Below are positions 1 to 64,000 of a stretch of 64,000 bases of DNA, piece by piece. The translations under genes were made by a program, and so were the position numbers. The stretch's first letter is position 1. Each line of letters starts with the position of its first letter. Source of the DNA: an uncultured Gammaproteobacteria bacterium (GTDB lineage Bacteria > Pseudomonadota > Gammaproteobacteria > JABCZS01); contig CAWKDC010000001.1 of the NCBI GenBank assembly GCA_963848305.1, positions 224,001-288,000 on the forward strand. The letters are read 5' to 3'. The notes beneath the pieces were generated by a model that worked only from the letters and a program-made list of their open reading frames with translations, was not told the DNA's origin and did no database searches.

Positions 1-2
1 CG

Positions 3-428
3 GAATTCAATGTTGACATGAAGCCGGGCTGGCTTATCACAAAGAATATTTTAACTTACGCCAGGGTCGGACTCGCTCTGAATAACATTGATATCGATAG
101 TCATGCATCATGGACCACCATCAACACAGATCCATTGGGCGGATATCCTGCTCCCTACACGCTCAGTGCTCATGGTTCATCTCATGAATCGAACACTGCC
201 TACGGCATTCGTTTGGGCTTGGGTGCTGAGTTTTTAGTGACTGAACATCTTGGCCTAACAGTTGATTATATTTACTCGTATTATGGGACAGTCACTACCG
301 CATCAGCAAATGATGCAAGTACGGCACTGGTTGGCCCACCACAATACTATGATATCGGCGGCACAGACGCACCCGTAGTAACGGTATCAACACAAACAGC
401 TATGCTAGGGTTGCTCTATCATTGGTAA
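3..428 (+). CDS. Outer membrane beta-barrel protein (5' part outside window)
   Basis: Frame is open from the window start (EFNVDMKPGWLIT...). It aligns with 11363-12202 (EFDIDLKPGYLIT, GIRLGLGxE, TQTAMLGLxYH-aromatic) and ends in an aromatic residue. Confidence 0.8.
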   Translation, partial: EFNVDMKPGWLITKNILTYARVGLALNNIDIDSHASWTTINTDPLGGYPAPYTLSAHGSSHESNTAYGIRLGLGAEFLVTEHLGLTVDYIYSYYGTVTTASANDASTALVGPPQYYDIGGTDAPVVTVSTQTAMLGLLYHW

Positions 429-452
429 AGGTGCAGCATGCTGCACCTTTAC
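425..452. terminator. Perfect 28-bp palindrome, probable bidirectional terminator
   Basis: GTAAAGGTGCAGCATGCTGCACCTTTAC lies between convergent genes. Confidence 0.6.
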
Positions 453-471
453 GGTAGGTTGTTGTGATCTA

Positions 472-1002
472 TTAGTTAGCAGGGGTAGCTTCCACTGCGA
501 GGCAGACTGGCATATCATTCAATAAATATTTCTCGTATCCTGCTGGGCAATTCTTTGGGTCATAAAAGCACCTGTATTCTTGTTTCGTCGTTTTGCTGCT
601 ATCGATTCTCGTGATAACATAGGGATCTTGGCATGAATTTATAGCCCCATTTCTGCATTCCGCATCTAATGCATAGCATATAGTAATCTTTTGACAGGGA
701 TCGCCAATTTTTATATCAAAATTACAGGGAGGATTATTTGGCAGGCAAACCGGACCAGTAGTTAGGATGGTTTGACTATTAGTGTGCCTTACCTTACCAC
801 ATACGGCTGTTTCTTCTGTTGCACAGACAGCCGGGTTGACAGATACCCCGCACGTCGGCGAACCATTGACGCATGTGGCTGCTATCGAGTTGCCACAACT
901 GGGCGTTGTTAATGTACCACACCAAGCCGTTGTGACGGTTAAAGCTGTGCAGAGGGTCGTTAAAAGTAATCTTCTTGTGATGTGAATCATACTGGTCTCC
1001 AT
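472..1002 (-). CDS. Cysteine-rich secreted hypothetical protein
   Basis: 176-aa ORF with a signal-peptide-like N-terminus (RRLLLTTLCTALTVTTAWC) and many Cys. Confidence 0.65.
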   Translation of the reverse strand: METSMIHITRRLLLTTLCTALTVTTAWCGTLTTPSCGNSIAATCVNGSPTCGVSVNPAVCATEETAVCGKVRHTNSQTILTTGPVCLPNNPPCNFDIKIGDPCQKITICYALDAECRNGAINSCQDPYVITRIDSSKTTKQEYRCFYDPKNCPAGYEKYLLNDMPVCLAVEATPAN

Positions 1003-1198
1003 AAGAAAAGGATTTTATATATATTAGATGATGGTATCTGAAATGGAAAGGCGTATAGGAAAGATAGTTCATTTAAATGCCAGTTAAATTGATTTTGCGA
1101 TCCCTTTGTTCACTAATCTTACTTGCTCAACATGTGTCATGTTGCAGTATTTATGGTAAAATATTGACATTTGAATTTTAAAGGAGCGAGGGTCTACT

Positions 1199-1833
1199 AT
1201 GGGCGAATTGCATTATGCAGCTGCCGCAGGGTCAGCCGAATCAGTCCGATTATTGCTTTCCTTAGGCGCTGATCCACACGCTAAAATTATACCTAGTGCA
1301 AATGAATCGGTTTATCTAAGGTTAAGAAAGCAACCAGCACTACCAGCTCTAAGAACCATCAATGGGTCGGTACCATTTTATGGATGGCACCTGAATTGAT
1401 ATCGACAGATCCCAAGTACAGCCAACAATCAGACATTTTTGCACTAGCAATCACCTTTTGGGAGATAGCCTCAAGCAAGATACCATTCGAAGAGGCCGAT
1501 AATTCAGTTGTGCCAGTCCTCATCGCCAGAGGAGATCGCGAAAAAATTCCTGCTGACTGCCCCCCAGAGTTTGGTCGCATTATCACACGTTGCTGGGCAC
1601 AAAAAGCGAGTGATCGTCTCGCGCTGGACAACGTAATTACTGAATTGAAACAAATGCATGGTGTTTCATCTGCTCCTGCAGCCGCATCATTGCCTGCCTA
1701 TCGAAACAATGTTGCACCTGCATCATCGGGTGCTTATACGCAACCGCAGCAACGGCCTCAGTATCAAGTAAATAATGTAAATTCTTTAACATCGACAACA
1801 CCCAACCCATTTACACAATTAAATAGGAAATGA
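1199..1833 (+). pseudogene. Internally deleted ankyrin-kinase gene (one ankyrin repeat fused out of frame to a kinase C-lobe and Q/N tail)
   Basis: 1199-1300 encodes LHYAAAAGSAESVRLLLSLGADP (ankyrin). From 1309 another frame reads GLSKVKKATSTTSSKNHQWVGTILWMAPEL...SDIFALAITFWE, closely paralogous to 5110-5677. The N-lobe, HRD and the DF of DFG are missing. Confidence 0.85.
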
Positions 1834-1837
1834 AATT

Positions 1838-3097
1838 ATGCTAAATCCAAATCGAGGATTAAATAATGTCTCGCAGATACCTGCAGAGCTTTCTGCCCTG
1901 CGTGTTAGAGCTCATTCTGGAGATAAAGAAGCGCAGTTTCAGTGGGGCGTAGAATATCATACCGGGAAAAATATACCGCAGGATTTGAATAAGGCTGCAC
2001 ATTGGTATTTGCAATCTGCAAACCAAGAGCATCGTAGCGCACAATTTAATTTAGGATTTCTTTATCAGAATTTGAATCTTCCACAATATTTGCCTTCAGC
2101 CATCTATTGGTATAAAAAAGCAGCAGCAAATGGCAGTACGCGCGCTCAGAAAGCATTGGAGCAATTGGATGAAGTCGAAAAACCCAAACAAGAAAATCCA
2201 GCGGTCGCTCCTGTTGCAAACGCTAATAACAATAATAATAAAGTAACTGAACCTAAAAAAACTTTAGTGCGCCCACCTGTAATCCCCTACAAAGCATTAA
2301 CCATTGGTAAAAAATTGGGCGAAGGTGCTTTTGGTGTTGTGTATCAAGCAAAGCGCGGATTAGAAGATGTCGTGGTGAAACAATTAAAATTACAGCCAAA
2401 TCAAGGATTATCTCCTGAGGCATTGGTTGATTTTGAAAATGAAGCCGGCGTTCTGGAGAAATTGCGCTCTCAATTCATTATCGCAATACGAGGTATTTGC
2501 ACACAACCCTATTGCATGGTCTTAGAATTTGCCTCGGGAGGTTCATTAGATGATTTGTTAAGGAAAAACACTTCATTAGATTGGGGTAAAAAATTAACCA
2601 TTGCATCGGATATTGGTAAAGGCTTAGCTTTTTTGCACAGCCAAGATCCTATTATATTACATCGAGATTTGAAAAGTGAAAATATATTACTCGATGAAAA
2701 TGGGCGTGCAAAATTAGGGGATTTTGGTTTGGCTAAATTAAAATATAAAACGCAAGTCACCACAGGAGCCGCAGGCACCATAACCCATATTGCACCAGAG
2801 TTGTTCACGGCGCGCCCACATCATAGCGAGGCAAGCGATGTGTACGCCTACGGGATCGTTTTATGTGAAATTGCCACGCGTCAAAAGCCCTTTGCGGGCA
2901 TACATCCTTATGATATTGCGCCCAAAGTCCTCCAAGGGGTACGTCCAGTCTTCGAACCAGAAAAAACAAACCCGCGCACCGCACCCGAGTATGCAGTATT
3001 GGTTGTGCATGCTTGGTCTCAAAAAGCTGAAAGCCGTCCCAAAATTACCGAGATTGTTCAGGGGATTGAAGAGCAGAAGAAGAAATTAGGTAAATAA
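1838..3097 (+). CDS. Sel1-repeat + eukaryote-like TKL-type protein kinase
   Basis: Two Sel1 repeats (AQFQWGVEY..AAHWYLQSA; AQFNLG..WYKKAA). Intact kinase motifs: GEGAFG, VVVK, HRDLKSEN, DFG, APE. Confidence 0.9.
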   Translation: MLNPNRGLNNVSQIPAELSALRVRAHSGDKEAQFQWGVEYHTGKNIPQDLNKAAHWYLQSANQEHRSAQFNLGFLYQNLNLPQYLPSAIYWYKKAAANGSTRAQKALEQLDEVEKPKQENPAVAPVANANNNNNKVTEPKKTLVRPPVIPYKALTIGKKLGEGAFGVVYQAKRGLEDVVVKQLKLQPNQGLSPEALVDFENEAGVLEKLRSQFIIAIRGICTQPYCMVLEFASGGSLDDLLRKNTSLDWGKKLTIASDIGKGLAFLHSQDPIILHRDLKSENILLDENGRAKLGDFGLAKLKYKTQVTTGAAGTITHIAPELFTARPHHSEASDVYAYGIVLCEIATRQKPFAGIHPYDIAPKVLQGVRPVFEPEKTNPRTAPEYAVLVVHAWSQKAESRPKITEIVQGIEEQKKKLGK

Positions 3098-3117
3098 ATA
3101 CAATCAAGGGGCGTATT

Positions 3118-5677
3118 GTGTTAAGAAAAATATTCACTGGAACTAGAATTTCACAAGACACACTCAAAAGAGTGCGTAATAATGATTCTGAGTTAACCAC
3201 ATTACATTTAGCGGTACAAGAATTAACTGATGAAGATATATTAATTCTGTGTGATGCACTTAAAACAAACACAACGCTAAGCGAGCTTCGCCTTGACAAC
3301 AACAGTATCAGTGCTAAAGGCGCTCAGGCTTTAGCCAAGAATACAACCCTGACCGATCTTCACCTTAGCTACAACAATATCGGTGATGAAGGAGCCCAAG
3401 CCTTGGCTCAAAACACCACGTTACGCAACCTTTTTCTTGCAAATTGCGAAATCGGGGATATTGGCGCTGCGGCCCTTGCCAAGAATACCACCCTGATTAC
3501 ACTTTTCCTAGACTGTAACACCCATATCGGTGCTGTAGGCGCCCAAGCTTTGGCTCAAAACACCAAGCTGCACACGCTTTTCCTTCGATATTGCAAAATG
3601 GGGGATATTGGCGCTGCGGCTCTTGCCAGGACTAGCACCCTGATTGAACTTGACCTTACTATGAACCACATCAGTGATACAGGCGCCCAGGCTCTGGCTC
3701 AAAACTCATCGTTGATAAGGCTTGAACTTGACTCCAACAATATCAGTGATAGAGGCGCTCAGGCCTTGGCTACAAACTTTACAATGTTCAAGCTTAGCCT
3801 TTCGAACAACCAAATCGGTGCTTCAGGGGCTCAAGCCTTGGCTCAAAACACCATGCTGTTCACGCTTAACCTTAGTAACGAAGGGCACTCCTTAACTGGC
3901 TATGGCCGCAACAAAATCGGTGATACAGGGCCAGGCTCTGGCTATGAATACCACACTGATCACACTTGAACTTGATGGCAACAAAATCAGTGATGTAGGT
4001 GCGCAGGCTTTGGCTAGGAGCAGCACGCTAGACAGACTTGGCCTTAGTTACAACAATATCAGTGATGTAGGTGCGCAGGCTTTGGCCAGGAACGGCACGC
4101 TAAACAGTCTTGGCCTTAGTTACAACAATATTAGCGAGGTAGGTGCCCAGGCTCTGGCTCAAAATACTTTGTTGACTGAGCTTGGTATGTATGGCCTCAA
4201 AATCAGCGAGAAAATCAGAGTTAATAATTGGAATGCGCTGCGTAAAAATAAAGATAAGCATAGAGAACGATCAAAGGCACTTATTTCAGCATGTAAATCC
4301 CAAAACCTATCACAGGTTAAATTGCTTCTCCAACAAGGCGTTCGCCCCTATGGAGAATACATCGATAACGCACCTCAAAACTCAACTAATGAAACATTCT
4401 TGCATTTAGCAGTACGTTTGCGTAATGCTGAATTGCTTGCGTTACTTTTGCCGAGAAATCCAGAGACCTCAGCAAGGAATGCTGATCACCTTACTTATAT
4501 AGAACTTGCCAAACAGATTGGATTTCCCATTGCTACGACAGCTGATTATACCAAACCAACGCCTGCAATCAGTTCAGCAAGCACAAGTTCGAGTTCGAGC
4601 ACAACCTCAAACCGCCCAGCTCCAGCGGCGCCTAATCTTATGAATGACGCCGGGAAAATTACTTTAGAGCTAAACATTCCCTTTAAACAACTCAAAATAG
4701 GTAAAGAATTAGGTCGGGGCGGATTTGGGATAGTGTATCAAGCAGCGATGGGGCATCAAGACGTTGCGGTAAAACAATTACAGCAAAAGTTATCTAGTGA
4801 TGCATTTGATGAGTTTCAAAAAGAAACAACACTCATGGCGCGATTACGTAATCCTAAGATTGTGCAGTTATATGGTGTATGTATTGAAAAGGACAGCCCG
4901 TTATGTATGGTGATGGAATTTATGTCTAATGGTTCTTTGTATGATTTCTTACATGGTAAATCCCCATTGCTTTGGCCGCTGTGTATGCAAATGGCCTTAG
5001 ACATGGCATTAGGATTACATTATTTACATGCATCACAAATTTTGCATCGTGATATAAAAAGTCCTAACGTATTATTAGATAAAAACATGAATGCCAAGCT
5101 CACGGATTTTGGTTTGTCTAAGGTTAAGAAAGAAACCAGCTCTACCAGCACCATGCATCATAAAGTAGTGGGCACTGCCTTATGGATGGCCCCAGAGCTC
5201 ATGGCACGTGCTCCAGCATACAGTGTACAATCTGATATTTTTGCATTAGCGATTACATTTTGGGAGCTTACATCCCGGAAGTTACCTTTTGAAGATACAG
5301 ATAACGCTGTTGTGCCCACATTGGTAATGAATGGCGAGCGTGAGGCAATTCCCGCTCATTGTACGCCAGGATTTAAAAGCATTATCACGCGCTGCTGGGC
5401 GCAAAAGGCAAATGATCGCCCTGGATTAGATATACTTATTTCTGAATTAAAACAAATGCAAGGAAATGTACCTGCCTCTGCACCTGGGATTGCAGCAATT
5501 CCTGCGCCAATTCACGCAGCAACGCCTGCTGCAAGACCTGCCTATCAAAACAATATAGCGCCGCCTTCGTCTTCTCCTAGTTATATGCAACAACAACAGC
5601 CTTTCTATCAAGTAAATAATTTAAATTCAGCATCATCGGGATCATCCAATCCCTTTAATCAATTCAATAGGAAATAA
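3118..5677 (+). CDS. LRR-ankyrin-TKL kinase, split by a frameshift at ~3930 (ORFs 3118-3969 and 3902-5677)
   Basis: 24-aa GAxALA LRR repeats continue across the frameshift (ACAGGGCCAGGCTCTG vs repeat consensus ACAGGCGCCCAGGCTCTG). Ankyrin repeat TFLHLAV. Kinase motifs GRGGFG, VAVK, HRDIKSPN, DFG, APE are intact. Confidence 0.85.
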
Positions 5678-5679
5678 AA

Positions 5680-7410
5680 ATGTTAGAAGTACTTGTTCAT
5701 ATTTATAACATAGCCTATCGGATTTGCAATCAAGTTGATCTTGCTCATGCAAATAAAAATCAATGCAAACGACTTGGTCTGCGCGTCAAATTAACAGTGG
5801 ATACGGTTCGTGATCTTGAAAAGAAATATGATGATGTACAGTATCAACCTGCTTTAACGAACTTGTGCGTTACATTGCAGCATTGTGATGAATTTATTGG
5901 CCAGTTTGGGCATAAAAATTGGGTGCAACGAGTGTTTAAAGCAGGAAATGATAAACTTGAATTTGAAGCAATTAATTTGAGTTTGCTTCAAGCAAATCAA
6001 TTGCTCAGTTTGGGTATCAACATTCAACAGGTGTTTGATCATGAACAAGATAAATCTGACCAGGCGGCAGATCAAGCCGCTATCATGGAAATGCTGTTCG
6101 TTATTGAAACGGCAGTTAATGCTAATCATAAAGAGCAAATGGCCGCCCATAAAGCATTACAAGAAATCATTGCGCAGCAATTTGTTTCTATGCGGGAAAG
6201 TTTTGAAGTCAAAATGGGCCGCCGTATGCAACCCAAATATAATATAGATCCTAAGCTGCATATATCTGTAAGTGATATTGATATATTAGAGAAAATTGCC
6301 GAAGGTTCATTGGGATTTATTTATAAAGGAACTTGGAATAATCGCACTGTTGCTGTTAAAACTTTAAAACTTCAATCAGCAGAAGGGGAAAAAGCACTTG
6401 TGCGTGAAGCGCAAATCATGAGCTCACTTATTCATCCAAATATTACACCTTTTTATGGCGTTTGTTTGGAAGCAGGACGCGTGTGTTTGATAATGGCGCA
6501 TCTTCAGAATGGTTCGCTATATGATTTTTTACTGAAAAAAAAATTAAGCTTAACCGAGCAACATACTATTGCGCTAGGGATCGTTGAGGGATTGGCTTAC
6601 CTGCATCAACAAAATAAATTGCATCGTGATTTAAAAAGTAAGAATGTGCTATTAAATGATAAATTGCAACCTAAATTACATAACTTTGGCTTGGCAAAAG
6701 TATTGGGTAATACCGTCATCAATAGTGCCCCAATCCAAGATACATTTTCTGAATGGGCAGCGCCAGAAACATTGCGGAACATAGGTCATTATACTGTAGC
6801 TAGTGATGTCTATAGCCTGGGTGTTGTTTTATGGGAAGTGTTTACCCAGAAAAGACCCCATTCACAACTATCGCAAATGCGCACAGATATGCCAAGCACT
6901 GTCCCGTCTGTGTATGTGAAAATTATTTCAGCTTGTTTGGATCAAGAACCAAATAAACGGCCAGTTTTAACAGACATAATGCAACAATTAAAAACTTATG
7001 AAACCCATCATGAGATTGATTCACGAAACATTTATTCTCAAGCACAAGAACAGGAGAGCAAGAAAAATTTTTTCGTAGCTTTCGAATTGTATAAACAATC
7101 AGCAGAGTTAGGGTATAAACGCGGATACACTAATGTTGGAACATTTTATCTAACAGGACGTGGTGGAGTTGTCCCTGTAGACAAGCCACAAGCTTACACT
7201 TGGTTTTTGCAAGGTGCAAAAGCAGGGCATGCACGTGCGCAATATAATGCGGCTGAAATGTTAAATACTGGTGATGGAATACCCAAAGATCAGCGAGCAG
7301 CACGACAATGGTATCGAACTGCTGCGCGCCAACAATATGAAATTGCTAAAATTCGGTGCGCAGAACTCAATATTGATACTGCACGTAGTCGTAGCGTTTC
7401 TCCAAAATAG
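5680..7410 (+). CDS. MLKL-like protein: N-terminal four-helix-bundle-like domain, pseudokinase, Sel1 repeats
   Basis: N-terminus (..NKNQCKRLGLRV..F..KNWVQRVFKAGNDKLEFEAIN..L..LSL) resembles the MLKL 4HB/brace region. The kinase fold has an AEGSLG loop, VAVK and HRD, with NFG replacing DFG. C-terminal Sel1 repeats. Confidence 0.8.
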   Translation: MLEVLVHIYNIAYRICNQVDLAHANKNQCKRLGLRVKLTVDTVRDLEKKYDDVQYQPALTNLCVTLQHCDEFIGQFGHKNWVQRVFKAGNDKLEFEAINLSLLQANQLLSLGINIQQVFDHEQDKSDQAADQAAIMEMLFVIETAVNANHKEQMAAHKALQEIIAQQFVSMRESFEVKMGRRMQPKYNIDPKLHISVSDIDILEKIAEGSLGFIYKGTWNNRTVAVKTLKLQSAEGEKALVREAQIMSSLIHPNITPFYGVCLEAGRVCLIMAHLQNGSLYDFLLKKKLSLTEQHTIALGIVEGLAYLHQQNKLHRDLKSKNVLLNDKLQPKLHNFGLAKVLGNTVINSAPIQDTFSEWAAPETLRNIGHYTVASDVYSLGVVLWEVFTQKRPHSQLSQMRTDMPSTVPSVYVKIISACLDQEPNKRPVLTDIMQQLKTYETHHEIDSRNIYSQAQEQESKKNFFVAFELYKQSAELGYKRGYTNVGTFYLTGRGGVVPVDKPQAYTWFLQGAKAGHARAQYNAAEMLNTGDGIPKDQRAARQWYRTAARQQYEIAKIRCAELNIDTARSRSVSPK

Positions 7411-7479
7411 TTATCATCATGTTTTTAATGAAAGGTAAGATAGTACGGGATACTTATTTTTGATCGGCCAAATCCACAT

Positions 7480-8489
7480 ATGGAAGGTTTTGAAAGAAGG
7501 TGCAATACAATGATGTTACATGATAGGGCAGCAGAATATATGGCCAGATTTGGGACAGCATCCTCTGTTGCGCTCCTTGATCCGGCCTGTCACATTTTCT
7601 GCGGGACAGTTGTGTCGGGGATCATTGGCTACAAATTGTATTCGAATGATGTGATTGTTTTTGGGGATCCATTGTGCGAGCCTGCCAATCTGCACATTCT
7701 CATGCGTGAATTTGAAGATCATTTTGATCAACTATCTAGAAATATCGTCTATGTGGCTACCAGTGAAAATTTTGCACTGGCTTCTTCAGCATCGCATTGT
7801 GAAGCGCTTGTCGGTATTGGACACGAAATTATTTTAAATCCCACCCATGATCCCCGCTGCGAAACAGGGAAAGAAGCTTCTCATTTGCGTGGCAAATGCA
7901 ACCAAGCTGTGCACCAGGGGGTAATCGTGTCTGAATATATTGAGCCTAATATTACACTCGAAAAAAACATGGAAGATTTGGGGGAAACTTGGGTGAAAGG
8001 TCGTGAAGGTGCCCTCAAATTTATCTGCACCATGTAGATGTTTTTGCTCATAGAGAATATAAACGATACTTTTATGCTGAGCAACGGGGGAAATTGATCG
8101 GTTTTGTCATATTAAATCGAATGGAAGCGCATCACGGTTGGTTGCTGAGTTTATCACTTATTCATCAAGATGCACCCAAAGGAACGTCGGAGTTATTGAT
8201 TGTGTCTATTTTGGAAAAGTTAGGGAAGGAGAATTGTGAATATTTGACAATTGGGACAGTTCCTATCTCGACAATTGAAACAATCCAGGGGTTTGGAATA
8301 TTTAAAAGTATGTTGATCCGTGCCGGTTACGCATTGGCAAAACGATTTTTCAATCTGCATGATCGTGAATGTTATTGGAAAAAATTTCACCCGCGTATTG
8401 AGAACACGTACCTTGTTTTCAGAAAGCATAAGCTTGGTCTGACAGATGTTTTGAGCATCATCTGGGCTTTAAATGCTGCTGATGTCTAG
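7480..8489 (+). CDS. DUF2156 / phosphatidylglycerol lysyltransferase C-terminal-like protein, frameshifted at ~8010
   Basis: GDPLC motif in the first ORF and APKGTSELLI in the second. The second frame is open from ~8012 (PQIYLHHVDVFAHREYKRYFYAE). True start may be 7510 or 7513. Confidence 0.7.
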
Positions 8490-8495
8490 GGGGCT

Positions 8496-9440
8496 TTAGA
8501 AATATTTCTTGCCGCTACTGCCTTGTTTCGACACAGGGGTGCTGCTTGCAGAGGGGTTTGACGCTTGCCTCCAAGAATCCCTCCAGGAATTTAGAGTGGT
8601 CGCAACAGGAGGAATGTATTCTTGCCCTACAACTGTATTTGGGCGCCTAACTTCTGGCTGAGCAGGCTCCCTGACTACTGGATTGGTATTGGACGGTGAA
8701 GATTGTGCTGCTGCAAGAATTTTTCTAGCATGAGTGAGCGCTATATTCGTCGAGGATGACGAAGATGGGGAAGATGACGAAGATGGGGAAGATGACGAAG
8801 ATGGGGAAGATGATGGGGATGACAGATTTGTATTTTCTCCCGAAACTTGCTTAAAGCCGTTTGTTTGTTGAATTGCAGATCGCGTCATTCGCGAATCAGA
8901 TGTGGTTGCCCTTGCTGTTGAAGAAGTCCCAGTGCTCGAATAGTCACGTTTAAAAAAAGAAATTGGTGAAGGTGACGAGAACGAAGATGACGTGGAACGC
9001 GTGTTTGATGATGCTGAAGATGTTTCTCTGGTAGGCGCAAAATTACCTGATCTCATCTCTGTATATATCGCTTGTAAACCTTGAGGCAAATGATTGTTTT
9101 GAAATGATTCAGAGCTAGAGTTTGACGAATCAGGTGAAGAATAGGCGCCAGAGGAGATAGACGGTTCGTCTGTAGATTGGCTTAAATTCGAAACCCATTC
9201 ACGAAAAGCAGGTATCTGATTAAGCCCCTTAAACAACTCCCCGATCAGCGTCAAAAATCCTACGCCTGATTGCGTTTCTTCAGGAGAATTTTCAGTGGAA
9301 TCTTCAGGGCTATTATCATCAACACCGGCTTGAACAATCGGGATATAAGCCCTGTTGCGATTTATTCTTTCTTGCAACGTTTGCGCAAGAGTAGTGCCGT
9401 ATAAACTATTGTGTAATGCATTATTGTTTGATCCAAACAC
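8496..9440 (-). CDS. Ser-rich, largely disordered hypothetical protein (effector-like)
   Basis: 314-aa ORF with a GTG start after an AGGAG RBS; low complexity. Confidence 0.6.
   Translation of the reverse strand: MFGSNNNALHNSLYGTTLAQTLQERINRNRAYIPIVQAGVDDNSPEDSTENSPEETQSGVGFLTLIGELFKGLNQIPAFREWVSNLSQSTDEPSISSGAYSSPDSSNSSSESFQNNHLPQGLQAIYTEMRSGNFAPTRETSSASSNTRSTSSSFSSPSPISFFKRDYSSTGTSSTARATTSDSRMTRSAIQQTNGFKQVSGENTNLSSPSSSPSSSSSPSSSSSPSSSSSTNIALTHARKILAAAQSSPSNTNPVVREPAQPEVRRPNTVVGQEYIPPVATTLNSWRDSWRQASNPSASSTPVSKQGSSGKKYF
8752..8823. repeat. 18-bp coding tandem repeat (about 3-4 copies, SSSPSS)
   Basis: GAAGATGGGGAAGATGAC repeated at 8761, 8779 and 8797. Confidence 0.8.
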
Positions 9441-9572
9441 TGGTCTTTCTCCTAGTTAAAGTATTTCATATGTTCACATCATAACAGGACAGGGGCAAAT
9501 TGCAATACTAATATGATGCCCATGATGACTGCTGTGCATTTGTCTTTATGCTAAAATCACTCATCAATCATT

Positions 9573-29836: not shown

Positions 29837-31027
29837 AGCCTGCCTCTGAATCCAATAAGTCATCAGCAAAGAAGAAACGCCCGCAACAAAAACAATGATC
29901 GCAACAGGCATAATCGTCCCGTTGAAGGTCATGCTCGCTAATCCAATGATCAAAGATGTTGCTAACAGGCGGAGGCTATTAGAGAGCGAAGCCGAAATGC
30001 CTTTGATGTCTGGATACACATTCATATAATCGCCAAATATAATTCCTAGGCTCAAAGCAAAGCCAGCTGTGAATACCGTCATTGCAGCGGTAATCAACAT
30101 TGGATTGTTTGGCGCAATGAGCGCCACTAATAATAGCAATACACCACCCAGGAATGTGATTTGTTTACCAACCAGCCGTGTTTTTGATGCCCCGAGTCGA
30201 TTGATCACTTTTCCTGAGAAAAAGCTCAATAAGGCAAAAGTTGCCAAAATCACAGCCTGATAATAGGCATAGCTATCGTTGTCGACGCCTAAATGGTTGA
30301 TAAAAGTTAATGACAGATTGGTGATATAAGCAAAGTAAGCCCCGCAGACTACACAAATAATAAACAAATTTGCCATGGCCCGTGGATGAATCAGAAGATC
30401 TTTAAACCCTTTAAGAATTCCACCCAAATGAATGGGAACTCGCTTTTCTTTCGACAGGGTCTCGTGCACAAATATGATTGAAAACAAACATGCAACGATT
30501 GCAAGGCCAGCAACGAAAATAAAATTGGCGCGCCAATTAAAGGTCAAATATAAATAGTTTCCTACAATGGGAGCCAAGGACATAGCAAAAGTCACGATGC
30601 TATTAAAAATACCCATCACCTTAGCCGCTTTATCGTGCTCATACAGATCAAAAATAACAGCTGCAGGCAATACAAACGCCACACTACTGCCCAGTCCCTG
30701 AATAAACCGCCAAAATAGAATTCCCTCTATCGTTGTCATCATCACACAGGCGACACTGCTGATCGCAAACAATATCATTCCAACCAAAAGAATAGGGCGC
30801 CGACCATAACTATCAGAAAGGGGCCGTCAAAAAAGGCTTCCAATACAAAGACCTAAAAAATTAAAGCTAATAATCTGCTGGGCCATGACTTCAGTCGTTG
30901 AAAAATACGATTGAATGCTTGGAAAACTTGGGACGAAAATATCTGTCTCAGCAGCGGTGCTGATGATGACTAAGACGATGACGGACATTGTGATAAATGT
31001 TTGGGTGAAGAATTGACGGATATTCAT
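29825..31027 (-). CDS. Bcr/CflA-type MFS efflux transporter, frameshifted at ~30830
   Basis: TDIFVPSFP in ORF 30827-31027; SDSYGRRP and RFIQGLG in the downstream frame; multi-TM pattern. Confidence 0.85.
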
Positions 31028-31144
31028 AGGATAAAACCATAGAGTGGTGGTAAGGGATTTTCATATTGTAACTCAATATAATCATAGACATCAGGGGGAT
31101 TCATCCCCTAGTGTATTTCCCCAATCTAGCGTTACAATGGGCAA

Positions 31145-31173
31145 TTGACAAAAGCCAATATATTTGGTAGACT
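31145..31173 (+). promoter_or_regulatory. Putative sigma70 promoter of the LuxR pair
   Basis: TTGACA-17 bp-TAGACT. Confidence 0.55.
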
Positions 31174-31191
31174 GGCTTACTATTCTGGTAG

Positions 31192-31746
31192 GTGTATTTT
31201 ATGGTAATTCAAGAGGTTAACACATTTTGTGCCATCTATAGCAAGAGCAATCAGGGACATTATTTGACTGTCAATGAGGATACGCTCAAAGCTGTTGGGG
31301 GTCTGACCCCAGCAGACATCGTTGGCCTGAGGGATGTTGATCTTCCCTGGGCACCTATGTCCGAGTGTTATCTTAAACATGACAGACTCGTGATTAATTC
31401 CCGACAAACGCACGTTTTCTATGAGCCCTGTTTATATGCTGGGAAACCTCAACTTTACCGTGCCACCAAAACACCGATTATTGGTCACTCTGGGAGGGCT
31501 ATTGGGATTCACGGGGTTTCTGTTCTTGTCAGTGAGCGATGCTTGATTCCTTTAACCAAACAACAGATATCCTGCTTGCGATTATTGGCATTGGGGAATA
31601 CATACAAACAAATTGCTGTTGAATTGGGCTTATCGGCAAAAACTGTTGAGCATTATTTAGACGCAGTAAAAATAAAACTGAATTGTGAATCACGTTCAGA
31701 CTTGATCATGCAAGCGATTGAGCGGGGATTGGTGGGAGTATTTTGA
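31192..31746 (+). CDS. PAS-like + LuxR HTH transcriptional regulator
   Basis: LTKQQ..L..LALG.TYKQIA..LGLSAKTVEHY motif; N-terminal DxDLPW and KTPI PAS-like motifs. Confidence 0.85.
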   Translation: MYFMVIQEVNTFCAIYSKSNQGHYLTVNEDTLKAVGGLTPADIVGLRDVDLPWAPMSECYLKHDRLVINSRQTHVFYEPCLYAGKPQLYRATKTPIIGHSGRAIGIHGVSVLVSERCLIPLTKQQISCLRLLALGNTYKQIAVELGLSAKTVEHYLDAVKIKLNCESRSDLIMQAIERGLVGVF

Positions 31747-32282
31747 TGACAAATTCAAATATCTACACATATGTGAAGGATAATTTAGGAATCTATCAAT
31801 TCGTTTCGCCCAATGTTCTAGAATATTTTAAAAATATGAACGTCAATGATATCTTGGGGCGTTCTGATATAGAATTACCTGAACAGAAGGAAAATGTTCG
31901 CGCATGGATAGAAGAAGATCAACGCATCCTATCAACAGGAAGAGGGGAGTATGTCATTAATGCAGTAACTCTCAATGGTGTCACGGAGTGGCAGAGGACA
32001 TACAAAGCTCCCATGTTCGGGAGAAATGGAAAAATTCAGGGCATTTCAGGCACCTCCGTATTTATCAGCAAAGAAAGCCTGATTGCTCTGACAAAACAAC
32101 AAACCGCCTGTTTGCGTCTGTTAGCGCTAGGGAATACACACAAACAAATTGGAGATAAGCTTGGGCTGTCTGCGAAGACGGTTGAGCATTATTTGGATGC
32201 TGTCAAATTGAAGCTGAATTGTGAATCAAGATCAGATTTGGTCATGCAGGCCATTGAGCGGGGATTGGTCGGAATTTTATAG
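31743..32282 (+). CDS. PAS-like + LuxR HTH transcriptional regulator (tandem paralog)
   Basis: HTH is nearly identical to the upstream gene; the PAS region is divergent. Confidence 0.85.
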   Translation: MMTNSNIYTYVKDNLGIYQFVSPNVLEYFKNMNVNDILGRSDIELPEQKENVRAWIEEDQRILSTGRGEYVINAVTLNGVTEWQRTYKAPMFGRNGKIQGISGTSVFISKESLIALTKQQTACLRLLALGNTHKQIGDKLGLSAKTVEHYLDAVKLKLNCESRSDLVMQAIERGLVGIL

Positions 32283-32444
32283 GGGATAATCCACTTAGTT
32301 CATCTCCACTGGAGTGACAGGCGGTTTGTGCCATATCTCCAAGATATTTCCCAGCGAGATCACTCGCAGAAAATCCTGCACTTGCAAAGGTTGCAATGGC
32401 GGACAGAGGCATCACTTTTGCTAAGACAACGGCTCCTGCCACCG

Positions 32445-32523
32445 TCAACGCGTTCAATAACCTGAATGCGGTTAGGACATTGCTATTTAGAGATGTCCTA
32501 GGGTGGGCTAAGTAGAAATGTCC
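32445..32523. mobile_element. IS remnant (transposase 5' fragment + terminal repeat)
   Basis: CAACGCGTTCAATAACCTGAAT matches 33823-33844; 32481-32523 matches 22837-22879. Confidence 0.65.
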
Positions 32524-32663
32524 GCTTTTGGGCATGCTATTGATCTCACCAATATCTTCAATTTCATTTTAATTTGGTTATATCGAAATTAGAATGAAAG
32601 GATTGTATTCTTGAGGCTGAATATAATTCAATAAATTCATAAAGATAGCCTTATATGAACCAA

Positions 32664-32692
32664 TTGACATTAATGTGTTAATCTGCTAAGAT
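32664..32692 (+). promoter_or_regulatory. Putative sigma70 promoter
   Basis: TTGACA-17 bp-TAAGAT upstream of the GGAGG RBS of 32762. Confidence 0.55.
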
Positions 32693-32761
32693 TATATGGT
32701 GCCTCAATTATATTTTTAGGTTTGAGAGCAGAGTCATAGTTTTTTACGTCGGGAGGTAGCC

Positions 32762-33127
32762 ATGTTGCACTTATTTTCTTCCAAGAAGGAGCCGCAAGAG
32801 GACGCTGTTGTTCTCGATGAAAGCCTAAAAAGAAAACTGTCCAATCTGACAGACTCTGATGTATTCACACCGTGTGGTGATTGTAAATCCTGCACCATTC
32901 GTTATAGCTATATAGGTGCGGGTTTGATCGGGTTAAAAACAACTGACATAGAAAAACTACTCCCATTCTTTAAGCAAAGTGGAATAGAGTGCTCCACCCT
33001 ACAGATTCGGGAAGGGATGCAAGAATATAGTGATAATATTGTTTTCCATGATTTCACCGATAAAAAATCATTAGTGGATACAATTAAAAGTTTGCCAGGA
33101 ATTAGAGAGATGCCAAAGTTAAAATAG
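32762..33127 (+). CDS. Hypothetical protein
   Basis: 121-aa ORF with a strong RBS and a CxxCxxC motif. Confidence 0.65.
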   Translation: MLHLFSSKKEPQEDAVVLDESLKRKLSNLTDSDVFTPCGDCKSCTIRYSYIGAGLIGLKTTDIEKLLPFFKQSGIECSTLQIREGMQEYSDNIVFHDFTDKKSLVDTIKSLPGIREMPKLK

Positions 33128-33298
33128 CAAGTGTAATATCCACCTGCTCACCTACAGTGGGAATGTTGCTGCTGTTCAAGCAGCCCAACATACCCAGCTG
33201 GCTACTTATATTTTTCTAGTTCACCGAATGCTGTCTCTTCTGAACACTCTTGCTTCTCTCACAATTCAACTCTGTTTTTTTCTCCAAAATGAATGCCA

Positions 33299-33855
33299 TC
33301 ACATTGCCAAGGCGTTTATTATCAACCACTTCGCCCTGTTCGATTCGTTGCAGGCGATCGTGAAGAATAGAGTAGGGCAGCCTGCGTATCTAACTTCGAT
33401 ATAAACCAACAAGGTGCATTTAGGGCCACGCTTTTCAAACCAATGATGTTCAGAGCCATCAATTTGAATAAGTTCGCCGTAGCATTCACGCCGGTATCTG
33501 GGCTGATAGGCACGCTTGAGGCGCTGTGTGCGGGTCTTCCATAAACCAGCCTCAACCATCAGTTTTCGTACGGTTTCGGTACTTAAGGCAATTCTATGAA
33601 GCTCTAGGAGCTTCGCAGTAGTCAGGGTTGGCCAGAGTCGTAAAAATGCTCTTTGATGAGGCTCAGAGCATTTTGTTTAACCTCATCCGATACTCTATGA
33701 TTGGATCTTGGAGGTCAAGGCAACGGCCCCAGATTCCTTGTAGGAGGCGATTAGACATCGCATCTGTCTTGAGGTCACCCCGAGGGTTTCTGCAGCTTGT
33801 GTTTGATTTAAACCGTGGCTAACAACGCGTTCAATAACCTGAATTCGGTACTTCA
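33299..33855 (-). pseudogene. Degraded ISNCY-family transposase
   Basis: RIQVIERVV..QTQAAETLGVTSRQMR HTH and RRECYGELIQIDGSEHHWFEKRG..CTLLVYI; frameshifted and truncated. Confidence 0.85.
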
Positions 33856-33860
33856 ATTGT

Positions 33861-33888
33861 TGTTCGCATAATGTATATTATGTTAATA
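33861..33888 (+). other. dif: XerCD dif site (last bases of the XerD arm altered by the adjacent insertion)
   Basis: TGTTCGCATAA-TGTATA-TTATGTTAATA vs E. coli dif GGTGCGCATAA-TGTATA-TTATGTTAAAT. Confidence 0.88.
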
Positions 33889-34028
33889 CACGCACCAGGC
33901 ATGTCTATGTCAACCATGTAATCAATGTTGATTAAGTACTTGATCCTTCATAACCAATCCTGATACTCTATGTGATACGCACACCATGTCATTTATGTAA
34001 TATTGGCTTACAAGGAGTTAAAGCGTCA

Positions 34029-35207
34029 ATGGAATTGGTTAAGATCAGATACCCCAATAATAGGATCTCATGGTCTGTTTTAAGCAATGATATTACCGTG
34101 GATCAGCTCAGAAATTGGATTATACATTTAGAAGAAATCAATCAGTCACCCAATACCATTCAGGCCTATGCTCGGCATATGGTTCGATTTGGGAATTATT
34201 TAGAAGCAAATGCCAAAACATTCAAAAAGATCTGCATTTCAGACTATGATCAGTTCCTTCAATGGCTTCCCTATGCGCTTTCAAATCCAGAGTTTCCAGG
34301 CAATGTCGTTTCGTTAAATCATCAACCAAAACGGCTTTCACCAGCACTGAAGAATCAAGTCCATTTGGCTGTGAAATCATTCTACAGATATTTGTCTGGA
34401 CAGCCTAATTTCGATTTTGACAGCGCTGAAGAATCAACCAGTTATGACAGCCCAGAAAGGTATAAACCATTTCTAGAGCATATTAATGCTCGTAGAACGA
34501 CAAGAACCAAGGATCGGTACCTACATGGTGATCCCGGTAAAGCTCAGAGAAGCGTCAGCAAACGACTAACCCCTGAAAACGTTTTAACGTTGATTAAGGC
34601 CTGCCACTTGATTCGAGATGCTTTCCTCGTGACACTTCTTTATAACACTGGCATGCGCATTGGAGAAGCTTTGGGGCTTAGACATACAGATATTGATCTG
34701 AAAGATGGCGTTATCTGGGTCATACCTCGGGCTGACAACGAAAACGGAGCTCGCGTCAAAGGCATGAAGACCCGAGCGATTCCCGTCATGAAGTACATAG
34801 TGGACATGTATGAGGATTACATCACAAGCGATGAGTATTTGGGCGCATTTGAATCTGGCACACAGTACGTGTTCTGCAATGTTCAAAAGTCACAAATTGG
34901 AAAAGCATTGTCCAAAAGCTATGGTGACAATCTCAAGAATTACCTCAAAAAAAGAACTGGCATCGAATTTACTTGGCACATGTTTAGGCATACACATGCC
35001 AGCGAAGCAATTGCAGATGGCTATAGCCTGCTTCAAGTATCTGATCGGTTAGGACATGCAAGCCCTCAAACAACAGTCAGTTTCTACAAACATTTGTTCA
35101 GCCATGAAATCAGAAAATGTCATTTAACTGGAGCAAAAAAGCTTGAAGAACGTTTAAGAGAGTTTAGTGCGACGCATACCAGCGAACGAGGTTTAAAATG
35201 GCTTTAA
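34029..35207 (+). CDS. Tyrosine recombinase, TnpA-like
   Basis: TGMRIGEALGL, HMFRHTHA and RLGHAS..TT..FY motifs; AAGGAG RBS upstream of 34029. Confidence 0.9.
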   Translation: MELVKIRYPNNRISWSVLSNDITVDQLRNWIIHLEEINQSPNTIQAYARHMVRFGNYLEANAKTFKKICISDYDQFLQWLPYALSNPEFPGNVVSLNHQPKRLSPALKNQVHLAVKSFYRYLSGQPNFDFDSAEESTSYDSPERYKPFLEHINARRTTRTKDRYLHGDPGKAQRSVSKRLTPENVLTLIKACHLIRDAFLVTLLYNTGMRIGEALGLRHTDIDLKDGVIWVIPRADNENGARVKGMKTRAIPVMKYIVDMYEDYITSDEYLGAFESGTQYVFCNVQKSQIGKALSKSYGDNLKNYLKKRTGIEFTWHMFRHTHASEAIADGYSLLQVSDRLGHASPQTTVSFYKHLFSHEIRKCHLTGAKKLEERLREFSATHTSERGLKWL

Positions 35208-37321
35208 CACTTGCATATATGACAGATGATTTAAATGAACAATACGAGGCTCAATTATCGTCTGCAATTTCGGTTATATCTCCGCTGCTTCTTAGCAATG
35301 ATGTTTGGGATCAGGAATTTGCAAATTCTGTACCGAAATTTGTTAATAAGCACATCGGTGCAAAAAGTCCTATTTCTTTCGCATCACTCCCCTCCTCCTT
35401 GAAGCTGGAGCTCAAATTATACTGGGCGAAATTGCTTTCAGACGATCGATGCAATTCGATGAGTGCAATTGAGAGAAGAAGACAATCAATGAGATGGTTC
35501 AACTCTGATGGAGCAAATATACTTTCCGATTTTAATGTCAAGACTTTATCTGATATTCCTCACCCAGAATTTCCGATAAATTGCATTGTCACATCTCGCT
35601 CAATCAAGAAGCACAATGATAGATTGTTGGAGCTGTATTCATGTTTTGAAGGGAATGGTGATCGACCTCCGCAAAAAATTTGTGTCGTCGATGATGCTAC
35701 AGGACGTGTCAATCAAAAAGAATATTTATCCACAAGGGTCACCATCATTGGGGATTTTCACAAGCAAGCTATTATAAATAGGGAACAGCTGCAACCAATG
35801 AATGGCCGGAACATTATTTTTATTAACGACCTTTACTCTGAAGAAAATGTACGATTCAAAGATAAACAACGGCAAACTGATACATATTTAAATTTTTTTC
35901 TATTCCCTCCTTGGCTGCGAGATGCCGCCAAAACGCACCTGCTTCAAAAGATATCCTTTGGCGAATTGGCACCAGGATCATTGCTTGGTTATTTTTCTAG
36001 GTTATTAAGTTTCAGAGATTTCATGCATGAAAGATTTGATATTCCACGCCCAAAACTTGTCACTGTTACTTTGATTGAAGACAATTATGTTGCCTGGGGC
36101 AATGAGAAAGGATTGGCGGGAAAGAACTGGTTTACCGACACCTTAGCGATGCTATCCACAGCGGGACGTATGTGGCCAAATGAGTGGCCTTCCCTATCAG
36201 TCTCAAATCGAGCGGCTAGAAAGATCAAAAAAACACATTACAAACAGGGGCTAGGTCGCATCGGTCAAAATCAAGAAGGTGCTGGACGCTCATATTCCCA
36301 GCGCATTGTGGATGAGCTTAATAGATCAATAAGTTCAGCACCAGATCCAATTCATGATATTTTTAGCATCATCATGGGCACTGGCATGAGAGCTGAAGAT
36401 GGGCATGCCCTCCTCTTTGATTGCCTTAAAGATGATCCAAATGATAATGATTTTATGCTTTTAACTTTTTGGCAAAATAAAGTAAGAAAATGGAATACAA
36501 AACCTTTATTAAAAAAAGATAAAGGCCATGCATATTTAATTGATTTAATTGCAGCCAGGCGAAAAAAGAATATTCATAAATACGGGAGAGAAACAAAATA
36601 CCTTTTTCCGTCCTTCACGGGGACGCAGGAGAACTTTCTAACGCCCGGATGGACAGTGCTTGAAATCAAGAAACGATGCATTGCGGATGACATCCGTGAT
36701 GAGACTAATAAACCTTTGAGCTTTTCATGGCATCCACTTCGACATACCAAGGGCACATCATTAGCCAAGGAAGGTCATGACGTAATGAGCATCATGATGG
36801 AGCTTGGACATGCCAGCCCTGATATGGCCGCTGTGTATGTTAACAATAGACTCGAATTAAAAAAACAAGCCCTCATGGAAAAAGGCAGTGGCAAATTCTT
36901 TACCATCGAAGGCAAAGTCGATACAAAAATTATGGAACTGATGGTAAGAAAGGAGCAGCTCAGCGCTACTAGAGTATGCGGTGGTGCTTGCTCTATGCCC
37001 AGTCAGCTTGGCGATTGGTGCGAGCACGCGAATGCCTGTTATACCTGTAAGCATTATCGGGCTGACGGAAAAGATATTGAGTTTTTTAAGCATGAGAAGC
37101 TTGCCATTACTGATTTAATTGAACAGCAAAAAATCGAAAGCAATGAGTTAAATGATGCCGGCCACAAACGTATGGCTGAAATACTGCAAAGACGCATGGC
37201 AAAAAACATGGACATCAACGCTTCGCTTGGCAACATTATTCAGGCAATAGAGACAACGGATCGATATCAAGGCGATAAACCAATGGCGAAGAAAATGAGT
37301 CTGGAGCAACCACATGATTAA
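35198..37321 (+). CDS. Large tyrosine recombinase, Tn554 TnpB-like
   Basis: TGMR, HPLRHT and LGHASPDM..VY motifs, plus a C-terminal G.C..P....C.HANAC.TC Zn-like motif. Confidence 0.88.
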   Translation: MALTLAYMTDDLNEQYEAQLSSAISVISPLLLSNDVWDQEFANSVPKFVNKHIGAKSPISFASLPSSLKLELKLYWAKLLSDDRCNSMSAIERRRQSMRWFNSDGANILSDFNVKTLSDIPHPEFPINCIVTSRSIKKHNDRLLELYSCFEGNGDRPPQKICVVDDATGRVNQKEYLSTRVTIIGDFHKQAIINREQLQPMNGRNIIFINDLYSEENVRFKDKQRQTDTYLNFFLFPPWLRDAAKTHLLQKISFGELAPGSLLGYFSRLLSFRDFMHERFDIPRPKLVTVTLIEDNYVAWGNEKGLAGKNWFTDTLAMLSTAGRMWPNEWPSLSVSNRAARKIKKTHYKQGLGRIGQNQEGAGRSYSQRIVDELNRSISSAPDPIHDIFSIIMGTGMRAEDGHALLFDCLKDDPNDNDFMLLTFWQNKVRKWNTKPLLKKDKGHAYLIDLIAARRKKNIHKYGRETKYLFPSFTGTQENFLTPGWTVLEIKKRCIADDIRDETNKPLSFSWHPLRHTKGTSLAKEGHDVMSIMMELGHASPDMAAVYVNNRLELKKQALMEKGSGKFFTIEGKVDTKIMELMVRKEQLSATRVCGGACSMPSQLGDWCEHANACYTCKHYRADGKDIEFFKHEKLAITDLIEQQKIESNELNDAGHKRMAEILQRRMAKNMDINASLGNIIQAIETTDRYQGDKPMAKKMSLEQPHD

Positions 37322-37745
37322 CAAAACTGATGGCTTAAAAAAGGCAAGAGACCTTAGAAGCAAAGAGAAAAGAGAGGCTGTTGAAAAAGCTATCAGCGAA
37401 CTATCGCAACGAAATGAGGCAGTAACATTTCAATCCGTGGCAGCTATGGCCTGTGTCAGCAGACAGTATCTTTACAATAACTTTAAGGACTCAATCTCTG
37501 TTGAGCGCAATTCCTCTAGGAGTGTTGCTGATGTGATTGATGGCATCACGGTACCAGCGAGAACGCCAGATGAGCACAAGCATGTTGAAGCCCTGCTCCG
37601 CAACAAAATTGAAAAGCTTGAGAAGGAAATGAGCGCGCTGAGGCAGGAAAACGCACGAATGAAGCAATCATTGGAAAAAGAAAGGGGTAAAGCCGAACAT
37701 TTTAGGCAAAATTGGCTTAATTCAAAATCAAAAGATGTATTGTAA
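37314..37745 (+). CDS. TnpC-like (DUF6262-type) HTH/coiled-coil accessory protein
   Basis: VTFQSVAAMACVSRQYLY HTH plus coiled coil; third gene of the triplet. Confidence 0.8.
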   Translation: MINKTDGLKKARDLRSKEKREAVEKAISELSQRNEAVTFQSVAAMACVSRQYLYNNFKDSISVERNSSRSVADVIDGITVPARTPDEHKHVEALLRNKIEKLEKEMSALRQENARMKQSLEKERGKAEHFRQNWLNSKSKDVL

Positions 37746-37758
37746 AAGGAAAGGTTGA

Positions 37759-39465
37759 ATGGGCATTATTCATGATTCGATAAAAGCACTAGATGTAATT
37801 GATTCTCAACTGGAAGAATATGAGATCCTAAATGTATTATCCAAAATCGATAAACATGCACTTACCCCTCAGGAATTGAAGCATGGTGAATACGAGTGGA
37901 TTGCTTTCAACATGCAGGATGGATTTAATTGGTCGAAATATGCAGGAAAAACATGGGGGACTTACTTTGGTCCTGTATGGGTATTTCCTGATGGAACAGT
38001 TTGGCCTGATAAGTCAATGATTACAGAAGAAGCTGTTTGCTATTGGGCAGCTCGGTTGGATGAGTGTGCTCATCCTGTTCTTAAAGCAAGATATGCTGGG
38101 CTCGTTTGGGATTTTAAAAACATCCTCAAGGAAAAACAGAATCTTCGTGAACTCCCGAAGATTATTATTAATAACTGTTTAGTGATTTCAAAAAATCACC
38201 TCCACAAATATCCTCATGAGGAGCTTATAAAGTTAAAGTGGGCTCTTGAGACCGCACTCTCTGTAAAGGATGAAAATATTGCCAAAGATATACTACGTGA
38301 GATGTTCAATCGCAATGGCTTTGGCGGAAATATTTCAATTATCGAGTTCTTATTGAAGAATAAAAAGGCACCGTTAATTCCTGAGCAAAAAAATCAACTG
38401 ATAACCGAGCTAAGAAGTTACAGCGAATCTCGTTGCTTCTCGACTGCCATGCAGTCAGCGGTAATTCTTGCCAATTACCACAGAAGCAAAGATAACGAAA
38501 AAGAGGCCAAGCAATCGATTCTTAAGTATATCAATAATGTTCTTGAAAATTCAACTGTCGAGCAACCTTTAAGATGGAAATTTATTCTTGAGGAGGCATT
38601 AAGTTTGACAAGAAAATATGGCCTGGGAGATGACATTGTGAATCAAGTGGAATGTGAGCTGAGATTGATTTGCGATAACATTTGGAAAGACATGAAAGTA
38701 ATTAAGGCTGAGGCTATTGTCGATTTCACTGAATTCGACCTTTTTATCGACTCTGTTCTTTCAAACAAAAAGAGCTCGATTCTTGATGTGCTAGCAATTA
38801 ATTTTATACCGAAAGCTCAAGATGGAAAGATGCTTTTTGATCAACTAAAAAATGACAATCCAATTTCCTATTCTATAAACAGAACCTTGTTTGGGCCTAA
38901 TAATATAACCTCGGCCGATCTGGATGAAAATGATAACGACCTTATTCATACCATAAAACAGCTGATCATAATAAATGGGGTTTTTTTGAAAAGATTTATA
39001 GAAAAGTGTCGCTTTTGTAAAAGAATAACCATGAGAACCGTCAAAAAACATTTTTCTAAATCACATTTATTCAAAGAAACTCATAATCGGCAGTTGTTTC
39101 ATGGTCTTAAGTCATATTTTAAAAAAGATTATATTACGTCAATATACATTCTTGTCCCTCAGCTCGAAAATGCAATAAGAGTGCTTTTAAATGAAAGTGG
39201 TTCGGCAGGTTTAGAACCAAATAAATCTGGCGGATTCGATGAGCGCGCCCTGGGAGCCTTGTTTAGCATGGATGGTTTAAAGTCAATTTTAGGCGAAAAC
39301 CTCATCACATATTTCAAGACGATTTATACACATAATGCAGGGATTTACTTAAGAAATTTAATATCTCACGGTAACGCATGTGATGCTGTATTTACTGCAG
39401 AACACGCAGATTTGGTTTTTCACTCACTCATAATACTGGCTGCGCTACCCTCCCTGAAAACATAA
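37759..39465 (+). CDS. DUF4209-type protein with a C-terminal HEPN-like RxxxxH motif
   Basis: HPVLKARYA..VW near the N-terminus; LVPQLENAIR and GIYLRNLISHG near the C-terminus. Confidence 0.75.
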   Translation: MGIIHDSIKALDVIDSQLEEYEILNVLSKIDKHALTPQELKHGEYEWIAFNMQDGFNWSKYAGKTWGTYFGPVWVFPDGTVWPDKSMITEEAVCYWAARLDECAHPVLKARYAGLVWDFKNILKEKQNLRELPKIIINNCLVISKNHLHKYPHEELIKLKWALETALSVKDENIAKDILREMFNRNGFGGNISIIEFLLKNKKAPLIPEQKNQLITELRSYSESRCFSTAMQSAVILANYHRSKDNEKEAKQSILKYINNVLENSTVEQPLRWKFILEEALSLTRKYGLGDDIVNQVECELRLICDNIWKDMKVIKAEAIVDFTEFDLFIDSVLSNKKSSILDVLAINFIPKAQDGKMLFDQLKNDNPISYSINRTLFGPNNITSADLDENDNDLIHTIKQLIIINGVFLKRFIEKCRFCKRITMRTVKKHFSKSHLFKETHNRQLFHGLKSYFKKDYITSIYILVPQLENAIRVLLNESGSAGLEPNKSGGFDERALGALFSMDGLKSILGENLITYFKTIYTHNAGIYLRNLISHGNACDAVFTAEHADLVFHSLIILAALPSLKT

Positions 39466-39648
39466 CCGAAACGACAGCCCCCTACTGGTTGTCCAGAGGC
39501 TGTGAAAATTTCACTGCTAGTTAATGCCGTGAATATTTTATAAATATCCCTTGTTTCCACTTGAAAATTGAGCTCTCAATCACCATGTAAGCAGCTGATC
39601 GTTATTTTTGAAAAATATCCATAAATAATTCATTGGAGTCAGATTCTC

Positions 39649-39849
39649 ATGAGATTATACGATAATTATGATGCATTTAAAGCGAACCCATATGATGAAG
39701 ATGAGAAAAACAGAGTGATCAAGCACTGTGCCCATTATATGGAAAGGAATGCGACTATTCCATATGAGCTGCAGTTATGTTTTGATCTTTTGAAAGAAAG
39801 AGAACCTGAATATGTGAATTCATACTTATCACTAATGACATTAGCATAA
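39649..39849 (+). CDS. Small hypothetical protein
   Basis: 66-aa ORF with a GGAG RBS. Confidence 0.4.
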   Translation: MRLYDNYDAFKANPYDEDEKNRVIKHCAHYMERNATIPYELQLCFDLLKEREPEYVNSYLSLMTLA

Positions 39850-39873
39850 CATAAGTCATTGATTAAAGGGATG

Positions 39874-39905
39874 TTTACACGATTTGGTGTGCATACATGT
39901 TAAAT
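39874..39905 (+). repeat. 32-bp element right end, copy 1
   Basis: TTTACACGATTTGGTGTGCATACATGTTAAAT, identical at 40615-40646. Confidence 0.95.
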
Positions 39906-39920
39906 GGAGATAAAAAGCAG

Positions 39921-40538
39921 CTAGAGCCTCGGTGTTATCGCTTTATACCCACGCCAATCAAGTAAGTGAATTTGGTTTTTTTGCATCTCGTACATTTTAT
40001 ACACTGCGATTGCTTTCGGATCTTCTAAAATAATAACATTCTTGATGGCGCCATCTCCAGAGCGTAGGTTTTTTTCAGTTGATGGCGCATTGGTCACATC
40101 CCCAATTACAATTGTGTCAAAGTTAGCGCGATTTTTCACTTGTGCACAGCACACTTCGCAAGGTGTCAGTGTTGTGAACATTGTGGCTTGGCGAAAATCT
40201 ACAGGTCCCTGTCCTTTAAGCTTTGCGACTCTTCCCGCATCTCTCAATGCGCTTGTTTCACCATGCATTGTTGAGTCATTTTCTTGAATAAGCGTATTGT
40301 GTCCCTTACCGATAATTTGTCGCCCTTCACCAATGATCACTGCGCCAATCGGGCATCCTCCTTCTTTGAAAGATTTAATCGCAAGAAAGGTTGCTATTCG
40401 CATGAAGTCTTTATTTTGGAGTTTATTGAAAAATGCAGGCTCCACAACACGTGGCAGAAATTCCGTAGGGAGCAATGCAATGAGATTAAGCACGGCATCA
40501 TCAACGGGAGTGTATCGAGTTATATAAAGATGTTCCAT
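39921..40538 (-). CDS. Zn-dependent cytosine/nucleoside deaminase
   Basis: PIGAVI, GHN, HGE and PCEVC motifs. Confidence 0.88.
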   Translation of the reverse strand: MEHLYITRYTPVDDAVLNLIALLPTEFLPRVVEPAFFNKLQNKDFMRIATFLAIKSFKEGGCPIGAVIIGEGRQIIGKGHNTLIQENDSTMHGETSALRDAGRVAKLKGQGPVDFRQATMFTTLTPCEVCCAQVKNRANFDTIVIGDVTNAPSTEKNLRSGDGAIKNVIILEDPKAIAVYKMYEMQKNQIHLLDWRGYKAITPRL

Positions 40539-40614
40539 TCGTCTATTCTACCACCTTACTTGCCTCATCTCTTTGTTTACAGAAATAATGCATAACCTAT
40601 TGATTCAATCGTCA

Positions 40615-40646
40615 TTTACACGATTTGGTGTGCATACATGTTAAAT
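40615..40646 (+). repeat. 32-bp element right end, copy 2
   Basis: Identical to 39874-39905. Confidence 0.95.
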
Positions 40647-40702
40647 TATGTTCATCATGGCTATTATATTGGTTTGTATGACATATGATGAGCCTAGAAT
40701 AT

Positions 40703-41194
40703 CTACTGGTTCAAATGACGGGATACCACATCTTTCGTAGCCGTATAATCAGCCTCTCTTGCACGTACTCGTTGTTCATACAACGACCATACGGTTAGAT
40801 AGAAGTTATTTGTAGGAACAACTACGTCAGCAGGGATTTTTCCACCATGCTGCAAAAGTATATTAAGCACCCCAGCGCGACCATATTCAATGGCTATTTC
40901 AACAGGAGTTTTTAAGCCGTGCATATCATCTTTCACGTCGAGACTAGCACCATTAGTGCATAAGTCTTCAACTAATTCTTTATCATCTAAAAGCACAGCA
41001 TAGGTAATTGCAAATTCCGCACAATATCTTTGACCCATATCAGTATTTGCGACATCCAGGTAATGATCCAAAGGCCAGTCTAAATCAATCCCCTCAAGTA
41101 ATGACCAATATTTTATCAGTGGCTCGAGTTTAGCGATGGATTCCTGAGTGAGATCTCTGTATGTTTTTACCATGTTGGAGCGTGGGTTTCTCAT
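40703..41194 (-). CDS. Ankyrin-repeat protein
   Basis: TPVEIAIEYGRAGVLNILLQHGG motif. Confidence 0.75.
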   Translation of the reverse strand: MRNPRSNMVKTYRDLTQESIAKLEPLIKYWSLLEGIDLDWPLDHYLDVANTDMGQRYCAEFAITYAVLLDDKELVEDLCTNGASLDVKDDMHGLKTPVEIAIEYGRAGVLNILLQHGGKIPADVVVPTNNFYLTVWSLYEQRVRAREADYTATKDVVSRHLNQ

Positions 41195-41487
41195 ATCTAT
41201 AGCACCTCATCTATTACTTCAACTTATTCAAAATCAAGACACATTCTACCCCTTCACTTAAACGACTGTCAAGCCCAGGCGATGAAATGCCGAATATCGC
41301 TCCTGTAGGCTTGCCGAGTATTGTCGCTGGTGGCATGCTGGATATAGTGATGCGAGGGCTTAGTGCCTAGCTCATCGCGTGGTGGCTGTATCATTCCCTT
41401 GCTTTCAGGCATCCCCTTCCCCTTCCATTCATCCTTGCCATATGATATGATCCCGTTTTAATCACTGAGCGTAAGGGCTTCAGCGCC

Positions 41488-42219
41488 ATGACAGTTATAT
41501 TCAAAATTTTTGACAAAACCTTTCAAGCTTCATCGGGTGTATACGGAACTGCTCGTTTTAAAGACTCCGATGAATATAAAGAAGTTAAAAAAAATCACTT
41601 ATCTATCATGAATGACATGGCTGCTGACAGAATGCTAATCACGAACCACGTGTTTGGTCTTCATGTTGTCGACGCAGACCAAGTAGCGGACTTCGCAGAT
41701 GAGCCTGATGCAGATGCTGCTGTCACTACGCTTCCAGGCGTACTATTGACCATTCAAACCGCAGATTGTGTCCCTGTGATGCTAGTAAGTGATGATGACA
41801 AAGTAATCGGTGCTGTTCATTGCTCTTGGCACACTACCAAAAATGGTATTCTAGCCAATGTCGTTTCTTTAATGATAAAAAAAGGCGCACGAAGTATTCG
41901 CGCTATCATTGGGCCTGCTATCCATCAGAAGTCATATGAAGTCGATCAGGCGTTTTACGAATCCATCATCTCATCAGCGCCTAGAGCATCCTACCTCTTC
42001 ATTCCATCAAAAAGACAAGGCCATTATATGTTCGACTTACCAGGGTTCTGCAAGCTGAAATTAAGTCAATTGAATATTTCAGAGGTGCTTGATCAGTGTG
42101 AAGACACTTATCAATACACAGATAAATATTACAGTTATCGTCGCGATGCACATCAAGGAATTTTAGGTGAAAGAAAAAATATATTATCGACTATCATGAT
42201 AATGGAAGCAGGAGCCTAG
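41488..42219 (+). CDS. YfiH/PgeF (polyphenol oxidase-like) family protein
   Basis: DADA..T, TADCVPV, IGPAI..YEV, FDL and YSYRR motifs. Confidence 0.9.
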   Translation: MTVIFKIFDKTFQASSGVYGTARFKDSDEYKEVKKNHLSIMNDMAADRMLITNHVFGLHVVDADQVADFADEPDADAAVTTLPGVLLTIQTADCVPVMLVSDDDKVIGAVHCSWHTTKNGILANVVSLMIKKGARSIRAIIGPAIHQKSYEVDQAFYESIISSAPRASYLFIPSKRQGHYMFDLPGFCKLKLSQLNISEVLDQCEDTYQYTDKYYSYRRDAHQGILGERKNILSTIMIMEAGA

Positions 42220-42223
42220 TTTC

Positions 42224-42583
42224 ATGAAATACACACGAATTTATGCAGGAGATGACAAGCATTCTCATTTCGAAGATAGCGATTTTGAGATGTTTGATGC
42301 CATTATCGGTAAAATTAGTGCAACGATTCCAACAAATTGTTTATATTTTGGGGAGATAACCGATACTGATGAAATCAGCTGGCACAACCCACCCGTGCCA
42401 CAATTTGTGATCATGCTGGAAGGTTCCATGGAAATAGAAATTGGCGATGGGACTAAAAAAATATTCAACACGGGTGATATTGTGTTTATTGAGGATACCA
42501 CTGGGCAAGGACATGTGACGCGAGCAGCAAGCTCAGGGAAGCGCAGGTATCTGGTTATTCCAGTCACAAATCAAAGCGAATAA
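42224..42583 (+). CDS. Cupin-fold protein
   Basis: WHNPP..QFVI and EDTTGQGH motifs. Confidence 0.85.
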   Translation: MKYTRIYAGDDKHSHFEDSDFEMFDAIIGKISATIPTNCLYFGEITDTDEISWHNPPVPQFVIMLEGSMEIEIGDGTKKIFNTGDIVFIEDTTGQGHVTRAASSGKRRYLVIPVTNQSE

Positions 42584-43163
42584 TGGGCAATATCCTGCCA
42601 GGAGTTAAGAGCGAGGGTTGCGTTCCTATTTGCTTGCCCCTGACTTTCTCATAAAATGGTGCAGCATTGGCATCTGCTTCCAATGTGAAAAATTTCAACC
42701 CCTTTCGCTTTGCTTCATTTTTAACTGCTTCGGCTAAAATCCGTCCATAGCCTTTACCTTGATGTTCTGGAGCAACAAATAAAAGTCCAGGTGATGTTTT
42801 TTCAGATTGAATGGGTGATCGCGCCCAGCAGGCAATCACATGTCCATCTACTTCAACAACAAATGTTATCCAGTCGCTAATCATTTCTTTTGTGACTGTA
42901 AGCTCATCTGTCCAGATTTTGAGCCAGCTATCAGGGTATCCCCAACTAGCTTTGGAGCGGAAACTTTCTTGCGTCAGGAATTCTGCTTCTTCCAGCCTGG
43001 CAGGTCTTACAGTAATAGGGTATTCAATGCTAGTCAATTTTAAACGGTTCCACGTCGGCTTTAATCTCGAGTAATGATAGCATAGCTCGGCGGATATACT
43101 GCCTCCCCCTATATAGGCAAGCTTGCCAGATAGGGACGGATAACTCAGATTATCGTAGATCAT
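42564..43163 (-). CDS. GNAT acetyltransferase (true start probably downstream of the ORF start)
   Basis: SKASWGY, LFVAPEHQGKGYG and ADANAAPFYEK motifs. Confidence 0.8.
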   Translation of the reverse strand: MIYDNLSYPSLSGKLAYIGGGSISAELCYHYSRLKPTWNRLKLTSIEYPITVRPARLEEAEFLTQESFRSKASWGYPDSWLKIWTDELTVTKEMISDWITFVVEVDGHVIACWARSPIQSEKTSPGLLFVAPEHQGKGYGRILAEAVKNEAKRKGLKFFTLEADANAAPFYEKVRGKQIGTQPSLLTPGRILPIIRFDL

Positions 43164-43291
43164 GCTGGTACCAACACTTAGTGGTCACAGACCAATATAC
43201 ATAACAAAATGTTTTCTTTAATCTTTTTATATCAAAAAAGCCAGCTTTAAAACTTGACAAGCCGCAGCGCATCAGAGGATAATGACAGAAT

Positions 43292-43957
43292 ATGTTAAAA
43301 CAGCAATTCGAGGTACCAGGCATGAACCCACTACTCCACCCAAACACAGAAGGCTCCATTCGCGTCTTTCATATTACAAAGACACCGATTGATAAAATCC
43401 TTCGAGAAGGTCTTAAAACCGTTGCTCAGTTAATGAATGAGGGGGAAATGGAACGCAGAAACCCCTCTAGTTATGGTCTATTGCGAGATCAATATACTCA
43501 CATTTATTTTCGACCTGTTGAAAATGCTGATAACTATATTACAGCGATTCGCGGGTGTACATGGATCGCCATAGATGTGCATCCAGATAGCATTGTATAT
43601 GATTCCGAATTGAGATTTGAGCGAAACCTGTCCTATTACGCATCACAAATTACTTTGCGTGACTATGTAGCGCCAGGATCGGCAACGGGGATTACGCGTG
43701 GAGGTGAGATACTGATAACGCAACCAGTACTATCCCCTGAGATGTTTAGCGATAACAGCCGGGATTATTGGCTTAGAAAAGAAAATGAGGCAAAAAAGGT
43801 GCAGGTTCCCGATCCTCAGGTGTCTTCCGGTGCAGGAATTGTGAATAATAGCTATACATCGGCCCCGTTTATCCCGCGCTCATCAGAATTGCTCTCAAAT
43901 GTAGCCGTTAGACAGAAACAGCAGTCTCAAAATAAACATTGCTGTACTTTTTTATAG
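43292..43957 (+). CDS. Putative ADP-ribosyltransferase-fold effector with a C-terminal CaaX-like motif
   Basis: FHIT..ILREGL, IYF and GEILI motifs; ends CCTFL. Confidence 0.55.
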   Translation: MLKQQFEVPGMNPLLHPNTEGSIRVFHITKTPIDKILREGLKTVAQLMNEGEMERRNPSSYGLLRDQYTHIYFRPVENADNYITAIRGCTWIAIDVHPDSIVYDSELRFERNLSYYASQITLRDYVAPGSATGITRGGEILITQPVLSPEMFSDNSRDYWLRKENEAKKVQVPDPQVSSGAGIVNNSYTSAPFIPRSSELLSNVAVRQKQQSQNKHCCTFL

Positions 43958-44143
43958 TATCTAGCTGTGTACCGCCGGTAACATTCGGTACATTTGAGCC
44001 GTAATCAGCTGTAAACCCAAAAACAGTGGCGCTTTCATCCTTTCGTACCCCTACACTTAAAACCCACTCTTAATCGGCCTTGGCTCTGATAATTCCGAAA
44101 TACTAGGCTGTACAGCACCACGCATTAACGATATACTCACCTC

Positions 44144-45172
44144 ATGATCAGAAGTTTATACACATCAGTCAACAGAATACTCAATCCCTTCACCCTAAGA
44201 GACCTCCTCCTCCAACAGGCCGAATACTTTTCCATGTTCTTAAGCAGGGCCGTCGGTCTCAACTGTACTTTGAAGCCAATCAGCCTCACTCCATTCTCCG
44301 CACCCAGGCACTTCGTTCTGGAGTCAGATGGCGAGCCCATGTCTGTTGAGCACAAACACAAAATCTTAGAATGGGGGCTTGAACACCATCCGAGCTGGTT
44401 TTGCCGATGGTGGAGAGATGAAGCATTTGAAGGAGATATGATCGTCTTAAATAAGGACGGTGATTTTTGTATTAACTCGCACGATCTGCTTAGATTGATT
44501 GTCGCATTAGACCCTTTCCTGGCCAATTCACTTAAAAATGTCGAAACCATGTTGAATCAGCGGTACAGCAAGACTCTGTCCCTTAAAATTCATCCCACCG
44601 ATTGGTCCATGGATCTTTATATCAATGACGAGACCTTAACTTCTGCTGAATTGCATGAATTTAGCGAAACATTACAAAACGATGTGTATAGAAAAACAGG
44701 CCGTCATATTAGCCTTTCATCCGGCTGGTCATTTACACGCGCTCCTGTGAGGGTCGTGCCATATCACGCTAAAATAGTCTCTGCAGATTCGTCTAGTCAA
44801 GACATGAGTGGTTCTACTACAATCGAAGAGAGGTTCAAACGAAAATTCCTCTGTCAATCTGAAGCAATTAAGTGTTCAGGCATACGGCTTTCTGTCAATT
44901 TCGATCTTCCTCCACTTTTTGACTTTTTAGACCTCAAATGCCCGAGCTATTTCCCATCAAGTCAAACACATATTCCGCCTGTTGAGCTCAGCATTGATCC
45001 CCACCCGGTTTTATTGTTGACGAAATGGCGGTTTGTGGGCATTAATATCAATGGAAATTGGTTTGGCGCGTCACAACAAGAGAAGGATTTCAGTGAAAAA
45101 TCCTGGGAGGAGGTCGCAAAACGAATGCTAACCCAACCAGAGGATAAAAGAAAAGCGCTGACTTATTTTTGA
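44144..45172 (+). CDS. Hypothetical protein
   Basis: 342-aa ORF; no recognised motif. Confidence 0.6.
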   Translation: MIRSLYTSVNRILNPFTLRDLLLQQAEYFSMFLSRAVGLNCTLKPISLTPFSAPRHFVLESDGEPMSVEHKHKILEWGLEHHPSWFCRWWRDEAFEGDMIVLNKDGDFCINSHDLLRLIVALDPFLANSLKNVETMLNQRYSKTLSLKIHPTDWSMDLYINDETLTSAELHEFSETLQNDVYRKTGRHISLSSGWSFTRAPVRVVPYHAKIVSADSSSQDMSGSTTIEERFKRKFLCQSEAIKCSGIRLSVNFDLPPLFDFLDLKCPSYFPSSQTHIPPVELSIDPHPVLLLTKWRFVGININGNWFGASQQEKDFSEKSWEEVAKRMLTQPEDKRKALTYF

Positions 45173-45418
45173 GATATCTTTCCACGTCTTTACATGGCGA
45201 GCACGCCGGACAAACATGTCCCGGACTCGCATCCGGGATTGCTCGGAGTACATCGCGTATTTGCCTTTAGACCCTCCCTTTTTAGTACCAACTTAAATTA
45301 GAGGTCTCCGGAGTGGTCAAACGGTATTGAACGGGTGTCATGCAGTTTAAAGCCTGATGTGGCCGTTCTTCGTTGTACTCTTTAATCCATGCTTCTGTTA
45401 TCTCTTTTCACTTTCAGA

Positions 45419-45715
45419 CTATTCTTCGCAATAATTCTCACCGCCGATCAATGGGATTAATCTACAAAGTACTTCGTCAATAATATGTTCATCTGCATGA
45501 ATGCTTGAAGGAGTCATATTTTTGAGCAGTTCTTTTTCTGAAAAATGAAGTCTTTTTTTAGGCCAAGGCTTAACCTTTTTCACTGTAAACACATCTTCTG
45601 TGACATCCACGATAACTTTCGTTCCTTCAGTAAAATGCGGGATATCTCGCATTATGCCGGATACTCTGAGGGCTAATCCATTGCCCCATTTTTGTATACT
45701 TGCTTCTGTCTTCAC
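45419..45715 (-). pseudogene. MazE/AbrB-type antitoxin apparently fused to the last helix of its toxin
   Basis: IQKWGNGLALR...MTPSSIHADE followed by HIIDEVLCRLIPLIG; no separate toxin ORF. Confidence 0.6.
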
Positions 45716-45810
45716 GATAAGTTACCTCTAAAATAATCTTAACCTGAAAAGCACATACTATGTATCAACATCTGTCAAGCACTTTGTTCAATCAGCTAAA
45801 ATGACACGAT

Positions 45811-45835
45811 CCCGAGCCCATTATATGGGCTCGGG
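45811..45835 (-). terminator. GC-rich hairpin after the FAD oxidoreductase gene
   Basis: CCCGAGCCCA-TTATA-TGGGCTCGGG; no clear U-tract. Confidence 0.45.
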
Positions 45836-45844
45836 TATCCAAGC

Positions 45845-47473
45845 TTACTGCGGCTTTCTCTTCGAGCTGGCATATGCCAATACAGGATGATCTCCAGAGG
45901 TATCCACGCTTTGGCTCGCTTGCACGGCAGCGGGCGCAAAGGAAACGCCACCAGAGCCTAACCCTGTGGTCACGCGAGCGTTGGCAACTGGAACACCGTT
46001 TTGATAAACACGCCCTAGTGTGGGGAAGCCATCATATGCAACCGCACGAGAGCCAACGCCGCGTATCGCCTTACCTGAGCTGACCAGTTGCTGCAAGTCT
46101 GCTTCCGTCAATTCTTGACCATGAGTATTTCGTCCTAAGGCAGCTGAAATCAATTCAGGCAATACATTGTTGATCATATTCAATTGCAACAAATTTCGAT
46201 TTTTCGCAAAATCTTGTTCAGCTGTAGGTACTTGATCACCATAAAATGCTTTTGTTCCTGCTACGGCGATAGAGAGTTCAGGCCCCCGTTTTCCGGCTTG
46301 CCAGGCTAATACAACTCCTTGCTGGTGAACTTCCATGTAGTGATTAAAGGACTTATATTTTTCCAACATGTCATCTGAAACACGAAAGGATAACCTGAGC
46401 GCAGCGCCAGCAAATATGGCATAAGCAGGTTCATTAAAACCAAATTTCCTCAATGTGCCAACGGATTCGCCAGGACAAAATACATATTCATGATTGTCAT
46501 ATGTATGATGATGAGATTCCTTTTTGAAATTTGAAAAGAATAGGCCGTTTACGCGACTTCCAGACCCATTTTCAGTGGTTGAAACGTTACTGACCTCGCG
46601 GTTAAATTTAATGCGGAAATTGTCTTTGTCCTGATGTGATACATTGGATGTGTACTGCCCCATCACTTTACTCAAATAAGTGGAGAATTTAGGCAGAAAA
46701 GTTGCAACGTGCAAACAGCCGCCTGGACGCCATAGGGCTACCGCATCACTTTTCCAAACAAGCTCGCCATTCAATTCAATCGAATTTGTTTTGCAAAAAT
46801 CTACCAACGAAATATCCCGTTTCATAACCTCAGCAGGAGACAATATTTCACAATGATGATATCCCAGTTTGTCGTAATCGTTCATCATATCTTTGGCTCT
46901 TTGTGCTGCATCGGGAATACGTTGGATTAAATCTATCCGATACCCTTCTTGCAATACTTTTTTATCTGTTTCTCGGCATGGATTGTAATTGGAGTCTCGC
47001 ATGATTTTTTTCAGCTCATCATCTCCATTCTGATAAATATCTTCCCATAAATCCATGCTCAGTTTGCCAAGGGTCAGCAGAGCTTCGGTGCGTGCCAGAT
47101 GGCCTGCCTCGTCTTTACTGTATTCTTCAACAGCCCTAATGAATTCTTTTGCTGCTGCGGATTCATTAATTCCTTCTACATCATTGACACGAACGCCCCC
47201 AGGCACGCTGAATAAATCTTTGAGCTTTTCAACCAGCAAGGTGCCTCTCGGAACCACTGAGAGAATCTCATCTGGTGTTAAACTGGGGGCAATTTTTGCG
47301 GCAGTTGTTTGGTCAAACCTTTCATTTTTTTCATAAATGGTCGCACGTAATCGTTCGTTTTTTTTCTGCGCCTTGAGGTAAGCAAAATAAACCTCCATAA
47401 ATCCGATGATACCGCCACCGATGATAGTGACTTTATTTTGTGCATAGTCATTAGGCATGATAATTTCCTCCAA
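45845..47473 (-). CDS. FAD-dependent oxidoreductase (D-amino acid oxidase-like)
   Basis: IIGGGIIG, YEK, R...DGFP.LG and TGLGSGG motifs. Confidence 0.75.
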   Translation of the reverse strand: MEEIIMPNDYAQNKVTIIGGGIIGFMEVYFAYLKAQKKNERLRATIYEKNERFDQTTAAKIAPSLTPDEILSVVPRGTLLVEKLKDLFSVPGGVRVNDVEGINESAAAKEFIRAVEEYSKDEAGHLARTEALLTLGKLSMDLWEDIYQNGDDELKKIMRDSNYNPCRETDKKVLQEGYRIDLIQRIPDAAQRAKDMMNDYDKLGYHHCEILSPAEVMKRDISLVDFCKTNSIELNGELVWKSDAVALWRPGGCLHVATFLPKFSTYLSKVMGQYTSNVSHQDKDNFRIKFNREVSNVSTTENGSGSRVNGLFFSNFKKESHHHTYDNHEYVFCPGESVGTLRKFGFNEPAYAIFAGAALRLSFRVSDDMLEKYKSFNHYMEVHQQGVVLAWQAGKRGPELSIAVAGTKAFYGDQVPTAEQDFAKNRNLLQLNMINNVLPELISAALGRNTHGQELTEADLQQLVSSGKAIRGVGSRAVAYDGFPTLGRVYQNGVPVANARVTTGLGSGGVSFAPAAVQASQSVDTSGDHPVLAYASSKRKPQ

Positions 47474-47588
47474 AAATTTATTTATCGTATCATGAAAAAA
47501 ATGAGATGCGCAATATTTATTTTCACAAAAAGTTTTTGTTTTTCAACTGACAACTGAAAGTGTGATAAAGGTTGAAGTACACTGAGCG

Positions 47589-49244
47589 TCATTTCATCGC
47601 CGCCGGTGATCTGATGACCTGTAAAGTGGCTGGTGATTCAACAGGGCTCAGCGTTGGCGTATCGGCTCTATTGCTTGCACGCTCACTGTGATTATCTTTA
47701 TCCTGAGATCCACAACTCGAAGATGAAGATGAAGCAGTGCTGTAATTGTTATGACGGTAACTCGAAGTACGTGCGCTAGAACGTCTGCTTGATTCGCTTT
47801 CGTTAATGCGAGACGAAGATGGCTCCCCCCAAGTATTAGGCGTGAATAATAATGACACTTCAGGGCTAGAACATTTATATTGTTCAGCATATTTATAGAA
47901 AAACATTTTATCACTAGATTTTTCTCTGATCGCATTCAATAAATATTTGTCATGTTCTAGCAACTCTCGAAATGAAACATTACCCGAACATACTGCGTCG
48001 AAGTATCGCTGATATTTTTCTTCACCATCTGATGCCTGCTGCTCAAAAATAGCTTTGATGTGATCACTGATATTTCCCCACAATAGCATATTAAGCTCTT
48101 GATAAATGTTAAGGAGCGTTTCTCTGATAGAGATGATGTCTTTCAATAATTGCTCGAAATCATTTGAGTTGTAACTCGTCATCAGATCTTCGTCGAATGT
48201 TTTAATAAATTTCAGTCGTGGTGAACCGTTGATATTAATTTCATCCACACTAAAGCTATCAATGAAGAACAATCTGAATTGATTCAAAACATCTAAGAAT
48301 TTATCCATTTTCCCTTTCATTTGATGTAAGGGTTCTGGCGATGTCAAAAAGTCAGCGCTCAGTGCCAAAATTTCTAGCGCAAATACCATTGCATCAGGCG
48401 TATCAGATCTGTCGGATTCTGCACTGAAAATGGCAATCCAATTCAGCATGTCTTGGTGTTTTTTAGCTAATTTTTTCGCATCATTGAGGGTAATATCAAA
48501 TGAAAGTTTTTCATCCCTGTCTTTGGAAAGACGGTAATGTGTTCTTTTGATATTTCTGATTAAACACACATAGCCTTCCGGCGAAGTCCATTTTTCCAAC
48601 AAGAGTAGACGCATGCAATGGTACCCTTTGGCAATTGGATTTTTTTCATGTTCATATTTTATAAAACGTTTATTGTAGTTATCAATAATAAAGGCTATGA
48701 TGGTCTTCAATAAGGATGGTGACAACGGTGATCGAGCCGAAGCACCAATATGGGATGTATAATCTTGCTCATAGAGTTCATTGGCATGAATCATTTCTTG
48801 GGTGAATCGAGATGGCCCCCAAGGCTTTTTATCTTCATATCCCGTTCGAACCACGTGGGTCGACATGCTGAACATGCGCCTACTCTCCCCTGTTTCATGA
48901 TCGGGTCGTCCTGTTCTGGGCGTTCTCGGTGTTAAGGGTTGGCTGTATAAGATATCTCTGTCCATCAGATTCGCAAGTGCGTTGGTGAGAGCGGATACTC
49001 GGGCTGCCTCTTCACTATCGTGTCGTCGGGTGATAAAACGCCACAAACGTGCCCAGCGGGAAAGCCTTCGAACAGGTAATGGAGACTTTAGGATTCGGGT
49101 AATGGCTTCATGCAACTCTTCTCTGCTTAAGTCATGTTGATTCGCGTTGCTTATCAACTCAACCAATGGTTGATAGCAATGTATTAAAGGGTACTGATGA
49201 ACGATAGTCAATAATTCGTTTTTATAGTCTTCTGTTATATTCAT
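47589..49244 (-). CDS. Hypothetical protein with a Ser-rich C-terminus (effector-like)
   Basis: ~550-aa ORF; GGAG RBS before the ATG at 49244. Confidence 0.65.
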   Translation of the reverse strand: MNITEDYKNELLTIVHQYPLIHCYQPLVELISNANQHDLSREELHEAITRILKSPLPVRRLSRWARLWRFITRRHDSEEAARVSALTNALANLMDRDILYSQPLTPRTPRTGRPDHETGESRRMFSMSTHVVRTGYEDKKPWGPSRFTQEMIHANELYEQDYTSHIGASARSPLSPSLLKTIIAFIIDNYNKRFIKYEHEKNPIAKGYHCMRLLLLEKWTSPEGYVCLIRNIKRTHYRLSKDRDEKLSFDITLNDAKKLAKKHQDMLNWIAIFSAESDRSDTPDAMVFALEILALSADFLTSPEPLHQMKGKMDKFLDVLNQFRLFFIDSFSVDEININGSPRLKFIKTFDEDLMTSYNSNDFEQLLKDIISIRETLLNIYQELNMLLWGNISDHIKAIFEQQASDGEEKYQRYFDAVCSGNVSFRELLEHDKYLLNAIREKSSDKMFFYKYAEQYKCSSPEVSLLFTPNTWGEPSSSRINESESSRRSSARTSSYRHNNYSTASSSSSSCGSQDKDNHSERASNRADTPTLSPVESPATLQVIRSPAAMK

Positions 49245-49469
49245 TGAGGGCTCTCCCAAGTCTTAATGGTAATGCAAATAATTTCTTAATAAATAGTAGT
49301 AGGTCATTCTGAAATTAGCAAGTTTCCTAGGATTTGATATTTAACATTCTGAATTAAAATAAATTGGGCATACGGATTGTTTTTAATGATAATACACTAT
49401 ATCATTCATAAGAACTCAAGGGGTAGCACCCCGCACGGACGAATGTTATCAAACGGATAGGAATTTCTT

Positions 49470-50438
49470 ATGAAGACGTTACTCACAGTGATCTTGGCGC
49501 TGTCCATCATGCCAGCATTTGCTGCTGATACCAATCAATTTGTCTATATCACTAATTACTGGTACGACGGCTCCACGCCTGCCATCACATTGTGTTCAGT
49601 CAAACAGAGCGATGGATCATTTACCAATTGCCAAGATTCAGGGTTTACCATAGAGGATTTAACCGCACCAGCTCAAATCACTTTTGGCTACAGCCATGCG
49701 TATGTGACCACTGTAGATGGTCCTGTTGTGCAGTGCGAAGTGTCGAACAAAACAGGTCTGCTCTCTGATTGCGTCGAAGCTGGTGATGTTGAAGATACCG
49801 ATATTATCGGTATTGAGTTGATCACTTCCAATAATGGCCCCTCCTTTGCCTATCTGGCTGATGCGAATGCGGAAGGTCAGCTTTGGCAATGCCCTGTTGA
49901 TCTCGGGTCAGGACTTTTTGGCACATGCGCCACAAACAGTCAGAACTTCACTAATGGGTTGAGCTTCGCAACCTTGCAAACATTCAGTAACAAATACCTT
50001 TATCTGCCAGAGGGCGATTTTTGGGAGGATGAGCAGCCCATATGGAAATGTGAGGTCAATCTGCTCACGGGTGCCATACCTGATACCTGCGCTGACTCAG
50101 GTGCTGGCGCGATTTTCGACGGCCCTGGTTCTATTGAATTCATCACCATCAATGACAATACCTACGCTTACATCACGAGCTACAATGATGGCACAATCAT
50201 TCTTTGCTCAGTGGATACAGAGGGCAACTTGAGCGACTGCAGTCCTTTGTCACAAACATTCTTTGAGCCAGGGCAAATTGCATTACCCGTGATTCAAAAC
50301 ACACATTATTTCTATGTGACAGATACATGTGGCGGTGATGTCGTCAAATGCATTATTGCATCTGATGGCACATTGAATCAGTGCGGAAATGTTCTGACAA
50401 ACATGAGCGCACCCTACGGACTGACATTTTTCCCTTAA
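49470..50438 (+). CDS. Secreted Cys-rich beta-propeller-like repeat protein
   Basis: Signal peptide; six repeats of AY(I/V)...C.v...G....C. Confidence 0.75.
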   Translation: MKTLLTVILALSIMPAFAADTNQFVYITNYWYDGSTPAITLCSVKQSDGSFTNCQDSGFTIEDLTAPAQITFGYSHAYVTTVDGPVVQCEVSNKTGLLSDCVEAGDVEDTDIIGIELITSNNGPSFAYLADANAEGQLWQCPVDLGSGLFGTCATNSQNFTNGLSFATLQTFSNKYLYLPEGDFWEDEQPIWKCEVNLLTGAIPDTCADSGAGAIFDGPGSIEFITINDNTYAYITSYNDGTIILCSVDTEGNLSDCSPLSQTFFEPGQIALPVIQNTHYFYVTDTCGGDVVKCIIASDGTLNQCGNVLTNMSAPYGLTFFP

Positions 50439-50453
50439 ATTGAGGATGGTATC

Positions 50454-64000: not shown

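Follow-up and report, generated by a model that had tools for sequence, protein, structure and literature searches.

Bacterial operon-like pairs that join an intact kinase gene to the gene of a clear MLKL homologue were found in an uncultured bacterium of soil and wetland, whose genome encodes Dot/Icm, the secretion machine of intracellular parasites, and in its relatives. In animal necroptosis, RIPK3 phosphorylates the pseudokinase MLKL and thereby frees a membrane-disrupting four-helix bundle. With a probability of about one half, we consider the locus to represent a conserved kinase-plus-executor module of uncultured Dot/Icm gammaproteobacteria, which these bacteria probably inject into protist hosts. 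In the window, i.e. the whole stretch of 64,000 nucleotides analysed, the module has grown to four genes through duplication, one copy being a dead remnant.

Architecture of the four-gene cluster

The four genes are all located on the + strand and separated by gaps of 4, 20 and 2 nt (ORF calls, Pfam; Table 1). They encode, in this order, an ANK-kinase remnant, a Sel1-kinase, an LRR-ANK-kinase and a protein composed of an MLKL-like domain, a kinase fold and Sel1 repeats. The domains recognised by Pfam, LRR_6, ANK, Sel1, TKL-like kinase and MLKL_N, are eukaryote-like. An earlier sequence-only reading had proposed the same spacing and gene order, with which the ORF coordinates and the Pfam domains, respectively, agree. 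It had also described a common end of the two tailed kinases that supplies the AGGA of the next gene, and this arrangement is seen in both: gene 1 terminates with the same nine bases as gene 3, AATAGGAAA (1824-1832 in gene 1), which together with the stop codon close the two genes at 1824-1835 and 5666-5677 and place AGGA 7 nt ahead of the following ATG. The spacer upstream of the cluster contains a single promoter-like site, 14 such sites being found in the region versus 15.9 expected.

Table 1. Positions of the features of the cluster in the window
Feature	Position	Strand	Basis
Promoter-like site, GTGTCA-17-TAAAAT with TG	1134..1162	+	consensus match only
Gene 1, first frame, 66-aa ankyrin-repeat fragment	1199..1399	+	Pfam Ank 1.5e-05
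Gene 1, second frame, kinase C-lobe and Q/N/S-rich tail ending NRK	1384..1833	+	
Gene 2, two Sel1 repeats and intact TKL-type kinase, 419 aa	1838..3097	+	Pfam kinase 3e-48
Gene 3, LRR_6, ANK and intact TKL-type kinase, Q/N/S-rich tail	3118..5677	+	Pfam
Gene 3/gene 4 junction: AATAGGAAA, TAA, AA, ATG	5666..5682	+	
Gene 4, MLKL-like protein, 576 aa	5680..7410	+	Pfam, AlphaFold2, Foldseek
Gene 4, four-helix-bundle executioner domain, residues 7-132	5698..6075	+	Pfam MLKL_N
Gene 4, long brace-like helix from bundle to kinase fold, residues 121-178	6040..6213	+	DSSP on model
Gene 4, kinase fold, residues 201-437	6280..6990	+	Pfam 1.5e-51, motifs, model
Gene 4, C-terminal Sel1 repeat helices, residues 464-569	7069..7386	+	Pfam Sel1 2.3e-17, model helices

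Gene 1 consists of two overlapping frames of one remnant. The first frame shares 30% identity with residues 167-219 of the gene 3 ORF and the second 57% with residues 429-591; the kinase match is limited to positions 171-258 of the 258 positions of the Pfam PK_Tyr_Ser-Thr profile. Judged from these alignments, gene 1 is what remains of a gene-3-like paralogue, with N-lobe, HRD and DFG gone. The remnant is real, because the unusual junction between its frames is found with the same letters in contigs of two public runs, X1 (1279-1480) and X3 (1276-1605).

Genes 2 and 3 carry complete sets of kinase motifs, i.e. GEGAFG, VVVK, HRDLKSEN and DFG in gene 2 and GRGGFG, VAVK, HRDIKSPN and DFG in gene 3. 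Along its entire length, gene 2 shares 39% identity with the Sel1-kinase of a second pair in the same genome (see below). Gene 3 combines about 11 LRR_6 units (4e-43) and Ank_2 with the kinase domain (7e-63) and ends in a tail consisting to 70% of S/T/N/Q/G/P/A, a composition that is suggestive, but only suggestive, of a Dot/Icm translocation signal. In the window gene 3 is split into ORFs 3118-3969 and 3902-5677 by a frame break near 3930, which had escaped the earlier reading. A contig of public run X1 (507 nt, covering 3828-4332 at depth 3.3) contains two extra bases behind 3930, which open the frame, and otherwise does not differ from the window; either a mistake of the assembly or a difference between strains therefore accounts for the break. 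Indel errors in the assembly are suggested by a core gene of Dot/Icm, which is split there too. Downstream of the cluster, an MprF-like gene is likewise split (Pfam).

The MLKL-like protein and the kinases

The N-terminal domain of gene 4 matches Pfam MLKL_N with an E value of 7e-17 (61.7 bits versus a cut-off of 27), and the sequence matches of the N-terminal 187 residues in the PDB comprise seven entries, all of them MLKL. A QCxRLGxRV stretch aligns with human MLKL. The full-length AlphaFold2 model (pLDDT 91.8, pTM 0.80) retrieved full-length mouse MLKL (4BTF, 462 columns) as rank 1 of at least 500 Foldseek matches, and for the N-terminal model MLKL occupied ranks 1-10 in Foldseek and ranks 1-2 in VIA-align with 22-23% identity. 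On the basis of sequence and predicted fold, gene 4 is a true MLKL homologue that carries, in addition, two Pfam Sel1 matches. In its kinase fold the lysine, HRD and asparagine are kept (VAVK, HRDLKSKN), NFG replaces DFG (nt 6682-6690) and the Gly loop is degenerate (AEGSLG). The S/T-rich activation segment shows little order in the model (pLDDT below 50 at residues 344-351). The sequence-only reading had proposed an MLKL-like executor with a pseudokinase behind active kinases; the MLKL homology, the missing DFG aspartate of gene 4 and the upstream kinases, which look catalytically intact, agree with it.

A specific likeness of the upstream kinases to RIPK3 was not supported. Among its 60 top-scoring PDB matches, the gene 3 kinase has CTR1, TAK1, MAP3K12, MLK4 and the Tec kinases ITK/BTK as best solved relatives, and no RIPK is present among them. 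The core of the RHIM motif follows the consensus [IV]Q[IVLC]G, and no match to it was obtained in 15 partner or executor proteins.

For the MLKL_N family, no fewer than 1,235 cluster representatives reach E values of 0.001 or better. Gly loop, lysine, HRDxKxxN and DFG are present in each of the 11 partner kinases checked. Among 79 full-length MLKL_N-kinase-Sel1 proteins, the K/D/N/D set is complete in 41 and at least one of these residues is lost in 38, the lysine being retained in 76. The kinase fold is entirely gone in 3 of 12 close relatives, in which the executioner domain is retained. As in MLKL, the attached kinase fold decays repeatedly in the bacterial family. About half of these folds (41/79) look catalytically competent by their motifs and the gene 4 copy keeps HRD and lysine; hence, "pseudokinase" does not describe the family as a whole.

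Recurrence of the pairing and its genomic setting

Pairing was counted on 23 loci found by MLKL_N alone, and at 17 of them the same-strand cluster also includes a TKL-type kinase gene that is intact. This applies to all 10 loci of the relatives, where the two genes abut in eight cases (2-38 nt), and to 7 of the 13 class-sample loci that were examined. An adjacent kinase was not seen at 6 of the 23 loci; in four of these cases the locus lies at the edge of a contig or on a short one, and the other two are in a complete genome. Three pairs are reversed, with the kinase downstream of the MLKL-like gene, and one pair is found in a MAG labelled Chlamydiales. The subclades of partner kinases and MLKL-linked kinases are congruent. 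A match of the N-terminal domain to MLKL/HeLo folds and conservation of the neighbourhood had been set as tests of the sequence-only reading. The domain matches MLKL as described above, and kinase and MLKL-like genes indeed turn out to be co-conserved neighbours across genera. The recurrence of the pairing in related bacteria points to a putative kinase-controlled killing device. Among the neighbouring genes examined, no defence genes were found near the clusters. Eukaryote-like repeat, OTU and RNase III-ANK proteins are encoded in their vicinity.

The window's genome (G000) contains a second pair (C1:398003-401198) composed of a Sel1-kinase and, after a gap of 10 nt, a protein in which a TIR/SEFIR-like head takes the place of the four-helix bundle, followed by a pseudokinase (HRH, DLG) and Sel1 repeats. 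The same pairing occurs in genomes G007, G005 and G014. The head matches TIR/SEFIR profiles: it hits TIR_2 with 7.6e-4, which is below the cut-off, and PADLOC bSEFIR with 9.8e-10, and by Atlas features its best matches are SEFIR/TIR clusters (score 0.90), the ten best named ones belonging all to one family or clan. Two homologues of the head exceed the Pfam cut-offs (L122, TIR_2 28.9 and SEFIR 25.5 bits; L121, TIR_2 28.5 bits). A phmmer search of the G000 head against the PDB returned nothing.

Of the 400 genomes in the class sample, 9 contain MLKL_N; none of 400 genomes from elsewhere in the phylum and none of 14 controls does, and it is absent from the two other genomes of the window organism's genus as well. 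The positive genomes are small (1.3-2.5 Mb) and all equipped with Dot/Icm. DotI/IcmL is present in 9/9 of them versus 83/391 of the other class-sample genomes (Fisher p 1.3e-6, a value overstated by the relatedness of the genomes). In G000, DotI/IcmL (4e-55) and DotH/IcmK are located at C1:920666-922322. The family reaches 5-8 copies in single small genomes. A PmrA-like box, the consensus of which is TTAA-N7-TTAA, precedes only 1 of 20 clusters. The restriction to small Dot/Icm-bearing genomes speaks more for injected effectors than for an immune circuit of the bacterium itself.

Related systems, alternatives and a possible mechanism

The bacterial pair resembles RIPK3/MLKL in that an active kinase, as judged by motifs, is combined with a protein of N-terminal bundle, brace and kinase fold, in that the latter tends to shed catalytic residues and to keep the β3 lysine, and in the homology of the bundle by sequence, including the QCxRLGxRV stretch, and by fold. 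In contrast to RIPK3, the partner kinases are not RIPK-like, lack a RHIM-like core and bear ANK, LRR or Sel1 repeats. Unlike animal MLKL, the bacterial protein ends in Sel1 repeats, half of its family retains the canonical catalytic set, and its gene forms an operon-like pair with that of the kinase. Activation by phosphorylation, established for RIPK3/MLKL, would apply to the bacterial pair by analogy. Plant MLKLs (AtMLKL1-3), RPW8-type CC domains (NRG1) and fungal HeLo/HELL domains are more distant (9-13% identity versus 22-23% for animal MLKL); they are eukaryotic and switched on by NLRs or amyloid templating, whereas the bacterial MLKL-like gene has a kinase gene as neighbour.

Legionella and Coxiella genomes with Dot/Icm encode eukaryote-type kinase effectors (the LegK family and others) and repeat proteins, and functionally linked effectors such as effector/metaeffector pairs are often encoded side by side. 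The genomes described here share the combination of eukaryote-type kinases, repeat proteins and Dot/Icm, but the cluster kinases differ from LegK-type effectors in being TKL-like and in carrying LRR_6, ANK or Sel1 repeats. Our literature search found no description of a Legionella or Coxiella effector that has an MLKL executioner domain or belongs to a pair of kinase and MLKL, and no published account of a bacterial kinase-plus-MLKL-like module. "Candidatus Centrionella anaeramoebae", an amoeba symbiont of the Legionellales, has 24 protein kinases and 41 ankyrin proteins, and the legend of Figure 9B of that preprint names MLKL, ePK and SEL1 among the domains drawn, while the accessible portion of its text is silent on an MLKL domain, a kinase neighbour or an operon (bioRxiv 10.64898/2026.04.11.717937). 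Bell-domain executors are known from bacterial defence (bioRxiv 10.1101/2020.01.06.895854; 10.1101/2024.11.07.622273). According to the accessible parts of these preprints, Bell/BASS-NLR systems likewise join the gene of a helical membrane-targeting death domain to an adjacent controlling gene, but the controller is an NLR acting by amyloid templating instead of a kinase, the hosts are filamentous, free-living bacteria instead of small Dot/Icm-bearing genomes, and the gene 4 domain, unlike Bell executors, matches Pfam MLKL_N itself. Membership in the Bell/BASS-NLR systems, where an NB-ARC or NACHT gene that shares an amyloid motif adjoins the executor, is not supported, the adjacent gene being a kinase at 17/23 loci.

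The proteins might alternatively be injected independently, with no coupling between kinase and MLKL-like protein, and have become neighbours merely by tandem duplication and domain shuffling. The kinases would then phosphorylate host proteins, and the MLKL-like protein would work by itself or serve as a decoy, either sequestering kinases of the host or blocking one of its death pathways. Duplication is indeed visible (57% between genes 1 and 3, 39% between gene 2 and the distant Sel1-kinase), the 41 kinase folds with a complete motif set may be active in their own right, some MLKL_N genes have no kinase neighbour, and viral MLKL homologues that sequester RIPK3 offer a precedent. However, the abutment of 2-38 nt on the same strand is kept across genera, in the Chlamydiales-labelled MAG and with a different head, and the partner subclades are congruent. 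Moreover, the executioner domain outlasts the kinase fold, the opposite of the viral MLKL decoys, which are not known to carry the four-helix bundle. We regard uncoupled effectors as unlikely.

Quite unlikely, in our view, is a self-killing immune module of the abortive-infection type, in which a repeat-kinase senses phage or stress within the bacterium and triggers an MLKL-like or TIR-like executor that wrecks the membrane or the NAD pool of its own cell. Repeat sensor, switch and swappable death head (four-helix bundle or TIR/SEFIR) follow the grammar of immune systems, TIR/SEFIR heads and such kinases also occur in phage-defence systems, the second-pair head matches bSEFIR, the kinase domains match mad6 (8e-87) and PD-T4-6 best in PADLOC 2.0, and the Bell-domain executors cited above, as far as the accessible parts of those preprints show, belong to bacterial defence. 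Nevertheless, the PADLOC matches of the kinases are confined to the kinase domain, and MLKL_N proteins without it match nothing. Kinases and repeats are eukaryotic in type, the copy number resembles the expansion of an effector family, and the confinement to small Dot/Icm genomes and the lack of defence genes close by likewise speak against an immune role. Finally, with gene 1 dead and gene 3 broken in the assembly the locus may be decaying, and the absence of MLKL_N from the two congeneric genomes and the split MprF-like gene would also fit a relic of eukaryote-derived genes that is now functionless in the window's genome. Such a relic is highly improbable in view of the intact genes 2 and 4, the open gene 3 frame in the independent X1 contig, the likely indel errors indicated by the split core Dot/Icm gene, and the conservation of residues and pairing in a family of this size.

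For the conserved kinase-plus-executor module we propose the following scenario. The upstream gene would provide a TKL-like kinase, catalytically intact by its motifs and furnished with ANK, LRR or Sel1 repeats, which may direct it or render it responsive to a host factor. The downstream gene would provide the MLKL homologue with bundle, brace helix, an often catalytically dead kinase fold and Sel1 repeats. By analogy to RIPK3 and MLKL, the partner kinase might bind or phosphorylate the kinase fold or brace, upon which the freed bundle would oligomerise and permeabilise a membrane. Once translocated by Dot/Icm, the proteins would act in the eukaryotic (protist) host, where vacuole rupture or host lysis for exit are conceivable uses. 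Going further, we tentatively suggest that the RIPK3-to-MLKL logic exists here as a bacterial two-gene device, in which an active TKL-type kinase licenses an executioner with an interchangeable head, MLKL bundle or TIR/SEFIR, mounted on a kinase-fold-plus-Sel1 scaffold. Injected into protists, such a "necroptosis kit" would lyse or disable them.

If the kinase controls the executor, kinase-licensed membrane killing would either not be a eukaryotic invention or have been captured whole by intracellular bacteria, and the pair would offer a simple two-gene system for studying how a kinase fold holds back a four-helix-bundle killer and then lets it go. If the module were a bacterial immune system instead, a necroptosis-like arm would join the immune mechanisms common to bacteria and animals. 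Control of the executor by the kinase would also suggest how uncultured amoeba parasites kill or exit their hosts, and, should the injected two-gene kit prove true, the family would be a candidate route for MLKL-type genes between bacteria and eukaryotes.

Gene cluster and the MLKL-like protein

The row of four genes on the + strand described in the sequence-only reading is reproduced by the ORF calls, with spacings of 4, 20 and 2 nt when it is read as four genes. The ending shared by genes 1 and 3 is likewise present, AATAGGAAA followed by a stop codon, whereby an AGGA is placed 7 nt ahead of the next ATG. Shared endings, gaps and Pfam domains thus show the original observation to be correct.

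Genes of the window cluster and the second kinase pair (window coordinates, except for the second pair: G000, source genome; C1, its contig; L092, extracted locus)
Feature	Position	Strand	Pfam domains or architecture
Gene 1 (ORFs)	1199-1399 and 1384-1833	+	Single ankyrin repeat; kinase C-lobe only (profile positions 171-258) in the second frame
Gene 2	1838-3097	+	Two Sel1 repeats and complete kinase
Gene 3 (ORFs)	3118-3969 and 3902-5677	+	LRR_6 (4e-43; ~11 units), ankyrin repeats, complete kinase (7e-63)
Gene 4	5680-7410	+	MLKL_N (7e-17, residues 7-132), kinase domain (1.5e-51), two Sel1 repeats
Second pair (two kinase genes)	G000:C1:398003-401198 (L092 6003-9198; outside the window)	- in L092	Sel1-kinase, then TIR/SEFIR-like head-pseudokinase-Sel1

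Two features of the cluster had been overlooked. The C-lobe and tail of gene 1 are 57% identical to gene 3 and come without N-lobe, HRD and DFG, which identifies gene 1 as what a deletion has left of a gene-3-like paralogue; the junction in gene 1 is confirmed by contigs of two public sequencing runs (X1 and X3). Moreover, the frame of gene 3 is broken near position 3930 in the window, and an X1 contig (3828-4332, depth 3.3) carries two extra bases behind 3930 that leave the frame open. Comparison of public contigs with the region revealed near-identical DNA in four sequencing runs of soil or wetland samples, which belong to four different studies; 13/13, 14/14, 10/11 and 4/4 of the contig pieces are at 99% or above. 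This support is not fully independent because the best-matching run may be the source sample. Elsewhere in the assembly, DotH/IcmK, a core gene of the Dot/Icm system, likewise falls into two frames (G000:C1:920666-921368; profile positions 1-99 versus 96-236) and indel errors are therefore likely; the split itself hints at either such errors or decay of the secretion system. Two further ORFs in different frames (window 7480-8489, +; 7480-8037 and 8094-8489) match the start and the end of the C-terminal domain in MprF (lysyl-phosphatidylglycerol synthase), which points to a split gene or to one more indel of the assembly.

Promoter and terminator counts are not above those of shuffles (14 versus 15.9 and 9 versus 7.2 expected). 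A TTAAAT-N5-TTAAAT direct repeat 110 nt before the cluster (window 1073-1089, +) was considered as a PmrA-like box and rejected; the pattern TTAA-N7-TTAA, the PmrA box consensus of Dot/Icm regulons, has its sole match in the 64 kb there versus 0.89 expected, and is found upstream of 1/20 clusters and absent from the 19 others. Eukaryotic contamination was also rejected, as the 1.58-Mb contig bears Dot/Icm and housekeeping genes and the cluster has bacterial spacing and ribosome-binding sites; a D-Ala-D-Ala ligase gene is located on the same contig ~1.5 kb upstream of the window start.

The assignment of the last gene as MLKL-like is confirmed by sequence matches and by the predicted fold. A search of all PDB sequences with the N-terminal 187 residues of gene 4 matched MLKL alone (7 hits, best 5.9e-4), and human MLKL can be aligned to these residues at a QCxRLGxRV-type stretch. 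The AlphaFold2 model (79-row alignment, pLDDT 91.8, pTM 0.80) begins with five helices, continues through a brace-like helix of 58 residues (121-178) into a kinase fold and ends in Sel1 helices, and its first-ranking Foldseek match in the PDB is full-length mouse MLKL (4BTF) over 462 columns. The N-terminal domain folded alone (pLDDT 88.9) retrieved MLKL executioner domains at Foldseek ranks 1-10, after which E jumps to 0.22. The kinase fold retains VAVK and HRDLKSKN, with NFG in place of DFG and AEGSLG in place of the Gly loop. K/D/N/D are all retained in only 41 of 79 full-length relatives (540-680 aa) and the Lys in 76, and three of 12 close relatives consist of MLKL_N and Sel1 only, the kinase fold being absent. 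With only 41 full catalytic sets and with three proteins devoid of the fold, catalytic constraint on the MLKL-linked kinase fold appears to be relaxed, as it is in MLKL; the fold is not uniformly dead.

Recurrence of the kinase pairing and a second head

The N-terminal-domain profile detects 1,235 cluster representatives at E <=0.001, 452 at <=1e-10 and 67 at <=1e-30; one family member was deposited as 'hypothetical protein' from a groundwater MAG labelled Coxiella sp. The architecture TPR-MLKL_N-kinase-Sel1 occurs in 5 of 17 long relatives, and three others (metagenome proteins P0192, P0197 and P0215) combine MLKL_N with two subsequent kinase domains in one chain, together with TPR, ANK or SH3, and may be fused forms of the kinase/MLKL pair. 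NHL repeats are found in two long relatives, of which P0209 is named as rotifer; for rotifer MLKLs, an origin by gene transfer has been proposed (PMC11476962).

The gene neighbourhood proved to be conserved, as the pairing of a kinase with MLKL_N recurs both in relatives and in the class sample. With Pfam MLKL_N as the only query, matches were detected in 6/41 relatives (10 places), 0/14 controls, 9/400 genomes of the class and 0/400 other genomes of the phylum. At all ten places in the relatives, an intact repeat-kinase gene belongs to the same cluster and strand; in eight cases it adjoins the MLKL_N gene at 2-38 nt, and the remaining two have a 263-aa Sel1 ORF in between or are located behind a second MLKL gene. 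At 13 further places, from which a fragment and a sub-threshold hit are left out, a kinase neighbour is present in seven; of the other six, four are located at the edge of a contig or on a contig of 4 kb, and two are set apart in a complete genome. The kinase mostly precedes the MLKL_N gene and is downstream in three pairs. A partner-kinase alignment scan of species genomes yielded 332 relatives, whose best 71 loci all belong to MAGs, labelled Gammaproteobacteria, Legionellales, Coxiellaceae, Francisellaceae, Candidatus Berkiella and, once, Chlamydiales; these 71 include further kinase/MLKL_N pairs, among them the Chlamydiales-labelled one. A pattern search with a single protein as query gave 21 matches with no relative among them.

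G000 contains a second pair, whose Sel1-kinase is 39% identical to gene 2 and is followed after 10 nt by a 624-aa protein. The kinase-plus-Sel1 part of the latter is 30% identical to gene 4 and reads HRH and DLG, and its N-terminus is TIR/SEFIR-like (TIR_2 7.6e-4; PADLOC bSEFIR 9.8e-10; Atlas SEFIR/TIR clusters, score 0.90). Homologues of this head exceed the Pfam TIR_2 and SEFIR cut-offs; phmmer against the PDB returned two chance-level hits only. The head was found in 9/41 relatives, and in 4/10 loci examined (1.5-kb flanks only) it directly follows an intact kinase gene, at a distance of 10-17 nt; the pairing exists in three relatives' genomes (G005, G007 and G014). Since the same kinase pairing is found with two heads, the unit is described as an intact kinase plus a death head-(kinase fold)-Sel1 protein with an interchangeable head.

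Further genes were noted around these loci. In the window, a 545-aa protein (9573-11210, +) combines an RNase III domain with ankyrin repeats, an unusual, eukaryote-like combination, and a 1094-aa protein (13732-17016, +) has an N-terminal ParA/MinD-type P-loop and an OTU cysteine protease domain near its C-terminus. Two neighbouring genes for tyrosine recombinases or integrases (411 and 707 aa; 33972-37321, +), ~26 kb from the cluster and followed by unannotated ORFs, may constitute a mobile element. In locus L017 (genome G006, contig C7), a 1961-aa protein (12626-18511, - strand) 2.3 kb from an MLKL pair contains AMP-binding, carrier and thioesterase domains followed by NB-ARC, TPR and OTU.

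Partner kinases

All 11 partner kinases (window genes 2 and 3 and nine from relatives) retain the Gly loop, the beta3 Lys, HRDxKxxN, DFG and GT..WMAPE. Their nearest solved kinases are CTR1, TAK1, MAP3K12, MLK4 and Tec-family members, and they are therefore TKL-like and not RIPK-like. A specific likeness of the upstream kinases to RIPK3 was not borne out. A RHIM-like core is found in none of 15 proteins scanned. In a quick IQ-TREE tree of 74 rows, calculated without human and mouse RIPK and MLKL sequences and without family protein P0025 (kinase match too short), partner and MLKL-linked kinases form congruent subclades with a backbone that is not resolved, and neither a donor lineage nor a sister relation to RIPK or MLKL pseudokinases is supported. 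The kinase domains of genes 2-4 and of the second pair score higher with mad6, a PADLOC profile from the MADS defence system, than with the Pfam kinase profiles (up to 290.7 versus 212.8 bits), and the mad6 kinase may thus be a close relative of the TKL-like group.

Site of action

Our literature searches yielded no account of a paired kinase and MLKL gene in bacteria. According to a 2022 review, clear MLKL homologues had not been identified in bacterial genomes (PMC9612521), and in the accessible text of a bacterial pseudokinase review MLKL appears only among the references (PMC12599244). A preprint from 2026, which deals with a Legionellales symbiont of an amoeba, draws MLKL among the domains of an effector-candidate figure without comment in its main text, and its figures and supplements may show more (bioRxiv 10.64898/2026.04.11.717937). 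Of the bacterial systems described so far, those with Bell domains and BASS motifs come closest, judged from their abstracts (bioRxiv 10.1101/2020.01.06.895854, 10.1101/2024.11.07.622273).

The interpretation of the cluster as a kinase-executor circuit is supported in its architecture and conservation; its mechanism and site of action are what we infer. G000 has a size of 1.89 Mb and ~41% GC and contains Dot/Icm genes. The nine MLKL_N-positive genomes of the class sample, with nine family codes, are all 1.3-2.5 Mb in size, and DotI/IcmL is present in 9/9 of them versus 83/391 other genomes, with a Fisher p (1.3e-6, or 2.5e-5 when G000 and the weak hit are removed) that is overstated because the genomes are related. 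The cluster neighbours are eukaryote-like (RNase III-ANK, ParA-like-OTU, ANK, LRR, TPR and NRPS-NB-ARC-OTU). A function in bacterial self-immunity would agree with the known occurrence of TIR/SEFIR heads and kinases in phage defence and with mad6 as the best-scoring profile for the kinase domains; however, defence genes are not found among the neighbours of the window cluster and of the relatives' loci examined, and we regard this function as improbable. Small Dot/Icm genomes and eukaryote-like neighbours together favour injected effectors that would act on a eukaryotic host. That such effectors operate uncoupled from each other seems rather unlikely, and that the cluster is a relic very improbable.

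For the preferred scenario of a kinase-licensed executor acting in the host, to which we assign a probability of roughly 0.5, the partner kinase would license the release of the membrane-breaking bundle, and this action would take place in the host after Dot/Icm injection.

Follow-up and report, generated by a model that had tools for sequence, protein, structure and literature searches.

Background

Bacterial dif is a single-copy site, conserved across bacteria and found on plasmids too, at which Xer recombinases exchange strands at the borders of a central region. To our knowledge, all previously known residents of dif (IMEXs) borrow the Xer enzymes of their hosts. The pdif modules of Acinetobacter are bounded by complete, inverted XerC/XerD sites, and the attachment site of Tn554 has been reported in radC.

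Among IMEXs, LME-1 brings along a dif mimic and inserts into the dif site of Legionella, as described in the accessible part of PMC9765430. For transposons related to Tn554, the accessible text of PMC10214605 names only Staphylococcus and Enterococcus as hosts, notes that no formal study of their host range has been made, and describes a short flank carried over from the previous site both in these transposons and in SEs. In SEs and GInts, 6 bp of the left flank are carried over to the new right junction; the accessible portions of PMC10214605 and PMC5385486, from which this is taken, report no dif target for either.

Here we describe an element that is very probably a site-specific transposon of the Tn554 kind, in a wide sense, inserted in fixed orientation into the XerD arm of its host's single dif site and belonging to a family that targets Xer sites.

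An element in the XerD arm of the chromosomal dif site

The window analysed is a stretch of 64,000 nucleotides from contig C1 of an uncultured gammaproteobacterium, and features lie on its plus strand unless stated otherwise. In its present state (attL), dif occupies 33861-33888, with the XerC arm at 33861-33871, the central region TGTATA at 33872-33877 and the XerD arm at 33878-33888. No second dif-like site occurs in the four contigs of the 1.89-Mb genome at up to six substitutions in 26 nt, about 8% of the genome being unassembled by marker completeness. The GC skew, which a first-pass annotation of the window had suggested computing in case another dif lay at the skew switch, places this sole site at the cumulative peak of C1 (at 260 kb with 10-kb bins and at 264 kb with 1-kb bins), and the element span, C1:257,887-263,896, coincides with the peak region. 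Integration at dif is thus established by the uniqueness of the site, the skew peak and comparison with the dif sites of relatives. The host encodes XerD (359.5 bits against a curated cut-off of 329.6) and a second Xer paralogue. KOPS-like octamers had been described as pointing toward the site. This holds from dif to the origin, where GGGNAGGG is strongly polarised (12 forward versus 75 reverse copies; 1 versus 27 in the first 200 kb), but is weak on the other side, with 26 versus 20 copies from C1:1 to dif and 27 versus 24 from the origin to the contig end.

The 6,010-bp element (33887-39896) interrupts the XerD arm after TTATGTTAA. The left junction reads TGTTCGCATAA-TGTATA-TTATGTTAA|TACACGCACCA, with the element beginning at 33887, and the right junction, finishing at 39905, reads TGGTGTGCATAC|ATGTTAA-AT. 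In public runs, independent contigs cross both junctions at 99-100% identity. The final two XerD-arm bases of the present dif, TA, are supplied by the element, while the missing AT is found behind the second ATGTTAA at the right end. This AT is identified as the displaced end of dif because five unoccupied dif sites, from relatives in other genera and families of the same class, all read ...TCGCATAATGTATATTATGTTAAAT; junctions and displaced end are thus as originally claimed. The left 7-bp core ATGTTAA (33880-33886) covers XerD-arm positions 3-9 and is the putative crossover region, in line with a 7-bp overlap of flanks at an empty site from a Halomonas relative. The right core, ATGTTAA followed by the displaced AT (39897-39905), is defined by the junction reading, the unoccupied sites and the core comparison.

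Within the left end (LE; 33887-33990), the terminal arm at 33887-33897 reads TACACGCACCA and is followed by the invariant TGTCTATGT at 33902-33910 and by another copy of the arm, TACGCACACCA, at 33976-33986; across an alignment of 18 elements the tip TA and GTCYATGT are invariant. The right end (RE; 39826-39896), defined by an alignment of 19 sequences and a motif-position test, holds an IHF-consensus-like site (39852-39863), TTTACACGAT, and a terminal arm, TGGTGTGCATA (39885-39895), followed by C. As had been noticed, the motif TAYRCRCACCA is present at 33887, at 33976 and inverted at the right end (39885-39895). Of the IHF-like sites proposed for both ends, the right one is conserved in position: its TAANNNNTTGAT keeps a constant spacing in 13 of the 19 right ends aligned, a regularity matched in 3 of 2,000 shuffles. 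The left copy shows no conservation in the alignment of 18 elements, and the TAANNNNTTGAT count in the window (7 observed, 5.7 expected) is by itself meaningless because 41 of 100 shuffles reach 7.

Genes of the element and their relation to Tn554

The element encodes TnpA, TnpB, TnpC (DUF6262), a DUF4209 protein and a 66-aa ORF. The Xer-like tyrosine recombinase gene tnpA (33972-35207; Pfam Phage_integrase, E 1.2e-31) specifies 411 aa from the GTG at 33972, or 392 aa if the ATG at 34031 is used. It overlaps tnpB (35198-37321), which is assigned by homology to a staphylococcal protein and whose product is a large, 707-aa tyrosine recombinase bearing a cysteine cluster in its C-terminal part; R398, H512, R515, Y547 and C594/C598/C608/C614/C617 are invariant across 29 homologues. 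The third gene, tnpC (37314-37745; 143 aa), matches Pfam DUF6262 (E 1.6e-10; 41.6 bits against a cut-off of 29), and a DUF6262 TnpC was found in all four relatives scanned. A cargo gene of 568 aa (37759-39465) with a C-terminal DUF4209 domain (Pfam E 2.6e-10) is a candidate defence gene (PADLOC candidate PDC-S39, E 1e-25), and the 66-aa ORF (39649-39849), known from the ORF list, has no family match in Pfam, NCBIfam or PADLOC. Family cargo consists mostly of defence-type or toxin-antitoxin genes.

The trio lies on one strand, and its order, tnpA-tnpB-tnpC, and overlaps equal those of a Tn554-type trio on a Staphylococcus aureus plasmid (538-1623, 1626-3539 and 3541-3867 of locus L050). TnpA is 34% identical to the product of the first staphylococcal gene over 343 aa (E 2e-53), and TnpC is 42% identical to that of the DUF6262 gene over 52 aa (E 4e-9). 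TnpB is 22% identical to its counterpart over 335 aa (E 3e-13), in the C-terminal half only, with the cysteine motif in common, so the term 'Tn554 family' applies in the wide sense only. Both recombinases are tyrosine recombinases homologous to Tn554-type TnpA and TnpB, and the third protein is of the DUF6262 type. The reference trio is called Tn554-type only on the strength of its architecture and of the annotation 'Tn554-related, transposase B' of a Bacillus cereus match.

The same target in related elements

Thirty-eight TnpB loci were retrieved, of which four are without a left end and six start within 10 nt of it, beginning ..AA or ..TTATGTTAA; 28 are informative. The pattern ATAA-N6-TTATG... 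abuts the left end in 25 of these, and in another (L016) the XerC arm is one base off, a variant shared by the empty site of a congener. In all, 26 of the 28 loci, which are mutually related and hence non-independent, abut an Xer-type site with the same junction and orientation. Two loci are exceptions: in L013 the right-end junction is present but upstream there is neither a left end nor dif, and in L021 the central region and XerD arm are present and the XerC arm is missing. The first-pass annotation had proposed collecting homologues and regarded a lack of association with dif as evidence against its reading; the TnpB relatives instead adjoin a dif-like site with this regularity, as does a copy on plasmid pNL1, in an Xer-type site adjoining vapBC.

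Occupied Xer sites span Gamma-, Alpha- and Betaproteobacteria, in Halomonas, Salinicola, Alcanivorax, Halioglobus, Sphingomonadales, a Rhodospirillaceae MAG and a Burkholderiaceae MAG. Their central region varies (TGTATA, TATATA, TCAGGA, TGCACA, TATTTT and others) and their XerD arm is constant. The occupied site is the only dif-like site in three of four further host genomes; in a complete Alcanivorax chromosome the occupied sole dif lies at 2.398 Mb, and the GC skew changes sign at 2.37-2.52 Mb. The presence of relatives at exactly the same spot points to a transposon family specialised on a near-universal bacterial site.

An empty site, also suggested as a check, was found for a member of the family: in a Halomonas relative (G431), the sequences that flank the H. 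nitroreducens element run directly into one another, overlapping by 7 bp, and form an intact dif ending AAAT. For the window copy no close empty site is available because, among the 12 genomes from the host's family, tnpB is present in just one, and there as a single copy. The earlier proposal of a self-recombinase element that targets dif and leaves it almost intact is supported by the trio, the 26 of 28 loci, the empty site and the break within the XerD arm, and we infer that the element's own recombinases do the work.

Proposed mechanism and alternatives

We propose that TnpA and TnpB, aided by TnpC, would join the element ends into a circle whose junction (RE arm, C, ATGTTAA, LE arm) would form an imperfect palindromic core site. 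This junction may then recombine with the identical 7 bp at XerD-arm positions 3-9. In the product, the XerC arm and central region would be preserved along with 9 of the 11 XerD-arm bases, the invariant element-tip TA taking the place of AT, and the element would thereby reside in a conserved, single-copy safe harbour. Since the left junction does keep these parts, the rebuilt dif, judged from its sequence, probably still functions, and the host probably keeps a working dimer-resolution site.

The window copy itself could be an immobile relic fixed at dif in its lineage, a reading that is possible but doubtful. There is one copy in the genome, and none of the contigs in four runs skips the element or contains a whole-element circle junction. 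These runs consist of low-depth contigs only, however, which drop rare forms. Furthermore, all five ORFs are open, the catalytic residues of TnpB are intact, the ends hold every conserved motif, and the right end is identical over 32 nt to a second one downstream.

The same enzymes might act on the same target by another route, a reversible cut-out and paste-in like that of phage integrases, with a 7-bp identical overlap, in place of the route of Tn554 and SEs, by which a circle is copied out and a flank carried over. We consider this rather unlikely. Among 21 elements with both junctions, 16 have identical 7-mers on the two sides, and the congener's empty site carries a perfect dif, both in favour of this route; that site, however, may never have been occupied. 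In the other five elements the two 7-mers disagree at a single base, core position 5 or 7. Such pairs could also arise if mismatches in the overlap are tolerated, but they fit a flank carried over from the previous site, for which unequal cores are expected (PMC10214605, in its accessible part). The gene set, too, is that of Tn554, with TnpC/DUF6262 and no Xis-like gene.

It is very improbable that the element is an IMEX, integrated by host XerC/XerD through a dif mimic of its own, with tnpABC as passengers or serving another step. Such a reading would suit the location at dif, as for all IMEXs, and the presence in the host of XerD and a second Xer. The RE arm also resembles the XerC arm of the respective clade (GTGCATA versus CGCATAA in gammaproteobacteria, GTTGATA versus T[CT]GATAA in sphingomonads). 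Yet homology to the empty site extends on the left as far as position 9 of the XerD arm and on the right begins at its position 3, and a crossover within this arm, not at the central-region border, argues against integration of the XerCD type. The right junction is not an Xer substrate of normal geometry because it has no central region between XerC and XerD arms at which exchange could occur. Xer exchange depends on central-region pairing, whereas many different central regions are occupied. Finally, IMEXs have no recombinase of their own, while this element encodes two tyrosine recombinases and the trio is found in every family member.

That the dif-like sequence is a mimic carried by the element, and not the host's dimer-resolution site, would explain its presence beside nearly every copy but is scarcely credible, given that the XerC arm and central region vary with the host while the element end is constant, that the empty site of G431 and the occupied site of L016 share one host-specific variant (GTAGAA), that two genomes have no other such site and carry it at the skew switch, and that multi-copy sphingomonad elements yield ~4.08-kb contigs whose break falls at or slightly within TTATGTTAA, a pattern to be expected if the copies have different sequences farther to the left.

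Modules without tnpABC beside dif

Short modules without tnpABC, mostly toxin-antitoxin pairs and each ending in the same right end, form arrays beside dif in the window and in two related genomes (G002 and G004). In the window, a 741-bp module (39906-40646) with neither a left end nor tnpABC contains, on the minus strand, a cytidine/dCMP-deaminase-like gene (39921-40538) and terminates with a second exact right-end copy at 40626-40646, which is absent from the first-pass annotation; its last 32 nt (40615-40646) are identical to 39874-39905. In G002 an intact dif is followed by at least five modules, and in G004, of another genus, by one YefM-YoeB module; tnpB is absent from both genomes. Beyond the last right end lies a homologous GIY-YIG gene, directly in G002 and after a 321-aa ORF in G004. 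The right ends of the two genera are 78-91% alike in genomes otherwise almost without nucleotide similarity, and the genes of the characterised modules are oriented toward dif. No description of such dif-side arrays was found in the literature searched.

Tentatively, dif in this lineage could serve as an integron-like landing pad at which cassettes with only a right end (~80 bp) are captured serially at the XerD-arm ATGTTAA and shuffled by TnpABC that an autonomous element, for instance the window copy, provides in trans. If true, a Tn554-type recombinase pair would here underlie a cassette system with its anchor at the replication terminus. Alternatively, the modules may be debris left after an autonomous part was excised through an inner right end. 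Judged by their boundaries, direct right-end repeats and ATGTTAAAT only, they would fall outside integron and pdif arrays as a class.

Significance and comparison with known systems

The family suggests a second route to dif, in which cleavage by a Tn554-type recombinase pair falls within the XerD arm and a near-perfect dif is rebuilt. It would extend Tn554-type elements from Firmicutes to Alpha-, Beta- and Gammaproteobacteria and to a new target, and it singles out the terminus as a region in which genes for defence and toxin-antitoxin systems collect. Occupied sites, an empty one and cores that differ between the two sides form a natural series from which the transposition route of Tn554 and SEs could be worked out, and a recombinase system with a target in most proteobacterial replicons could become an integration tool. 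It also raises the question of how a cell copes with a transposon lodged in that arm of the dimer-resolution site to which XerD binds.

As in Tn554, Tn553, Tn558, Tn6260, Tn6674 and others, tnpA, tnpB and tnpC overlap, the ends are imperfectly inverted, and insertion is site- and orientation-specific; as in Tn554 relatives described in the accessible part of PMC10214605, the short core may differ between the two sides. Whereas those relatives inhabit Firmicutes such as Staphylococcus and Enterococcus and carry antibiotic-resistance genes, the hosts here are Proteobacteria, the target is an Xer site and the cargo is of the defence or toxin-antitoxin type. Target specificity is shared with SEs and GInts (PMC10214605 and PMC5385486, in their accessible portions). 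These are defined by four core genes, the fourth, tfp/ginC, lying between the recombinases; here tnpA and tnpB overlap directly with none between them, which places the element outside that class.

The modules resemble Acinetobacter pdif modules and integron cassettes in being short gene modules, often toxin-antitoxin, set in a row at recombination sites. Unlike pdif modules, each ends in a direct right-end repeat plus nine XerD-arm bases, with no central region. With IMEXs (CTX-phi, TLC-phi, the gonococcal genetic island and Legionella LME-1) the element shares residence at dif and a usable dif left on one side, the latter predicted here. Unlike IMEXs, which have no integration recombinase and rely on host Xer at the central region, it supplies two recombinases itself and is joined to the chromosome within the XerD arm.

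The element lies in the chromosomal dif site of its host

Window positions 33861-33888 read TGTTCGCATAA-TGTATA-TTATGTTAA-TA. Five unoccupied dif sites, in relatives that share the host's class but belong to different genera and families, end in ...TCGCATAATGTATATTATGTTAAAT, so the window site is a dif with its last two bases altered. This alteration results from the insertion of a 6,010-bp element whose first base is 33887 (TACACGCACCA...) and whose last is 39896 (...TGGTGTGCATAC). Immediately past its end, 39897-39905 holds a second ATGTTAA, the 7-mer core, and then the displaced AT. The first-pass annotation had read dif, insertion and displaced end of dif at 33861-39905, and our analysis confirms the junctions.

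The host assembly comprises 1.89 Mb in four contigs (the window being C1:224001-288000), and when every contig is scanned with as many as six substitutions tolerated in 26 nt, the window site is the single dif-like match. Cumulative GC skew on C1 peaks at 260 kb (10-kb bins) or 264 kb (1-kb bins) and is lowest at 1.14 Mb; the element, at 257.9-263.9 kb, sits at the maximum. The genome also encodes a XerD that clears the curated cut-off, along with another Xer paralogue. KOPS-like octamers had been described as pointing toward dif, which holds for one replichore but not the other: between dif and the origin GGGNAGGG has a strong polarity (12 forward, 75 reverse), and the opposite arm shows none (26 versus 20, 27 versus 24). 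GC skew is flat across C1:1-150000, and the octamer lacks polarity from the origin to the contig end (1140000-1576621; 27 versus 24) and is polar on contigs C3 (19 versus 4) and C4 (8 versus 0). Either this host has polar motifs besides the octamer, or rearrangements are masked by contig order.

All five element genes lie on the plus strand. They encode a 411-aa tyrosine recombinase (TnpA), a 707-aa tyrosine recombinase (TnpB) overlapping the first gene, a 143-aa DUF6262 protein (TnpC) overlapping the second, a 568-aa DUF4209 protein that matches the PADLOC defence candidate PDC-S39 (E 1e-25), and a 66-aa ORF without a family match. Rfam gives no match in window 20000-45000 at E values up to 0.1.

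Most homologous elements sit at Xer-type sites in a single orientation

A search for TnpB homologues with a single protein as query returned no loci; an alignment-based profile, run against one genome per species, yielded 38. Four of these loci have no left end, six start within 10 nt of it, and 28 remain. The six short starts open with ..AA or ..TTATGTTAA, as would be expected of multi-copy elements with flanks that diverge further left. ATAA-N6-TTATG[TC]... stands directly against the left end in 25 of the 28, and locus L016 has a XerC arm one base off this pattern. The proposed association of TnpAB homologues with dif is therefore borne out in 26 of 28 informative loci, always in one orientation. 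The two exceptions are L013, which has a normal right-end junction with neither a left end nor a dif upstream of tnpA (8500-9100, 21391-21470), and L021 (8880-8960), which keeps the central region and XerD arm and has unrelated sequence in place of the XerC arm. Across occupied sites the central region is highly variable, and TTATG and the element tip TA are invariant. A metagenome scan yielded eight loci, each with one right end and none with arrays.

Hosts include Halomonas, Salinicola, Alcanivorax, Halioglobus, several gammaproteobacterial MAGs, many Sphingomonadales, one Rhodospirillaceae MAG and one Burkholderiaceae MAG. On the Novosphingobium aromaticivorans plasmid pNL1, a copy of 4,075 bp occupies a Xer-type site adjoining vapBC, and one Novosphingobium MAG has copies on 126-kb and 4.1-Mb contigs, each in a separate site. 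Sixteen elements of 4.02-4.08 kb, from sphingomonad-type hosts, alphaproteobacterial MAGs and the Burkholderiaceae MAG, consist of tnpABC only. Gammaproteobacterial elements carry cargo: a DEAD/ResIII helicase (L014), an AAA_21/SMC-like ATPase with a type III restriction-modification pair (L016), an AAA_21/SMC-like ATPase with a TauD-like protein (L011), and a ParE toxin (L018).

An empty site was found for the family member carried by Halomonas nitroreducens. The two flanks of this 12,343-bp element are adjacent in a congener (G431), where their alignments overlap by seven bases; the empty site, GACTTCGTAGAATATATATTATGTTAAAT, is the same host-specific variant as the occupied one, in intact form. 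A nucleotide search of 40 relatives found no syntenic empty site for the window copy, because these relatives are too distant. Of four further host genomes, three have no dif-like site besides the occupied one. In Halomonas sp. KAO the dif pattern has a second perfect match at the extreme end of another contig (G413:C40:244-264), which may be the site of a second replicon or a second element copy. On the complete chromosome of Alcanivorax sp. IL2 the occupied site lies at 2,398,381, and in twenty 20-kb samples GC skew stays above zero as far as 2.37 Mb (+0.012), then reads -0.004 at 2.42 Mb and -0.052 at 2.52 Mb.

Junctions, ends and the route of transposition

The possibility that dif is a sequence borne by the element was considered and rejected. 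We also reject identity with an IMEX, an element integrated at dif by host XerC/XerD: two features speak against XerCD exchange, namely that homology with the empty site breaks within the XerD arm rather than in the central region, and that central regions vary.

Core 7-mers are equal on the two sides in 16 of the 21 elements with both junctions, and the other five (L018, L027, L035, L039, L047) show a single-base difference, at core position 5 or 7. Tn554 relatives and SEs are described as copying a 6-bp flank that stood left of the element at its old site to its right at the new one (PMC10214605). The unequal cores are as expected from such a carried-over flank; a mismatch-tolerant classical integrase could equally give the pattern. 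Since the terminal arms of the element are imperfect inverted repeats, a circular form would read arm - C/T - ATGTTAA - arm, which is how core sites of tyrosine recombinases are usually built.

Over ~80 bp the right ends are built alike, with a distal ACACAATTGACA-like motif, a YAANNNNTTGAW motif, TTTACACGAT and the arm. The YAANNNNTTGAW motif, which resembles the IHF consensus, is at a fixed distance in 13 of 19 right ends, as against 3 of 2000 shuffles. IHF-like sites had been noted inside both ends; their count within the window is at chance level. In the two clades available for comparison, the gammaproteobacterial and sphingomonad groups, a likeness is observed between the right-end arm and the XerC arm of the clade's own dif.

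Parts of the window recur at 99-100% identity in contigs of four public metagenome runs (soil and wetland), which come from four studies; one of these runs may be the source sample. One run contig spans dif and the left end, and another spans the first right end and the module that follows. The contigs of these runs hold neither a joint skipping the element nor a circle joint of the whole element.

Modules without transposase genes follow dif

A second exact copy of the 32 nt ending in ATGTTAAAT, overlooked in the first-pass annotation, lies at 40615-40646. Because this right-end sequence recurs, we regard 39906-40646 as a module: 741 bp that hold a minus-strand deaminase-like gene and close with a right end, but have no left end. 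In G002, a genome of the host's genus, an intact dif is followed by modules distributed across two contig ends, each closed by a right end and ATGTTAAAT. Their content is a PemK/MazF pair, two PIN-MazE pairs, a DinB-family protein with an ORF, and a 212-aa protein. In G004, from another genus, dif is followed by a single YefM-YoeB module. A homologous GIY-YIG gene lies past the last right end in both, directly in G002 and after one 321-aa ORF in G004, and right ends of the two genera are 78-91% alike. Among 12 genomes of the host's family, only the host has tnpB; class-wide, 2 of 401 genomes show the right-end/core junction pattern, both within the host's genus.

Modules without a left end are possibly cassettes mobilised in trans, or possibly leftovers after excision through an inner right end. 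A 597-nt contig from run X4 returns from 40614 to 39874, going back 741 positions, with 32 shared letters and a depth below 3. It could reflect a circular or tandem module, or equally an assembly-graph artefact, given that Logan contigs are presumably built from 31-letter words and the shared repeat is 32 nt; we count it as no evidence.

Sequence to the left of dif

In G002 and on G004 contig C53, a second repeat family (~50 bp, spaced ~0.8-1.5 kb) forms arrays that flank dif on its XerC side. Copies lie at window 32482-32530 and 22834-22879, and in relatives at L051 2428-2483 and 3193-3273, L052 7269-7320, 8517-8603 and 10092-10146, and L053 4728, 6128, 7577 and 8519; the copies at window 22834-22879 and on G004 contig C11 are not linked to a dif. 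The hairpin that the repeat can form is weak (DNA fold z -2.05), and Rfam gives no match for it. Contigs of runs X2 and X4 carry 18 other letters in place of window 32524-33704, exactly at this repeat. The arrays and this replacement therefore make the left of dif look modular as well.

A 22-bp direct repeat, CAACGCGTTCAATAACCTGAAT, at 32446-32467 and 33823-33844 bounds a 1.38-kb segment just left of dif, which contains a 121-aa ORF and short ORFs (33299-33559, 33628-33822) without a Pfam match. A variant lacking this segment exists, as an X1 contig joins 32445 straight to 33823. Tandem ORFs at 31192-31746 and 31743-32282 have near-identical 3' ends, with further copies (70-78% alike in nucleotides) at C1:255541, 775723 and 780831; on our own reading of the sequence, they may encode a LuxR-type C-terminal region. 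Directly left of the intact dif in G002, L051 3327-4136 encodes an AadA-like nucleotidyltransferase (AadA_C, E 6e-30).

Relationship to Tn554-type elements

A staphylococcal plasmid trio has the same layout as the element, with proteins of 361 aa, 637 aa and 108 aa, the last a DUF6262 protein. Pairwise identities are 34% over 343 aa for TnpA (E 2e-53), 22% over 335 aa for TnpB, including the C-terminal Cys motif (E 3e-13), and 42% over 52 aa for TnpC (E 4e-9). A Bacillus cereus match is annotated 'Tn554-related, transposase B'. Across 29 aligned TnpB homologues, R398, H512, R515, Y547 and five cysteines do not vary. The clade closest to this TnpB is a small one: among 1.84 billion cluster representatives, 480 reach E <= 1e-3, 137 reach <= 1e-10 and 28 reach <= 1e-30.

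Our literature search found no paper tying Tn554-type elements to dif, and earlier descriptions may exist in subscription journals or supplements. The accessible text of a study that defines a TnpA subgroup does not mention dif sites (PMC8138268), and that on Tn6260, a Tn554-family element on Proteus plasmids, gives no dif link (PMC6737455). LME-1 is described as an IMEX relying on XerL (PMC9765430). The evidence presented here confirms the first-pass observation and supports its interpretation, with an element of the Tn554 kind that has a new class of target, to which the cassette-like modules form an extension.
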